Shown here: in pieces, positions 1 to 64,000 of the stretch
How the letters are laid out: each line of letters starts with the position of its first letter
How positions within the stretch are numbered: position 1 is the stretch's first letter
IMG/VR virus record: IMGVR_UViG_3300028591_000070
Span: 32,001 to 96,000 of that record
Reading direction: 5' to 3' (one strand)
Source: a virus
Taxonomy: Duplodnaviria > Caudoviricetes
Length of the DNA: 64,000 bases
Notes under the pieces: generated by a model
What the model was told of the DNA's origin: nothing
Database searches by the model: none
The model's input: the letters and a program-made list of their open reading frames with translations, nothing else
Position numbers and translations under genes: made by a program

Positions 1-1
1 A

Positions 2-1564
2 TTACTAAAAGATGAACAAATAACCTTAAATATAGATGGTTTCGTTATTTCACAGAACCTTCATAATAAAGCCACAGCAACAAGTTTATTTGGTATTACT
101 AATAAAGATAACTTAAATATAGGCCATGACGATAGAACATGGGTTTTAGAGAAAGATATTATTTGTGATACTTGTAATAGATGTGTAGGATGCCAAACTT
201 GCGTAAGCTGTAATAACTGTGTTGATACAGTAGGATGTAATAATAATTGTCAAGGATGCACTGGAAGTTGTACAGGCTGTGCTAGTGGCTGCTATGATAC
301 TTGCTTTGGTGATTGTTATACCTGTCAAGATTGCCAAGCAGGATGTACTTCTTGTAATGCTTGTACAGCAGGATGCGATGGTGGATGTCAGACAGAATGT
401 TATGTCTGTGTAAGTTGCGATGGCTGTGTCGGCTGTAATGGTGATTGCGTTGGTTGTTTTAATGGATGTCAGGAATCTTGTCAAAACTGTACTGGCTGCG
501 CTAGCTGTACTGCTTGTGTATCTTGTCAAACAGGCTGTCAAACAGGTTGCCATGATAATTGTCTAGGAGGATGTACTACTAGTACTACTGGTGCTTGTAC
601 CACAATATGTCAAACACACTGTCAAACTTGTACAGGATGTGATAATAGCTGCCATGGTGGATGTACATTATGTAATGGCTGTACAAGTGGATGTACTACT
701 AGCTGCCATATAGGTTGTCAAACAGGTTGTACAACTGCATGCCAGATGTGTACGGGTGATTCTTGCGCTAATTGCAATAGTTGTAATAGCTGTACAAGCT
801 ATAATGGTGGTTGTCCTTCTGGATATACTATATGTAGTCCTTGTGTAGGAACATATAGCTGTGGTAGTAGCCAAGGTTCAGCATGTTCACCATGTTATGG
901 ATCTAATCACGGTGGTCAAGATACCCCAGAAGATCCAGGGGAAGAACCAAAACAAAAAGAAGTAGACATTAATTGCTTAAACAGAGCCACAGGTGGAACT
1001 GAAGCAGGACTAAATACAGGTTGTCAAACAGCACCATATAATGCAGCAGATATAAAAGAGCCACCAGAGTATAAAGGCCCACCAGCTTGGAATCAATTAT
1101 CAGATCACGATAAAGTAGATAAATATAAAGAGCTTGGATATAAAGTAAATATTAAAGATACACCTGAAGATATTACTGGTATGGAGCTTAAAGCGCTTGA
1201 AGACCTATTCCCAGGAGCAGACCATGTTCAAACTGAATGGGACGAAGAAAGTGGAACCTTTACGGAATATGTGTATGATGAGGAAGGTAATTTATTAGGA
1301 ACTGCTAAATCAAAAGATCGAGGTGAATCATTTGAAGCTGAGTCGGTGCCTAATAAAAAAGGTAATAAAAAGAAAACTACAGGCATTAAAGTAAACAAAG
1401 GTGCAAAACCCCCTACAACTGATATGTCTAAAAAGCACACTAAAGAATATGATAGTGAAGGTAAACCAACAGGAAAAGAAACAGCAGCTGATGGATCAAC
1501 AGAAGTTGAAAACCCAGAAACAGGAGAAAAAGTAAATACTGGTCCTCAACCAGCTGGTTGTTAA
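2..1564 (+). CDS. 5'-truncated protein with long Cys-rich (CxxC/CxxxC) repeat region and acidic/Lys-rich C-terminal domain
   Basis: Hand translation: the frame of ORF 746..1564 is open back to position 2 (LLKDEQITLN...IICDTCNRCVGCQTCVSCNNC...). About 65 Cys between ~167 and ~895. Confidence 0.85.
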   Translation, partial: LLKDEQITLNIDGFVISQNLHNKATATSLFGITNKDNLNIGHDDRTWVLEKDIICDTCNRCVGCQTCVSCNNCVDTVGCNNNCQGCTGSCTGCASGCYDTCFGDCYTCQDCQAGCTSCNACTAGCDGGCQTECYVCVSCDGCVGCNGDCVGCFNGCQESCQNCTGCASCTACVSCQTGCQTGCHDNCLGGCTTSTTGACTTICQTHCQTCTGCDNSCHGGCTLCNGCTSGCTTSCHIGCQTGCTTACQMCTGDSCANCNSCNSCTSYNGGCPSGYTICSPCVGTYSCGSSQGSACSPCYGSNHGGQDTPEDPGEEPKQKEVDINCLNRATGGTEAGLNTGCQTAPYNAADIKEPPEYKGPPAWNQLSDHDKVDKYKELGYKVNIKDTPEDITGMELKALEDLFPGADHVQTEWDEESGTFTEYVYDEEGNLLGTAKSKDRGESFEAESVPNKKGNKKKTTGIKVNKGAKPPTTDMSKKHTKEYDSEGKPTGKETAADGSTEVENPETGEKVNTGPQPAGC

Positions 1565-1567
1565 AAT

Positions 1568-1599
1568 AAAAAAGAGAGGTCTTATGACCTCTCTTTTTT
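1568..1599. terminator. bidirectional rho-independent terminator
   Basis: aaaaaagagaggtc-ttat-gacctctctttttt between convergent genes. Confidence 0.9.
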
Positions 1600-1600
1600 A

Positions 1601-2701
1601 TTATTTTTCCATAAACTTATTACGTTCTATTTTAACATCCAAATCAGATGTTACCAATTCATAATCTTCAGTAATTCTCCAAATATTTTTCATAAAATCT
1701 ATTACATTATTTCCACCAAGACCTCCAACCCAAACATCTGGAAGATGGCCAATACCTTCTGAGAAATTTGAGTCAGGAATAAAATCTCTAGTAGAGAGTA
1801 CCAAACTGAATTTATCTTTTTCAAAAACTATTTGTTTTGGGTCAATTCCTTCTAATAAACCATTTGTATTACTACCAATATAAATAGTTCTTTTATCATC
1901 TTTAAGAGCATAAATAAGACGTTCAGCAGCAGAACCAGTATTGTCAATAAGAACTATAATTTTCTTATATTTTGATTTTTTTATCTTTTCAGCAAAAGCT
2001 AATGCTGGATTTACTTTACCACCAGGGGCATTTAAGAGGTCGATTATCAAATATTCTTTTTTTGGAAGAGATAACTTATCAAATGTATCATTTTTAATAT
2101 GACTATTAAGTTTAATTACATAGGATTTTTTTGTTTCTAATATTGAAATTCCTTTACTAATTTCTTCCATTCCTACAAAATTTAATTTTGCGCCGGAATT
2201 ACCATTCATCCAATCATCACCTTTCCAATTAAACCAACTCCACTCACCAACTCTCCAATCTTTTTCACCATTACTTGGATAATAAAACATAGTTTCATTT
2301 TCAACATAACCTTTTTTCAACAATTCATCTTTTGTGCCATATTCATTTGAAAACTTTACCCATTTGCGATAACTTGGAGACTCAAGCCATTTTCCATTCT
2401 CATCTTTAATACTCAAACCATGATGATTATCAAGTGGCAACCAACCTTTCTCATCATTTGGTCTAAAAAATGACTCAATATATTCAAACATCTCACCATC
2501 AATTTTCATATTATCCAACTGATGAACATCAAAACCTCTCTCCACCATCTCAGGATAAAAAACATAATCAACCAAAGCTAACTCAATCTTTTTAATATCC
2601 TCATCAATATCATCTCTAATTACAGGATGAAGGAGGTCTTCTCCACAAACATTAAAAAGTGCGAAAATTACAAAAAATAAACTAATAATAAATTTCTTCA
2701 T
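1601..2701 (-). CDS. secreted S41-family (tail-specific protease-like) peptidase
   Basis: Signal peptide MKKFIISLFFVIFALFNVCG; motifs IIDLLNAPGG, TGSAAE, IGSNTNG. Start moved to ATG 2701, after a GAGGT SD. Confidence 0.65.
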   Translation of the reverse strand: MKKFIISLFFVIFALFNVCGEDLLHPVIRDDIDEDIKKIELALVDYVFYPEMVERGFDVHQLDNMKIDGEMFEYIESFFRPNDEKGWLPLDNHHGLSIKDENGKWLESPSYRKWVKFSNEYGTKDELLKKGYVENETMFYYPSNGEKDWRVGEWSWFNWKGDDWMNGNSGAKLNFVGMEEISKGISILETKKSYVIKLNSHIKNDTFDKLSLPKKEYLIIDLLNAPGGKVNPALAFAEKIKKSKYKKIIVLIDNTGSAAERLIYALKDDKRTIYIGSNTNGLLEGIDPKQIVFEKDKFSLVLSTRDFIPDSNFSEGIGHLPDVWVGGLGGNNVIDFMKNIWRITEDYELVTSDLDVKIERNKFMEK

Positions 2702-2749
2702 ATCTATTACCTCTATATAGAATATACTTATTATATTAAATTTATTCAA
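2702..2749 (-). promoter_or_regulatory. sigma70-type (early) promoter plus SD
   Basis: TTGAAT-17bp-TATATT-CTATATAGAGGT. Confidence 0.75.
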
Positions 2750-2767
2750 AAAATACTAAATTTTAAT

Positions 2768-3721
2768 ATGGAAACAAAATACTTAGATGTTCATATTATT
2801 TATAGTGATAAAGATAAAAAATATTTACCGAAATTGTTACAACAATACAAAAAATTTAAAATCGAAAATTCTATATATGATTGGGAATTATCATTAAAAG
2901 TTCATAATAATTCTGGAATTAACAATATAGGTCAATTTCAAAGAAGATTAGAAATTATAAAAGATGCGCCTGAAGATCATTATATTTGGTTTATAGATGG
3001 AGATGACGAGATTATTGGAAACGCAAACCTTAAAAATTGCCCAGAAAATGATATAGACATTTATATTTTTGCTTATAAAGGATTTGCTCAGCTTCCATCA
3101 AAAAAAGTAATTGTTGTTGATGAAAAATATTTATTTAAAGATACGTTCTTTAATAAAGAAAAAGGAGATTATTTTTTTGAAGGACCTAGAGGTATGTCTA
3201 ACCTAACACATATAGGTGGTGGGGCATTATGGAATAAATGGATAAAAGTAAAATGTTGGCATAATTTATTTAATTATCTTAAAAATATGAATTATGAAAA
3301 TATTAGACCTAATAGCTCTGAAGATTGTTTTTATAGTTTATATGCCTTAAATAATGCAAACTATATTTTTTATTCAATAAATCCTATATATCAATATAGA
3401 AATGATAGGTCCATAGTATTTAATCCCACAAATAATATTATTAAGTATCAATCATTTTTAAATTTTAGAAAAAACCATAAAGAAGTTACTGAAGCTATAC
3501 GAGGATTAAATATTCCTTATATTGAAGATTTCTTTATAGCTGATAGATGTTGTCACTTAGAAAAAGCTTTATTGTGTGTCGAGATTAAAAAAGCTTTACA
3601 AGATGTTGTAGATGAATTTGGTAAAGAAACAATAATATATGTTTTAGAAAATTATGATGCTAGAGTAAATTCTTGTCACCCTATGGTAAAACATCTTGCT
3701 TATAAATATTTGACTAAATAG
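2768..3721 (+). CDS. glycosyltransferase family 2
   Basis: YIWFIDGDD (DxD), LWNKWIK and SED motifs. Confidence 0.75.
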   Translation: METKYLDVHIIYSDKDKKYLPKLLQQYKKFKIENSIYDWELSLKVHNNSGINNIGQFQRRLEIIKDAPEDHYIWFIDGDDEIIGNANLKNCPENDIDIYIFAYKGFAQLPSKKVIVVDEKYLFKDTFFNKEKGDYFFEGPRGMSNLTHIGGGALWNKWIKVKCWHNLFNYLKNMNYENIRPNSSEDCFYSLYALNNANYIFYSINPIYQYRNDRSIVFNPTNNIIKYQSFLNFRKNHKEVTEAIRGLNIPYIEDFFIADRCCHLEKALLCVEIKKALQDVVDEFGKETIIYVLENYDARVNSCHPMVKHLAYKYLTK

Positions 3722-3724
3722 ATT

Positions 3725-4189
3725 ATGGAAATACAGAAGCAATTTTTACGAAAAGGTAGAGATTATAATAGATCTGGAGCTCAGTTAAGACCTAAACTGA
3801 TTGGTTTATATGAATTAAAAGATAATCTACCTAATATGCTTGCTTCCAATGTGGTTTCACATCAAGATGAAGGCATTACAACTGTTTTTCATTTTGTAGT
3901 AGATGGCAAAGGAAATGTAATTCAAGCTGTTCCTTTAAATGAAAAAGCAAGATTTATGCCAACCTACTATATGAATGAATTGGTTTCTATATTAGTGGTT
4001 CCATCTAATGTAGATGGAAGTTTATCAGATAAACAGTATGAAAGTTTAGTCGAGCTTGTAAAATATATTAAAGCTACTTGTGGATTAAAGGACATTAGAG
4101 AATTAAATATGAGATGTTTTACAGATCCTGATAAATTTAATGAGTTTATATTAGAAACTGAAAATATTAATACAAATGTTCCAAAATAA
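3725..4189 (+). CDS. N-acetylmuramoyl-L-alanine amidase-like protein, probably catalytically degenerate
   Basis: FHFVVDGKGNVIQAVPLNEKA and LSDKQYESLVELVKYI match Amidase_2 patterns; the usual Zn-ligand His residues are not evident. Confidence 0.6.
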   Translation: MEIQKQFLRKGRDYNRSGAQLRPKLIGLYELKDNLPNMLASNVVSHQDEGITTVFHFVVDGKGNVIQAVPLNEKARFMPTYYMNELVSILVVPSNVDGSLSDKQYESLVELVKYIKATCGLKDIRELNMRCFTDPDKFNEFILETENINTNVPK

Positions 4190-5270
4190 ATACGACTTTT
4201 TAATAGTAGGCTCAGGTTTATATGGGCTTACTTGGAATAGGCTAGCACAAGAAAAAGGTAAAAGTTGTCTTATCATAGAAAAAAGAGATAGAATTGGCGG
4301 AAATATAATTACAGAAAACTGGAAAGGAATTCCCATTCATAAATATGGCCCACACATTTTCCATACAAATAACAAAGAAGTTTGGGATTTTGTAAATAAA
4401 AATTGTAAGATTGAATCATATATAAATCAACCTGTTGCTTGGAATAAAAAACTTTATAATTTACCATTTAATATGAATACATTTTATCAAGTCTTTGATA
4501 CAAAAAACATTGATAAAATAAAAGAAATAATTCAAAGAGATATAAAAGAGTCGGGAATTAAAAATCCGAAAAATCTTGAAGAACAAGCTATTTCGATGGT
4601 TGGAACTACCATTTATGAGATACTTATAAAGCATTATACTGAAAAACAATGGGGAAGACCTTGTTCTGAATTACCAGCAGGTATAATTAAAAGATTACCT
4701 CTTAGATGGACTTTTGATAATAATTATTTCAATGCAGATTACCAAGGAATGCCACATTATAATGAATTGGTAGAGAATCTTTCAAAGGGTGCTGATATTT
4801 TAGTTAATACAGATTATTTTTTAGATAAAGAAAAGTTTAATTCATTAGCTGACCGAATAATTTATACTGGACCAATTGATGAGTTTTTTAATTATAAATA
4901 TGGAAAATTAGATTGGCGAACTGTAAGATGGGAAAATGAAGAGAAACATTGCGATAATTTTCTTGGTGCAGCTATAATGAATTTTACTGGGCCTGAAGAA
5001 AAATATACAAGAATTATTGAACATAGACATTTTTATAAAGACCAAAGTAAATTTCCAAAAGAAACCTTAATTTCATATGAATATTCAGAAGAATATGAAG
5101 CTGGAAAAGAAAAATTTTATCCAATAAATGATGAAAAAAATAATAAAATTTTAAGTCTATATCAGAAAGAAATAAGTGATAAATTTATTTTTGGTGGAAG
5201 ATTGGCAGAGTACAAGTATTATGATATGGATAAAGTTATTGAAAAATGTTTTAATGACTTTAAGGCATAA
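4176..5270 (+). CDS. glf: UDP-galactopyranose mutase
   Basis: IVGSGLYG FAD motif, HKYGPHIFHT, YTEKQWG, GRLAEYKYYDMD. Confidence 0.97.
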   Translation: MFQNKYDFLIVGSGLYGLTWNRLAQEKGKSCLIIEKRDRIGGNIITENWKGIPIHKYGPHIFHTNNKEVWDFVNKNCKIESYINQPVAWNKKLYNLPFNMNTFYQVFDTKNIDKIKEIIQRDIKESGIKNPKNLEEQAISMVGTTIYEILIKHYTEKQWGRPCSELPAGIIKRLPLRWTFDNNYFNADYQGMPHYNELVENLSKGADILVNTDYFLDKEKFNSLADRIIYTGPIDEFFNYKYGKLDWRTVRWENEEKHCDNFLGAAIMNFTGPEEKYTRIIEHRHFYKDQSKFPKETLISYEYSEEYEAGKEKFYPINDEKNNKILSLYQKEISDKFIFGGRLAEYKYYDMDKVIEKCFNDFKA

Positions 5271-6021
5271 TTTTAAAAGTATCGAATTTTAATAAATCAT
5301 CATATGTTATAACTTTTTCAATGTGGCTATCTCCTCTATCCATCTCATAATAAGATTTAGCCAATAAAAGGTCATCATAATGTTTCGAGTCTTTATTGAA
5401 CCATCTATCAAATTCATCAAGTAAGTAAGCAGCACCATGCATGTAATCTTTTTCATAATATTCACAAAAATTTAATAATTTATTATAGATAAATGAATTT
5501 TTAAAAAATTCTTCTGATTGGTCATAATCTGAATATATTGCTTGATAACTATATTCTGGATGTGAAATAATTTGTCTACTAAAAAAGCCTTCTCTCAAAT
5601 ATACTTTAAGTGTATCTAAAGACCTTTTTAGAAAAAACTTTGTTGAAGAGTCTAGACTTATAAAAACTGGTGTCCATGTACAAAAATTAATATTACCAGC
5701 ATTCCAAGTTATATAATATGTTGGGATAGTTTTTTTGGGATTTAAATTTAAATCATAAAAAATAGTGTCTGACTCAATGAACCATCCTCCAAGGTGGAGC
5801 ATAAGAAATAATTTATAATATTCATATGTACAGGAATAGTGAATTTTATTTAAAATTTTTTTAATATCAGGCTCAATAGTTTTTTGACAAGCCTTTATTA
5901 AAGCTGAATTTTCATTATAAACATGAATTTCATGACCTAACTCAAGATTTCGATAAACACAAAAACGATTACGATAAGATTTTTTTAGGCAATCATTAAA
6001 ATCAATAACATTAAGGACCAT
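5260..6021 (-). CDS. putative glycosyltransferase (GT32/DXD-like, degenerate)
   Basis: YYKLFLMLHLGGWFIESD resembles the R...L...GGiYlDxD motif; adjacent to glf. Confidence 0.45.
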   Translation of the reverse strand: MVLNVIDFNDCLKKSYRNRFCVYRNLELGHEIHVYNENSALIKACQKTIEPDIKKILNKIHYSCTYEYYKLFLMLHLGGWFIESDTIFYDLNLNPKKTIPTYYITWNAGNINFCTWTPVFISLDSSTKFFLKRSLDTLKVYLREGFFSRQIISHPEYSYQAIYSDYDQSEEFFKNSFIYNKLLNFCEYYEKDYMHGAAYLLDEFDRWFNKDSKHYDDLLLAKSYYEMDRGDSHIEKVITYDDLLKFDTFKIMP

Positions 6022-6048
6022 AGATAAGTTAGTTTCTATGGTCCTTAA
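6011..6048 (-). promoter_or_regulatory. 14-bp perfect hairpin whose loop overlaps a late-type promoter and whose stem sequesters the ATG of 5260..6021
   Basis: ttaaggaccataga-taagttagtt-tctatggtccttaa. Confidence 0.7.
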
Positions 6049-6052
6049 GTTT

Positions 6053-7702
6053 TTACATCAACTCTCCAAAAACACCTCTACCTGGATCAATAACTTCATC
6101 CAAAGGTTCAATGCTTAAGTTTTTAACATCTGAAATAATCGCATCTGCAACTGAAACAAACTGAGTTGTCATATTAGTTGCGTATAAAACTGCATTCTTT
6201 ACGATATTATATGGATCTACAATTCCCTGTTCAATTAAGTTTTCAACCTTACCAGTTCTAGCATTAAATCCAAAGTTTTTATCCTCATGAAGTTCAATAG
6301 CAACCTTTTCGTAAGAGCAGCTTGCAGAGTGTACTAAAATTTTGAGTGGCATTTTAATAGCTTGCATAAGAGCATCATATACAACTTTTTTATCTGAAGT
6401 AGTGTTTTCCAAAAGTTTAGAATATTCATCACCTTCAGCGATTCTATAAAGTGTTGTTCCACCTCCTACTACAAATCCACCATTCAAAGCGTTTCGTACA
6501 GCATTTAAGGCATCATCAACTCTATCTTTACGTTCAGATAATTCCTGGTTTGAGAGAGCTCCAACATAAATAGTTGCAATACCACCTTCAAGTTTAGCAA
6601 TACGAGACTTGATATTTGTGATTTCATCTGAAGAAAGAGCATGAGTTGGATCTTGATGGTCGATCAAACCTTGTAAAGTATCAACGTAATCTTTCTTTCT
6701 ATTCTTATCAGTTGAAGGTTCTGTTACAACTACACTATTTTTTGTAGCAATAATTGATTCGGCATGTCCACATTTATCATAAGACATTTCTTCAAGCTGA
6801 ATTTTTTCACCAATAACTTCTGTATTAAAGATTACTGCTAAATCTTCATTTTCTCTTTGAATAGACTCTCTTGAATAGCCTGGAGTTCTAATAAATACAT
6901 TGTTATCTTTGGCTGCGGTATTTGTGTAAAAAGCCGCAACCTCATCTGAATAATCTGGTGCAATAACAAGAAGATTATGTCCATGCATCAATTGAATAAA
7001 CATTTTAAAATGTTCCAAGTCTTCAACTGGATCTCTAAAAATTGCAACATAAACATCTTCTAAAATACACTGGTCATTTGCAGAATTTACACATTTAGAT
7101 GAGATATAGCCTTTTCCGATTTCACATCCTTTTGAAAGGACAAGCGAACTTTCTCCATAGCGTGACTGCGAGTCTGCATAAGATACAAGACCTTTATCTC
7201 CAATTGAAGTGAAAGCTTGTGTAATAAGATTTGCCATTTCCTCATCACCATTTGCAGAAATAAAAGCTATATCATGAATCTGTTTTTCATCATCAATATC
7301 ACATTTGAAATTTGATAAAAGATTAAAAATAAAATCTCTTATTTCAGTAATACAAGTTCTAATGAGATTTATATCAAATCCTTGGTCAATAAGTCCATTC
7401 ATTGCCTTACACATAGCATATGTCAAAATAGCTGTAGTTGAAGAACCATCACCATTATGATAATTTGCTTTATCAGAAGCTTCTGTTACAAACTTAACAC
7501 CCATATCTTTAAGTTCATCACTTAATTTAATTTTCTTAAGAGCAGTAACACCATCCTTTGAAAGGATTGTATTTGTTCCATTATTATATGCGAATACTTT
7601 TCCTCTAGGACCGAAAGTGTCAATAACAACACCTACTGCAATTCGCATTCCCTCAAGCATTGCTCTACGGGCGTCAAACGATTTTACAACAATATTTCCC
7701 AT
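6053..7702 (-). CDS. groEL: phage GroEL-like chaperonin
   Basis: TFGPRG, SKDGVT, GDGSSTT, RIAKLEGG, ERKDRVDDALNA, GGGTTL, GIVDP. Confidence 0.93.
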   Translation of the reverse strand: MGNIVVKSFDARRAMLEGMRIAVGVVIDTFGPRGKVFAYNNGTNTILSKDGVTALKKIKLSDELKDMGVKFVTEASDKANYHNGDGSSTTAILTYAMCKAMNGLIDQGFDINLIRTCITEIRDFIFNLLSNFKCDIDDEKQIHDIAFISANGDEEMANLITQAFTSIGDKGLVSYADSQSRYGESSLVLSKGCEIGKGYISSKCVNSANDQCILEDVYVAIFRDPVEDLEHFKMFIQLMHGHNLLVIAPDYSDEVAAFYTNTAAKDNNVFIRTPGYSRESIQRENEDLAVIFNTEVIGEKIQLEEMSYDKCGHAESIIATKNSVVVTEPSTDKNRKKDYVDTLQGLIDHQDPTHALSSDEITNIKSRIAKLEGGIATIYVGALSNQELSERKDRVDDALNAVRNALNGGFVVGGGTTLYRIAEGDEYSKLLENTTSDKKVVYDALMQAIKMPLKILVHSASCSYEKVAIELHEDKNFGFNARTGKVENLIEQGIVDPYNIVKNAVLYATNMTTQFVSVADAIISDVKNLSIEPLDEVIDPGRGVFGELM

Positions 7703-7722
7703 AATAAATAATATTAACCTTA

Positions 7723-7758
7723 AACAAAAAGGAGCCGCTTTCGCGACTCCTTTGTTTT
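7723..7758 (-). terminator. rho-independent terminator
   Basis: aaaggag-c-cgc..gcg-a-ctccttt stem with T tract on the minus strand. Confidence 0.7.
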
Positions 7759-7775
7759 AGTTTATCACCTTCTTT

Positions 7776-8597
7776 TTATTTATTTTCCTCAGTTGTTTTT
7801 TCTTCTTTTTTAGAAGATTTCTTTTCTGCTTTTTTAGCTGGCTTTTTGACAGCAGACTTTTTAGCAGGTTTTTTCGCAACTGTTGAATTACCTTCCATAA
7901 TAGCCTTAATTTCTTCGTTGATTTCAGCTTGATGCTTTTCAGCGAGAGCAGCAACTAAAGCTTGTTTCTTGTGGTCTTCTTCTCTTGCTTTTAGAATTCT
8001 TTCATGAGCTTCTTTTGCAGTAAACCAGAAATCTTTACCTTCAATCATGGCATCAATTTCTTCATCAGTCATAAATCCAGCATAAATTTCTCTAGCTGTT
8101 TCTTCAAACCATTTCTGATCAAACTTCAAACGAGCAGTAATTTCATGCCATTTTCCATAGAACATAGCTGACATAGAATGTACCATTACACATGAATGAG
8201 GAGCAAAATCAAAGTTATCTCCTGCCATCATGATTGTCGAAGCTGCTGAACAACAGAATCCATCAATATGCATATTGATAGTTGCAGGACAGTCACACAA
8301 AGCATCGAAAATGTGATATCCGGCATACATAGCTCCACCAAAACAATTGATATGAATATCAACAGTATCAGTTGGGTGGCATTCACTTAAAGCTCTCAAA
8401 AAGTCGATATAATCTTCAATATCTTCAATCTCATTGATTAAATAATAATCTATGTTTTTTGAGCCATCAGGTTGGCTTGTAATTTTCAAAAGTGGGTCAT
8501 CATCATAAGGGTCATCATACATAAAAGGTGCTTTTGCCTTATTAGATGGTGTCTTAAACTTAGTTGTTTCCATCATTGTCTCCATATTTTTAAACAT
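7776..8597 (-). CDS. clpP: ClpP-like (S14) protease with Lys/Ala-rich tail
   Basis: HINCFGG, DGFCCSAAS (catalytic Ser), MVHS (His), DFWFTAKEA; C-terminal KKPAKK repeats. Confidence 0.85.
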   Translation of the reverse strand: MFKNMETMMETTKFKTPSNKAKAPFMYDDPYDDDPLLKITSQPDGSKNIDYYLINEIEDIEDYIDFLRALSECHPTDTVDIHINCFGGAMYAGYHIFDALCDCPATINMHIDGFCCSAASTIMMAGDNFDFAPHSCVMVHSMSAMFYGKWHEITARLKFDQKWFEETAREIYAGFMTDEEIDAMIEGKDFWFTAKEAHERILKAREEDHKKQALVAALAEKHQAEINEEIKAIMEGNSTVAKKPAKKSAVKKPAKKAEKKSSKKEEKTTEENK

Positions 8598-8617
8598 ATA
8601 TAAATATTAACAGAATT

Positions 8618-9859
8618 TTAGTTACCACCACCTCGCATAATAGCCATAGCTCCAACAGTTGCAACACTATTACACATAGGACCCAACTTAGCTTCTATCT
8701 CATCTCTTTGAGTTTTCATAACTTGTGGGTCTAATTGTCCTGCAATATCAGTCTTAACAAGAGAACGAATAACATAAAAGTTATTTAATACTTCTGAACG
8801 AATCATAGGACGAACCCAAACTTCAAGTTCATCTTCATCTATTCTCTCATAATCTTTAGACTTACATAGCCATTTAAGGTTTATGTTTCCACCAACAGTT
8901 GTAAAACCATGCATACACCATTGTCCATTGATTTTTTCTTTAGACCAATGTTCTCTACGAATTCTATTTAACATACCTTGGCGAGCAGCATCCATATCCA
9001 TTTGCGATGTATAAGATGATGCTGTTCCAACATAACCTGGTACCATTTTTCCTGGATATCTAATTCCTCTACCATAACGAGAACCCATTATACCACCAGC
9101 TGCTCCACCCATCATTTGAGTATTATAGTAAGCGAATGGATTTCCTCGTCCACCACCTCCTCCCATGCTTCCACCTGGTACAGTATAATATGGAATACAA
9201 CCCATAACTTCAACTGTATCATCTTCAAAAGTTGGGAATGGTACTATAACTTCTTGATTTGCAGCAACTTGTCCATAAGCCTGTTCTTTAACAATAGGTC
9301 TAAAAGTATAGTATCTCTGTAAAGCAGGACGAACCATATATTCAATAATCTGTTGTTTAGAATATTCTATATCTTGGAAGTTTGCAAATGGGAAACCAAT
9401 AACAGTCAAACAAGTCTCCAACTCAAAATCTGAGATATTTATTGACCTTACGCCTGGAGTAACATTTGGTAATTCACCACCTTTTCCTTCAAATGAGAAA
9501 GGAATAAAGTTTTTATCAGGCATAAAACCCGGGTCCCATTTAGCTGGCAATATTCCAAAGTAAGGTAGTGTTAAACCTTGAACAGCAATTTTAGAAGGGT
9601 CCGACTCAGACTGAGATAATTCGTCCCAATGAATAATAAACTTTGTTTTATTGTCAACTCTATAATCTTCTAAAACATAAATAATTCTATTATGAAATAG
9701 AGCATTTGAAACGCCATCACCATCACTAGCATCTACTTTTACAATAGATCCTCTAGTATAGACTTTTGTATCTTTATTTACAGTAAAAGCTCCTAAAGCA
9801 TTCCAAGTATTTAGGATTAGCTCTTGGTCTTGAGTACTTAAATATTCAAATTCATCCAT
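8618..9859 (-). CDS. putative neck/head-completion protein (T4 gp13-like)
   Basis: LTVIGFPF...KQQIIEYMVRPALQRYY resembles the gp13 pattern LGxP..Q..d.i..AL..y; Gly-rich central region; late-type promoter. Confidence 0.5.
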   Translation of the reverse strand: MDEFEYLSTQDQELILNTWNALGAFTVNKDTKVYTRGSIVKVDASDGDGVSNALFHNRIIYVLEDYRVDNKTKFIIHWDELSQSESDPSKIAVQGLTLPYFGILPAKWDPGFMPDKNFIPFSFEGKGGELPNVTPGVRSINISDFELETCLTVIGFPFANFQDIEYSKQQIIEYMVRPALQRYYTFRPIVKEQAYGQVAANQEVIVPFPTFEDDTVEVMGCIPYYTVPGGSMGGGGGRGNPFAYYNTQMMGGAAGGIMGSRYGRGIRYPGKMVPGYVGTASSYTSQMDMDAARQGMLNRIRREHWSKEKINGQWCMHGFTTVGGNINLKWLCKSKDYERIDEDELEVWVRPMIRSEVLNNFYVIRSLVKTDIAGQLDPQVMKTQRDEIEAKLGPMCNSVATVGAMAIMRGGGN

Positions 9860-9862
9860 GAA

Positions 9863-10999
9863 TTAATTAGTAATCCGATGGCGTCCTGCTGTTTGAATTT
9901 TATGTCTTCCAGATGTTTTAGCTTTAAGGTCGATTAAACCCTTTAATTCATCAATGCTATCACTTACTCTGTCCATCCAACCCATAGCAATCATGTCTTT
10001 TACAGTTTTAATTGATGCATCTTTTCCTTGTAAAATATCATTTATATCTTTAATTCCAGGTCTGCAAGGTGGAACTAAAAATGAGACTTTGTCTCTTAAT
10101 TTTTCCATAAGAAAAAGACAAGCTTTAAGTCCTGGGCTATCATTATCAACTACATAGATGACTTGTGGAAACTTATTTAATAAATAAATCTGTCTTTCTG
10201 TTGGTGTACAATGAAAAAGACAACTTGAATTTTTAAATTCAGGTTCTGTTCTTAAGCTAAACATGTCCATCAAACCTTCAGTGATATATAAAGGTTTTGA
10301 GGTGTCCAATTTATTATAATCATAAATTGTATTTATGGATGAATGGCCTGGATATAAAACTTTTTTATATTTCTTTTCATCATATTCTATGCCATGCTCT
10401 TGATGCCATTTTATCCAAGCTTCTTTTCCTTGAGTATCACGAGCTTCAAATGAGATAAGTTTACTATTTTCAAAAATAGGAATTACAACACACTTATTAA
10501 AGTAATTCCATTCTTTTTTATTTAATGGGTCTGATTTTTGTTTTGTTATAAAAAAGTCACCATATTTAATGTTATTCTTTTCACAAAAATCTAAAGTAAA
10601 TCCACGAGACTGGGCCCATTTAACACCATTTGGATTATTCTTAATAGATGTTAAATTACCTTCAAATGTAAAGTCGATTTCAGGAGTTTTAGAGAAGTCT
10701 ATAGATACTGGAGCTTTTGAAACATAGGTGCGTTTAACACCTATGTTCAAGTCTTTATAGATAGAAGTGCCAAATCTTTCGTAATAGACAGTAGTAAGTG
10801 CATGATTATACCCACAAGCATAACATTTACACCAACCTTTCTCAAGATTTATATTCATAGATGGCGAATGATCATCATGGTCTGGGCTAAGGCATCTAAT
10901 ATTAAATTTATTTTTATTGGCTGGAATTTTTACTCCAAGTCTATTTAATATTTCTTTACTTATTTCTGTTTTATCTTCTGAAAAGTCATTTAAGCGCAT
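9863..10999 (-). CDS. DNA primase (DnaG/gp61-like)
   Basis: CHC2 Zn finger CLSPDH..CYACG; TOPRIM ITEGLMD and VDNDSPG. Confidence 0.9.
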   Translation of the reverse strand: MRLNDFSEDKTEISKEILNRLGVKIPANKNKFNIRCLSPDHDDHSPSMNINLEKGWCKCYACGYNHALTTVYYERFGTSIYKDLNIGVKRTYVSKAPVSIDFSKTPEIDFTFEGNLTSIKNNPNGVKWAQSRGFTLDFCEKNNIKYGDFFITKQKSDPLNKKEWNYFNKCVVIPIFENSKLISFEARDTQGKEAWIKWHQEHGIEYDEKKYKKVLYPGHSSINTIYDYNKLDTSKPLYITEGLMDMFSLRTEPEFKNSSCLFHCTPTERQIYLLNKFPQVIYVVDNDSPGLKACLFLMEKLRDKVSFLVPPCRPGIKDINDILQGKDASIKTVKDMIAMGWMDRVSDSIDELKGLIDLKAKTSGRHKIQTAGRHRITN

Positions 11000-11419
11000 T
11001 TATTTACCTACAAAAACATCATCTTCTTTAAAGTCTTTTCCTTTGATTTCCATATCTTGGCCATTTCTTTTAATTTTAATAGTCTGATCTTCACCAAAAG
11101 AAAACTTTTCTCCAGTATCATTATCAACAATATCAATTACCATTTTTCCAGTTGGCTTGATAAAAACATTTGTTGCTGTTACTGAGTGGGCGTCATTATT
11201 TCCCATTTTCATATTAGGCCAATCAATATCTTTTAATTCTACACCTGAAGAGCGTAGAGTCATTGCTTCGTCCTGATAAATATCATATGAAACTTTGTCA
11301 ATACCATCAGGATTTAATCCTTCATCTGCCATCGCGAGACACATTTGGAGGCTTCGGAAGTCTGCATCAACGAGCAAATAATCTGAATATTTTTCTTGTT
11401 TTTTAATTTTTAATGCCAT
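11000..11419 (-). CDS. family A DNA polymerase fragment (motif A) with C-terminal intein/Hint-like segment
   Basis: LLVDADFRSLQMCLA (motif A) and DAHSVTATNVF; only 139 aa from the probable start MALKIKK. Confidence 0.7.
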   Translation of the reverse strand: MALKIKKQEKYSDYLLVDADFRSLQMCLAMADEGLNPDGIDKVSYDIYQDEAMTLRSSGVELKDIDWPNMKMGNNDAHSVTATNVFIKPTGKMVIDIVDNDTGEKFSFGEDQTIKIKRNGQDMEIKGKDFKEDDVFVGK

Positions 11420-11475
11420 AATTATAAAAATATTAACTGAAATACTAATTAAATTTATATAAAGGAGAAAATTTA

Positions 11476-12381
11476 ATGGAAGGACTTTCAAAAGAAACTG
11501 CCTCTAAATTTATGAGTAAGGCTATGAGAATAAACTCTATTTTAGGATATAAAGATTATAGCCACTCTGACTTTACTTCAATTATGCTTGGAAATGTTAA
11601 ACAGGATGACTCTACTTGGGCAAGATATATTGGTGGAAGATTTGCCATTTTTGAAGCACCAGGAAGAACAGGACATCAAAGTAGAGGATATAGTGGAGAT
11701 TGGGAAGAAGCCTTAAATGTAGTTTCTAATTATGGAAAAATTGGTTTAAGTGTTGATTGGGGTGGTGGAGCTGGTGGAAGAAACACTAGAACAGAACTCG
11801 CCACAAAATTTTTCGATGGATATTATAACTTCTCAAGATGTATACAAGAAGCTTTTGGTGGACCTAGATCAGATAGCTGGGAAAATGAAGAAGTTGCTTT
11901 AAGATTTATTGATTGGGCAGCAAATATAAATTCAATTTCTGATATTATTAAAGCAACACCTCTTAAAAAGAATAAAGACTTATTTAATAAATTAAAGACA
12001 TTTATTGTTGAGTGGACTTTAACTATTGAAGAGCTTGCAAAAGACCCTAAATATAAAAAAGATGATGACAAAGGTTGGTGGTATCATCATAATGTAGAAA
12101 GAACTGTTGCAGAAGATGCTATAAAATCTATTAATGTTCCAGAAGAATTATCATCTCTTAATCCTAGTGATTTCAACATTGATAATGGAAGTTTATGGGT
12201 AGCTGGAAAATGGGTCCATCCTATATTTAGAGAAACAACTAGTGGTGAAATTAAATGTTTCTGGCAACAATCTTCAAATGGAGCTCCAAAACCATTAAAA
12301 ACTCCAGATGATTTGGCAAATTGGATTGGTGCAACTATAAAGTTTACACCTAAGTTTGATCCGGCTACATTTTTAAGTTAA
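11476..12381 (+). CDS. hypothetical protein
   Basis: 301-aa ORF with AAGGAG SD and upstream ACTAATT motif. Confidence 0.8.
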   Translation: MEGLSKETASKFMSKAMRINSILGYKDYSHSDFTSIMLGNVKQDDSTWARYIGGRFAIFEAPGRTGHQSRGYSGDWEEALNVVSNYGKIGLSVDWGGGAGGRNTRTELATKFFDGYYNFSRCIQEAFGGPRSDSWENEEVALRFIDWAANINSISDIIKATPLKKNKDLFNKLKTFIVEWTLTIEELAKDPKYKKDDDKGWWYHHNVERTVAEDAIKSINVPEELSSLNPSDFNIDNGSLWVAGKWVHPIFRETTSGEIKCFWQQSSNGAPKPLKTPDDLANWIGATIKFTPKFDPATFLS

Positions 12382-12394
12382 TATGACTTAAAAT

Positions 12395-12727
12395 ATGGAA
12401 ACAATTAAAAATAAATATAAATCTAATTCGGGATGCAGCACAATGCATCCCAATTTGTTATGGTGCAAAATACTTAGAGCTGTAGAAATATGGCCAGACG
12501 AACATGAAGGCCAATACTTAAAAAAACAAGAATATTCTGATATGTTGGGTAAAAAGCCTTATAAGTATCAAGCGGAATTAGATAACTTAAAGTTTGTAGA
12601 ATATATTGAATATATTCCTAAAAATAAACATGTTCCATACTATGGCTATAAATTGACTGAATTAGGAAAACAAGTATTACAACAAATGAAAGATGAATTT
12701 GGTGAAGAAAATCTTTTAATTTTTTAA
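12395..12727 (+). CDS. winged-helix-like protein, paralog of a domain in 12769..13854
   Basis: YKLTELGKQVL wing motif; shared MHP..WC..L.A...WP. Confidence 0.55.
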   Translation: METIKNKYKSNSGCSTMHPNLLWCKILRAVEIWPDEHEGQYLKKQEYSDMLGKKPYKYQAELDNLKFVEYIEYIPKNKHVPYYGYKLTELGKQVLQQMKDEFGEENLLIF

Positions 12728-12764
12728 AATAAAGAAGCCACTCAAAAGAGTGGCTTTATTTTTA
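12728..12764. terminator. bidirectional terminator
   Basis: aagccactc-aaaa-gagtggctt between convergent genes. Confidence 0.88.
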
Positions 12765-12768
12765 TTGA

Positions 12769-13854
12769 TTACTCATCATCTTCAACGAAGTTTGAACGAC
12801 GATTTATATTGTGGAATGTATTATCATCTGCTCCAAGACGACCTGTTTTAAGGTTTCCTCTATTTGTAGGAACTACCTTTTCAGCTCTGTCTAGCAAGAA
12901 GTTACGATAGAATGAATCAACTCCAATTGACTTAATACGACCAATTGCTTTATCCTGAATCTTCTTATAGATTTCTTTTTCTTCATCATCAAAAGTATCT
13001 AAGATAATAGAAGAGAATTTAATACCTTTAAGGTCTGAACCTTGACCAAATGCTCTATTAAGTTCTCTGTTTGTTTCTGCGAAAATTCTCTTAAGCTTAC
13101 GAACTTTATCCTCATCCATGCTTCCTGTATCATAACCAAAAATACGTCTCTGAGTTCCAACGTCAATGTCACGGTCATAAACAGCAACTGGAAGAACAGT
13201 TCTTTCACGTGGAGCTGAGTCATGAACACCTTGATAAGAGAATGCTACTTCTCCCTGATATTCCTGGTCATCTTTTCTTGTAAGAGTTGGCTCAAGGTTG
13301 TGACGTTCCATACGGTCACCTTTAACTGTTTCAAATGGGTTACATGCTCTTTCACCAAAAGAACGAATCATATAACGCATAACTTTTTCTCCAAGTGGAG
13401 TTACTTTATAAGCTCCAAGGCCAATTGAACCTGGTGTCTTAACTCTTTCAAGATATCCAGCTTTGTTTACTAATGTTCCAAAATAAGCTGAGTCCTGGTT
13501 TGCATAGTCCCAACCATTCTTTCCCTGATATTCTTGTGGTTGGAGTAATTCACCATTGTGATATTTTGGCCAGAAATAAGCAGCTGCCAAGAATTCACAC
13601 CAACGATTTTCTGGGTGCATAAACTTTACATGAGGACAAGTTGCATAAGGGTTTATATCCTTGTCACTATGTGGTGTTCTGATACCCATTTCTTCAATTT
13701 TTTCAACTGATTCTGTAAGACCAATCTTAATATTAGATCCATCAAAATCAAGATCGAACGAGTTTACATTTTCAAGAAGACCTTCTTTCTGCATATCTTT
13801 AATGGTAGCTTCAAAGGCTTCTGCAAGCTTGCTTTCAACAAGTTCTTTATCCAT
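12769..13854 (-). CDS. probable internal head protein with winged-helix-like domain
   Basis: GGAGG SD, late motif, acidic N-terminus with LLE/LTE sites, YKVTPLGEKV. Confidence 0.5.
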   Translation of the reverse strand: MDKELVESKLAEAFEATIKDMQKEGLLENVNSFDLDFDGSNIKIGLTESVEKIEEMGIRTPHSDKDINPYATCPHVKFMHPENRWCEFLAAAYFWPKYHNGELLQPQEYQGKNGWDYANQDSAYFGTLVNKAGYLERVKTPGSIGLGAYKVTPLGEKVMRYMIRSFGERACNPFETVKGDRMERHNLEPTLTRKDDQEYQGEVAFSYQGVHDSAPRERTVLPVAVYDRDIDVGTQRRIFGYDTGSMDEDKVRKLKRIFAETNRELNRAFGQGSDLKGIKFSSIILDTFDDEEKEIYKKIQDKAIGRIKSIGVDSFYRNFLLDRAEKVVPTNRGNLKTGRLGADDNTFHNINRRSNFVEDDE

Positions 13855-13902
13855 CTAAAATCCTCCAATAATTATTGTGATATAAAATAATTAGTTAATA
13901 TA

Positions 13903-13950
13903 ATGAATTTTGTTATCTTGAGAAGTATATTCTAATATAAGAGGTTAAAT
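13903..13950 (+). promoter_or_regulatory. sigma70-type (early) promoter plus SD
   Basis: ATGAAT-17bp-TATATT-CTAATATAAGAGGT. Confidence 0.65.
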
Positions 13951-14808
13951 ATGGCTATTATTTTCGAAAAAACAAAATATGATGTTTCTGGTTTAAATCT
14001 TCCAGATGTTTGTCCAGTTTGTGGTGGTGACATTCTTGTTAAAGATAATGGCCAGGTGCGATGTGCTAATCCTAAATGTGCAGGAGTTGCTCATCACTTA
14101 AATATGTATTTCTTTAATCAGCTTGAAATCAAAGGTGCTGGAGATGCTTTTATTGCGAATGCTTCTAAAGAATGGCGCTCTGTATCAGATATTCTTTATG
14201 CTTGGAAATCACGAAATCGTTCAGATAAATTCTGTGAGTTTGCAGGTGGTGTGAATGGCGATAAAGTTCTCAAAGAAATGGATAATAAACTTAAAAAGCC
14301 AACCTCAATGAGTGCTTTCCTCAATCTTTTTGATTTTGATGGATTTGGTTTTAAGAAAATTCAGCTTCTTGAAGATACAAAAGCTTTTGAAAATGCTTAT
14401 AATGGTGATTTTGACCTTCTTTTTGAAAAGCCAATTACAGACGAAATTAAAGGTTTAAGTCAGGACTCACTTAATGAGTTTTATGAACAGGTTCTCGACC
14501 ATACTCAAGATATTCTTGAAAGCTATGCTCTTTTGAAAGACTATATTAAAAAAGAACAGAAAGTTGAAGGTGGTAAATTCGCTGGTATGAACTTCTGCTT
14601 TACAGGCGCTTGTGAATGTGGTTGGAAACGTAAGGATTGTGAAGCAAAAGTTGCTGAATTAGGTGGTAAAGTTACTGCTGTAAATAAAGATTTGACATAT
14701 CTCGTAACAGATGATGTCGACTCGGGTTCAGCTAAAGCTAAGAAAGCTAAAGAACTTGGAAGTAAAGTTATTACCTCATTCGAGTTCAAGAAGATGTGTG
14801 AGGAATAA
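13951..14808 (+). CDS. NAD-dependent DNA ligase C-terminal part only (Zn finger, HhH, BRCT)
   Basis: CPVCGG..VRCANPKC, LEIKGAG, FDGFG, FCFTG..GGKV..VNKDLTYLV..GSAKAKKAKELG; no KxDG adenylation domain. Confidence 0.85.
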   Translation: MAIIFEKTKYDVSGLNLPDVCPVCGGDILVKDNGQVRCANPKCAGVAHHLNMYFFNQLEIKGAGDAFIANASKEWRSVSDILYAWKSRNRSDKFCEFAGGVNGDKVLKEMDNKLKKPTSMSAFLNLFDFDGFGFKKIQLLEDTKAFENAYNGDFDLLFEKPITDEIKGLSQDSLNEFYEQVLDHTQDILESYALLKDYIKKEQKVEGGKFAGMNFCFTGACECGWKRKDCEAKVAELGGKVTAVNKDLTYLVTDDVDSGSAKAKKAKELGSKVITSFEFKKMCEE

Positions 14809-14809
14809 A

Positions 14810-15082
14810 ATGAGTAATAAATTACCACCAGTTATGAAGAAAGGTTGTTGGGAAAGTGGTCCTAAAAACTTTGGCAGTTTTGAATTCAAAGGTGAAATAA
14901 TCACAATTGATACTGAAGAGAAGTATCTGCATTGGGATAAGAAACTTGATATTAATGGTGATGACCCAGATATTCAGGAAATGCTTGATACTAATGACCC
15001 CAACTTTGGAAAATTGTGGAAAGCTATGGAAGCCTTTTTATTTATAACCCATAGAATTGATATTCATCATTGGGATAAGTAA
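14810..15082 (+). CDS. hypothetical protein
   Basis: Start MSNKLPP after GAGG SD. Confidence 0.7.
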   Translation: MSNKLPPVMKKGCWESGPKNFGSFEFKGEIITIDTEEKYLHWDKKLDINGDDPDIQEMLDTNDPNFGKLWKAMEAFLFITHRIDIHHWDK

Positions 15083-15092
15083 GGAGATTATT

Positions 15093-15230
15093 ATGTCAAA
15101 AGAACAGTTGGAAGAATATTTATCAAATTTAAATTTGAATTATTATAACGAAGAAGAACTTCAGAAAATCTATGATGCAGTAAAATCAACTGTAGACCAA
15201 ATTGAAGAAAATATTGGTCGTGAGGCATAA
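15093..15230 (+). CDS. small acidic protein (45 aa; not in ORF track)
   Basis: AAGGAG SD, then MSKEQLEEYLSNLNLNYYNEEELQKIYDAVKSTVDQIEENIGREA. Confidence 0.7.
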   Translation: MSKEQLEEYLSNLNLNYYNEEELQKIYDAVKSTVDQIEENIGREA

Positions 15231-15231
15231 T

Positions 15232-15678
15232 ATGGACGAAGCTTTAAAGAAGTTTAAGCAAGAAGTACAGTCTGCCGAAATGAATGTAGATGACAGAGCT
15301 GCGTCTACTTACCATATTGTTCGTGAAATGGCTCGATATCTTATTGCTAAAGAAGAACAAGTTATGAAATCATCAATAGATGAATTTTTTATTGGGGATA
15401 AAAGTCCTGCTACAAAATCAGCTTATGCTGAACAACTTGCTAAAGATTGTTTATCCGAAGTAAAAGATTGGTTGGCTGTTCCTAATAAAGAAACAAGAGA
15501 TTTGGCCTATGAACCTATTGAAGATTTAATTTATAAGTTACAAGATGGTATAAAGAAATCTCTGATTGATAAACTTACTGAGAATATTCAATACTCTACA
15601 TCGCCTTCTTGCACAAAGGGAATGGAACTTTTTATTAAGAGTATTGAAGACTGGAGTATTGATGATATTGAAGACTAA
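15232..15678 (+). CDS. hypothetical protein
   Basis: Start MDEALKK after GAGG. Confidence 0.7.
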   Translation: MDEALKKFKQEVQSAEMNVDDRAASTYHIVREMARYLIAKEEQVMKSSIDEFFIGDKSPATKSAYAEQLAKDCLSEVKDWLAVPNKETRDLAYEPIEDLIYKLQDGIKKSLIDKLTENIQYSTSPSCTKGMELFIKSIEDWSIDDIED

Positions 15679-15952
15679 AAAGCAGCGATTAAGAGAATGG
15701 CTCCAAAATTATGCAAATGAACATAGATGTTATGTTTGTATAAACTCAGATTATTCGCCTTGTGTAATTGCAATAAAAGGGAATCCTATTCGTAGATATG
15801 ACGAAGAAGATGGTTATTGGTATTGGACTTATCATGGTAAAGGTAAGTCTAAGTGGCTTGATGATGAAATTCCTGAAAAGTTAAAATGGACAAGATTTGA
15901 CCTTATGGAAGGAAAAGGAATTATATTTAATCCGGAGAAGAAAAATGTTTGA
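15662..15952 (+). CDS. hypothetical protein
   Basis: Start MILKTKK after GGAG. Confidence 0.65.
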   Translation: MILKTKKQRLREWLQNYANEHRCYVCINSDYSPCVIAIKGNPIRRYDEEDGYWYWTYHGKGKSKWLDDEIPEKLKWTRFDLMEGKGIIFNPEKKNV

Positions 15953-16250
15953 TGAAGAAAAAATATTTAGAGAACATTTTCCAGAATACACTTGTGGTAA
16001 AGAACCTTTAAGTCCTTATTGGGATTTATTTCAAGAAGGTGTTTGCTGTGGATATGATAAAGCAAAAGAATGGCATAATATAGAAGATGAACCTCCTCCA
16101 GTTGGAGAAACGGTATTGGTTTATTATGGTATAGATGCTTTAGGCATGGCTGTTTTAGCAACAGCTACTGTGGATTGTCATGGTGTTTGGTACAGTAATG
16201 TAAATGAAACACCTCTTAAGTGGCAAAGTATAAATTTGCCAAAGGATTAA
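15945..16250 (+). CDS. DUF551-like phage protein
   Basis: EWHNIEDEPPPVGETVLVY...PLKWQSINLP. Confidence 0.6.
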   Translation: MFDEEKIFREHFPEYTCGKEPLSPYWDLFQEGVCCGYDKAKEWHNIEDEPPPVGETVLVYYGIDALGMAVLATATVDCHGVWYSNVNETPLKWQSINLPKD

Positions 16251-16253
16251 ATT

Positions 16254-16790
16254 ATGGCATTGTTTAAAAAGATATTTGATTTAGACCCCACAGAGGTTGA
16301 AAAGTTTATTACAAAAATATATAAAGCCCAGTGGACACAGTATGGTCTTTCTTTTCCAGAAGACATGGAAGTAAAAATTCATTGGTATGTCCCTTATAAT
16401 GAGTTTTATGTTTATACTGAACCTAAACTTGAAACAGAAGATTACAAAAAATATTCTTTCCGTGGTAAGAGAGTAAATCTTTCTAAATATTTTGATTTAA
16501 CCTTTAATAGTCATTCTCATTATGATTTTTCTCAGATTTATGGAATGATAACTGGTGAGACAACCTTTAATGGTGAAGTAGGTATATGGCCTGATCCAGA
16601 ACATCCTATAGATTATGATAGAATTTTAGCATTTTATTATCACAAAGAATATACTCAAGTTTGTCATAAGACTGATGGTACTTGGTATATTTCTGATTGG
16701 GATGATGTGACTGATAAAGAAGTTAGAAAGCCAGTTCCAGCTAATTTGATGGCTGAAGTTTTGAAGGTAGTAGGCAATGATAGAAACTAA
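16254..16790 (+). CDS. hypothetical protein
   Basis: 178-aa ORF in operon. Confidence 0.75.
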   Translation: MALFKKIFDLDPTEVEKFITKIYKAQWTQYGLSFPEDMEVKIHWYVPYNEFYVYTEPKLETEDYKKYSFRGKRVNLSKYFDLTFNSHSHYDFSQIYGMITGETTFNGEVGIWPDPEHPIDYDRILAFYYHKEYTQVCHKTDGTWYISDWDDVTDKEVRKPVPANLMAEVLKVVGNDRN

Positions 16791-17025
16791 AGTTTTTTGT
16801 GATAAGTGCAAAAAAGAAATAAAGTGTATTCCTCCAGGACCTGATGGCTCAGTTCTTAAATTAGAAGGTGAGAAGCAGATTCAAATAATAAATGGCCCTC
16901 ATAATATGTCTTTTCCAAGAGAACGTACACTCTTTGATGATAGTCCTTATCCTACAGAAATTATGCTTTGCCATGATTGTAGCTTATTATTTAAAAAATA
17001 TATGGATGCTTTTTGGAAAAAATAA
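16777..17025 (+). CDS. small Zn-ribbon protein
   Basis: CDKC...CHDC. Confidence 0.65.
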   Translation: MIETKVFCDKCKKEIKCIPPGPDGSVLKLEGEKQIQIINGPHNMSFPRERTLFDDSPYPTEIMLCHDCSLLFKKYMDAFWKK

Positions 17026-17041
17026 TAGTTAATATTATTAA

Positions 17042-18619
17042 ATGGAAAAATCTTTTCAAGAGATTGACATTGAAAAAGCAATAAACCAATCTAGTTTTTT
17101 ATTCAAATATGATACGGGCCTAGGAAAGTCTTATGTTCTCTCAGGCTGTTTAGCCCATTTAAGATATTTTAATGAATGTTGGAAAGCTTTAGTATTAACC
17201 TCATCAATTGGTATTATGAATCTTAATGGGGAAATTCAAAAGTTTGTAGCCCAATATGATCCCTCTAGAACATTAGTTATTTCTTCTATTACTGAACTTA
17301 AAGACCGTTTAGTTTTTTCAAATGATAATTGGGATGTTATTATCTGTGGATATTCAACATTTAAGAGTATAAATGACGCCTATAAAAAAGCTCTAAAAGT
17401 TAAAGCTAAAAATAAATTTTGTATTCCATTGAAAGGATGGTTTGGCGATTATCATGGACTCTTATTAGCAGATGAATGCCACTTAATTGGAAACCCATCT
17501 TCTGAGAAAGCTAAAAACTTTTTTAATTCACTTCCTTGTTTTGATTATAGATATTTATTTTCTGCTACACCTTGGGATAAAAAAGAAAAAGCATATCCTA
17601 TATTAAAAACTCTTGATGAAGGTCTTGTTAAAGGATTAAATTATACTGAATGGCTTTCAACTTTTTGTGAGTTGGGTACAAGATTTTCTCCTTATGCTCC
17701 AAATATTGATACTTGGGATATGGGAAAATGGGCTAGACTTCAAAATATTTTAGCTGACACTTATGTTGCTGTTCGTGAAAAATCATTATTAAACTTACCA
17801 CCTGCTATTGATATGGATTTAATTACAGTTGATATGTCTCCAATCCATAGAGAGATTTATGAATTGTTTAGTAATATCAATGCTAAAATTATTGCTCAAG
17901 ATAAAAGTAAAGACCAATCGCTAGTTGATAAACTCATCAACACTTTCCAGATTTTACAGCTTGTTGTAGATAATCCTTATTTGATAAAAAACAATGAGAA
18001 AATCAGAAACAGAATGGAAGAGTTTGAGCTTTATGATGACGTTGCTAAATTAGACCAACTTGTTGCTAAGTTTGATTATACAAGAGATTTTACAAAATTA
18101 AAGTGTTTGGATAACATTCTCCAATATGAGTGTGATGAAATGGAAAATAAAGTTTTAGTTTTCTATTTTCACCCTCTTACTTTAGAAGAATTAAAAAAGA
18201 AATATCCAAATGCTTATGTTGTTTCTAGAGATGTTCCAGAGGACCAGAGATTTCAGATCATTGAGAAGTTTAAGAAGGATCCTAAAGAAAAAGTATTGAT
18301 TGCTTCTATTATGATTGCGAATACGTCATTTACTCTAACAGAATGTAAAGCTGAGATTTTTTATGAAAGACAATGGTCTGGAATTGTTCATGAACAAGCA
18401 AGAGGAAGAATTCATCGTATTGGTTCTACTGAAGAAGTTCGTTACTATAACTTGTGTTTTAATAATTCAATTGATAATATTCAGCTTGAAACCTTAAAAA
18501 CTAAAGGTGATACTATGAAAGGCCTTGGAAAGAAAACGCATCTTACTAGTGATGAATGGCGTTTAATTTTTGGTGGGTCTATTGATGATCAGAATGCATT
18601 TTTACAAAAATTGAGTTAA
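17042..18619 (+). CDS. SF2 (SNF2-like) helicase
   Basis: DTGLGKS, DECH, SATP, QARGRIHRIG. Confidence 0.92.
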   Translation: MEKSFQEIDIEKAINQSSFLFKYDTGLGKSYVLSGCLAHLRYFNECWKALVLTSSIGIMNLNGEIQKFVAQYDPSRTLVISSITELKDRLVFSNDNWDVIICGYSTFKSINDAYKKALKVKAKNKFCIPLKGWFGDYHGLLLADECHLIGNPSSEKAKNFFNSLPCFDYRYLFSATPWDKKEKAYPILKTLDEGLVKGLNYTEWLSTFCELGTRFSPYAPNIDTWDMGKWARLQNILADTYVAVREKSLLNLPPAIDMDLITVDMSPIHREIYELFSNINAKIIAQDKSKDQSLVDKLINTFQILQLVVDNPYLIKNNEKIRNRMEEFELYDDVAKLDQLVAKFDYTRDFTKLKCLDNILQYECDEMENKVLVFYFHPLTLEELKKKYPNAYVVSRDVPEDQRFQIIEKFKKDPKEKVLIASIMIANTSFTLTECKAEIFYERQWSGIVHEQARGRIHRIGSTEEVRYYNLCFNNSIDNIQLETLKTKGDTMKGLGKKTHLTSDEWRLIFGGSIDDQNAFLQKLS

Positions 18620-18640
18620 TATTTTTACTAAGGTATTTAT

Positions 18641-19999
18641 ATGGATTTAAGTTTTAAATTACCCAGCCAGTTCGACTGGGTTGATTTGTCTAATGATGAA
18701 TTTAATGCTGCGCTTGAAGCAACAATTAAGACAAATGATAACCTCTTTATTCAAAGTAGAGCTGGTTGTGGAAAATCTTTGATTATTAAAATCGCATGTC
18801 AAATGCTTAAAAATGTGGCGGTTGTTGCTCCTACTGGTTCAGCAGCAGTCCAACTTCAAGCAGATGGAATTCCTTCTGGAACTTTGCACTCATTTTTCCA
18901 GTTACCACCTACCACTATTATAGATCAGGAAGCTATTTTTAAGCAGATGTTTAAAAAGCAGCGTGACCTCATTAAAAAATTGGATGTCATTATTATTGAT
19001 GAAGTTTCTATGATTTCTTCTCATATGTTTGATACTATCATTATGAAGTTGTCACATATTAAAAATGGTGACCTTCCGAGATTTATTTTATTTGGCGATG
19101 TTTTCCAGTTACCACCTGTTGTAAATGATAGAGATGATACAGTTTATGATTTCTATCAAAAGAATTATGATGGCAATATCATGTTCTTTAATGCAAATCT
19201 TTATGATGAAATGGGCTTCAAAGTTATTCAGATGAATCATTCATTTAGACAATCTGACCCAGTTTTCGCAGACAATATTCTAAAAATTGGATTAGGAACA
19301 GCAACACAAGAAACTTTAGATTATTTTAATCAGAAGGTAATTTCTTGGCCAGAATATGAGAAAAATCATAAAAAGTATATGTATCTTGCTTCAACTAGAA
19401 AAGAAGTAGGAACAATGAATGATATTTATCTCAAATGGGTAAAAGGAAAAGAAAAGACATTTAAGACTCAAAAGAGTCCAGGATTTCCAGACAATATTAA
19501 AGAATTTGATGAGGATATAACCTTAAAAGAAGGTGCTCAGGTTATTTTCACACAGAATAATAGAGCAGCTGGCCATGTAAATGGTTCTATCGGAATTATC
19601 ACTTCATTAGATGATATGGGAGCTGATGTAGAACTAGAAGATGGCACACATACAAGAGCTCAATATTCAAAGTTTGATATTTTTGAGCCATATATTGATG
19701 AAGCTACAGGATTGATTAAAAACAGAATTAAGGCGTGGGTGTGGTCAATCGATTGTAAAATCTGTAAGGCTATGACAATTAACAAATCACAAGGCAAGAC
19801 ATTTGAAGATGCTTATATTGCATTAGGCGGATGGATTCAACAAGGTGGTTTATATGTTGCATTATCAAGACTTACAGAACTAGATGGACTTGGTTTATCT
19901 AGACCTATTAAAATGGGAGACATGATTGTCAACAATGAGTCTAAGGAATTTTTTGCTAAGTTGGAAAAACAAAAGGCGTTGGAAGAAAATAAATCATAG
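18641..19999 (+). CDS. PIF1/RecD2-like SF1B helicase
   Basis: RAGCGKS, APTG, IIDEVSM, GDVFQLPPV, FRQ, TINKSQG, YVALSR. Confidence 0.93.
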   Translation: MDLSFKLPSQFDWVDLSNDEFNAALEATIKTNDNLFIQSRAGCGKSLIIKIACQMLKNVAVVAPTGSAAVQLQADGIPSGTLHSFFQLPPTTIIDQEAIFKQMFKKQRDLIKKLDVIIIDEVSMISSHMFDTIIMKLSHIKNGDLPRFILFGDVFQLPPVVNDRDDTVYDFYQKNYDGNIMFFNANLYDEMGFKVIQMNHSFRQSDPVFADNILKIGLGTATQETLDYFNQKVISWPEYEKNHKKYMYLASTRKEVGTMNDIYLKWVKGKEKTFKTQKSPGFPDNIKEFDEDITLKEGAQVIFTQNNRAAGHVNGSIGIITSLDDMGADVELEDGTHTRAQYSKFDIFEPYIDEATGLIKNRIKAWVWSIDCKICKAMTINKSQGKTFEDAYIALGGWIQQGGLYVALSRLTELDGLGLSRPIKMGDMIVNNESKEFFAKLEKQKALEENKS

Positions 20000-20165
20000 A
20001 GACTCTGATATAAGCCCTAAACTCATAATTACTGGAATTGCCAGACTTTTATTATTAGGTTTATTTCTATTTGGCTTTATTTATGGCGTTAAGATTTCAA
20101 ATGAATTATTTACTGCTGGGGTTTGTATAAGTGGGATTTTGTGTGTAATAATTGAGATGCATTAA
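19926..20165 (+). CDS. possible small two-TM membrane protein
   Basis: Two hydrophobic segments; start uncertain. Confidence 0.4.
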   Translation: MSTMSLRNFLLSWKNKRRWKKINHRDSDISPKLIITGIARLLLLGLFLFGFIYGVKISNELFTAGVCISGILCVIIEMH

Positions 20166-20192
20166 AAAAGAGGAGCTTAAAGCTCCTCTTTT
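20165..20192. terminator. bidirectional terminator
   Basis: aaaaagaggagctt-a-aagctcctctttt. Confidence 0.9.
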
Positions 20193-20200
20193 ATTTATTA

Positions 20201-22912
20201 CTACTCTTCGTAAATCTTGTGGTGGATAACTAATTCAACACCTTCAGAAAGTGGAGTAACAATAACTGTTACCTTAATTACGAAAAGACCTTGCTGTTTT
20301 GTAATCTTTGTATTTACACCAGCAATATCAATTTCGCACTTATGCCAGTACTTATTCTTCATATCTGTACGTTTAGCACAAATAGATTCAGTCTGACCTT
20401 GACGGATTCCAATGTAGTAATCATTGATAGGCTTCATAATCTGTGGAATCATTACATTGTCTCTGATTTCACGTTTTACAATTACGAAAGACATCGCATA
20501 ATTCAAATAAGACCAATCTGAAAGGAAGTTTGGATCCTGAACAGTCTTATTAGAAGTAATCATGATACCTTCTTCACCATTCTGAACAATAGGGTTGATA
20601 CCAATCTTGTCTAAGTGTTCATTTGCTTTCTGGTCAAATGCATAGCGAGCTTTATTTGATGTAAAGTCTGTCAACTGTCCACCAATACCACTCTCATTCT
20701 GCCAAGCACAAGGAACAAGACCATACATTCTGTCCATAGAACGTGCAAGCATCTTACCTACTGAACCGATTGGCTTTCTCCAGTATTTCTTAGCTGTAAT
20801 TGCATCTTTTACCTCAAACTCACCAGCGAACTGAGCATTTGAAGCTCCATTGATACGACCATTTACAACAACTTTATTAGCAATCTGTTCTGTAATAATA
20901 CCTTTCTCATTAGGAGTAAGAAGTTTAGGAGAGATAACAGTAGCAAATTCCTGAGCTCTGTTGATATCTGCTAATGCATCTTTTAATTCTTCACGACCTG
21001 TAGGTTCCATGAAAATCCATGCATCATCATAAATATCCATCTTAGCTTCTTCAAGAGCTTCCTTCATAATAGGAAGATATGAAGCATCCCAATCGCCACC
21101 CAACTTACCTAATTTAAGGTTTTTCTCCATAATAAGAGAAATATAACGGTCACCTTCGATAGTAAATACTTTCTTAGAAGGAGCTGAACCATCACCATCT
21201 ACATCAAATGGGTCAATTACACGATTGTATCTCCAGAATCCATTCTCATCTAAGTCACCAGTACCATCACCGAACTTCTTAACAACACGTACTTCAATAA
21301 ATGAAGCATCATTATCTTGAAGAATATCTTCGAGATAGTTTTCATTACCGTAAGAATTTACACCTGCAGGGTCCAAAGAACCAATGAATTCACCACCTGA
21401 AGTAGTTTTTCCTATATAAACTTCCTCTGAACATGTAATATCAATCTGGTTGAAGTTTGGATTTGTAAGAGCACCTGTACCATTTGCAACTGCAACTTCA
21501 TAAGCAGCTTTACCATCTGTAGAACCATAAAGGTCGATAAGTTCTTCCTCTGTATTCAATCTGATAAATGTGCTATCACCATCAATCTTGTAGATTTTAT
21601 GGAATAAGTTTGCGGCTTTTTCACCAACAATTGCATTCTGGAATGTAACGATTCTTGTTGAAAGGTCATCTGTTAATTCATAGAAGATTTCAGATGGGTC
21701 ATCATCATTGATGATACCAATATGCTGTGGCAATTTTTCTTCATCTTCTGGATCATAGAATACAACATACTTTGAGTTCTCAAGCTTATTGTTGATAACT
21801 GCTTTATCTGTTTCTGAAGCACTATCAGGAATCTTAACAAAGAGTTTTCCTTCTTCTTCAAATCTGTCTGTATCATATGGAGCATAAGGAAGGATTTTCT
21901 CATAGTAATATTTATCATAACCAATTGCTTTAAGGTTGATAGTTGTCTTTGTTTCTGTAGGAGATTTCTGCATGAAGTAAGCATATACATCATCATAAAT
22001 ATCTACTTGATAAGCAAACAATCCTGTGATTCCAAAAGCAATCTGGATAATGTCATCACCATCTGAAACATAACCATTGAGCAAGAGTTTTGCAATCTTT
22101 TCAGCATCGCCTTCTACTACATTATAAGCTGTTTTACCAATCCAATCCTTAAATGGGTTGAAGTCTGGCGAATTTTTCTTTTCATCAGAATATTTGAAAC
22201 CAAAATTTGTAAGAGTTGCAGTATTTCCTGAGAAAGACCAGAAACCTTCATTATCATCCCAGTAAGTAGTGTCTGTACCAGTAGGAGCAACTTTACCATT
22301 TCTCATTGTGTCATAGTCAATTGCTGTTACATCCAAAGAAGATGGCTTCTTAAATGTAAGTGTATAATCAGCAGTTGTCTCATCATGTTTCATTGAGAAA
22401 TAACCATAACCTGGTTGATCTGCAGCTGGTGTATAGTCTGGAATTGTAGGACCTGTTAATTCGATAGTTGTTTTTTTATTCTTATAGTCTGGTGAGAAAG
22501 CACTTTCTTGTGTTGGAACTACTTTTACCTTAAAAGCTCCACCTGAAGCTTCACGTAATTCATCTTTACTTTGAACTCTATAGAACTTATAAAGACCATT
22601 ACGAGTAATATAGAAACCACCCAAATATGATGGGTATGCTGAACTTCCTCCTGGTGGTGCAGAAATATAAATTGGATATTCTGCGTTGAATGCTTTAGCT
22701 TCGAGAAGATCTGGCCAATTGGCTGAACCTACACCCATAAGGGCATCGATTGCTCCTGCATTACCAGAAGGGAAATATGTTGCGCGAGTATTTCCTTTTG
22801 GGGCACGACATGCCATCCAACCGATAAGCTGTTCATCCTGAGTTTTAATTCTAAAGGATTCATCAATATCGATAAATTTACAGCGCCAAGTTTGTCTGTT
22901 TACAAATGCCAT
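20201..22912 (-). CDS. contractile tail sheath protein
   Basis: 903 aa; C-terminal LDKIGINPI..GIMITSNKTVQ..SDWSYLN..IMKPIND..FVIKVTVIVTP sheath signature; GGAGG SD. Confidence 0.85.
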   Translation of the reverse strand: MAFVNRQTWRCKFIDIDESFRIKTQDEQLIGWMACRAPKGNTRATYFPSGNAGAIDALMGVGSANWPDLLEAKAFNAEYPIYISAPPGGSSAYPSYLGGFYITRNGLYKFYRVQSKDELREASGGAFKVKVVPTQESAFSPDYKNKKTTIELTGPTIPDYTPAADQPGYGYFSMKHDETTADYTLTFKKPSSLDVTAIDYDTMRNGKVAPTGTDTTYWDDNEGFWSFSGNTATLTNFGFKYSDEKKNSPDFNPFKDWIGKTAYNVVEGDAEKIAKLLLNGYVSDGDDIIQIAFGITGLFAYQVDIYDDVYAYFMQKSPTETKTTINLKAIGYDKYYYEKILPYAPYDTDRFEEEGKLFVKIPDSASETDKAVINNKLENSKYVVFYDPEDEEKLPQHIGIINDDDPSEIFYELTDDLSTRIVTFQNAIVGEKAANLFHKIYKIDGDSTFIRLNTEEELIDLYGSTDGKAAYEVAVANGTGALTNPNFNQIDITCSEEVYIGKTTSGGEFIGSLDPAGVNSYGNENYLEDILQDNDASFIEVRVVKKFGDGTGDLDENGFWRYNRVIDPFDVDGDGSAPSKKVFTIEGDRYISLIMEKNLKLGKLGGDWDASYLPIMKEALEEAKMDIYDDAWIFMEPTGREELKDALADINRAQEFATVISPKLLTPNEKGIITEQIANKVVVNGRINGASNAQFAGEFEVKDAITAKKYWRKPIGSVGKMLARSMDRMYGLVPCAWQNESGIGGQLTDFTSNKARYAFDQKANEHLDKIGINPIVQNGEEGIMITSNKTVQDPNFLSDWSYLNYAMSFVIVKREIRDNVMIPQIMKPINDYYIGIRQGQTESICAKRTDMKNKYWHKCEIDIAGVNTKITKQQGLFVIKVTVIVTPLSEGVELVIHHKIYEE

Positions 22913-22964
22913 TATTTTCCTCCAAATAAATTATATTTAAAATTAGTAGTTAATTTTTTATAGA

Positions 22965-23492
22965 CTACTCTATAATACCTAATTGTCTCTGTTTAGCCTC
23001 TAATGCAGCCGCATCAATTTCGCCTATATCAATTCTCTGAATAGTTTTTATCAACTCAGACATCATTGTAAGATATTCTGGGTCTGTTAATAAAAACTTT
23101 TTAATATATTTCATTGTAATTTCAGTAGGATTAAACTTTGAAGCAATTTTTTCATAGAATTCTGGGTTTTCCATAAGTTTAGCAATCACTTCGTCTTGAT
23201 TTACAAAATTTTCAACGTCTACATAAAGCTTTCCATGTTTGTCATACTTAATTGTTTTTTCATCAATTTCAATATACTTGCTATGGAGTTTAAAATTATG
23301 TTGTATTTCATTTGTATCATGCATAGGAACAAGTTTATTTCCTAACAAGTTTGCAAATGTACAAATAACATCATTTAATTCCGAATCTGTTAGATGTTTT
23401 TTAAGATAAAACTTTTTATTTACAGGGTCCCTTTCGAAGTTACTGTCTAAGAAAGTGGCAACCATTTTATAGATTTCGTCTCTTGATACCAT
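22965..23492 (-). CDS. hypothetical protein
   Basis: 175-aa ORF with leaderless-type motif. Confidence 0.75.
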   Translation of the reverse strand: MVSRDEIYKMVATFLDSNFERDPVNKKFYLKKHLTDSELNDVICTFANLLGNKLVPMHDTNEIQHNFKLHSKYIEIDEKTIKYDKHGKLYVDVENFVNQDEVIAKLMENPEFYEKIASKFNPTEITMKYIKKFLLTDPEYLTMMSELIKTIQRIDIGEIDAAALEAKQRQLGIIE

Positions 23493-23524
23493 GTCTAAAT
23501 TAGTCTCAAAATACTAATTAGATT

Positions 23525-26500
23525 ATGGCACTAGATACTGAAAATATGAACGTTTATAAAGTAGAAACTGATAATGACATCTACAATGTAGTTAGAAACT
23601 ATGATATTAATAAACTTTTTGATAAGCTTATTGTGCCAAATGCTACCAAGGAACAACTTAAAGACAATCTTAAAAAGGCCTTAAATGAGAAAAATAATGA
23701 TGAAGCTTTAAGAATATTAAATTATCTTTTAAAATATAAACATAATTATTATAAAAGAAACGATGTTTTATTAGATGACGAAAGTCCTAATTCTCAAGAA
23801 AAAACAATTACTCTAAAAGACGCAGGCTATTATGAGATTATTATGGAGGCGGCTTCAGCTAAGTCTCCATGGTTTAACAAAGCCGGTGAAAATTTTGAAC
23901 ATTTTTTAGTTAAAGGGTCACCATGGACAGATAATATTCCTAATAAAAATTCTAATAATATTGATCTCATTTCAAACAGTCAAAAAAGTTTATATTTATT
24001 AAAAAATTTTAATTATGTTCTTATAAATAAAACTAATGATAATGTATTTGTAGTATATATTGGAAATTATGAATTAAATGATAAAGGATGTTTCTTATTT
24101 AAGAAATATCAAAAACAATATAATGAATTAAATCTTAGAAGTTTAACAACTCTTATAGAAGAGTTTCCTTATAAAACATATCAAAATATTGAAACTGCTA
24201 TATCTGGAATAGTTTCGTCCTTTGAAAAAATTAATACAGGCTTATTAGATTATTTTGAATATAATTCATCTGCTTTTGCAGCTTATGGTTCAAGACAAAT
24301 TTTTTTAGAAACTTTCAAAACACTTTTATATAGTAAAATAAATTTGGATCATAAGGTATACCTTAAAGGGTCTAAAGAAGATGAAAGTGATTTAAAAGAT
24401 ATTAAAGATAATATTATTTTTGATGATGTTTATGCTTGGACTCAATCTTCAGATGCTACATATGAGCAAAAACATTATTATGACAATTTTGTTCAAACTA
24501 ATAATCTTAGTCCTTCAGGAGAAAGTGCTTATTTATCAAAAATTATTAGATGTGATGCCAACTCTCCAGTAGCATATAAGCTCCAAGGATTTGAGGATGA
24601 CCAAAATACATACTTAAACTTAAAAGAAAAAGGTGAGATTCACATTTTAAATAAACCTACTCCTAAAGAAATAGATAAATCAAACTTTGATAAAAATTAT
24701 AGCTTATCTAAAAAGGTAGACCATAAAAATGTAGGCCTTATATATGGTTTTGATTATGATACATTTGGATTGAACTCTAGCTTTGAAAATTTTATTGGAG
24801 GTGGCAAAAAAGGATACGGCCCTCATATGAACCATCAAGATAATTGCTATTGGTGTAATGGAGAGGATGCTCACATTAAAATTAGATATTTAGGTGATAA
24901 TGATTCTATTCTTAAAAGGGTTTTTTTCCAGAATGGTTCATACCCTACTAGTGGAAAAAGAATTTCTCTTTCTGGAGAAAAGTCGGCATTAGATAATTTT
25001 AATTATATTGATGTGCCATCTGGATCTACATTAGAGTTTAAATACAAATGTTCTTCTTGTATTAAATCTTTAAACTTTGATAAATGTTTTGTCACAATTT
25101 TAAAAAATAATTCTTCAGTATATAATTCTAAATATTCAACTTATGGATATGAAGCAAAGTTAGATATTAAGACTGTAAATACAAATGACCTTTTATCAAA
25201 ATTGAATAAATCTGAAAATATTTTATTTAATCAGAGTAATTCTACAATAAATCTTTCAGAAATATATCAAGCAATTGGCAACAATAAATGGACTATGAGT
25301 GAGTTGTTTTTTAATAACTCACACCTTGTTGATGGCTGTGAAGATTTCATTGATTTTAAAATTGATAAAGATTGGAATTATTATACTATCTCATTTAAAG
25401 TCTTTGATAATATGATTCTGGACTTTGGTGACCTATCTACAGAAGTTGAATATTATAATAATGTTATTTTAGATTCAATAGATGAGTCGTCTGTATGTAA
25501 TGAACAATTACCACAAAAAGAATATTTTAATAAATCAAATACTCATGATGAAAAAAATTTTATTAAAGAACTTTCATTTACAAATGAACTTCAAGATAGA
25601 ATCTTAGATGATAACTTAAATACTCTCTACAATAAAAATTATAATAATACCGTTTCATTTGATTCTGATAATTCTGGTGGACAAACTATTAACAGTACCA
25701 TCTTTGATACAGAGAGAGATAAAAATGAAAGACTCGACAAATATCATGATTATAGAGTTTTCTGTGAGCTTTTTGAAAAAATTTATATTACTATAAAATC
25801 TGGTAATCAAATCAGTTTATTGCCTATTAACCATAATATTTCTTTTGGTGATTATGAACAAAAGAAATATGGCTATATTACAAACTTTTATTTTAAGAGA
25901 ACTGCTTTTTCAGAAGAACAGATTTATAATAAAAGAATTTCGGTTAAACAAGGGGAATTTATTTATTTTAAATGTGAATACAATTCATGCCGTGTAGAAA
26001 TTGATAAAGAATTATCTTCTATGCCTATAGATACAGTAGTATATCCAGTAAACTATGATCCATTTAAATGTAAATATTATCCTCTAAATCCTGCAGATTA
26101 TGATACAGAAGATGTATATAAAGGTTATCCAAAATCTCTTAATTCTGAAGGTAGAACTTTCCAATGGATTAGATTTACAACATCAAATTCATCATATGAT
26201 ATTATCATTTTCTTAAAAAAGATTACTGTTGAAATCAATTTTTTAAGTAATCTATTTGGTGAAGAAATTGTTACAAAAAATTTTAGTTCAAATAAGTTTG
26301 AACCAAATGAAAATTTCTCATTTAGTATAAAGCTTCCAAAAATATGCAGAATTTCAAATCTTAGATACTCTGAGAAAGAAACATATTCATACATTGAAGA
26401 TGAAAAAATCCTTAATCCGGTTTATTTTAATGAAAATTATAGTTATGAATCATTTATAAGCTTTTATTCTCAGAATTCAAAAAAAGTTATTAAAAACTTT

Positions 26501-29500
26501 AAAGATTATGTTTATAGTTTGCCCAATATCCTTTCATCTTATACTGGTTCTAGACAGATTTTTGAATTATTTAAAAATACATTTTCTTCATTAGGTAAGA
26601 AAACCTCTTATTTTTCTGATGAAACTATTTCATTCTCATTAAATGCAAAATATGCAGACTCACATATTAGAATTTCTGAAGATTATATTATAGGCTCTAC
26701 TCTCTTTGAAAACTTTCAAGGAAAATATTCAGATCATATTTTATGTGAGGGTATTTATCGTTTTGTAGGTAATAGTGGAAACACAGGAAATGGCGGAAAA
26801 GGTGGCGATATTATTCCAGAAAAAATTTATGCTACTATTCTATCTGGTAGTGGTGGTGGAGGCCTTTATGGTGGAGATAGTGGTAAAGCTTGCCAAAATA
26901 ATATGATAAGCCCTCTGGATGGAGAACATTGGATGTTTTCTTTCCAGGTTTGGATTGGAATTTATATTCCTCTAGATTTAGGATGGCTCGGAGATTATTC
27001 TTTTTGGCTTTTTGGCCCATTCAAGGTTCCAGATCCTCGTGTAACAAAGGGTTGGGTCGAATCTTCTGGTAAAACTAAAGGTACCATTGGTCTTACTTGT
27101 TGGACAGGAATTGGATCTGGTTGTGGTGGACAAGGTTTTTATGGAAAAGGTCACACTGCTGGAGATGGTTCTTGGTTTTTAGGTGTATTAAAAGATACTC
27201 TAGTAGATGAAGGTTCAGCTCCATTAAATTCATCATATTGGGAACGTGATGAAGATTGGCCTTTAAATAGAGCTTTTGAAAAATTAGTTAATAATGCAAA
27301 CAACGTTCAAAAAAGCTATTTCATCAATTGTTTTAGCTATGATAAAGCACAAACCAAAAATAATATTTTACAAGGTGCAGATTATTTTGGTAATAATTTT
27401 AACGAAAGATACAGAGGAGCTTTTTTTGATACTATTATTGAGATAAACTCAGAAAAAAATAATAAAATTGTTTTATTCTCTAATGTAGGTTCATCTGGAA
27501 ATAATGGACTAAATGGCGAAAATTCTAAAATGAATTCTTCAGGTGTTATGGAGTCGATGCCTAAAGATGGTATTTGCGGCCAGGAAGGAAGACCTACACA
27601 TTTTGAATTTGACTCAAAAAGTTATTATAGAGTTATTAGTAGTTCTTATTTTACTAATATAAATGATAGTATTATTTTGGATGACAATTTAAAATTAAAT
27701 AAGGGTTTATTATGTGGTGGTGTGCATGATGTACAACCTCAAAAATCTATAAAAATTCCTAAAAGTTTTAATTTCAAGGATGGGTCACCTATATTAGGAT
27801 GGATGAGTACTTATCATAAAGATGGACGAAAAGCAATTATTATGGCAAAAGATGAATGGAATAAAAATTATTTTAAAGTTGACACCTTCAAATGGGATCA
27901 TCCATTAAATCAAGCATCTTATATACCAAAAGAAGAAAATACATTTAGCTCTATTTTGTATGCATCTTTTACTTATTTTTGGTTTCAACTAGACTTTGAT
28001 CTTAGGATAATTGATATTGTTAATCCTCTTGCCATTAATATTTTAGAAGGTTTTAAATATTTAATAAATCCTCAAGATGATGGAGAATGTATGGGTGTAA
28101 AGTTTAGACCTAAATTATTACCATTTTGTTGGGACACTAAGTCACATACAGCTTATACTATAAGCAATTCAAATTCAAAGTTGTCATATTCTGATATAAA
28201 TGATGATCCATTTACTGAATATTCTCCTACAAAATATCTAAATTTTGATAATAATAATCATTTTAGATCTGAATATCCTTTTATATTTGAGTCAAATTCA
28301 AATATAGACACAGTAGAATTAAATAATATGTTTTATAAATCAGGTAAGTCAAAAGAAATTAATGAATCATATGGAAATCGTTATAATGCAGAATTAAAAA
28401 CCTCTATTTATAATTTTATAAATTGTTATAATAACTTACAAAAACCTATTTGGACAGATCAAAATATCTTTAAAAATGATACACTATGTGTAAGTAATAT
28501 TGGTCTTACTAGGACTAATAGTGGGGAAGGCCGTTTACTTAAATTAAAAGATGTAAATACAACTTCCCCAGCTATAGTACGAAATAGTTTTTCATTATCA
28601 AAAAGTACTGTTAGCATTATAAAAAATCATTTATATAAATGTATTTTCCAAATATCTAATGACATTTATGAATTACCTATAGATGGATTTGATGAAGGCT
28701 TATGTAATATTTTACCAAAGATTTTAACAAATAATATCACTATTATTAATGACTCATTTGTACCTTTTAATTATAATATCAGTAATATTGCTTATTCTTC
28801 AGAAGTATTTAGTAAAGTGTTTAATCGTCTTGATAGATATGGTAACCCTTTAAATTTTTATGATATTAGTGAGGCATTAGTTACAAAGTTTAAAAATACA
28901 GAAAATTTAATTACAGTATTTAGGATTTCTAAAAAATCTAAGTCAACTTATGAAATAAGCCATGTTAGTAGTAATCTTAATCGGAATAAATTTATTCTAG
29001 AAATAGTTGATACAAAAAGAGATAATCTTGTTCTTTATAATAGCCTTAAAAGTGAAACGAGCTCTATTCAAATTTCTAATATAAATGATTTATCTATTAA
29101 GACATCTTATAACAATTTGAAAATTAAAAAAGGTAATGACTATTATATTATTATTTATGATAAATATAATTATTTATATGGAAATATACAGCATAATAAT
29201 ATTATAGATGGCGTTGCAGAAACTGAAAAAACAAAATACTTAAATTATTTTTTGGAATATACTACTTCTAGAGGAAGAATTCCTGTTATAAGCACATGCT
29301 TGGATAGCTTAATATTCTTAGGAAGAAATCCAGAGAAATTAAATTCAAAAGATGCCGAAAATGTTAAATTAGCTTATATTTATAGTGGAAATATTTATAC
29401 TTATGGGTCTACTATTTATAATAGAGATACTCTAAAGCAAATTTCAAATATTAATTTATCATTAGACTTAGAGCCAATAGATGATAATTCAACTTGTGTT

Positions 29501-29578
29501 GCCTTAATCGACTATAAGCATCTTTGCCATGGCGATATAATTCTAAATCAATCAAACTCAGATTGGCTCAAGATTTAA
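23525..29578 (+). CDS. very large putative virion (baseplate/fibre) protein with Gly-rich segments
   Basis: 2017 aa, Asn-rich; GNSGNTGNGGKGG and SGSGGGG; lies between sheath and tube/gp25-like genes. Confidence 0.55.
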   Translation: MALDTENMNVYKVETDNDIYNVVRNYDINKLFDKLIVPNATKEQLKDNLKKALNEKNNDEALRILNYLLKYKHNYYKRNDVLLDDESPNSQEKTITLKDAGYYEIIMEAASAKSPWFNKAGENFEHFLVKGSPWTDNIPNKNSNNIDLISNSQKSLYLLKNFNYVLINKTNDNVFVVYIGNYELNDKGCFLFKKYQKQYNELNLRSLTTLIEEFPYKTYQNIETAISGIVSSFEKINTGLLDYFEYNSSAFAAYGSRQIFLETFKTLLYSKINLDHKVYLKGSKEDESDLKDIKDNIIFDDVYAWTQSSDATYEQKHYYDNFVQTNNLSPSGESAYLSKIIRCDANSPVAYKLQGFEDDQNTYLNLKEKGEIHILNKPTPKEIDKSNFDKNYSLSKKVDHKNVGLIYGFDYDTFGLNSSFENFIGGGKKGYGPHMNHQDNCYWCNGEDAHIKIRYLGDNDSILKRVFFQNGSYPTSGKRISLSGEKSALDNFNYIDVPSGSTLEFKYKCSSCIKSLNFDKCFVTILKNNSSVYNSKYSTYGYEAKLDIKTVNTNDLLSKLNKSENILFNQSNSTINLSEIYQAIGNNKWTMSELFFNNSHLVDGCEDFIDFKIDKDWNYYTISFKVFDNMILDFGDLSTEVEYYNNVILDSIDESSVCNEQLPQKEYFNKSNTHDEKNFIKELSFTNELQDRILDDNLNTLYNKNYNNTVSFDSDNSGGQTINSTIFDTERDKNERLDKYHDYRVFCELFEKIYITIKSGNQISLLPINHNISFGDYEQKKYGYITNFYFKRTAFSEEQIYNKRISVKQGEFIYFKCEYNSCRVEIDKELSSMPIDTVVYPVNYDPFKCKYYPLNPADYDTEDVYKGYPKSLNSEGRTFQWIRFTTSNSSYDIIIFLKKITVEINFLSNLFGEEIVTKNFSSNKFEPNENFSFSIKLPKICRISNLRYSEKETYSYIEDEKILNPVYFNENYSYESFISFYSQNSKKVIKNFKDYVYSLPNILSSYTGSRQIFELFKNTFSSLGKKTSYFSDETISFSLNAKYADSHIRISEDYIIGSTLFENFQGKYSDHILCEGIYRFVGNSGNTGNGGKGGDIIPEKIYATILSGSGGGGLYGGDSGKACQNNMISPLDGEHWMFSFQVWIGIYIPLDLGWLGDYSFWLFGPFKVPDPRVTKGWVESSGKTKGTIGLTCWTGIGSGCGGQGFYGKGHTAGDGSWFLGVLKDTLVDEGSAPLNSSYWERDEDWPLNRAFEKLVNNANNVQKSYFINCFSYDKAQTKNNILQGADYFGNNFNERYRGAFFDTIIEINSEKNNKIVLFSNVGSSGNNGLNGENSKMNSSGVMESMPKDGICGQEGRPTHFEFDSKSYYRVISSSYFTNINDSIILDDNLKLNKGLLCGGVHDVQPQKSIKIPKSFNFKDGSPILGWMSTYHKDGRKAIIMAKDEWNKNYFKVDTFKWDHPLNQASYIPKEENTFSSILYASFTYFWFQLDFDLRIIDIVNPLAINILEGFKYLINPQDDGECMGVKFRPKLLPFCWDTKSHTAYTISNSNSKLSYSDINDDPFTEYSPTKYLNFDNNNHFRSEYPFIFESNSNIDTVELNNMFYKSGKSKEINESYGNRYNAELKTSIYNFINCYNNLQKPIWTDQNIFKNDTLCVSNIGLTRTNSGEGRLLKLKDVNTTSPAIVRNSFSLSKSTVSIIKNHLYKCIFQISNDIYELPIDGFDEGLCNILPKILTNNITIINDSFVPFNYNISNIAYSSEVFSKVFNRLDRYGNPLNFYDISEALVTKFKNTENLITVFRISKKSKSTYEISHVSSNLNRNKFILEIVDTKRDNLVLYNSLKSETSSIQISNINDLSIKTSYNNLKIKKGNDYYIIIYDKYNYLYGNIQHNNIIDGVAETEKTKYLNYFLEYTTSRGRIPVISTCLDSLIFLGRNPEKLNSKDAENVKLAYIYSGNIYTYGSTIYNRDTLKQISNINLSLDLEPIDDNSTCVALIDYKHLCHGDIILNQSNSDWLKI

Positions 29579-29596
29579 TTTACTAATTTAATAGAT

Positions 29597-30442
29597 ATGG
29601 TTAGTATAGTTAAAGAATCAGATGACGCAAATAAAAAGAATAGTGCTGATTTCACTGGGGTAGATAAAGACATACAAGTTTATGAAAGAGATGTCTTAGA
29701 CTACCTCACAGACATGGAGCCTCAGTCTCAAAATCTTTTTTATGCTGGAAACTTTCTAGAAGTAGGATCTGGCTCAAGCTCAATTAAAGAATTTTATAAT
29801 GCTCATTATCGTATTGCAGGCATTCAACTACCAGGTATGTCATTTGATATGGAAACTGATAAACTAACTCGTATCCCAATGTTTAAGGCTTGTAATTTTG
29901 AATATAAAGTTACTATTGATTGGCGTGAAGATGTTTATCATTCTGTTCAAAAATATCATGAAGATTGGATGAGAAGATGGTATGATAGAGTTCATGATAC
30001 TTTAAGATGCGGTGTAAGTGGAAAGTTTCGTTCATTAGATTTAATTGCATATCATTATACAGCGAGTTCAGATCTTGCAACATTTTTAGAAGAGCCAGAA
30101 ATTGAACCTTTATTTTGGTATAGAATTGCTGGTATGGTACCTATCAATATTGAAGGTATGAAATTTGATGCTGCAAATGGTAAAAATGATGAATTATATT
30201 CTGTTCAATATATATGTTCTAAAATAGATTTACGATATAATATGAAATTCTTATCAACAGAACATAACTTATATGACACAACTGAAAGTGCCAAAGAAGG
30301 TAAATCTATGAATGATGTTGCTGTTTGGTCTCCTGAAGGAATAAATGAGTCATTTAATTCAGAAGCACAACAGAATCAAAATCTTGAAAAATTACGTTTA
30401 GCACGTACATTATCTACTACATATGATAGTTATTTATCTTAA
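29597..30442 (+). CDS. tail tube-like / baseplate tube initiator protein
   Basis: IQLPGMSF..KVTIDWRED..VQKYHEDWM..GMVPINI pattern of gp19/gp54-like folds. Confidence 0.5.
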   Translation: MVSIVKESDDANKKNSADFTGVDKDIQVYERDVLDYLTDMEPQSQNLFYAGNFLEVGSGSSSIKEFYNAHYRIAGIQLPGMSFDMETDKLTRIPMFKACNFEYKVTIDWREDVYHSVQKYHEDWMRRWYDRVHDTLRCGVSGKFRSLDLIAYHYTASSDLATFLEEPEIEPLFWYRIAGMVPINIEGMKFDAANGKNDELYSVQYICSKIDLRYNMKFLSTEHNLYDTTESAKEGKSMNDVAVWSPEGINESFNSEAQQNQNLEKLRLARTLSTTYDSYLS

Positions 30443-30451
30443 GGAGGTTTT

Positions 30452-30943
30452 ATGACAACTGAGAATACTTTATTAGGAAAAATGGTTGACCTCTTTGAGG
30501 AACCAGAAGGAACATCAAATATCATTGATTTAGACTTCGATCCGATGAATGAAGATGGTTGGAGTACAATGACTCGTTCATTAGTTGAAAAAAATAGTTT
30601 TGCTATATTAAATGCTTATAGAATGTGGTTAGCTTCTAGAAGAGGAGACTATATCAGAGAAAACCCTGATGCAAGTGGATATTTTCAATATGCCTTAAAT
30701 AATAAATATACATTTGAGAAAGCAAATGAAGAAAATGTTAAAAATGATATTATCAGACTAACTGCAGAAAGATTTCCTTTAATTAGATTGGTTGATTGTC
30801 AGGTAAAAGCTAATCAGTCTACTAAAAAATGGGAAGTAAAGGTTATTATAGAAGACTTAAAAAGTGGCAATTTTGTATCTATGGAAGAAAACTTAGACGT
30901 TGTAAACAAAGAAACAAATCAGGGATTTTTGGAGATTGAATAA
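30452..30943 (+). CDS. baseplate wedge protein (gp25-like)
   Basis: WLASRRGDYIRENPD...ERFPLIRLVDCQV..WEVKV. Confidence 0.55.
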   Translation: MTTENTLLGKMVDLFEEPEGTSNIIDLDFDPMNEDGWSTMTRSLVEKNSFAILNAYRMWLASRRGDYIRENPDASGYFQYALNNKYTFEKANEENVKNDIIRLTAERFPLIRLVDCQVKANQSTKKWEVKVIIEDLKSGNFVSMEENLDVVNKETNQGFLEIE

Positions 30944-31362
30944 TGAACTTAAAAGAACTTAAAAAATTAGAAAGTGCATATTTTACTTCTGAAAAATCAA
31001 ACTTAAGAGAATATGCCAAAGCTTATAAAGAAATATACACAAAATGTAAAAGATTCTCTGGATTATGGCTTTCTGATGAAGTTTTAATTTCTGATATGGC
31101 TAGAGTTTATATTCAAGAACAAATGCATGATATGCAGCTTATAGCAAATGACTCAGATTTAAGACAAAGAATAAAAGGTGCAAGCAAACTTATAGTTAAA
31201 AATTTTGCTACAAAAGATGAAGTTTTAGCTTTAATTAAAAGATTAGATGTCCCACCTAGAAGTTTTGAAGAAGCACGTACAATGCTTGAAAAAAGTTATT
31301 TATATAGCAAGATTAAGCCTGAGACTCTTTCTGCTGTTCTCTCAGAATACTTAGGTCTTTAG
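30943..31362 (+). CDS. hypothetical protein
   Basis: TAATG-coupled ORF. Confidence 0.75.
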   Translation: MNLKELKKLESAYFTSEKSNLREYAKAYKEIYTKCKRFSGLWLSDEVLISDMARVYIQEQMHDMQLIANDSDLRQRIKGASKLIVKNFATKDEVLALIKRLDVPPRSFEEARTMLEKSYLYSKIKPETLSAVLSEYLGL

Positions 31363-31464
31363 TATATTTTTCAATACTGGTATAATATATTTCTTTTTTA
31401 GATTTTTTGATTTTAGGTTTATTTAGGTAGGCTAAAAGTTTCTTAAAAAACACAATTACTGGCA

Positions 31465-31902
31465 TTATTGCTGTTTCCTCTCGTCAAACAAATGTCTCTC
31501 ATTAAGCTCAGAAATAAAGAGTTCTAACTTAGAACAACTTATGCCACATTTTACAAATGATTCATCAGTATCTAATATTTCTTTAATCTCTTTCCAAGAT
31601 TTATTTTGAACATGCTTATAATAATAGGCTACTGATGTAATTATTGCTTCCTTAAATTCCTCTACTGAAGGGAAAGAAATTGTTTCTCCATTGAACGCTT
31701 CAATAATTGACATGAAGTTATCCAACCCCACTGCATTATACACATCTATCAGTTTTAAGATTTTTTCATCTTTATAGGAATTTCTTAATAAAAGTAAGGT
31801 TAAAATATCTCTTACTAAATCTGCTTGAGGCTTATCTGTTAATATATTATTAAGTTTATTTTTAAAAACAGAAGTCTCATTGTCAAAAAGTCTGTCTGCC
31901 AT
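31465..31902 (-). CDS. hypothetical, possibly Mor-like DNA-binding protein
   Basis: AFNGETISFPS resembles the Mor fGG..iyiP motif; SWKEIKEIL helix. Confidence 0.35.
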   Translation of the reverse strand: MADRLFDNETSVFKNKLNNILTDKPQADLVRDILTLLLLRNSYKDEKILKLIDVYNAVGLDNFMSIIEAFNGETISFPSVEEFKEAIITSVAYYYKHVQNKSWKEIKEILDTDESFVKCGISCSKLELFISELNERHLFDERKQQ

Positions 31903-31905
31903 GGA

Positions 31906-32733
31906 TTAATTAGTCTTTTGTCCAAAAGGCAAAAGATTAAAGCCATGGCCTTTTAAGTAAGTTATTTTATATGAGGCAAAATCAAATTTATTTATCCATT
32001 CATTAGCTTTATCAAACATATCCTTTTCACGTTCAATTCCAATAAATTGTCTTTTAGCTAATTCAGCTGCAATTCCACAAGAACCACTTCCCATAAATGG
32101 GTCTAAAACAATGTCTCCTTCATCAGAATAATTCATAATAATAGAATAGTTTAATAAAATTGATTTTTGACATGTATGGATTTGTTTTTCAGTTGTTGAC
32201 AAATAATAAGGCATCTTAAAACAAAAAACAGTATCATGAATATTAAATTTAGGTCTATCAACAACACCTGTATAAACATTTAGAGCATTTGTAATATTCT
32301 CTTTATAGTTAAACAAATCATTATTTTCATGAAACTTAAAGTTTTCAGTTTTTGTAAGGTGTAAAATATCTTCTCTAAGAGATTTTAGTTGATACTTAGA
32401 GCCACGTCCCTTTTGGCGCGCTAAAGATTTCCAATCTTCTAAATGGTTGATAAATCCTGTTTCTTTAATTGTTTCAAATAATTCTGGAATTTTTGAAGGA
32501 GCGCAAAACATCCACAAATTTCCATCATCTTTTAGTATTCTATAGCATTCTGTGAGCCATTGAATATTAAAGTCATAAAATTCTTTTGTGGACATTTTAT
32601 CCCAATCATCATTTTTCATGTGATTAGTTGAACTCATAGAGATAGCATATGGGGGATCACACAGTACTAAATCTACACTTTTATCTTCTAATGTTTTTAA
32701 GTACTCCAAGCTATCTTTATTGTATAAGTTCAT
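31906..32733 (-). CDS. DNA methyltransferase, N6-A/N4-C beta class
   Basis: DLVLCDPPY precedes VLDPFMGSG; FIGIERE. Confidence 0.92.
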   Translation of the reverse strand: MNLYNKDSLEYLKTLEDKSVDLVLCDPPYAISMSSTNHMKNDDWDKMSTKEFYDFNIQWLTECYRILKDDGNLWMFCAPSKIPELFETIKETGFINHLEDWKSLARQKGRGSKYQLKSLREDILHLTKTENFKFHENNDLFNYKENITNALNVYTGVVDRPKFNIHDTVFCFKMPYYLSTTEKQIHTCQKSILLNYSIIMNYSDEGDIVLDPFMGSGSCGIAAELAKRQFIGIEREKDMFDKANEWINKFDFASYKITYLKGHGFNLLPFGQKTN

Positions 32734-33145
32734 ATAATTTTTTCGAGGCAACTCCTACAGTTCTATCATCTAATTTTTTAAATATATAATCACCACAATC
32801 TTGATAATCAAAATCAATAGGTGAAACCATTTTTGTTAAAATATCGCTAATCATCTTATCAGCATCTTTGCCTTCAGATCTAATAACATTTCCTAAGCCA
32901 GTCCATCTTAAGGGTGTTCCATCTTTTCCTGGAAACCATCCTCTAGGCTGACCTCCTTTATCTCTATATGGAGCTATTACAATTCGCATAACTTGCATTG
33001 TATTAAGCTTATTAGGTCCATTGTAATAAGCTTCATATACTTCATTATTAGAAATAAGGCAGACAACTGTATCATAGTTTACAATATCTTTTACTTTGTC
33101 ATAATCTTCTCGTTTATAAATTATCCAATTGTCTGCTTTAATCAT
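32717..33145 (-). CDS. putative MTase accessory/target-recognition subunit
   Basis: RIVIAPYRDKGGQPRGW..RWTGLGNV resembles the variable mid-region of beta-class MTases; overlaps the MTase start. Confidence 0.45.
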   Translation of the reverse strand: MIKADNWIIYKREDYDKVKDIVNYDTVVCLISNNEVYEAYYNGPNKLNTMQVMRIVIAPYRDKGGQPRGWFPGKDGTPLRWTGLGNVIRSEGKDADKMISDILTKMVSPIDFDYQDCGDYIFKKLDDRTVGVASKKLYELIQ

Positions 33146-33147
33146 TT

Positions 33148-33708
33148 TTATTTATTCTTCTTAAAAAGACGATCAAAGAAAGACACACGAGGTTTTGCAA
33201 CCAATTTATATTCTTTCATAAACTCAAAATAAGACATTCCTTCTGGTACAAGCGCCATAACTTCTTCAAGAATATTGTTAATAGCGGCCTCTGTATCAAT
33301 ATTAGGAGTATCACCAATAATTTTCTTAATTTTTGTAAGCTGAACTTTAGGATTTGCTTTCTCATATTCCTGAGATATTAAAATACCATTAAAAGCATTT
33401 TTAATAGCATCTTTATCAACTTTATGCTTTTTAAGAACGTCATTAATTGTTTTAAGGCTCTCAACACAAGTATCTTGATCTTCTAAAGCTTCTGGAAGGA
33501 AAAGATTTTCAAAAGCTTCTTGAAGTTCTTTCTGAGCTTGCATATAATCTTCTAAAGATTCTTCTTTTTTCTTAGATGACTGTTTCTTTTTAGCTTTTTT
33601 AGCATCAGTAGTATACTCTTCAACATCAGTAAAATAAAATTTCTCTTTTACTTTATCATTTTTCGAAACACCTTCTGTAGGTTTTTCATAAATTGATTTC
33701 TTTGACAT
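33148..33708 (-). CDS. hypothetical protein
   Basis: 186-aa charged ORF in operon. Confidence 0.75.
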   Translation of the reverse strand: MSKKSIYEKPTEGVSKNDKVKEKFYFTDVEEYTTDAKKAKKKQSSKKKEESLEDYMQAQKELQEAFENLFLPEALEDQDTCVESLKTINDVLKKHKVDKDAIKNAFNGILISQEYEKANPKVQLTKIKKIIGDTPNIDTEAAINNILEEVMALVPEGMSYFEFMKEYKLVAKPRVSFFDRLFKKNK

Positions 33709-33711
33709 ATT

Positions 33712-34380
33712 TTAGTCCTCCATATATGTATAATTTACATAACCGTTTTTCAAACAGAATTCCACCGCTTCTTTCCTAACTTCAGGCTTTGAAATAACGA
33801 TAACTCTAAAGAATCTGAATGTTGCACGCATATTGTCAATAAATTCAGCATCCTTTCCATTTCCAATCCAATCAACATAAATATGACCCATTGTATGATT
33901 CATAATCTGTACAAGAGCAAGTTGATTGATTTTATCTTCATTAGTAATTACTGTATAAACATTATTAAACAATTCATAAGCATCTTTATCTGAAATAACC
34001 TCTGGCTTACCTTCCCACAAGAAATAAGGTGGACGATAGTCTTTAAGCTTAAGCTTTCCTTGTTTATCCAATTCTTTCTGTAGATCTAATGACTCATGTG
34101 AGATATTATTTAAGAGGTCTTGAAGCTGATCAAAGTTTTCATTTTTAATAACGTCTGAACCATTAATCTTAAACATAGTTTCCTGAGAACCATCGCATCC
34201 TCTTTCATAAGCATCATTTACTTCTACAGGAAGCTTTGCAAGAGCGTCCTTAAACTCTCCAAACAAATCAATTTTATCTTCAGTATCTTCAACTTCATCA
34301 AAATAAATACTGATTTCTGGGTGTCCATTTGCTGGACCTTTATTCTCTAATTCATATTTAACTTCTTTAATCTTAAGCAT
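33712..34380 (-). CDS. hypothetical protein (N-terminus weakly QueE-like, no CxxxCxxC)
   Basis: LKIKEVKYELENKGPANGHPEISIYF. Confidence 0.7.
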   Translation of the reverse strand: MLKIKEVKYELENKGPANGHPEISIYFDEVEDTEDKIDLFGEFKDALAKLPVEVNDAYERGCDGSQETMFKINGSDVIKNENFDQLQDLLNNISHESLDLQKELDKQGKLKLKDYRPPYFLWEGKPEVISDKDAYELFNNVYTVITNEDKINQLALVQIMNHTMGHIYVDWIGNGKDAEFIDNMRATFRFFRVIVISKPEVRKEAVEFCLKNGYVNYTYMED

Positions 34381-34383
34381 ATT

Positions 34384-35001
34384 TTACTCCTCTTCATCCT
34401 TTTTATTTAAAATACTTACAAGTGAACTGTTCTTAAAAAACTCTTCTCCAGCTTTTTCCAAAGAATCAAACTCACCTTTACGATACTTTCTCATATAAAT
34501 AACTAATGACTTTCTCTTGTCATAAAGATATTTATAATAAACTCCAATCTTGTCATCCTTAAAAGTACTATTCTCTAGATATAAGAATGCAATGTCCTTG
34601 TGCTGTAAAACTTTATCAATTCTAAATAATCTTTCACCTGCAAGGCGTAATGAATACTTAGAAAGCTGGTCAATTTTAGTTGGGTCTTTTTCCAATTCCT
34701 CTACAAGTTCTTCCTTTGTATTTTCATGCTGTTCAAAAACCTGCTCAACAATACGAGGATAGTGCTTTTCAACCAAAATATCCTTAATTTCAGCGATAAA
34801 GTCTTTTACATTTTCTTTGTAATTAAAAGGGAAGAAGTAATCGCTATTTGTATTTACATGTGTTACTGTAACACCTTTGCGACCATCCTTAATTTCGATA
34901 ACCATCGAAAGCATAATCGATGATTTTTTACAGAAGTTTGAAAACTTCTTTTGGAAGGTTGTTTCCCACATTTTTGGGGAACAATAATTTTCTACTAGCA
35001 T
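34384..35001 (-). CDS. hypothetical protein
   Basis: AAGGA SD; 205 aa. Confidence 0.75.
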   Translation of the reverse strand: MLVENYCSPKMWETTFQKKFSNFCKKSSIMLSMVIEIKDGRKGVTVTHVNTNSDYFFPFNYKENVKDFIAEIKDILVEKHYPRIVEQVFEQHENTKEELVEELEKDPTKIDQLSKYSLRLAGERLFRIDKVLQHKDIAFLYLENSTFKDDKIGVYYKYLYDKRKSLVIYMRKYRKGEFDSLEKAGEEFFKNSSLVSILNKKDEEE

Positions 35002-35024
35002 ATCATAATTCCTTTTATCATATT

Positions 35025-35048
35025 ATCCCCTCATATTTGAGGGGTTAT
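35025..35048 (-). terminator. terminator-like hairpin
   Basis: cccctca-tatt-tgagggg after the tail chaperone genes. Confidence 0.6.
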
Positions 35049-35049
35049 T

Positions 35050-35335
35050 TCAAACATGCATCATGCTTCTAGCTTGATTCATCATAGAACTCATACTTGG
35101 AACTGTCATTGCTCCATGAATTCCACCACCATTTTGCTGTTTTTCTTGTTCTTCAGCTTGTTTTTTGTTTCTTTCTTCAATAATCTTCTCGCGTTGATTT
35201 TCCAGACCTAAAAGACGATTTAATGGCATATTCATCATTTCGTCATATCCGAAACCACTATTCTCACTCAAAAGATAAATGAGCCTTAGAAGATCTTGCG
35301 GACTGCATGGCAGTGAGTAAGTCCATGATTCGAAA
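35050..35335 (-). CDS. C-terminal extension of tail/baseplate assembly chaperone, probably reached by +1 frameshift
   Basis: LIYLLSENSGFGYDEMMNMPLNR..EKIIEERNK motif typical of chaperone second ORFs; no SD-led start upstream of the motif; overlaps the upstream gene. Confidence 0.6.
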
Positions 35336-36385
35336 GTTGTATGGTCGCTGCACAACTTTATTCAAAATAGGGTCGAGTGCAGTGATTTCCTCTTTATAAC
35401 CAAACTTTAGTGAATCAAACATTTCCTGAACCTGCTTGAATGTATTATAGTCAAGTCGTGGGTCTTTAGCTAAGTTGATTTTTTCTCTGATAGAAAGATG
35501 ACTTACATCTTTTCCATCAAACTCTTTAATATACAAAGCTTTAGAAGCAGTTGTAGTGAATAATGCTTTTGCAACTTCATATTCCTTATAATCTTCTTTA
35601 TCACGAGGAGAAACAGCAGGAATTCTAGTCCAATCTACATTTTCACCATTAATCATTCTTTCATTAGCATCTTTTATCAATTGAAGAATATGACCAAGAC
35701 GAGCATATTTTCTATCCTCGTTCTGATAAACATCGTCAATAAACATTTTAAGCTTAAGAAAGTCTCCATATCTTGGAAGAGAGAATGTTACTGAGAAAGG
35801 CTTACCAAATAAATCTGTTTCATATTTTACAGTTGTCTTGAAATTGTCATCTTCTGAGATGTCATAATAATCAATTGCCTGTGAAATATCCAAATCGAAA
35901 GCAGGACGCCATTCACCATTCTTAATAGCTCTAAGCTGTGCTCTATATTCTGGTGTATCTCCACCATTCTGTTTCTTAAGCTCTTCATAGTCTTCTTCCG
36001 TAAGTTCCCATGTTTGCTGTGGGAAAATACTCTGATAAAAGATTTCATACATAGTAATTAAGGTCTCTACAACTTCTTTCTCATGGAAGTCACCAACATC
36101 AATATATCCTGGCTCTCCAGGTTTCATAGGATTGTAGATTAAATTTTGAAGAGTTTTTAAGAGACGAATCTGGAAATCTTTTTCATCTGAAAGTCCCAAA
36201 TTCATAATATCTTCTGGTGAAAAGCTTTTAATAAAAAATGAAGCAGGCGCTCCAACTTTTCCAACTGTTGATAGTTTTATGTTTACATAACCATCAGGAG
36301 CATTTGTTCTATCTTCGACATTTTGAAACGATTGTTTTTGTGCTTCTTCTGAAGGTGTGTGGTCATTTACTGGACCCATTGGCAT
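35264..36385 (-). CDS. tail/baseplate hub assembly chaperone (gp26/gp51-like)
   Basis: AAGGAGG SD; IKLSTVGK..IKSFSPED, VTFSLPRYGD; followed by overlapping MxMP ORF. Confidence 0.55.
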   Translation of the reverse strand: MPMGPVNDHTPSEEAQKQSFQNVEDRTNAPDGYVNIKLSTVGKVGAPASFFIKSFSPEDIMNLGLSDEKDFQIRLLKTLQNLIYNPMKPGEPGYIDVGDFHEKEVVETLITMYEIFYQSIFPQQTWELTEEDYEELKKQNGGDTPEYRAQLRAIKNGEWRPAFDLDISQAIDYYDISEDDNFKTTVKYETDLFGKPFSVTFSLPRYGDFLKLKMFIDDVYQNEDRKYARLGHILQLIKDANERMINGENVDWTRIPAVSPRDKEDYKEYEVAKALFTTTASKALYIKEFDGKDVSHLSIREKINLAKDPRLDYNTFKQVQEMFDSLKFGYKEEITALDPILNKVVQRPYNFRIMDLLTAMQSARSSKAHLSFE

Positions 36386-36628
36386 TTAGTTATCCTCCTT
36401 TTTTGCATTTTTACGTACATCATTAGAATACATAGAAAGTGTTGTTTCAATATCCATTCCATAATAATATTGAGCGAAAGCAACTCCTTTGCAAATTTTT
36501 CTCTCAGTAATACTTTTATGAATTAAATATCTACTTGTTTTAACACTTTCAGAAGCCACGCTTTCGTTCAAATAACGAAGACCAGTATTGAGGTCTATAA
36601 TCTCGCATCTTCTTCTTGTATCTTTCAT
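36386..36628 (-). CDS. stand-alone NUMOD1-like DNA-binding domain protein
   Basis: IIDLNTGLRY.NESVAS..VKTSRYLIHKSI..RKICKGVAF. Confidence 0.5.
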   Translation of the reverse strand: MKDTRRRCEIIDLNTGLRYLNESVASESVKTSRYLIHKSITERKICKGVAFAQYYYGMDIETTLSMYSNDVRKNAKKEDN

Positions 36629-36662
36629 ATTATAATTTAATTAGTTTTAGGGGAAAAAGTGA

Positions 36663-36684
36663 AGGCTTGCCAAAAAGCAAGCCT
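36663..36684 (-). terminator. terminator hairpin
   Basis: aggcttgc-caaaaa-gcaagcct. Confidence 0.7.
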
Positions 36685-36689
36685 CTTAA

Positions 36690-37424
36690 TTATGACCAAA
36701 GTGTGCTATTCATTCCGGTATTAGGGTCATTATTATGATCAAAACTTACATGACTTATAGAAAAATGAATTCCATACATGTTTATTTTTCCATCTCTTAA
36801 AAGTTTTTTATTCCACATATTAGGGTTGTACTCACCTATTTTATGAACATCATCGAAATAAATCTGGAAATAAGCATTACCTACTTTTTTGAAGTAATAA
36901 GTCATTGAATATTTCCAAGTGGTACCACAGAATATTGTTTCTTCTGCATTATTATTGATATAATCATCCATTTTTGTTTTTTCAGATTTTGTAACATCTC
37001 TTTTCTTTTTATAAAGTTCAACAAACTCTTTATCAGAAATAATAGACTCATGTAAAATATTGTTAAAAATAGACTCTGTTAAGGAATTACCCTTATATTC
37101 TTTATACAATTTTTCAAGGTTTTTATGAATATTTTCTCCAGTAAAACAAGTACCTGGGTCATCGTACATAATTACATGTGGATTTTTATTTTCTTCGAAT
37201 ACAATATTAAAGCGAGCTTCATCTTGCCAATCACCACCAGCATATCCTGAAATATGGCCACTATCTTTATCATCACTACCATTTGAAACTGAGTCAATTT
37301 CCCAGTTTTCAATATCTAAGTTTTTAGGCCAGTCTTTTAATCTTTTTATATTTAAGATGATATGTCCACTCTCAGAAATATATCCTAAATCCTCAAGCTG
37401 TTTAAAAAATTTTTCTAGTTTCAT
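36690..37424 (-). CDS. hypothetical protein, possible internal head protein
   Basis: ISES, LTES, LHES sites; late motif. Confidence 0.6.
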   Translation of the reverse strand: MKLEKFFKQLEDLGYISESGHIILNIKRLKDWPKNLDIENWEIDSVSNGSDDKDSGHISGYAGGDWQDEARFNIVFEENKNPHVIMYDDPGTCFTGENIHKNLEKLYKEYKGNSLTESIFNNILHESIISDKEFVELYKKKRDVTKSEKTKMDDYINNNAEETIFCGTTWKYSMTYYFKKVGNAYFQIYFDDVHKIGEYNPNMWNKKLLRDGKINMYGIHFSISHVSFDHNNDPNTGMNSTLWS

Positions 37425-37448
37425 ACTTAAATTAGTACTAACTTATAT
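37425..37448. promoter_or_regulatory. back-to-back divergent late-type promoters
   Basis: CAT-acttaaattagt|actaacttatat-ATG: each ACTAA begins exactly 12 nt before its ATG. Confidence 0.75.
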
Positions 37449-37955
37449 ATGATTAAGGTAAAGGAACAGGCTTTAATAGAAAAAACAGAAAATGACACAA
37501 ATAATAGAGTAGGAGTTCTTATTTTTAATGGAAATGGTAAGTTTTTAATTGAGCATGCTCCTAACAAACCACATGATAAAAACTCTTGGGACCTTCCTAA
37601 AGGACATATTAGTTATGATGACCCTAGCTTAGAATATGCTGTAAAAAGAGAATGCTTTGAAGAGACTGGAATATTTTTAGATAAAGTTGAGGAGTTGGGA
37701 ACATTTTTATATGTAAATCCTTATGATATTGGTGACTTAACTATGTTTAAGGCTAGTGTTAATGATACTCAATTCGCAGACTGCGATGAAGAAGAATTAT
37801 TATCAAGCTTAGTTTGTTCTACATTTTTTGAAGAAAATGGCAAAAAATTGCCAGAAGCTAATGAATATAAATTTATAAGCCCTGCCGAATTAAAAGATTA
37901 TCTCTACGATTCTTTAGTAGATTATTTTAATTATAATTTTAAGTTCAATTTTTAG
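37449..37955 (+). CDS. Nudix hydrolase
   Basis: WDLPKGH..AVKRECFEETG Nudix box. Confidence 0.92.
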   Translation: MIKVKEQALIEKTENDTNNRVGVLIFNGNGKFLIEHAPNKPHDKNSWDLPKGHISYDDPSLEYAVKRECFEETGIFLDKVEELGTFLYVNPYDIGDLTMFKASVNDTQFADCDEEELLSSLVCSTFFEENGKKLPEANEYKFISPAELKDYLYDSLVDYFNYNFKFNF

Positions 37956-37969
37956 TTATTTCCAAACAT

Positions 37970-38095
37970 TAAGCGACCTAAGGCGGTGCCGTGGTCAGCT
38001 TTTTGGGCTCGTGCAGGCCAAAAAGACATCTTTTGAGACTTTGAAAAAGTCGAGAAAGTGGTCATCTTTAAATATAATTTAACAGTGACCAGTTT
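37970..38095. other. structured intergenic element (three consecutive hairpins)
   Basis: ctttttgg..ccaaaaag (37999-38025), gacttt-gaa-aaagtc (38037-38051), tggtca..ttaaat-ata-atttaa..tgacca (38059-38091). Confidence 0.45.
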
Positions 38096-38104
38096 CCAGA
38101 CTTT

Positions 38105-38151
38105 TTGAACTTCTATATAAGATATGGTATTATCTATAAGAGGTAAATATT
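38105..38151 (+). promoter_or_regulatory. sigma70-type (early) promoter plus SD
   Basis: TTGAAC-17bp-TATTAT-CTATAAGAGGT. Confidence 0.75.
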
Positions 38152-38550
38152 ATGCAGAACTTAGTAAATGTTGAAAAACTTGGAGCATGTTGTGGACATG
38201 ACATAGTTCATGTTGAGAATGGTAAAGCAAAAGTAGGTGTTATCAACTATTATGCTCAAGGTAAAAAAGATTATCTTTTCAAGATTAAGGGTGAAATTCT
38301 TAAAAATTATCTTTTTCGTGATGGAACTTTTCAGGTAATTCTTTTTTCACCTGAAAATCATTCTGGTGTAGCAATCCTTTATTTAAATGGCTCAGAAGGA
38401 GCATGGAAAGTTCTTTTTTCAGAGGATGACTTTGATAAAGAAGCTCTTGAAGCCGAATGCGAAGGTATCACACCTGACCAAATTAATGAAATAACAGAAA
38501 TTGCAAGTTCTCTTGGACTTCTTGATTATAAAACACTAACAAAATGTTAA
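38152..38550 (+). CDS. hypothetical early protein
   Basis: Has its own promoter, SD and terminator. Confidence 0.8.
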   Translation: MQNLVNVEKLGACCGHDIVHVENGKAKVGVINYYAQGKKDYLFKIKGEILKNYLFRDGTFQVILFSPENHSGVAILYLNGSEGAWKVLFSEDDFDKEALEAECEGITPDQINEITEIASSLGLLDYKTLTKC

Positions 38551-38553
38551 ATT

Positions 38554-38581
38554 AAAAAAGAGCACTGAAAAGTGCTCTTTT
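38554..38581. terminator. bidirectional terminator
   Basis: aaaagagcact-gaaa-agtgctctttt. Confidence 0.9.
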
Positions 38582-38662
38582 ATTTTTATTTACTAAATAA
38601 CTTTCTAATTTTAAGATAAATTAAGATACAGCAAATCTTAATAAACCTGATAAAATTTTTCA

Positions 38663-39865
38663 TTAGTCCCAAGTACCTTCATCTAAGATGAAATCATTGA
38701 AATCAATGAAGCTTGTTGTAGTTGTAATGCTACCATCTTCATGTAAAGTCTTGTTATGAACTTCAAGATAGTTTGTATAAACTGGATTATTCTCAAGAGA
38801 ATTTTCAACAGTTGTAGGAACATCACCCTCAGCAATCTTCTTTCCAAAATGTTTAGCATCAATAGTTGTAGCATCTTCGATAGCAGTTTTAATATCATCT
38901 GTTGTAGTTTTGTTCAAACCAACTTTGATAGTATTTGCAGTCTCGTCTTTTGCTCCAATGTAAAGACCTAAACCATTTGTTTTAGGTGCATCACCATCTT
39001 CATTTGCCAAGATTGGGTCATGGAACTGGTAGTTCATGTGCATTACGTACTTAGCACATACATAGTATTCTACAGTTTCATACTCAACAGGACCTTCACC
39101 TTCTGTTGTGATATTTCCTGTATTAGCCTCAGTTGTTGTTCTCTTAGAAGCATATGCCTTATAAACATGTGATTTATCAGATCCATCATGTTCTTTCTCA
39201 GGGTCACTACAAATAGAAACTACATAAAGGTTTGTATCATCATTTCCACTGTTTTCATCATCGGCGATGTCTAAGCCACCTTCATCATGCTGAACAATGA
39301 ACTGAATACCATCTTCAAGAGTCTTAGCTGTTGAAAGCTCTTCCATCTTAGCATACATTTCTTCGCGATTTGCAACTACGTAAAGACCTTTCTGTTCAAC
39401 TGAGTTCTTAATAACTTCAAGATAACCTGAGTCAAAAGAATTTACAAAGTAAGTCTGGTCCTGGAACTCATGATCTCTTGTGTTAATTACACGAGTTTTA
39501 ATAGCAACTCTGTGTGCCCAAACTTTACCATTTTCATCATAAAGTTCAGTCTTATTTACCTGAGGAGCAGTAGCAAGACCATAAATCTGGTCAGCTCCTT
39601 CATGTTTGTGATACTGATAAGCTGCATCTGTATCATCTGCATCTACGATATCACCATTAGCATTTGTTGGCTGAGCATAGTTGATAAACTCTTCATGAAG
39701 ATATCCATCTGTAACGGCACGAACTGTACCTTCATCATTGATGTAAAGTTCTTTACCATCCTTATCCAAACCATATTTATGTGGGCCAGTTGCATAACCT
39801 TCCTGATATGGAAGAAGATTTGACTCCAATGGTTTGTGAACACCATGTTTAGTAATTCTTTTCAT
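38663..39865 (-). CDS. putative tail fibre/virion protein
   Basis: N-terminus MKRITKHG..P..L..Q.G...KELYINDEG shared with 52492..53049; C-terminal LDEGTWD. Confidence 0.5.
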   Translation of the reverse strand: MKRITKHGVHKPLESNLLPYQEGYATGPHKYGLDKDGKELYINDEGTVRAVTDGYLHEEFINYAQPTNANGDIVDADDTDAAYQYHKHEGADQIYGLATAPQVNKTELYDENGKVWAHRVAIKTRVINTRDHEFQDQTYFVNSFDSGYLEVIKNSVEQKGLYVVANREEMYAKMEELSTAKTLEDGIQFIVQHDEGGLDIADDENSGNDDTNLYVVSICSDPEKEHDGSDKSHVYKAYASKRTTTEANTGNITTEGEGPVEYETVEYYVCAKYVMHMNYQFHDPILANEDGDAPKTNGLGLYIGAKDETANTIKVGLNKTTTDDIKTAIEDATTIDAKHFGKKIAEGDVPTTVENSLENNPVYTNYLEVHNKTLHEDGSITTTTSFIDFNDFILDEGTWD

Positions 39866-39884
39866 TTTATTTCTCCTTTAAAAA

Positions 39885-40358
39885 TTAGTAATCTGCTTCA
39901 CTAAATAGTGGGTTATCCCAACTATGTCCGTCATCAATGTAACGATCATCTATTTCAATCCATCTAGAGTCGTCATCATTTTCAGTAACAATAATACCAT
40001 TACGGCCTTTTACTTTGGTAACTCTTTTGATGTAATCTTTATCAATAGAAATAAATGCTCGACTGGTATTCATTTCTTTTCCAATAATGATTCCTTCACC
40101 TTCATAGACACGAGGCATTATTTTTTCATCATCTAAGTCGATATAAACTGTACCATCTTCTTTATGAACAGTTAAAATATCATTATTGGTACTTTTTCCC
40201 TCAATATGAGCTACTAAAGAACCTTTATCATAGACTGAAACGCCCTGACTTCCATCTTTTTTAGGAAGAATTTCAATGTCTGTGAGGCTATAATCCTGAA
40301 ATCCCTCATCTGGAACATAGTGGTTACCATCATTGAGGTAATATTCTTGGTTTATCAT
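39885..40358 (-). CDS. putative virion protein
   Basis: Repeated EGEGIII/GRNGIIV beta motifs; late motif. Confidence 0.5.
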   Translation of the reverse strand: MINQEYYLNDGNHYVPDEGFQDYSLTDIEILPKKDGSQGVSVYDKGSLVAHIEGKSTNNDILTVHKEDGTVYIDLDDEKIMPRVYEGEGIIIGKEMNTSRAFISIDKDYIKRVTKVKGRNGIIVTENDDDSRWIEIDDRYIDDGHSWDNPLFSEADY

Positions 40359-40404
40359 ACTATAATTAGTTTATACATCCTCAAAATTTCACTAGTTAAT
40401 ATAT

Positions 40405-41022
40405 ATGAATATGAATGGACAAAATAGTTCGACAAAAGTAACCTTACTTACAGGTGGTATGTTTAGTGGTAAAACCAGACGTTTAGTAGATGAATTAGAA
40501 AAGAGAATTTTGGCACACAAAAGTGTATTGTATGTACATCCTTTTAAGGACACACGAGAGAATAAATCTCATCAATCTTTCGTTTCTAAGCATTTGGATG
40601 AACTTATTAGTGATAAGTTGGTTGACATCATTGAAGTAAATGATATTTCAGAAGTAACCAAATTTTTATCTGAAACAGATATCAATTATTCATCTATTTT
40701 TATAGATGAGTACTTTATGATTAAGTTTCAAAATATTGAAGACTTTTTGAATAAAGCAAATGAATTAGAAATTCCAGATATCTATCTAGCAGGTCTTATT
40801 TCAGATGCAAATTGTAAATTGTTTAAGGAAGCAGAAAATGTTTTACCTTATGCAGATGAGATTGTTAAAGCAAATGCAGTTTGTATGGAATGTGGCGCTC
40901 CTGCAAATTATTCCCACTTTATTGGAAACCACTTCAAAAGCGATGATATTAATGTAGATAATGGTTCTTCATATCGTTGTCTTTGTTGGAAGTGTTACGC
41001 CAAAGCCACAAATAGAGTCTAA
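40405..41022 (+). CDS. tdk: thymidine kinase
   Basis: GGMFSGKT, FIDE, AGL, CMECG, YRCLCWKC. Confidence 0.92.
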   Translation: MNMNGQNSSTKVTLLTGGMFSGKTRRLVDELEKRILAHKSVLYVHPFKDTRENKSHQSFVSKHLDELISDKLVDIIEVNDISEVTKFLSETDINYSSIFIDEYFMIKFQNIEDFLNKANELEIPDIYLAGLISDANCKLFKEAENVLPYADEIVKANAVCMECGAPANYSHFIGNHFKSDDINVDNGSSYRCLCWKCYAKATNRV

Positions 41023-41023
41023 T

Positions 41024-41069
41024 TTGAAAATCCTCTTATATTTTAGTATATTCTATATAAGAGGTAAAT
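41024..41069 (+). promoter_or_regulatory. sigma70-type (early) promoter plus SD
   Basis: TTGAAA-17bp-TATATT-CTATATAAGAGGT. Confidence 0.8.
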
Positions 41070-42488
41070 ATGGACAAGCAGAAGATTATTAACGAAGTTC
41101 TCATCCCACTTGAAGATGCCGGTTTTAAAGCATATTTCGTTGGTGGATGTGTTCGCGATGAGCTTTTAGGAAAAGATCCACATGATTATGATGTAGTTAC
41201 TAATGCTCGTCCAGATGATATTCACAGAATTTTCCCAAAAATTATTGATATTAAGTCTGAATCATTTGGTATTGTTGTAATCAATATTGATGGCGAAAAC
41301 ATTGAAATTGCTACTTTCCGTAAAGATAGAGAATGTGATGGTCGTCATGCAGACGTTACTTATGCAGATACTATTGTTGAAGATGCAGAACGTAGAGATT
41401 TTACAATCAATGCTCTTTATCAGGATAAGTATGGCAATATTTATGACCCTACTGGTTTAGGTGAAAATGATATTCAGTATGGATTTATCCGCTTTATTGG
41501 TTCTATGTATGACCGCTGTAAAGAAGATAATCTTCGTATTTTGAGATATTTCAGATTTGCTGCTACTCTTACCCGAAAGGATGGTGGTTTCTTCACTTTT
41601 GCAGAAGATATTGAAGAGATTAAAAATCTTATTGATGACCCCACTTTTATTTTATCTTTTAATCATAGAGTTAGTGGTGAAAGAGTTGGTAAAGAATTAC
41701 GAAAACTTATTTCTGGAAAGAATGCACCAAAGATTATAAATCTTATGTCAAATATTTCTATGAAAATGTTTGATAAGATTTTTCCAAAAGAGTTTTATGA
41801 CTTAGAAAGTCAGCCTACTTATTCAAAGTATCATACAACATCTAATAATCTTGCTCATTCATTAATTGTATTCCATAAAATGTGTGAACTTACTGATAGC
41901 TTTGAATTACGCACTGCTGCACTTTTCCATGATGTTGGAAAATCTGTTTGTCAGGATGATGTTGGCCATGCTTTGGACCATGAAATTGCTTCAGTTGAAA
42001 TCTGTGAGCCTTTTTTGAAAGAAAATTGGAAACTTACAAATCATGAACTCAAGTCAATTATGCATTATATTCGTTACCACATGGATATGCATAAAATTTC
42101 AGAAACAAAGCATCCAGAAAAGATTTGGAAATTTATGTATTCTCATGGGTTTGATGGACTTTTGAAATTACTTGAAGCTGATTGTATTGATGTTCCAGGT
42201 GACTATAATGACTATACAAAATTGGTAAGTCACCCACTCTTCGAGTTCTTTAAGAAAATAGAATATCCTAGTGCTTTTACTGGTCCAGAATTGATGGAAT
42301 TTGTTTCTTCAGGTATATTCTTAGATAAAGGAATTGAAGCTGCAAATGCAGCTTTTGCTCGTGAGCTTATTAAAGCTTATAAGCATGGAGTTACTGGAAA
42401 GGTTATTTCTAAAAAAGCAATATTAAAACAGGCTGCTGAAAGAGTTATTCAGCTCCGTAAAAATGAAGAGGTAAAGAAAGATGCTTAA
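41070..42488 (+). CDS. cca: CCA-adding tRNA nucleotidyltransferase / poly(A) polymerase family with HD domain
   Basis: VGGCVRD, DYDVVT, RRDFTINAL, DNLRILR, VSGERV, ALFHDVGK. Confidence 0.92.
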   Translation: MDKQKIINEVLIPLEDAGFKAYFVGGCVRDELLGKDPHDYDVVTNARPDDIHRIFPKIIDIKSESFGIVVINIDGENIEIATFRKDRECDGRHADVTYADTIVEDAERRDFTINALYQDKYGNIYDPTGLGENDIQYGFIRFIGSMYDRCKEDNLRILRYFRFAATLTRKDGGFFTFAEDIEEIKNLIDDPTFILSFNHRVSGERVGKELRKLISGKNAPKIINLMSNISMKMFDKIFPKEFYDLESQPTYSKYHTTSNNLAHSLIVFHKMCELTDSFELRTAALFHDVGKSVCQDDVGHALDHEIASVEICEPFLKENWKLTNHELKSIMHYIRYHMDMHKISETKHPEKIWKFMYSHGFDGLLKLLEADCIDVPGDYNDYTKLVSHPLFEFFKKIEYPSAFTGPELMEFVSSGIFLDKGIEAANAAFARELIKAYKHGVTGKVISKKAILKQAAERVIQLRKNEEVKKDA

Positions 42489-43497
42489 AGTACTTGCAAC
42501 TTACAAGAATGGAAATCACAGAGTAATTATTGGTGATGATGGTACAAAGATTAAAGAAACATTCAATCCTGATGCCGACCATTTTACTTATGACTTCCCT
42601 GAAAACTTTGATATTCATATCAATAATCGCTGCAATGCAGGCTGTCCTTATTGTCATGAAGGTTCAACAAAAGATGGTGAAGTTCCATCTCTTATAGAGA
42701 TGATTTTCAAGAATAACAATTTTTCTACTGAAAAGAAAGATGGAAGACTTTATTACACTGGAGAAATGACTCCATTTTATAAGTCCCTTCATGCCGGCAC
42801 AGAGATGGCAATTGGTGGTGGTAACATTTTTGAGTCTAAGCCAGAAGAATTTGAAATCTTCCTTGCTGTAAATAAGGCAAAACATATTCTCTCAAATATT
42901 ACTATCAATCAAATCCATATTAAGCCAAACTTTGAAAAAATTAAAAAATGGGTTGATAATGGACTTGTACATGGCATTGGCATTTCTCTTGTAAACTCAA
43001 AAGATGAAGAGTTCTGGAAATGTATTGATCAGCTTGGAGAAAATGTTGTTATCCACACAATTGCAGGTATTTTGACTGAGAAAGATTTGCCATATCTTAA
43101 AGACCGTAAAGTTCTTATTCTCGGCTATAAACATCTTCGCCGTGGAAATGATTATTTCTCAGATGCTATTCAGAAGAATATTGATTGGTTGAAGGACAAC
43201 ATGAAAACAGTTTCTGAAACCGTTAAACTTATGTCTTTTGACTGTCTTGGAATTGAACAGCTTGAGCCTAAGGAAGTTTTGAACATCACAGATGACGAAT
43301 GGAATACTTTGTTCCAGGGTTCTGATACAGATGTAAAGGATGCTGATGGAAATGTTACATGTTCAACAATGTATATCGACCTTGTTGGTGGACCAAAGTG
43401 TGCTCGTATGTCAACTGCTGGTTTGGATAAGCGTTATCCTTTCAGCTATGATGAGCCAATTGAAGAAGTTTTCAAGCGTTCAACAAAAGACTGGTAA
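42481..43497 (+). CDS. radical SAM enzyme
   Basis: DIHINNRCNAGCPYCHE (CxxxCxxC), AIGGG; no obvious SPASM cluster. Confidence 0.92.
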   Translation: MLKVLATYKNGNHRVIIGDDGTKIKETFNPDADHFTYDFPENFDIHINNRCNAGCPYCHEGSTKDGEVPSLIEMIFKNNNFSTEKKDGRLYYTGEMTPFYKSLHAGTEMAIGGGNIFESKPEEFEIFLAVNKAKHILSNITINQIHIKPNFEKIKKWVDNGLVHGIGISLVNSKDEEFWKCIDQLGENVVIHTIAGILTEKDLPYLKDRKVLILGYKHLRRGNDYFSDAIQKNIDWLKDNMKTVSETVKLMSFDCLGIEQLEPKEVLNITDDEWNTLFQGSDTDVKDADGNVTCSTMYIDLVGGPKCARMSTAGLDKRYPFSYDEPIEEVFKRSTKDW

Positions 43498-43545
43498 TTG
43501 ATTTTTCTGGCAAAATTTTGTATAATCTTATATAAGAGGTAATAT
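43498..43545 (+). promoter_or_regulatory. sigma70-type (early) promoter plus SD
   Basis: TTGATT-17bp-TATAAT-CTTATATAAGAGGT. Confidence 0.8.
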
Positions 43546-44112
43546 ATGGATATTAGTGAAATTGATTTGCTTAGAAAATTTATAGAAGAAAAAAATCTTT
43601 CAAGTTTGTATCAAGAATGGCGCAAATCATTTGTTAAAAATTATGAAAATGTATCCGTAAAATTCTATTGTTTACATGGCAAATATGAATTTGAAATTAC
43701 AATTGCCAGAAAACAATTACCTTATTTCGTTGAATGGTCTGAGGAAATTGAGTCAGATTATCCTTTTAAGTCTCGTCTTGAAGTAGAATGGGAAAATGGA
43801 AAGGCTACCTACGAAAGATGGTCTGAAGTTTTCTTGACTGGTAAAGATGTTAAAGCAATTTTCTCAGCTATTGACCATAGTAAAGGAGAGAATGGTTCGA
43901 TTGCTATCTCTAATGGCTCAGTTGAATGGGAATGGACAGAATCTGATTATGGAGTTATTAGCGAATATACTAATGTGTCAGACTCCAAAGATGATGACTC
44001 AGAAATCTGTGGCAATGATTTTGTGCAAGAATGTCAAGATTGGGCATATATTACTAAGAGAAAAGACCCAAACTATAATGATGCTTATATTTGGAATATC
44101 GAGGATAAATAA
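43546..44112 (+). CDS. hypothetical acidic protein
   Basis: 188-aa ORF with SD. Confidence 0.8.
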   Translation: MDISEIDLLRKFIEEKNLSSLYQEWRKSFVKNYENVSVKFYCLHGKYEFEITIARKQLPYFVEWSEEIESDYPFKSRLEVEWENGKATYERWSEVFLTGKDVKAIFSAIDHSKGENGSIAISNGSVEWEWTESDYGVISEYTNVSDSKDDDSEICGNDFVQECQDWAYITKRKDPNYNDAYIWNIEDK

Positions 44113-44393
44113 TGGAAGACAATGACTTTACTCCAATCGAAAAAGATATAATTAACTCCCTTAAGGCAGGTATCTCAACTAAAGAAGACCTTGAACGAGG
44201 TGTAGCTTATTATACAATGCTCTTTGAGCCAGTTTTACTTTCTGCAGAAAAAGCAGTGAAGCAATATACAAAAGTAATGAAAGAAGCAGCTGGTGATGGA
44301 GACTTAACAGAAGATATGATTGCTTACCAAGTAATTGGTCTTCTACAAGACGCTCTAGTTGATAGAATTATTAAAGGATCAAAGAATGGGTAG
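44112..44393 (+). CDS. hypothetical protein
   Basis: TAATG-coupled, GAGG SD. Confidence 0.75.
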   Translation: MEDNDFTPIEKDIINSLKAGISTKEDLERGVAYYTMLFEPVLLSAEKAVKQYTKVMKEAAGDGDLTEDMIAYQVIGLLQDALVDRIIKGSKNG

Positions 44394-44553
44394 GCTGGTA
44401 AGAATTCCAAGTTCTATTTGGATAAAAATGACAAAAGAACAGAAAGAACAGTATTATAAGCAACAGAGAAAAGAAAATATTCTTGTTGGTATTATTGTAA
44501 GCATTACGCTTATTGTGTCATTTACACTTTTATTTTTATGGGGGTTGAAATGA
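44386..44553 (+). CDS. small single-pass membrane protein
   Basis: MGRLVRIP...ILVGIIVSITLIVSFTLLFLWGLK. Confidence 0.65.
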   Translation: MGRLVRIPSSIWIKMTKEQKEQYYKQQRKENILVGIIVSITLIVSFTLLFLWGLK

Positions 44554-45191
44554 AAACAATTAGACCAGGAACATTTGAAACAAATTCTTCAAGCTGTCAC
44601 ACAATTACCCTTAAAGCAACTAAGAAACAGATTGATGAATTCAATGAAGGAAAGAGATGGTATTTTTATAACAGTAATCTTGGATGGAATGACCCTAAAA
44701 GAGAAGCTTTCTTGAATTTTGATGAGCTTTTTGAAGTATTAAATGATGCTGTAAAAAATACAGATGTTGTTGAAAAGACTTATTGCCATGACTATTGCTC
44801 AAGATTCAGCAATTTTGGAATTGATATTTGTGACCTTCCATGGTGGAAGGATGATGAAGTAACCAATAAAGATTATGACAGATTTAAAAAATATTTTGTT
44901 GACAATTTTGATAAGGATATGTTCAGATTTGCTATGGATGATGAATATGATAATCCTAAATATTTTTCAAAAATAATTCTTCGCTCTTTTATTTATTACA
45001 TTTTTGAAGAGTTGGGCTGCCCTATTATGAAGATTGAAAATCTCAGAAATACTTATTCAGAATGTTGCGATAATTCTCAAGTTTTTTGGACTACTTATGG
45101 CAGTAGAAAAACTGATAAGCTCGAGTTTTATAGTGATGGTTGGGCAGACGACCAGCTTATTGAAGTTAATATTGATATGAGAGATAATTAA
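44550..45191 (+). CDS. FETNSS-motif family protein 1
   Basis: MKTIRPGTFETNSSSCH. Confidence 0.88.
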   Translation: MKTIRPGTFETNSSSCHTITLKATKKQIDEFNEGKRWYFYNSNLGWNDPKREAFLNFDELFEVLNDAVKNTDVVEKTYCHDYCSRFSNFGIDICDLPWWKDDEVTNKDYDRFKKYFVDNFDKDMFRFAMDDEYDNPKYFSKIILRSFIYYIFEELGCPIMKIENLRNTYSECCDNSQVFWTTYGSRKTDKLEFYSDGWADDQLIEVNIDMRDN

Positions 45192-45194
45192 CTT

Positions 45195-45605
45195 ATGAAT
45201 ACAATTAGATATGATACTTTTGAAACAAATTCCTCAGCTTGTCATGTTTTAACTCTTATAAAAAAAGAAGAGTTACAAAAGATGTTTGAAGACCAATATG
45301 ATTCAGTAATTCATTTTCCAGACACAGGTGAATATCAAACTGATAATAAGTATGAAATAATGTCTTTAAAAGAAGCTTGGAAACTTTGGGAAAGTCATGT
45401 TGATGAATACAATGAACGATATAAGAATATCGATTTCCATGTTGACCATTATGAAAATGAATATAAATTCAAATCGGCTTTGGATAAAGGAGAACTTTCA
45501 CAAGATGAATTGTTTGGAAAGTTTATGAATTATTCACAATTAATGACTTATATTCCTCCATCACAAGATGCTAATGTAGATATTATGTGGTGGAATTATG
45601 ACTAA
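45195..45605 (+). CDS. FETNSS-motif family protein 2
   Basis: MNTIRYDTFETNSSACH. Confidence 0.88.
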   Translation: MNTIRYDTFETNSSACHVLTLIKKEELQKMFEDQYDSVIHFPDTGEYQTDNKYEIMSLKEAWKLWESHVDEYNERYKNIDFHVDHYENEYKFKSALDKGELSQDELFGKFMNYSQLMTYIPPSQDANVDIMWWNYD

Positions 45606-45619
45606 AAGGAGAAGAAAAT

Positions 45620-46078
45620 ATGAAAACTATTAGATATGGTACCTTTGAGACAAACTCATCAAGTGAGCATTCAGTGTCTCTTTACAATGCAGATGAGATT
45701 AAAGATTTTAAAGAAGGTAGAAAATACTATGATACTTATTATGGATTTCGTTCAATTAAAAATTGGGAAGAAGATCTTAAAAAAACAAAGTATAACATAA
45801 CAGATGAGCAGCTTAAATTGATGTTTGATTGGCTTATTTCTTTTATTAAAGAGAATAAAGATGTAAGCGGTTATGAATTTGATGACTTTGAAGATGAATT
45901 TGATGAGTCATTTACTGAAGATATGATTGCTTTTATCAAAGAGATTATGGTTGACTCAGGTCGTCTCTGGATTTGGGATAACTGGGGATATGGTTATAGT
46001 GAGTCTGACATCGACCAAATTACAACACCTCATGGTGACGTAGTTTATGCTTTGTCATATTCTGGATATTGCGATTAA
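45620..46078 (+). CDS. FETNSS-motif family protein 3
   Basis: MKTIRYGTFETNSSSEH; ends LSYSGYCD. Confidence 0.88.
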   Translation: MKTIRYGTFETNSSSEHSVSLYNADEIKDFKEGRKYYDTYYGFRSIKNWEEDLKKTKYNITDEQLKLMFDWLISFIKENKDVSGYEFDDFEDEFDESFTEDMIAFIKEIMVDSGRLWIWDNWGYGYSESDIDQITTPHGDVVYALSYSGYCD

Positions 46079-46090
46079 AAAGGAGATTTT

Positions 46091-46576
46091 ATGAAAACTA
46101 TTCGATTAAATACTTTTGAGACAAATAGTTCATCTTGTCACTGCCTTGTAATTTGTGGTCAGAATAAGCTGAAAGAATTCAGAGAGCGCAAAGTTATTGC
46201 TTTGTCAGATGTAAGAGTTGATAGTGACTATGATGTAAGAGAAATCACCATTCCTGATGACTACTTTGTTTCTATTGAAGATGCTTTTAATAAGGTTATT
46301 GAGTATCGTGAAGCTAACAAAGATAGCGACAAATGGTCTGTAAAGCAGATTTTGAAATTGGAAAACTTTGATTTTGATAAATTCAAAGCCATCATTTTTG
46401 ATGAAGATGATGACATGGAATCTTATGACATGCTAGATGTTTTGGAAGATGCATTCAATGTGCCTGAAGTATTTATTTCTGGAAGCTATAAATCACCTTT
46501 GGATGCTCATGAAATAACCACACCAAAAGGTATTGAAGGTCCTATTTCAATTATCTCAACTGAAGTGGAGTGCTAA
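46091..46576 (+). CDS. FETNSS-motif family protein 4
   Basis: MKTIRLNTFETNSSSCH; ends IEGPISIISTEVEC. Confidence 0.88.
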   Translation: MKTIRLNTFETNSSSCHCLVICGQNKLKEFRERKVIALSDVRVDSDYDVREITIPDDYFVSIEDAFNKVIEYREANKDSDKWSVKQILKLENFDFDKFKAIIFDEDDDMESYDMLDVLEDAFNVPEVFISGSYKSPLDAHEITTPKGIEGPISIISTEVEC

Positions 46577-46578
46577 AT

Positions 46579-47097
46579 ATGAAAACAGTAAGATTTGGAA
46601 CATTCGAGACAAACAGTTCATCAGCTCATGTTGCTACCATTTGTGGTCAGAAAAAGTTGGAAGAATATAAAGCTCATAAGGCAATTTGTGTTTTTGATTT
46701 CTTTTACAGTGATGAAGAGAGTGGTGAAGTAAATGTTGTGCCTGATAAAGCTTTTAAATCATTTGAAGAAGTTTTAAGTGATATTAAAAAATGGTATGAA
46801 AATCCAGACATTGAAGATGGCAAAGATGAAAGTTATATGGAAATAGCCAAAAAGCTTCTTGATGGTGGATTTACTGCTAAAGACCTTGAAAATTGTCTTG
46901 TAAATGAAGGTTCATTTGGTGATATTGACAATTGGGAAATTCAAGAGCTTCTTGAAGAAGATGTTTATGAAGGAACTCGCATCCATGTATATGATCCTGA
47001 AGGAGAGAGTGAGCCTTTTTCAGCAGAAGAAAGCTTAGTTGGTTTAGCCGAAATTGAAGGTCCTATTGTATCAGTTTGCTCTGAGGTATGTTGCTAA
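46579..47097 (+). CDS. FETNSS-motif family protein 5
   Basis: MKTVRFGTFETNSSSAH; ends IEGPIVSVCSEVCC. Confidence 0.88.
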   Translation: MKTVRFGTFETNSSSAHVATICGQKKLEEYKAHKAICVFDFFYSDEESGEVNVVPDKAFKSFEEVLSDIKKWYENPDIEDGKDESYMEIAKKLLDGGFTAKDLENCLVNEGSFGDIDNWEIQELLEEDVYEGTRIHVYDPEGESEPFSAEESLVGLAEIEGPIVSVCSEVCC

Positions 47098-47098
47098 T

Positions 47099-47692
47099 AT
47101 GAAAACAATAAGAAGAAATACTTTTGAAACAAATAGCTCAAGTTGTCACTGTGTTACTATCATGAAACCTTCTGTTTATGAAGCTGTAAAAGAACAAAAT
47201 TCAGTAGTACACAATGTTTTTAATCATGTTGAAGAATATAGCGAAACTTCTGCAACTATCCACAGTTATGACTTGATTCCTATTAGCGAACTACATGAAG
47301 AATTTCTTCTTGAATATCCTAAGTGTGCTAATATTGAATATTTTAAGGATAACATGGAGTCATATTTTGAAGGAATGTGGGAAGCTTTTGAATCTCTTAT
47401 TCAAGATATCAATTTCTTTAAGAAACTGGTTTTCTTTGAAGAGAAAAAACCTACATTTAAGCTGTCAGAAGTTTATGATGGAAAAATCACCAGAGTTGAC
47501 TCTGAAGAAGATGATTTCAATAAAACTCACACTCCTGAGTGGATTATGGCCTGGATTTTTAGAGCAATTTGTTGTGACAGTAATATAAACTTTTTATCTT
47601 TTAATTTGGATTTTGAGGATGAAAATCTCTCTATTGAAGATTTTGAAAAAGAGGATGGAGTTTATAAAGCCGAGCATGATATTAGTTGCTAA
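47099..47692 (+). CDS. FETNSS-motif family protein 6
   Basis: MKTIRRNTFETNSSSCH; ends EHDISC. Confidence 0.88.
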   Translation: MKTIRRNTFETNSSSCHCVTIMKPSVYEAVKEQNSVVHNVFNHVEEYSETSATIHSYDLIPISELHEEFLLEYPKCANIEYFKDNMESYFEGMWEAFESLIQDINFFKKLVFFEEKKPTFKLSEVYDGKITRVDSEEDDFNKTHTPEWIMAWIFRAICCDSNINFLSFNLDFEDENLSIEDFEKEDGVYKAEHDISC

Positions 47693-47701
47693 GGAGAAAA
47701 A

Positions 47702-48394
47702 ATGAGAACAGTTCGTAGAAATGTATTTGAAACAAACTCATCATCAGTTCACTGTGTAACAATTCTTTCTGATAAAGAATACCAAAATATTAAGAATGGT
47801 AAAGCAGTTCTCGATTACCATGATTATGTGGAAATAACACCACAGTTTATTCGAGAAAAAATTGCAGAAGATAAAAAATATTCTGAGTCTTCAATTGAAG
47901 AATATGAAAAGAACATTAAAAAGTTTGAAAAGCTTATTGATGTAGATACTGGTGACTGGTCTAAAGAAGATAAGAGAACTATTGTTGGATGGACTTGGGA
48001 ACGTCTTTCAGGTTCCGAACTTAAGATTAAGCTTCGTGAATATCTTGAACGAGCTAAAGAACGCATTCAAGAAAATAAAGATTCCATAACAGAAGCAGAC
48101 TCTCTTGATCCTGAAAAGATGGTAAAACTTCTTGAAAGAATGATTCCAGATCTTGAAAGACTCAAGGAAGAATATAATGATTATGATGATGATGAAGAAG
48201 ACGACGATGAAGATATTCTTTCTGCCGATGACTATGGATGCTCTGAAGAAGAGTTTAATTGGGCTGTTGAGTTCTTAAATGATAAAGATAATATCGATAC
48301 TTACGGTAGTGAATATGATGAATCTAGCTATGATTCGCGCACTATTGATGGTGTAACTGTTCATGTACTCTCATATTCAGGACGCGATGGCTGA
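47702..48394 (+). CDS. FETNSS-motif family protein 7
   Basis: MRTVRRNVFETNSSSVH; ends LSYSGRDG. Confidence 0.88.
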   Translation: MRTVRRNVFETNSSSVHCVTILSDKEYQNIKNGKAVLDYHDYVEITPQFIREKIAEDKKYSESSIEEYEKNIKKFEKLIDVDTGDWSKEDKRTIVGWTWERLSGSELKIKLREYLERAKERIQENKDSITEADSLDPEKMVKLLERMIPDLERLKEEYNDYDDDEEDDDEDILSADDYGCSEEEFNWAVEFLNDKDNIDTYGSEYDESSYDSRTIDGVTVHVLSYSGRDG

Positions 48395-48563
48395 TGCTAA
48401 GGTTTCAGTAGTATATATTACTTACTTTCCTCGAGGATCAAAATTCGCTGCCATAAAAATCTGTACTCTTGAAGAAGTTTCTAAAATAGAACATAATTTT
48501 AGCCTCTCTACTGAAGAGGCTATAGCTTATATTAAAATGAAATGTGAAATTGGAACATTATGA
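48387..48563 (+). CDS. small hypothetical protein
   Basis: MADAKVSVV..., overlaps its neighbours in operon fashion. Confidence 0.55.
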   Translation: MADAKVSVVYITYFPRGSKFAAIKICTLEEVSKIEHNFSLSTEEAIAYIKMKCEIGTL

Positions 48564-48892
48564 ATTATACTGAAACTGAAACATCTCGTATGCTTAAAAA
48601 ATGTAATGATATTCTCTATGAAACTACACATAAGTTTTTTAAGGCTAAAAATGCGAATGTTAGAAATAGTCTCCAAAAAACTTTAAGTTTTATAAATAAG
48701 GCTATTGATGAATATGCTCTTAAAAGAGAAGAAGAGATTGCAGAAGAAAGAGCTCAACCTGTTACATTACCTGGCGGTCAAATTATAACAAAGGGCAGGT
48801 TTATTGATGTTCAGCGAATGTATGAGTTGGATGATGAAGAAACTGCAAATTACATCATGATGAAATGGCCCTTTGGAAGTGGAAGGTGTTAA
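48560..48892 (+). CDS. hypothetical protein
   Basis: ATGA-coupled ORF. Confidence 0.7.
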   Translation: MNYTETETSRMLKKCNDILYETTHKFFKAKNANVRNSLQKTLSFINKAIDEYALKREEEIAEERAQPVTLPGGQIITKGRFIDVQRMYELDDEETANYIMMKWPFGSGRC

Positions 48893-48921
48893 TATTTTCT
48901 TTGTAGAAGGAGATTTAACAC

Positions 48922-49509
48922 ATGATTTGTCCTAATGGTACAACTCCAGTCTCAAGACTCCGTGATATGGTTTATTCAAAAGAGTATGAAGTTTGGTTTG
49001 AACCAAATGACCAGCCTGAGGATTGGGATTGGAAAACTCAAGGTTTTTACCACTCGCCTCATAGAATAAAAATCACAACACAAGCAGATTTAATCGAGTC
49101 TATCAATAAAGAATATAATGGCGAAGGTCATATTATTTATGATATTACTAAAACCTATTATGCTAATCATCCATATGAAGGTGAAGAAGTTAAACATATA
49201 GAAGAAACTTTTGTATGGCAGTATACTTCTCTTTTTGGTAGAAAGCTTTCATATAAAGTTTGTCCATGCTCTTATTTAGGAGAGCCACCTAAGCATATTC
49301 CACTAGAAATTGTTTGTTATGAAGATGGATTTAATGGACCATGTTTTCAGATAGCTTCTTGGGAAAGAGATAGCGAAGGTTATGAATTCCATTCTTGTGG
49401 AAGTCGCCTTTGGGATTATGTTGAAGAAGAAGATATTCCAAGATTTTGGAACTTAATTAAAGAAGTTGATGAATTTTTAGCTAAAAAATTTAAGCAAGAA
49501 AATGACTAA
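48922..49509 (+). CDS. hypothetical protein
   Basis: AAGGAG SD. Confidence 0.8.
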   Translation: MICPNGTTPVSRLRDMVYSKEYEVWFEPNDQPEDWDWKTQGFYHSPHRIKITTQADLIESINKEYNGEGHIIYDITKTYYANHPYEGEEVKHIEETFVWQYTSLFGRKLSYKVCPCSYLGEPPKHIPLEIVCYEDGFNGPCFQIASWERDSEGYEFHSCGSRLWDYVEEEDIPRFWNLIKEVDEFLAKKFKQEND

Positions 49510-49552
49510 AATCTAAAAGTTTGGTATATTCTTATATAGAGGTAACAATTTT
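49502..49552 (+). promoter_or_regulatory. sigma70-type (early) promoter plus SD
   Basis: ATGACT-17bp-TATATT-CTTATATAGAGGT. Confidence 0.65.
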
Positions 49553-51376
49553 ATGGATAAAGAATCTGTATTTAACGAATATAATAAACTTTTCCCAGTA
49601 CCGGCTCCCAAAAATCCGGCATCTTATGATGAGGTAAAAGGAATTCTTAATAGAACTCCACATAAAATGCTTACCTTTTCAAAGCAGCCTGGTGATGTGC
49701 CTGCTTATGCCACTCGTTCATCAAGTTTTGGAACGACTGGTATTTATAATATTTATGTAAATCCAGAATATGAACAGTCTTATGATGGTTTGCTTCTCCA
49801 TGAAATGGGACATATCATCTTTGGTCATCTTCAGTCTAATGCATTTAATGAAAAAACTTTTGAAATGAAACTTAAGTTTGCTTGGGCACGCATTAGAAAA
49901 CTTATTATGGTTGGAGATGATGTTAAACTTTCTGAAAAAGAAATCCAAGACATTTATCTTAATAAAGTTAAGCAGATTATGCTCAACTATGCTATGGATT
50001 ATGAAGTAAACTCAAAATTGTTTACTCCTGAAGAATGGGCAGAACAAGCTCAGAAGTTTGAATATGACTGGATGAAAATCCATTTCGAAGATGAAAACTT
50101 TGATGAGCAGTCTTATGAAGAAACTTTTAATGTTAAGAAAGATGACCCTACTAAAAAGATTGTAAGTGCTCTTTGGCCTGAAGATGTAGGTTTTCCATTA
50201 AAATTACAGTTTACGCAGTATATTGATTTGATGATTCGCGACCCAGAAAAGTTCTTTGAAAAACTTCTTCTGTTAAATCCACCTCCAATGAGTGGAAATG
50301 GTGGTGATGACCAGGATGATGGCTCACAAGGTCAGAATGGAAAATCTAAAGGTAAGGGTGGCGGAAACTCTAAGAAAAATAAAAATCAGCAGAGTGGCCA
50401 AGGAAATGGTGGTGGCCAGTCAGACTCTGAAGATGAAAAATCTGATGAACAGTCTGGTGGAAATGGAAATGGCAAAGAAGATAAATCATCTAAAAGTAAA
50501 GATGGTAATGGCTCATCTGGCGGAAAGCTGAGTCTTGCTGATATTGATCGTCTTGCTAAAGAAGCTGAAGATATGGATGAAGAAGCCATGAAAAAAGTTA
50601 CTGAAGCCGCAGAAAAAGCTGAAGCAGGTGAAGGTGGCGATGAAGATGGCTTAGGTAGCAGCGGAGATGAGGACGGAGATAATTCTTCTGGAAATTATTC
50701 ACCTTTTGGAACTGGTGCAAAACGCAGTGCAATCATTGATGTAAAAGATACTCATGCTCTTGAAAATGAATTGCTTAAAGCAGTTTATAACAAAACTGTA
50801 ATGAATACTCGCCAGGACCCAGTTTATTATTATAATCGTAAAAAATATAACTCAAATGTTATGATTAGCCGCTCTAGAGAAGAACAGCTTTGGAGACCTG
50901 GAAATATTGTACTTTTGGTTGACTGTTCTGGTTCTATCAATGACACAGCAATTGGAGTAATGATTAAATGTGTTCGTCGTATCGCTAAGAAATGTGGACC
51001 AAAATCTCGTATTGTTTGGTGGGACACTGAACTTGAAGGTGACTATCCACTTAATGCTGATAAAGGTCCAAAAGGTTATGGTGGAACTCGTATTTCAAAA
51101 GGTATTAAGTATGTTCGCAGCCATTATCTTCGTCAGTCTAATGATAAACTTGTAATTATCTCAGATTATGCAGACTCGCTTACAATGTGGTATGATGAAG
51201 CTAAGAAAATTAAGAATGATGTTGTTGGACTTTGTTGGCTTTATACCGAAGATAAAACAGAAACACCTAGACAATATCTTTCTGATTGGTGGAGCTATGG
51301 TAGTAGAGGAGAGGAAAATAAATCTTATGATAAATTCCTTAAAAAGATACCAACTACCTTAGTTAATATTTCCTAA
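49553..51376 (+). CDS. metallopeptidase-like + vWA domain protein (DUF2201-type, MoxR partner)
   Basis: LLHEMGH, NYAMDYEVN, G/S/D-rich linker, LLVDCSGS MIDAS, GYGGT, ISD. Confidence 0.85.
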   Translation: MDKESVFNEYNKLFPVPAPKNPASYDEVKGILNRTPHKMLTFSKQPGDVPAYATRSSSFGTTGIYNIYVNPEYEQSYDGLLLHEMGHIIFGHLQSNAFNEKTFEMKLKFAWARIRKLIMVGDDVKLSEKEIQDIYLNKVKQIMLNYAMDYEVNSKLFTPEEWAEQAQKFEYDWMKIHFEDENFDEQSYEETFNVKKDDPTKKIVSALWPEDVGFPLKLQFTQYIDLMIRDPEKFFEKLLLLNPPPMSGNGGDDQDDGSQGQNGKSKGKGGGNSKKNKNQQSGQGNGGGQSDSEDEKSDEQSGGNGNGKEDKSSKSKDGNGSSGGKLSLADIDRLAKEAEDMDEEAMKKVTEAAEKAEAGEGGDEDGLGSSGDEDGDNSSGNYSPFGTGAKRSAIIDVKDTHALENELLKAVYNKTVMNTRQDPVYYYNRKKYNSNVMISRSREEQLWRPGNIVLLVDCSGSINDTAIGVMIKCVRRIAKKCGPKSRIVWWDTELEGDYPLNADKGPKGYGGTRISKGIKYVRSHYLRQSNDKLVIISDYADSLTMWYDEAKKIKNDVVGLCWLYTEDKTETPRQYLSDWWSYGSRGEENKSYDKFLKKIPTTLVNIS

Positions 51377-51433
51377 GAAGAATGTTTTTTACATTTAGAA
51401 AACTTGATTTTTAGGAAATGTACTTAATTAAAT

Positions 51434-51871
51434 ATGGTAACCCTCAAACCTACTAAGCGTGATTTTATTTTTGATAGGTTCTTTGAAAAAAAGAATAATT
51501 ATGAATATTTCTACTATGAGGAAGACCCTACAGTAGAAAATGATATTGAATTGTTTGGCTATTCTAAGTTTGCTTGTGATGCAGCTTATGAAGATGGCGA
51601 AGTTCAATGGAACTATATTGTTAAAAATAATAAAATTTTGGGTATTACTGCTATTAAAAAAGATGGTGATAATCTAAAAATTAAGTTTTTGGAAATAAAT
51701 TCAAAACTTAGAGGAAGAGGTTTTGGAGCTGAAACTATTGAATATTTCAAAGCTCTAAAAGATAATAAAAAGTACAAAGCTATTCTTTTATATCCTAAAG
51801 ATGAAGAAGTTGCCGAGCATTTTTACAAACCCCTTGGATTCAAAGAGAATGGTGGAGAACTGATTTACTAA
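51434..51871 (+). CDS. GNAT acetyltransferase
   Basis: LEINSKLRGRGFG, FYKPLGF. Confidence 0.85.
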   Translation: MVTLKPTKRDFIFDRFFEKKNNYEYFYYEEDPTVENDIELFGYSKFACDAAYEDGEVQWNYIVKNNKILGITAIKKDGDNLKIKFLEINSKLRGRGFGAETIEYFKALKDNKKYKAILLYPKDEEVAEHFYKPLGFKENGGELIY

Positions 51872-51883
51872 GGAGTTTGATTT

Positions 51884-52078
51884 ATGGCTGATAAGGTTTA
51901 TATTGTTTGGGAAAGATCTGAATCTGAAGATACTTATGGTGACACAATTGTGGATATCTATAAGGACAAAATAAAAGCTCAAGAAGTGGCAGATAATTTA
52001 CGCCATAAGATGATGAATGATCCTGAAAATGATGATGACTCATTAGACTATTTTGTTGAAGGTCATGAGGTAAAATAA
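51884..52078 (+). CDS. small acidic phage protein
   Basis: AAGGAG SD; KVYIVW..IVDIYKDKIKAQE. Confidence 0.75.
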   Translation: MADKVYIVWERSESEDTYGDTIVDIYKDKIKAQEVADNLRHKMMNDPENDDDSLDYFVEGHEVK

Positions 52079-52090
52079 ACTAATTATCCT

Positions 52091-52441
52091 ATGGATAATA
52101 AAGAAATTTTTAGAGAAAAAGTTTATAGAACTCAACAAAAAAGATTGGTTGAGAGTATAAATGAGTCACTTATAAGCGAAATTAAAGAAATTTATCGCAA
52201 TTATGTAAGTGAGATTGGTTCTACCATCACTGAAAATCTTGTTACAATAAACTTTATTATTTCTGGAGCTGGAACTTCATATGAAGAAGTTGAAGGTGAT
52301 ATGGACAATATTGCAGATGCTTATGGAATGACAGTTTCAGATTTTAGTTGCTTCTGTGAAGAAGGACAAGATATTGAATGTGATGAATACCTAAGAACAG
52401 GACAACCTGTAGAGTTTTGTGTTTCATTTGAATACCTTTAA
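52091..52441 (+). CDS. hypothetical protein, possible head protein
   Basis: LVES/INES sites; late motif. Confidence 0.7.
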   Translation: MDNKEIFREKVYRTQQKRLVESINESLISEIKEIYRNYVSEIGSTITENLVTINFIISGAGTSYEEVEGDMDNIADAYGMTVSDFSCFCEEGQDIECDEYLRTGQPVEFCVSFEYL

Positions 52442-52472
52442 AAAAGAGGACCTCAATAAGAGGTCCTTTCTT
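52441..52472 (+). terminator. rho-independent terminator
   Basis: aggacctc-aataa-gaggtcct-ttctt. Confidence 0.8.
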
Positions 52473-52491
52473 ATTTAAGACTAATTAAAGT

Positions 52492-53049
52492 ATGAAACAT
52501 TTGATTAAACGTGGAACATCAATTCCTACAGAAGCAGATTTGGAAGACTATCAATTAGGCTGGTGTACTGGAAATAAAAAGCTTTATATTAAAGATGATG
52601 GTGTTATTAGACAACTGAGTTCAACTGTAGTTTTAGAAGATAACACTTTTGTAGAGTCTAAACAACAGGCTATTCAGAATAATGGTACTTATGTTTTTTC
52701 TGCTGTGTCTGATAATTTATTATTTACAATCACTTTTAACTTTAGTAATAATATTCTAAACTTTAAGATTACTCCAACAGGAAATAGAAGATTTACTATT
52801 CAAAATGCTATAACTCATCAAGAATGGATGACAACTAATGGATATAGAAGTCTTTCTAATTTTACAACTCTTGAAACTGATTCAATTGACTTTAATGTAG
52901 GCTCATTTATCAATGCCGTAGATAAAAACTTTTATTTTGAAATGTTTTTTACAATCAATGGATATGACTATAAAATCGATTTTAGATCTGCTGAAGAAAG
53001 CTCAACATCAGTAAGCGCTATTTGTACTATGAGTAAAACAGTAGCATAA
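52492..53049 (+). CDS. putative tail fibre-associated protein
   Basis: MKHLIKRGTSIPTEADLEDYQLGWCTGNKKLYIKD fibre N-terminal (Mtd_N-like) pattern. Confidence 0.55.
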   Translation: MKHLIKRGTSIPTEADLEDYQLGWCTGNKKLYIKDDGVIRQLSSTVVLEDNTFVESKQQAIQNNGTYVFSAVSDNLLFTITFNFSNNILNFKITPTGNRRFTIQNAITHQEWMTTNGYRSLSNFTTLETDSIDFNVGSFINAVDKNFYFEMFFTINGYDYKIDFRSAEESSTSVSAICTMSKTVA

Positions 53050-53059
53050 GGAGATTATT

Positions 53060-54160
53060 ATGGGAAAAGCAATAGTACCAAAAAGTAATAGTATTCATCC
53101 TAAAAAAGAAGGCTTATTTATATACAATCATGCCTTATTTATGAATGAAAAAGACTCTAGTTATAAAATTACAAATATTATTCATAAAGCAAAACCTCTC
53201 AGTAAATTATTTACAGCTATACAAGAAAAAATCGCAATTACGGGAACACAGTCACTTTCAGAAAGTGCCAGATTATTAGCAAGCGGCGTTACTCCTGATG
53301 GTATTACTCAAAGATATCCAATTATTCAACCTAGAGTTGGATATTTAAGAATATGGAGAAATTATGAAGGTTCAGATCTTTATTTTCAATTCTTAGATAC
53401 TTATAATAATAACACAGTTGGAAGACCTACTGACCTTATAGCTCATACAACTACTGATAAATCTCAAGGAGCTGGGTGGAATGGGGACCTTAATTTTATC
53501 TTAAACTTTTATTCTATTGATATGAGTTTAGGTTATATTCAAGATTTATCTAAAGGATATTGGAATAATAATAATGGATGGACACAAGGTTCATTAGTAT
53601 ATGATGGTGATGACTTAAATCTTTATTATAAAGATATAACAGTTTCATGGTGTAGAATTTTTGCTCCTACGCCTTCTGATCCACCTTGGACTTGGGTGTG
53701 CTTAGATGATGGCTATACTGGAAGAAACTGGGTACCTATTTTAAGTGGTACAAATGCTCAATGGACTGAATCTCAGATGGCAGAAAGATTTGCCAATAGA
53801 TATTATGATTGTTATAGAAATATAGATCAAGTAATAAATCAAGGTGTATATGCTGATGGTATTACTCAAATAAGTCTAGGTATTGGCGATATAAAATTTA
53901 CTCTTGAAAGAAGCGATACAGATTATACTATATCTTTTACTGGAAGTAGTCTTTCTTCTAAAGAAATATCCTTAAATTGTAAACTTATAGCTGGTGATAC
54001 TTTTAAAATTTTTAATCCATTAAAAGGAACAAGTGATATTCATTTTAGTGGAAATTCTAAAATAGAGATTATTTCTAGAGGAAGCTATACAACTAAACAA
54101 GAGATTTTTATCAACGATACCAATAAACAATTAATGCTTATAACAGAAAAACTATTCTAA
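53060..54160 (+). CDS. putative virion protein
   Basis: AAGGAG SD; Trp/Gly/Asn-rich beta-type sequence next to fibre gene. Confidence 0.5.
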   Translation: MGKAIVPKSNSIHPKKEGLFIYNHALFMNEKDSSYKITNIIHKAKPLSKLFTAIQEKIAITGTQSLSESARLLASGVTPDGITQRYPIIQPRVGYLRIWRNYEGSDLYFQFLDTYNNNTVGRPTDLIAHTTTDKSQGAGWNGDLNFILNFYSIDMSLGYIQDLSKGYWNNNNGWTQGSLVYDGDDLNLYYKDITVSWCRIFAPTPSDPPWTWVCLDDGYTGRNWVPILSGTNAQWTESQMAERFANRYYDCYRNIDQVINQGVYADGITQISLGIGDIKFTLERSDTDYTISFTGSSLSSKEISLNCKLIAGDTFKIFNPLKGTSDIHFSGNSKIEIISRGSYTTKQEIFINDTNKQLMLITEKLF

Positions 54161-54589
54161 TACCTTAAAGAATTCTTCAATAATTTTTTCTTTTGAGAAA
54201 TTAGAGTAATATTGGCCACCTATCTCAACAATAATAGGTTTATCATTTATTTTATGTGACTTAAGACTGTTGAGGTAGGTGTCTCTTGCTCTTGAAGAGA
54301 TTCCCATCCACACTGCTACTTTTTCGGGACTCATTTCAAATTTACCTTCACCATTTATACAATGTTCAACAAATTCTTTATATTCCCTTATAGTATCATT
54401 TGTGGCTTTTCCAAAGATATATCTTTTAGGAGCTTGTTCTTCTTGAACAGATTTATGAACTCGCTTTTCCTCAGGAGAAGTGCCTCGCAATTGAGACCTT
54501 AATTGTTTATTTTCTGTTTTTAATTGGACAATTTTAGTTACTAATTGCCCAATTACCTTTGAGATAAGGGCTTCTTCCTGTGGAGTCAT
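54152..54589 (-). CDS. coiled-coil + HTH-like protein
   Basis: LVTKIVQLKTENKQL; SPEKVAVWMGISSRA. Confidence 0.6.
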   Translation of the reverse strand: MTPQEEALISKVIGQLVTKIVQLKTENKQLRSQLRGTSPEEKRVHKSVQEEQAPKRYIFGKATNDTIREYKEFVEHCINGEGKFEMSPEKVAVWMGISSRARDTYLNSLKSHKINDKPIIVEIGGQYYSNFSKEKIIEEFFKVLE

Positions 54590-54774
54590 TAGTCCTTAAG
54601 TACCTCCTGAGCTTTTGCAAGAATATCGGCAAGATTTCCTGCGCTCTCAGTGTTCTGATTTTTAAGATTACGATTTGTTTCCATTAACTGAGCATTTTGT
54701 GCTTTGAGCTCAACAATTTTGTTTACCAACTTTTCGATTACATTTACTGTTTCATTAATTACATTTTCATCCAT
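54589..54774 (-). CDS. small coiled-coil protein (ZapB-like)
   Basis: IEKLVNKIVELKAQNAQL. Confidence 0.6.
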   Translation of the reverse strand: MDENVINETVNVIEKLVNKIVELKAQNAQLMETNRNLKNQNTESAGNLADILAKAQEVLKD

Positions 54775-56300
54775 TATTTTAATATCTCCTTTGCTTTATT
54801 TATTGCATTTTTAAGGGCTGTAAAGTCCATATTAACTGATCCATTATTTTGTTTTTTAGTAGAATATTTATTTATTGTATCGTCAACAGATCCTTCTAGA
54901 TGTTCAACCGCTTTTTTACACTTGAACTCAAACTCATTTTGGTTGAATACACCATCTCCATAATAGTCATCATATACTTCAAGTAAAAATCTTTCTTTTT
55001 CCTCTTTATCTTTCCAGAATAAATATTCAGAAACTTGTCTTAAGAGTTTTCTATCAATTGCTGCTTTTGGTGTAAAATATGAGATTAAAAACTCTTGGCC
55101 AATACCTATAATAGCAATAATAATAATCATTAAAGTTTCAGCAATACCAGACCCAGAAGCATCATCAGATTTTGTTTTTGATGTAATTGCCTCAGAAATG
55201 AGCATAAAAATCTGTGAACTTTCACCTATATCAGAATTGTTTTTCCATTCTTCACGAAGACCTTGCAAAATACCAATTACTTGAGTAATATCAATAGGCT
55301 CACCATTTTCATCAAGAAATGAAACAGGCTTTCCTTCAATTACAAGTCCATTTTCATATGAGTTGGGATGCTTATAGAGATTTTCAAGAGCTAAAATAGT
55401 ATTTTTGATTTCTTCATTATTTTCATTAGCAAGGGCATCATAAGCCGCAATAGAGTCTTTATCTATTTCTGTTTTCTTTGCTTCTTGCTGGAATTTTGTA
55501 ACAAGCTCAGACCTAGAAATATAGTCAATATTATTTCCAATAAAAGTAGGGGCCATTTTCTTAAATGGCTTTCTTTTAGCTTCAATATAGCTAGTTTTTT
55601 CCTCTTCAGTTTCAAGAGCTAAATATTCTTCATTCTCATAAATATCTGCAAGAATATTTTGCCATTTTTCAATATTTGGCCAATATCTATCAGCTTCTCT
55701 TTCAGCCGTCTGTTTTGAATTTGCAGTTCCTTCAAGATTACCACGTGTAAGAGTACGTTTATCATTACTATCAGATTTTTTCTGATCTTTGAGAGCTTTT
55801 AATTCATCAATAGAAATTGTAATGTTTGTAGCATTTCTTTCCGCATCTTTCATAGCAGAGCCAATTGAATTTACAGAAAGTGATAAAGCTGTAATTATAG
55901 AAAGAATAATTGTAAACTTATGCCAAATATGAGCTTTAATAATAGGTTTATTTAAGTTTTTAGCCCAAGAAAAATTTTTAGCATAGAGACGAGCTTGTAA
56001 TTCTTTTAGCATACCAAGCTTCATAGCCAACCAGAATTTAGCTGAAATAAAACCAATAGATATTACTGTATATAATATTGCTGCTGCCATTGGAATTGTT
56101 CCAATATGAAGCAAAGATTTAGATAATCCACTGAAAAAAGCAACATCAATTATTCCGGAAGCTATAGATAAGATAATACAAGTAACAACTGAACCTTTAA
56201 CTAAAACTGTTGAGCTTGAAAGACGTTCTTGATTTTTATTAAAAATAATTTTAAAATTTATACCATTTCTTTTTTTAGTATTTTTACTTTTATTATGCAT
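54774..56300 (-). CDS. multi-pass membrane protein with large coiled-coil loop
   Basis: Three N-terminal and one C-terminal hydrophobic segments. Confidence 0.75.
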   Translation of the reverse strand: MHNKSKNTKKRNGINFKIIFNKNQERLSSSTVLVKGSVVTCIILSIASGIIDVAFFSGLSKSLLHIGTIPMAAAILYTVISIGFISAKFWLAMKLGMLKELQARLYAKNFSWAKNLNKPIIKAHIWHKFTIILSIITALSLSVNSIGSAMKDAERNATNITISIDELKALKDQKKSDSNDKRTLTRGNLEGTANSKQTAEREADRYWPNIEKWQNILADIYENEEYLALETEEEKTSYIEAKRKPFKKMAPTFIGNNIDYISRSELVTKFQQEAKKTEIDKDSIAAYDALANENNEEIKNTILALENLYKHPNSYENGLVIEGKPVSFLDENGEPIDITQVIGILQGLREEWKNNSDIGESSQIFMLISEAITSKTKSDDASGSGIAETLMIIIIAIIGIGQEFLISYFTPKAAIDRKLLRQVSEYLFWKDKEEKERFLLEVYDDYYGDGVFNQNEFEFKCKKAVEHLEGSVDDTINKYSTKKQNNGSVNMDFTALKNAINKAKEILK

Positions 56301-56320
56301 AGTAATTAAATATTAACTGA

Positions 56321-56344
56321 AAAGGCAGCTTAAAGCTGCCTCTT
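56321..56344 (-). terminator. terminator
   Basis: aggcagctt-a-aagctgcct with T tract on the minus strand. Confidence 0.75.
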
Positions 56345-56348
56345 AAAA

Positions 56349-56489
56349 TTACAAACGGATTGCGTTTGAATTATTAATTTGCTCTTTATCCTTATAAAGC
56401 TTCTGAATTGCTTCAGTTTCAGCTTTTTCCAACTTTTCAGCTTCTTTTTTAGCTTTGATTTCTGCAATCTTTTTTGCATCTGTTGCCAT
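56349..56489 (-). CDS. small charged protein (46 aa; not in ORF track)
   Basis: GGAGG SD; MATDAKKIAEIKAKKEAEKLEK...NAIRL. Confidence 0.7.
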   Translation of the reverse strand: MATDAKKIAEIKAKKEAEKLEKAETEAIQKLYKDKEQINNSNAIRL

Positions 56490-56869
56490 TAGTTATTTCC
56501 TCCATTATTTTGGTTATTTTGCTGTTGTTGATTGTTTCCACCCATTCCACTAGCTTGATTTAAGCTATTAGTAGAAACCTCCATATTTCCTTTGTTATTA
56601 CCATTGCCCATAGATTTTTTAATATTTTCTACAAGCTGTTCACCAAACTTCTCTAAAGTAGTTTGAAAACTTTTTAGGATTTCATCTTTAGTATTTTTTA
56701 GTGCTGCTTCAAAAGCTTGCTCTAATGTTTTTTCATCTATTGGAGCTTGTTGCTGCACCTGCTGTTGTGGAGCTGCTTGCTGTTGAGGTTGCACATTTTG
56801 TTGCTGAACATTTCCATCTTCTTGGAGTTTTTCAGCTACATGTAAAGCATATAATACATCTCTTTCCAT
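56489..56869 (-). CDS. Gln/Asn-rich protein
   Basis: QQQ runs; late motif. Confidence 0.75.
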   Translation of the reverse strand: MERDVLYALHVAEKLQEDGNVQQQNVQPQQQAAPQQQVQQQAPIDEKTLEQAFEAALKNTKDEILKSFQTTLEKFGEQLVENIKKSMGNGNNKGNMEVSTNSLNQASGMGGNNQQQQNNQNNGGNN

Positions 56870-56880
56870 AAATAAATTAG

Positions 56881-57450
56881 TTAATACCCAATAGCAGTTC
56901 TTCTCTTTCCCATCTCATAAATAGTTGTTACCATTTCGGCAGGCAAAGCTACTGTTGGGATGGTACATAAGGCTTTTTGCATAATCATTTTAAGGCCACC
57001 AAAGTCACCTACGAGTTCTTTTACTTGTAAAGCAACTATAATTGGGTCGGTAATATCTTCATCAACATAAATTCTGAAAATATAATCATCAACATCTAAA
57101 GGATAATTCCAAGGAACTTGAACAGTATAAGATGCTTCTTGTTTACCTTCTTCATGTGCTTCAATAGGAGATGTCATTTCCCATTTCTTTGTTTCACTAT
57201 TTAATAAAATTCTTCTGAATGGGATATTTACTTGTGCAGGAAATACAGCTCTAATAACATCTATTGATTTAATAGAAGCAAGCATGTCATCACCTCTATA
57301 GTCTCTTTGCATTTTACATAAGATACAATCAATAGGTGATGAAACATTTCTGAGGTTTACGTTATCAATTACTTTTCTTTTTAAATTATCTTGTTTTTGA
57401 GCAAGTCTTGATTGAAAAGTACTTATTCCTAAATCTAAATAATCTGCCAT
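56881..57450 (-). CDS. hypothetical (possibly virion) protein
   Basis: 189 aa, TAATG-coupled. Confidence 0.75.
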   Translation of the reverse strand: MADYLDLGISTFQSRLAQKQDNLKRKVIDNVNLRNVSSPIDCILCKMQRDYRGDDMLASIKSIDVIRAVFPAQVNIPFRRILLNSETKKWEMTSPIEAHEEGKQEASYTVQVPWNYPLDVDDYIFRIYVDEDITDPIIVALQVKELVGDFGGLKMIMQKALCTIPTVALPAEMVTTIYEMGKRRTAIGY

Positions 57451-59552
57451 TAAAACTCTTCCTCATCTCTAATTTGAATATTTATAGCTTGTCTAACACT
57501 ATGATATTGTCCATCTGCAGCTAAATAAACAGCATAAGATGGTACTTTATTTTGATCATTATGTGGAATCATTTCAGGTGTAATAATACCTAAATTATTT
57601 CCATTATAAGTTGTATCTATTCCAGACTTATTCTCAAAGTCTTTGTGTAGTTGATTTAATGTGCCGGCAGTTTTATTCCAAGTTTCTTTTTCTTGTTTAC
57701 CACCTAATTTACCTGCTCTTACAAAGTTTTGATTAGCATAATTTACAAAAATTGCAAGATTATATTTAAGACCTTTTAGTAAGCCTTCTAATTCTCTTAA
57801 AGAATATGGCTGATCAGCTGGAACTTCTTCTTCTGGAATATTCTCTAACAAAACTAATAAATCACTTAATTGAGTTAAAGTTGCTTTATTATAGTCTTTT
57901 TTAGAAAGAATGTCTAATTCTTTCATGAGAGAATAATGAATTTTATTAGGATTATTTACCCATTCTTCAACCTTAAATGTAAGAAAATCACCGTTATCGT
58001 AAGAAATATATGTTGGGTCTCCAATAAATGTTTGGCCATCATTTGTAAATTTATGGCTTTTAATAGTAGGTCTTGTATCACATTTTGTATCTAATTGTCC
58101 AGTACCATAAGGATAACCTAAATTTTTATCATTTTGTGCATCTCTTGTAGATTTTCTACCACCTACAAGCTTTTTAATCATTTCCCATAATTCATCAATA
58201 GTACGAGAAATAATACGACCATCCATGATGAGGTTTCCATCTTTCATGAAAATAGCTGGAATATCACCATATTGGTCTGCTGTTTTTCTAGATTCAGGGT
58301 CAAACCATAAAGGTACTGAAGCACTAGACTCAGATGATGTAAATCTATCAGACTTATCTTCTTTTATTTCTTCAAATGTTTCAGTTTGGATAGCGCCAAT
58401 ATTAGAGTCTGGGTCATTTCCATCATCTATTAAAATTTGCATTTTAGATGCAAGGTCAATATTTCCACTATTTTTGAAATATTCTCTTGCATGTGAGTCA
58501 ATTGATGGAGTAGTTGTTGGAATATAAGGTCTTGTAGTTTTAGCTTCGTCTGGAATATTATCATCTATTTTGTCATAACGATTAAAATCACCATTTCCAG
58601 AAAGAATTAAATTGTTATGAATAACTTTGGCTGATTGATTTAAGCTCTGATTAAAGTCTCTATAGTCAACAAAGTCTGCGAAGAAAGAACATCTAAATAA
58701 AAGCCAACAGTGTTTAAGAAGATATTCTGTAATATCTTTCATTGTTACGGCACCAGCTGAGTCTTCTTGTGTAATGAAATCTGAGAACGATGGATTAACT
58801 AATTGGAAATTAAAATATCTACAAAAATAATCCCAAAATGTTTTAGATTTATAGTTGAATACAACTTTATTATATGCTTTTAAGTTTGATATATTTTCTA
58901 GATATTTTTTAGAAAATGGTAAATCTTCTCTACAGAGGAAGAAATCTATATCTTTGTTATCAACTTTTGTAGGTAAGAAGTTTTCATCTATATCAAAAGT
59001 AATAAACTGATTAGGTGAACTTAAGTCAAAAGCTTCAGTTGTTTCAAACTCTTTAATAGACTCTTTATCCCAAACTTTAATACCAGGAGCAAAAGAAGCT
59101 CCACTATTCTGCAATTTAGCAAAATAATCACCTATTTCTAATAGCTGAGGTTTAACTTGTTCCAAATATTTTTGGAAGTCCATTGAAGAAAGTGATGTAT
59201 AAGTTGAGATATTAGACTTAGAAGGAGTGTCATTAATAAATAATGGTTTAGACCTTAAATCAAACTTTGGAAGAGCCAAAGCAAACTTTGAACGATGCTG
59301 CTCAAGAATTTCATTTTCATCTTCTGTTTCTTTAAGTTTATAATATTTATTATAAATAAAGTTATTAGAATTGAAAACAATAATCTTATGGTCTAATTCA
59401 AGAGGTCTTAATTTATTTTTTGTATAGTTTGTTCTTGGAAGAATTTTACCATCTTCGGTATAAAATAATAAATCAAAAAGATTTACTTTTGAAATATGAA
59501 CTTGGTAATTTTCAATAGAAACCTCTTGTTTCCATTCTCTAGATATATTCAT
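57450..59552 (-). CDS. large hypothetical (probably virion) protein
   Basis: Start moved to MNISREW: ACTAATTTATAC-ATG motif, and the track's GTG at 59591 lies inside a terminator stem. Confidence 0.75.
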   Translation of the reverse strand: MNISREWKQEVSIENYQVHISKVNLFDLLFYTEDGKILPRTNYTKNKLRPLELDHKIIVFNSNNFIYNKYYKLKETEDENEILEQHRSKFALALPKFDLRSKPLFINDTPSKSNISTYTSLSSMDFQKYLEQVKPQLLEIGDYFAKLQNSGASFAPGIKVWDKESIKEFETTEAFDLSSPNQFITFDIDENFLPTKVDNKDIDFFLCREDLPFSKKYLENISNLKAYNKVVFNYKSKTFWDYFCRYFNFQLVNPSFSDFITQEDSAGAVTMKDITEYLLKHCWLLFRCSFFADFVDYRDFNQSLNQSAKVIHNNLILSGNGDFNRYDKIDDNIPDEAKTTRPYIPTTTPSIDSHAREYFKNSGNIDLASKMQILIDDGNDPDSNIGAIQTETFEEIKEDKSDRFTSSESSASVPLWFDPESRKTADQYGDIPAIFMKDGNLIMDGRIISRTIDELWEMIKKLVGGRKSTRDAQNDKNLGYPYGTGQLDTKCDTRPTIKSHKFTNDGQTFIGDPTYISYDNGDFLTFKVEEWVNNPNKIHYSLMKELDILSKKDYNKATLTQLSDLLVLLENIPEEEVPADQPYSLRELEGLLKGLKYNLAIFVNYANQNFVRAGKLGGKQEKETWNKTAGTLNQLHKDFENKSGIDTTYNGNNLGIITPEMIPHNDQNKVPSYAVYLAADGQYHSVRQAINIQIRDEEEF

Positions 59553-59569
59553 GTATAAATTAGTAAATA

Positions 59570-59597
59570 AAAAAGGTGGCTTAATAGCCACCTTTTA
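59570..59597 (-). terminator. rho-independent terminator
   Basis: minus strand aaaaggtggct-atta-agccacctttttt. Confidence 0.88.
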
Positions 59598-59599
59598 TT

Positions 59600-61522
59600 T
59601 TAGTTTAATACATTTTCATATTTTTCTTTGTTTGCTAAGAAAACTTTCCATAATTCAGGGTCATAAGCATCCGTTGGGAAATATTCCATTGACTCATCAA
59701 TCATAGAGTAAATAAAGCATAGAATGTTATCAGCGGCTTGGTCTAAGTCATTATCATCATTATCCCAGTCGATATTTTTAGTTAATTCTTCACATAAAGC
59801 ATAAGCTTTAGCTTTATAGGAATTTTCACTCTCTTTAAGGTTTGTACTTTCTTCCAAATCAAGAGTTATACGATTATCATATCCATCTTCATATTCATCT
59901 CCATCTGGATGCCAATCTAAGTCATCGTCTTCCCAAAGTTCACCACACTCTTCACAAGTATAATCTTCATATTGATCTTGGCGAATAGTATGACCACAGC
60001 AAGGACATTCAGCAATATTACCTGTATAAGTACCTCTAGATTCTTTTAAAGGTGGTTTTGTATAATCTCCATTAGCAGTACAGTAATAAACTTCTGCACA
60101 ACCTTGTGAAATTGCATAAGCAAATTCTTTTCTCATGCTATTATACTCTTGTTCAGCTTTTTCTGCAGTAAATGGACCATAAATATCATCCCAAGCATCA
60201 TCACCTTCTGCATATTCCATTCTAATGTAGTATTTTCTTGCACCTTCTTTTACTGTGGTAAGTTTAACTGAACCTTCATCAAACTTAAAGTTTTCTTGGT
60301 TATCGTCCTCTTCTTTCTTAGCTTTTTGGTCTTTCTTAAACTCTTCATGAGCTTTAGAGATAGACTCATCTGATTCTTTAACAGTTGTAAGCTTTACAGA
60401 ACCTTCATCAAATTTGAAGTTTTCTTGATTATCATCCTCTTCTTTCTTCTGCTCAACATCTTTTTCATATTCAGCATGGGCATCATAAATAGACTCATCT
60501 GATTCATTTAAGATTGCTTTACCATTAAAGATGCTCTCAAGGAGTTTGAAGTTATAATTCTCTTTAAGATTATTAAGAGGCTTAGGATTATAAGAACTTT
60601 CTTTAATAAGTCTGCTTAATGCATCTGGACCATATCTCTTAATTAAGTTCTGCAAATCATTTAATGTGATGTTATAAACTTCTACCAAGTCATTTGCAGC
60701 TCTCTGTGCATAGTTTGCAAATGTATTACGAGATACATTATATTTTGCAGCAAGATTTGCAATATTCTTTTCAGCATTTTCACCTTTAGCCATATTAGCA
60801 ATAACTGTTTTGAATGCAATCATAGGGCTAAATCCATTTTTCTTTTCAGTTAATTCTGGATCTCTAGTAAATGCTCTAAACATTTTAAGGTTATCTCGCA
60901 ATTCAAACTCTTCTTCAGGATTTGCTATATCACTTGTGATGTCATCCTGTACCTCTCTATTGATTGAATGATCACCAGAACCTACCTTTTCATTGCTAGA
61001 ACTTGTAGTTAAATCTTGCTTAATATTACCTAAGTTTCTTGTAAGTTCAGTAGACATACCACCTGTGGCTTCAAGGTTGTTTGACATATAAAGAATTGCA
61101 CCTACTTTTGTATAATATACCCAAGTAAGATAATCTAATTCTCTTCCTGGTTTTACATACTTAATAAAAGGTCCAATTGTATTTGTATCTGTAATAGGAT
61201 AACCATCAAAAATTGCCATCCAAGAAGCTGATACCCAGTTATCAACAACATCGTTAGCTGAATACTCACCATTCTTTTCAGAAATGTTTAAGTGCTTAGC
61301 CCAAATGCTAATTCTTTTTCTATCTTTCGAGAACTTTGTCTCGATAATATCTTTCATCTGCCAGAAAATATATTCCTTTGCAGATTTATCGCCATTCATT
61401 GCGGCTTTTACAATTTGTACAAAATTTACTCCTTCCCATTCATCTAGAGAACTCTGAGGACAAATTTTTGTAAAAAGCTGTCTCCAATATGGTGTAATAT
61501 GCTCTTCATTTAATGTTTCCAT
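59600..61522 (-). CDS. sigma-70-like factor fused to acidic multi-module C-terminus
   Basis: IVKAAMNGDKSAKEYIF (region 2 start), DNWVSASWMAIF, NPEEEFELRD, IANLAAKYNVSRNTFANYAQRA (region 4 HTH); CPCCG..CEECG Zn ribbon. Confidence 0.55.
   Translation of the reverse strand: METLNEEHITPYWRQLFTKICPQSSLDEWEGVNFVQIVKAAMNGDKSAKEYIFWQMKDIIETKFSKDRKRISIWAKHLNISEKNGEYSANDVVDNWVSASWMAIFDGYPITDTNTIGPFIKYVKPGRELDYLTWVYYTKVGAILYMSNNLEATGGMSTELTRNLGNIKQDLTTSSSNEKVGSGDHSINREVQDDITSDIANPEEEFELRDNLKMFRAFTRDPELTEKKNGFSPMIAFKTVIANMAKGENAEKNIANLAAKYNVSRNTFANYAQRAANDLVEVYNITLNDLQNLIKRYGPDALSRLIKESSYNPKPLNNLKENYNFKLLESIFNGKAILNESDESIYDAHAEYEKDVEQKKEEDDNQENFKFDEGSVKLTTVKESDESISKAHEEFKKDQKAKKEEDDNQENFKFDEGSVKLTTVKEGARKYYIRMEYAEGDDAWDDIYGPFTAEKAEQEYNSMRKEFAYAISQGCAEVYYCTANGDYTKPPLKESRGTYTGNIAECPCCGHTIRQDQYEDYTCEECGELWEDDDLDWHPDGDEYEDGYDNRITLDLEESTNLKESENSYKAKAYALCEELTKNIDWDNDDNDLDQAADNILCFIYSMIDESMEYFPTDAYDPELWKVFLANKEKYENVLN
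60248..60505 (-). repeat. 2 x 129-bp (43-aa) in-frame tandem repeat
   Basis: ESDESI..AH....D...KKEEDDNQENFKFDEGSVKLTTVK twice. Confidence 0.92.
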
Positions 61523-61535
61523 TTATATATCTCCT

Positions 61536-62546
61536 TTAATTTGCGCAAAAATATGGTTCTGACCAAGAAGAACCTGTACTATAATTTACTTCTAACCCAT
61601 CATAAATGTCACCATCATATGCATGTTGAACTTTAGCATAGTCTGGAAGCTTTTCTAACAACTTTTTAAGGTCACCAACTGTAGTTACCCTAATAGTCTC
61701 TTCTCTTAAAGCTGTTTCTTTTACTTTAGCTTTTTTACCTTTAACTGGCTCATCATCACCTTTATCATCAAACATAAGGTGGTCATTATAATCAACATTT
61801 GTAAGATTACCATTTTTGCGTGATCTATAAAGAGGTTTATCATCTTCTCTAGAACGCCACCAAGCTAAGAAGTCATCAATAGTACCATTATCAAATCTCT
61901 TATCGAAATCAGTTCTTCCTATAGGATTATAGTTTGGTCCATCAAAGAATGTTTCACCTTCTGTTGTTTTATCTCTCTTAGGGTCAAATCTAGAATAGCG
62001 TCTCTTCTGCCATTCTTTTCTTTGTTTTTCATAATCACTCGGACCACTATATCCTGTTTTGTGGTCTGTACCATCACCTTTACCATTTGCAAATTCCTGT
62101 GGTTCATAATATTTTCTAGCATTTGATACATATTTATCAGGCTCTTTTGCTTTAGGTGGTTCTGGTTTTGTATATACAATTTCTTTTTCAGCAAGTTTAG
62201 CTTTTCTAGCTGCTAATCTTTCTTCAATTGACTGGCTAGATTTTGTAATAACTGCTTCTTCTACTTTTGGAGCTTTCTTTTCTTCTAATGAAGCATTAAA
62301 TTCAGCTTGTTCCATTTTATCAGTCATTTCAGTTAGAGCTGCCATTTTAGCTTTTCTATCAGCAAGTCTTTTCTCTAATAAAGATTCTTCTTTTTCTTTT
62401 TTATCTTCTGCAATACACATAGAAGGAACTACAATTTTTGCGCAGTTTTCAGGAGCAGCAGCTGCAATAGCACCACTCATTTGAGATGCACCACCCACAT
62501 CTTCCTTCATATATGCTTCTGCAATTTTGTCTTTTAATTCATCCAT
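61536..62546 (-). CDS. charged hypothetical protein, probable internal head protein
   Basis: MKED, LLEK, LTEM, LREE sites; late motif. Confidence 0.6.
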   Translation of the reverse strand: MDELKDKIAEAYMKEDVGGASQMSGAIAAAAPENCAKIVVPSMCIAEDKKEKEESLLEKRLADRKAKMAALTEMTDKMEQAEFNASLEEKKAPKVEEAVITKSSQSIEERLAARKAKLAEKEIVYTKPEPPKAKEPDKYVSNARKYYEPQEFANGKGDGTDHKTGYSGPSDYEKQRKEWQKRRYSRFDPKRDKTTEGETFFDGPNYNPIGRTDFDKRFDNGTIDDFLAWWRSREDDKPLYRSRKNGNLTNVDYNDHLMFDDKGDDEPVKGKKAKVKETALREETIRVTTVGDLKKLLEKLPDYAKVQHAYDGDIYDGLEVNYSTGSSWSEPYFCAN

Positions 62547-62576
62547 AAGATAATTAGTTCTCCACTATTTATAAAT

Positions 62577-63101
62577 TTAATTTGTATTTTCTTCAATATT
62601 TTCAACTTTTTCAACAGGTTTAAGCTGAGTTGCATTAGCCATATTAAACAAAGCTTGGAAGCCTTGTAAAACTTCCATTGGAGCAATTGTGTTTAATTGA
62701 TTTATTGTTGTATTTGCAGGAACATGCTCCTTTTCTTTTTCCTTCTCTTTTTCTCTTCTCTCAGCTAGCTCATTCTGTTGTGCTGCAGTAAATAATTGAA
62801 TAAATGGAGCTAATGATTTTGAAGCTAAGTCATTTTTATTAGTTGTAGCAGCCGTTAACATACCAACAAATGATGGGTCCAAATCCTTAAATCCATTTTG
62901 TATTGCATGCTGTTGTGCTGCTTGTACAAACTGATGATCTTCAACTTGCTCTTTAAATAAAGCTTTAGCATATTGCAAAACCTCAGCTTGTAGCTGTTCA
63001 ATCACAGATGGTTTTTCATCTTGAGTGATAGTAGGAGGATTATTTGGATTTTGTGTTGCTGGCGTTTGTGTGCTAGTTGGGACAATTTGTGTTGAATCCA
63101 T
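62577..63101 (-). CDS. hypothetical protein
   Basis: 174 aa; late motif. Confidence 0.75.
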   Translation of the reverse strand: MDSTQIVPTSTQTPATQNPNNPPTITQDEKPSVIEQLQAEVLQYAKALFKEQVEDHQFVQAAQQHAIQNGFKDLDPSFVGMLTAATTNKNDLASKSLAPFIQLFTAAQQNELAERREKEKEKEKEHVPANTTINQLNTIAPMEVLQGFQALFNMANATQLKPVEKVENIEENTN

Positions 63102-63140
63102 AAATAAATTAGTTAATATTTACAATAAGAGGAAAATAGA

Positions 63141-63920
63141 ATGATTGAATTTAAAGCATGCAGAAAATGTCATCATACTAAAGGTCCAGTTCCTGAAGGC
63201 TATTATATGAGTGAGTCGGTGAATCCTAGAACTGGTGTAAAAGTTCCTGTTATGATTGAATGCGAACATCATAGAGTTTGGCGAATTAAGAAAGCTGCAG
63301 AAAAGAAATTTTTGGATGGTGGTTTTAATAAAGACTTTTTTGACTACGATATTGCAGATTACAAAGGAAATGAGTCAATTTCTAATGTAAGCCGTTTAAT
63401 TAAATATGTTCACTTATTTGATGATAAAGATATAAAGAATGAAGTTGTAAAAAGTGTTTTATATTTATATGGTCCAAATGGTACGCAGAAGACAACTTTA
63501 GGTAATTGGATTGGCTCAGAACTTATTCAAAGAGGTATTTCTTGTCAATATGCTCTTATGAAGAAAATTATCGATGAACTTTGGGAATCTCAGCGAAATG
63601 AAGAATCTAAAGCTTATATTGATAAATTATTAAAGTGCGATGTCTTGGTTATTGACGAGGCTTTTTCAAAAGATAAAATTCATCTCTGGCAATCTGGAAA
63701 TCAAATTGGATATATTGATGAATTTTTAAGAGAAAGATTAAATAATAGAAAAGGAATTATTTTTATTTCAAATAATGCTCCAGATGAAATTGAGTCTCAA
63801 GGTTTCAGCCATTCAATTCATGATTTGGTAAACAGAGAATTGCTAAAAACAGATGGAGCAATGAAAATGGTTGATAAATATTTTGATAATATTGGAGAAA
63901 TTCCAGAGAGATTGTTTTAA
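63141..63920 (+). CDS. DnaC/IstB-like helicase-loader ATPase
   Basis: N-terminal CRKC..CEHH, LYLYGPNGTQKT, VLVIDE, FISN. Confidence 0.85.
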   Translation: MIEFKACRKCHHTKGPVPEGYYMSESVNPRTGVKVPVMIECEHHRVWRIKKAAEKKFLDGGFNKDFFDYDIADYKGNESISNVSRLIKYVHLFDDKDIKNEVVKSVLYLYGPNGTQKTTLGNWIGSELIQRGISCQYALMKKIIDELWESQRNEESKAYIDKLLKCDVLVIDEAFSKDKIHLWQSGNQIGYIDEFLRERLNNRKGIIFISNNAPDEIESQGFSHSIHDLVNRELLKTDGAMKMVDKYFDNIGEIPERLF

Positions 63921-64000
63921 TGGATAGGTTAGACTTAAAAAGAAAATTAGTTTGTGAAATGCCAGCTGTGCCTGCTTATTGTGATGTTCCTAAGTTTAAA
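63920..64000 (+). CDS. 3'-truncated ORF
   Basis: TAATG-coupled MDRLDLKRKLVCEMPAVPAYCDVPKFK... Confidence 0.55.
   Translation, partial: MDRLDLKRKLVCEMPAVPAYCDVPKFK

Follow-up and report, generated by a model that had tools for sequence, protein, structure and literature searches.

A phage family A DNA polymerase is encoded as three scattered genes, the middle one ending in the remnant of a split-intein N-half

What does a phage gain from a gene of 139 codons that carries one catalytic motif of a family A DNA polymerase (PolA), little else of that enzyme, and a tail that looks like part of an intein? The gene lies in a 64,000-nt stretch of DNA (the window), which corresponds to positions 32001-96000 of a virus record of 385,934 bp, complete by CheckV and with a G+C content of 32%. 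We found that it encodes the middle third of the only DNA polymerase detectable in this phage, which is distributed over three scattered genes. We think it probable that the 139-aa protein (piece 2, P0001) is the middle subunit of a three-gene family A polymerase, in which tails and heads left over from dead inteins serve as two non-covalent clasps. The features discussed below are as follows, with positions in the window unless marked as genome positions.

11000-11419, minus strand: piece 2 gene (P0001, 139 aa, MALKIKKQ...DDVFVGK), assigned from its translation, homologues and fused relatives
11384..11419, minus strand: head of piece 2 (residues 1-12, MALKIKKQEKYS), basic, similar to the opening strand of an intein C-half and predicted to pair with the tail of piece 1
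11144..11383, minus strand: polymerase core segment, residues 13-92, with the motif A strand/helix and the DAHSVTA..F helix
11003..11143, minus strand: tail of piece 2, residues 93-139, the truncated, catalytically dead remnant of a split-intein N-half
11002-11000, minus strand: stop codon (TAA) of piece 2
11430..11437, minus strand: gene-start motif GTTAATAT, 10 nt upstream of the piece 2 ATG
9863..10999, minus strand: DnaG-type primase gene, its ATG at 10999 immediately after the piece 2 stop
genome 195829-197739, minus strand: piece 1, 636 aa, with the 3'-5' exonuclease (PF01612) and PF00476 positions 7-149, up to just before motif A
genome 218232-219245, minus strand: piece 3, 337 aa, with PF00476 positions 199-375, including motifs B and C

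The program-made list of open reading frames opened the same frame upstream, at TTG 11491 (163 aa). The true start is ATG 11419, because relatives begin with M(A/S/G)LKI at this point, GTTAATAT stands 10 nt upstream, and the primase ATG abuts the stop. GTTAATAT is a genuine gene-start signal in this phage genome. The window holds 15 copies compared with 5.5 expected, a number that none of 100 shuffles reached, and genome-wide 54 of the 88 copies are followed within 30 nt, mostly at 6-10 nt, by the ATG of an ORF of at least 60 aa, versus 9.6% for 30 scrambled 8-mers. A first-pass annotation, made from the window alone, had described a gene with its own start motif and a stop abutting the primase start, and both details hold (motif at 11430-11437, TAA at 11002-11000, ATG at 10999).

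Within piece 2, motif A with its catalytic Asp (D-Y/F-S-x-x-E in Klenow and T7) is present as LLVDADFRSLQ at residues 15-25, DAHSVTATNVF occupies residues 76-86, and a beta-rich tail spans residues 95-139; the core also carries a 21-residue insertion that is absent from relatives of 116-125 aa. That only motif A and DAHSVTA..F represent PolA here, as the first-pass annotation had it, agrees with the translation and with the profile positions covered (~150-199). Searched alone, piece 2 matched no Pfam or PHROG family, and neither phmmer with the protein nor its family profile found anything meaningful among PDB sequences. The score threshold of PF00476 was not reached by piece 2 alone; since it is a slice of 50 of the 381 positions of that family, membership holds for the three pieces jointly and not for piece 2 by itself. 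Its assignment to PolA is made through comparison with fused relatives, described below. Piece 2 has 24 stand-alone homologues (76-244 aa, 44-99% identity), some of them on contigs of 369-389 kb, and across these, conservation in the tail is close to that in the catalytic part; the tail residues I95, F108, Q112, I114, I125, G127 and F130 are invariant. Given these homologues and the conservation of the tail, piece 2 is not a chance reading frame.

The first-pass annotation had suggested looking through the full genome for the missing PolA parts, and these were found: the exonuclease in piece 1 and motifs B and C in piece 3. The two pieces leave a gap at PF00476 positions 150-199, which piece 2 fills. 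In the 386-kb genome, piece 2 lies 153 kb from piece 1 and ~175-176 kb from piece 3, and pieces 1 and 3 are 22 kb apart. Piece 3 begins with motif B (RxxxKxxNFxxxF), which aligns with residues 428-455 of the Klenow chain; its motif C is HDS instead of HDE. Throughout the clade, a Gln stands at the position of the motif A Glu, presumably Klenow E710, a correspondence mapped by eye against the Klenow sequence. The active site is thus unusual at two points (Gln for Klenow E710 in motif A; HDS in motif C), and catalytic activity is not to be assumed. A family B polymerase and a Pol III alpha were looked for in the phage genome, and neither was found. Joining of the pieces by ribosomal frameshifting or RNA splicing was considered and dropped, with the genes 22-176 kb apart and each having its own start motif.

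Relatives of the polymerase place the same segments in other combinations. In relatives of ~690 aa, a segment like piece 2 follows the exonuclease and the N-terminal polymerase part, and in one of these fused proteins (P0028) PF00476 positions 2-199 run in a single stretch through that segment. In P0026 and P0027 (465-469 aa), the segment stands instead in front of the part with motifs B and C, giving a 1|2+3 arrangement. In a 1+2|3 relative, the 1+2 gene and the piece 3 gene are adjacent with an overlap of 8 nt, and a third virus record likewise has 1+2 fused with piece 3 adjacent. The three-piece set recurs in a second complete phage genome (301 kb, direct terminal repeats), where piece 1 is 122 kb from pieces 2 and 3.

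What joins the parts in the fused relatives is an in-frame insertion in which a short linker connects the tail of one piece to the head of the piece that follows. This module occurs at two sites, just before motif A (site 1, module 1) and ~25 residues before motif B (site 2, module 2); P0026, P0027 and P0076 have module 2 in frame, P0084 and P0050 have module 1, and the fully fused P0181 has both. Cut forms are broken at an identical point within the module. To see how frequent these forms are, 147 representative relatives of piece 1 were classed by HMMs for each part, with labels assigned by simple rules:

60/147: whole
2/147: whole, module kept
41/147: cut before motif B (site 2)
29/147: cut before motif A (site 1)
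3/147: cut inside motif B, by a genuine split intein
12/147: unclassified

All cut forms among the 147 relatives end right after the module. In a FastTree tree, which was midpoint-rooted and, having no reliable root, gives no direction of change, the cut forms cluster, with 9-13 state changes for the cut at motif A and 16-20 for the cut at motif B; two whole proteins without modules (P0053, P0065) are placed among the cut forms. Mobile inteins and their endonucleases would leave such a patchy pattern, to which truncated gene calls could also contribute in part. A tblastn search with pieces 2 and 3 against 50,697 GenBank phage records gave no match, and this polymerase clade is known from metagenomes only.

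Where do the tails and heads come from? Piece 1 runs ~57 residues past its polymerase sequence, and this extension resembles the tail of piece 2. The family profiles of the two tails are homologous (hhalign 96.5%, E 7.7e-10). A phmmer search with either tail against all ORFs of the genome returned only the tail itself, because the two are too diverged for a single-sequence search. Against PDB sequences, the profile of the piece 1 tail matched the NrdJ-1 split intein at E 0.0034 and gp41-1 at E 0.078. The joint profile of both tails matched the NrdJ-1 intein at E 1.9e-4 (177,635 sequences), followed by gp41-1, Aes123 PolB1, Pab PolC and TFIIB at E 0.15-0.58, and all of its intein alignments cover the stretch from block B to the split site. 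The profile of the piece 2 tail alone gave chance matches in the PDB search; the intein signal came with the piece 1 and joint profiles.

A second line of sequence evidence comes from the polymerase family itself. Three relatives (P0091, P0114, P0143) are N-terminal PolA pieces that end in intein N-halves of 103-105 aa, inserted right after the motif B lysine. These N-halves start with Cys-Phe, contain TPEH or SPEH, and match PF14890 (E 1e-5 to 1.5e-3) and Hint_2. The gene after one such piece starts with a 45-residue intein C-half (P0241), which ends in ..VSGQ before SFNFG; in another of these relatives, the piece ending in the N-half is followed by an ORF with NUMOD3, a domain typical of homing endonucleases. 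Judging by these residues, the split inteins of the related polymerases are apparently active. Residues 92-139 of piece 2 correspond to residues 58-104 of the real 105-aa N-halves (hhalign 95.6%, E 1.1e-8), and its last residue aligns to position 104 of 105. The alignment to NrdJ-1 similarly stops at residue 105 of NrdJ-1, whose N-half is 105 aa long. In P0103, the same stretch stands directly ahead of a LAGLIDADG domain. The break at the end of piece 2 thus falls on the canonical split site, where endonucleases insert.

The heads point the same way. The first-pass annotation had seen in MALKIKKQ a weak likeness to the beginning of a C-half, and this likeness holds when the head is aligned with the real C-half of a related polymerase. 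The head of piece 2 and those of piece 3 and its relatives (MSYTITKR/MYKITKR) align to the first strand of real C-halves (..GIKKITRR), and in an alignment of the piece 2 head, the start of the P0241 C-half (MSITVGIKKITRR) and the piece 3 heads, K and I are invariant. The complementary Hint-like termini that the first-pass annotation had proposed to search for are thus present: tail 1 is the same module as tail 2, and heads 2 and 3 are C-half-like. Tail 1 carries a net charge of -9 and its partner, head 2, one of +3; in the second pair the values are -4 (tail 2) and +4 (head 3). In NrdJ-1, the interface strands of the two halves are oppositely charged, the N-half negative and the C-half positive (Dassa et al., PMC2677866), and the tails and heads described here have the same polarity. 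What has been retained, the C-terminal part of an N-half and the opening strand of a C-half, matches the portion through which split-intein halves pair with each other.

The history that we consider most likely is as follows. An intein would have inserted next to a catalytic motif and been split by a homing endonuclease, after which its halves would have become uncoupled in the genome. The splicing parts would then have been lost and the sheet between the halves kept, a step that we add to the gene-breaking model of Dassa et al. Each break lies within the remains of a split intein: the piece upstream of it closes with the final 45-50 residues of an N-half, and the piece downstream opens with ~10 residues that match the first strand of a C-half. 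Acidic tail and basic head most likely pair to rebuild the central beta-sheet by which the halves of a split intein are held together, and the two resulting clasps would help the three chains assemble, non-covalently, into one polymerase fold. We infer both that the clasps bind and that the assembled enzyme acts as the phage replicase. The module is not solely a docking device, because fused relatives keep it in frame.

Multi-chain modeling, one of the checks that had been proposed for this locus, placed the three pieces together. Residues 330-636 of piece 1, piece 2 and piece 3 were modeled as three chains, each with its own alignment. The ipSAE for piece 2 was 0.85 (0.84-0.87 in three runs) compared with 0.01 for the best of 3 controls, a score that must owe part of its height to the likeness with solved single-chain PolA structures. 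The ipSAE mark was calibrated on solved complexes, 58 of 80 of which reach it, and on mismatched pairs, 2 of 110 of which do. Contact agreement between runs was at least 78% and the pLDDT of the partners at least 71. Both tail/head pairs are in contact in the model; the interface at clasp 2 involves piece 2 residues 107-113, 130-136 and 139 and piece 3 residues 1-24, and piece 2 residues 1-45 touch piece 1 at 574-586, 593-594, 611-617, 626 and 630. The contacts with the lowest error are those of the palm core, motif A strand against motif C hairpin, and not those of the clasps: piece 2 residues 13-18 pair with piece 3 residues 213-217 and 248-251, beside motif C, at an expected error of only 0.3-0.6 A. 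Most of the affinity may thus come from the fold of the polymerase itself. Overall, the three-chain model supports binding of the pieces. The first-pass idea of splicing-dead Hint pieces as docking tags is supported as far as anatomy and ancestry are concerned; their function as tags is putative.

These palm contacts also favor the main rival reading, in which the intein remnants are neutral relics and the chains join through ordinary interior interfaces of PolA (palm sheet, fingers helices). It gains further from the retention of the module in fused relatives, which have no need for docking, and from the NAD ligase of this phage, which is also split, at a plain domain border and with no tail/head module. 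Against neutral relics stand the cut forms, all of which end directly behind the module (29 cut at site 1 and 41 at site 2, of 147), and a tail conserved about as well as the catalytic part over 44-99% identity. Moreover, the stretch that was kept is the part that forms the sheet between the halves in split inteins, tails and heads are oppositely charged, and both pairs touch in the model. We therefore regard neutral relics as unlikely, if still the most serious competitor of the clasps.

Far less probable is that the beta-rich module is not an intein at all but a clade-specific insertion domain with a job of its own, such as binding DNA or an accessory factor, and that the genes simply broke in loops. 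The module does lie in frame in fused relatives, and no Hint family of Pfam matched the module pieces even with E values of up to 10 admitted. A six-frame search of the phage genome with PF14890 gave no match. A feature search of the ESM Atlas with the module reached 0.76-0.78 at best, under the useful range. The structural evidence likewise comes with modest Z scores in absolute terms (7.0 for module 2; 4.9), because the module is small. It lies in the specificity of the match lists, which consist mostly or only of Hint folds. In an AlphaFold model of module 2 in P0026 (beta-core pLDDT 80-88), the top 17 rows of a comparison with 48,161 chains are all inteins or Hedgehog Hint domains; the best match is the PolII mini-intein, whose residues 73-139 align with model residues 21-95 (rmsd 2.7 A over 65 residues, Z 7.0), and the best Foldseek match is a split intein (probability 0.94, E 0.19). 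For module 1, modeled in P0084 (core pLDDT 95-97), all 26 chains with Z of at least 2, of the 48,161, are Hint folds, three of them superposing with an rmsd of 1.5-1.9 A over 41-43 residues. The head strand in this model has low confidence; short heads were partly misplaced in the alignments, which may explain this.

The sequence comparisons argue against an unrelated insertion domain more directly. To the database match with NrdJ-1 and the hhalign match with real N-halves from this family of polymerases, in which the alignment runs to an identical split point, can be added a search in the reverse direction: a profile built from the three real N-halves found, among 1,616 genome ORFs, the piece 2 ORF as its sole significant match (E 6.7e-4). 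A single module at two sites, both just before conserved motifs, is also how mobile inteins behave. Four independent lines of evidence, from structure, from PDB sequences, from real inteins of the family and from the reverse search, thus agree that the tail of piece 2 descends from the N-half of a split intein, in line with the Hint-fold similarity that had been suspected.

Could the pieces still be joined covalently, by an unconventional form of trans-splicing? The idea draws on the related polymerases with apparently active split inteins nearby (Cys1, TPEH, and a C-half Gln followed by Ser). In piece 2, the equivalent of intein residues 1-57, including Cys1 and block A, is absent, and the polymerase sequence passes straight into the equivalent of residue 58; piece 1 similarly lacks the first 57 residues with the nucleophile. 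The block B TxxH, which is SPEH or TPEH in the real N-halves and TPDH in NrdJ-1, aligns to G109-E-D-Q112 (GxxQ) in piece 2 and to N-S-E-Y (NxxY) in piece 1. The first-pass annotation had called the tail similar to an intein N-region without the TxxH and the N-terminal Cys, and each of these points holds. Pieces 2 and 3 have ~10-13 C-half-like residues before the polymerase sequence begins, without blocks F and G, a terminal Asn or Gln, or a positioned +1 nucleophile (Cys/Ser/Thr), and the fused relatives hold the module as a permanent insertion. Because Cys1, block A, the Thr and His of block B, and blocks F and G are all gone, splicing by any known route is excluded, as judged from the sequences, and we give covalent joining next to no credence.

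As little weight attaches to the view that the 139-aa ORF is a decaying, functionless polymerase fragment: it is small and matches no family by itself, but stand-alone homologues as distant as 44% identity are intact and keep invariant residues in both the catalytic part and the tail. The ORF also has its own start motif and is coupled to the primase, its partner pieces lack exactly its segment, a second complete genome has the same three-piece set, and no other DNA polymerase was found in the phage genome. The first-pass annotation had also judged that the gene does not look like decay, and the 24 homologues, invariant residues and complementary partners bear it out.

With the clasps as our preferred reading, a more general possibility arises. 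In phage replication genes whose split inteins no longer splice, the sheet between the halves, built from the final ~47 N-half residues and the opening strand of the C-half, could be a portable heterodimerization module that the phages have domesticated, and the two diverged copies (tail 1 with head 2, tail 2 with head 3) could be orthogonal clasps that set the order of assembly. On balance we lean toward this extension, with clearly less assurance than we place in the clasps themselves.

Fractured-gene split inteins are complete, with halves of 88-105 and 37-40 aa. Examples such as gp41-1, NrdJ-1 and IMPDH-1 resemble the present case in that phage-type replication genes are broken within an intein at the endonuclease-insertion site, the halves are oppositely charged, and the halves may reach separate loci (Dassa et al., 2009, PMC2677866). 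The likeness extends to the direct matches of the tail profile to NrdJ-1 and gp41-1 and to the NUMOD3 ORF at the locus of a relative. Those inteins splice, whereas here ~47 + 12 residues remain, the catalytic residues are gone, and the host protein stays in pieces. In the fractured-gene arrangement, a free-standing homing endonuclease gene lies between adjacent halves; in this genome the pieces are instead 153 and 22 kb apart. The split inteins of cyanobacterial DnaE and Nanoarchaeum equitans PolB (cited in PMC2677866) also connect distant genes, with intein halves joining an essential polymerase, but these are two-piece enzymes of families C and B that become one covalent chain, while the polymerase described here belongs to family A, comes in three pieces and has no splicing chemistry.

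Other polymerases and other retained inteins offer partial parallels. In the jumbo phage PhiKZ, the replicative polymerase is a stable non-covalent complex of separately encoded parts, DNAP-N and DNAP-C; it is a family B enzyme of two parts, and its abstract and outline mention no intein-derived element (bioRxiv 2026, PMC13648687). In MEP401-type OM43 phages, PolA is also made from two genes, with no mechanism given; a small unknown ORF separates the adjacent halves and an intron is suspected, and a dead-intein module, a three-way split and scattering are not described (PMC10580990). The yeast HO endonuclease is likewise a non-splicing intein retained for another function (bioRxiv 10.1101/2020.01.20.913210), but there the endonuclease function is kept in a single chain, while here half a Hint fold is apparently kept as a protein-protein clasp. 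Split inteins, fractured genes, trans-spliced polymerases, the non-covalent two-piece PhiKZ polymerase and the split PolA of marine phages are thus already known (PMC2677866, PMC13648687, PMC10580990). Our literature searches on dead or degenerate split inteins and on PolA inteins returned nothing relevant, and in the literature searched no paper came to light that describes truncated remnants of split inteins serving as clasps without splicing.

If the clasps function as proposed, they would supply a mechanism for the frequent fragmentation of phage family A polymerase genes, which has been noted and left unexplained. They would also add a stage to the intein life cycle, following invasion, splitting by an endonuclease and uncoupling, in which splicing is lost and the binding core kept, so that the fracture of a gene by an intein could turn irreversible without loss of function. 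An essential replicase could then work as three non-covalent chains whose genes lie as much as 176 kb from one another. Split inteins would already have given rise, in nature, to minimal binding pairs that do not splice, and such pairs of ~47 + 12 residues would be candidate protein-assembly tags free of splicing chemistry.

Assembly from scattered genes raises the matter of their expression. Each of the three polymerase pieces has GTTAATAT 6-10 nt ahead of its ATG, which is consistent with similar, independent expression of the three. On one side, piece 2 is neighbored by a divergent 301-aa ORF that matched no Pfam or PHROG family. On the other lies the primase gene, identified by Toprim_2, a DnaG zinc ribbon and PHROG 47 (E 5e-33), which has no GTTAATAT of its own; because of this and of its ATG directly following the stop of piece 2, the primase is probably co-transcribed and translationally coupled with the middle piece of the polymerase.

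Split inteins were also found in relatives of this family A DNA polymerase (PolA), at two loci outside this genome (L018:6001-9225 and L017:2392-5423), where the intein lies directly after the motif B lysine. Judged by its sequence, this intein is apparently active: its N-half (103-105 aa) has Cys1 and a TPEH motif, and its C-half (45 aa) has a terminal Gln and then Ser. In one of the loci, the N-piece is followed by a NUMOD3 ORF. Another PolA relative, P0103, carries a contiguous intein with a LAGLIDADG domain inside the exonuclease domain (residues about 290-634), and inteins therefore occupy several sites across this PolA family. In the phage studied here, the second-best match of the profile built from real intein N-halves of PolA relatives (E 0.098) is a 462-aa ORF outside the window (genome 340127-341515, minus strand); this phage may also have a live split intein of its own.

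The polymerase is not the only divided replication enzyme in this genome. NAD-dependent DNA ligase is encoded by two distant genes, about 80 kb apart:

Genome 125966-127072 (L006:1273-2379), minus strand: ligase adenylation-domain piece, 368 aa, assigned by domain match
Window 13951-14808, plus strand: ligase Zn-finger/HhH/BRCT piece, 285 aa

The tail of the 368-aa piece has an OB-like appearance by eye. The break falls at a plain domain border, and no intein-derived module of the kind seen between the polymerase pieces was detected there.

The active-site motifs of this polymerase clade are themselves unusual. Motif A reads DFRSLQ (residues 20-25 of piece 2, the 139-aa middle piece; window about 11345-11362), with the Gln at what we take to be the position of Klenow E710, as mapped by eye onto the Klenow sequence. 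Motif C is an invariant HDS rather than HDE (residues 208-210 of piece 3, outside the window). These motifs may indicate altered metal or substrate handling. Piece 2 and its closest relatives also share an insertion after motif A and before the DxH helix; the homologues of 116-125 aa do not have this insertion:

Window about 11204-11272, piece 2 residues about 50-72: 21-residue insertion

Downstream of the piece 2 and primase genes, on the same strand, window 6053-8597 (minus strand) encodes a 549-aa chaperonin of the GroEL type as well as a 273-aa protease resembling ClpP; a 413-aa ORF between these two genes and the primase gene had no family match.

The gene-start motif GTTAATAT is present in 88 copies genome-wide, including window 11430-11437 and 14 other sites in the window. 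An ATG opening an ORF follows within 30 nt in 61% of the 88 copies, mostly at a spacing of 6-10 nt. This proximity, together with the frequent absence of a visible Shine-Dalgarno sequence at these gene starts, suggests that GTTAATAT is a phage-specific promoter giving very short leaders.
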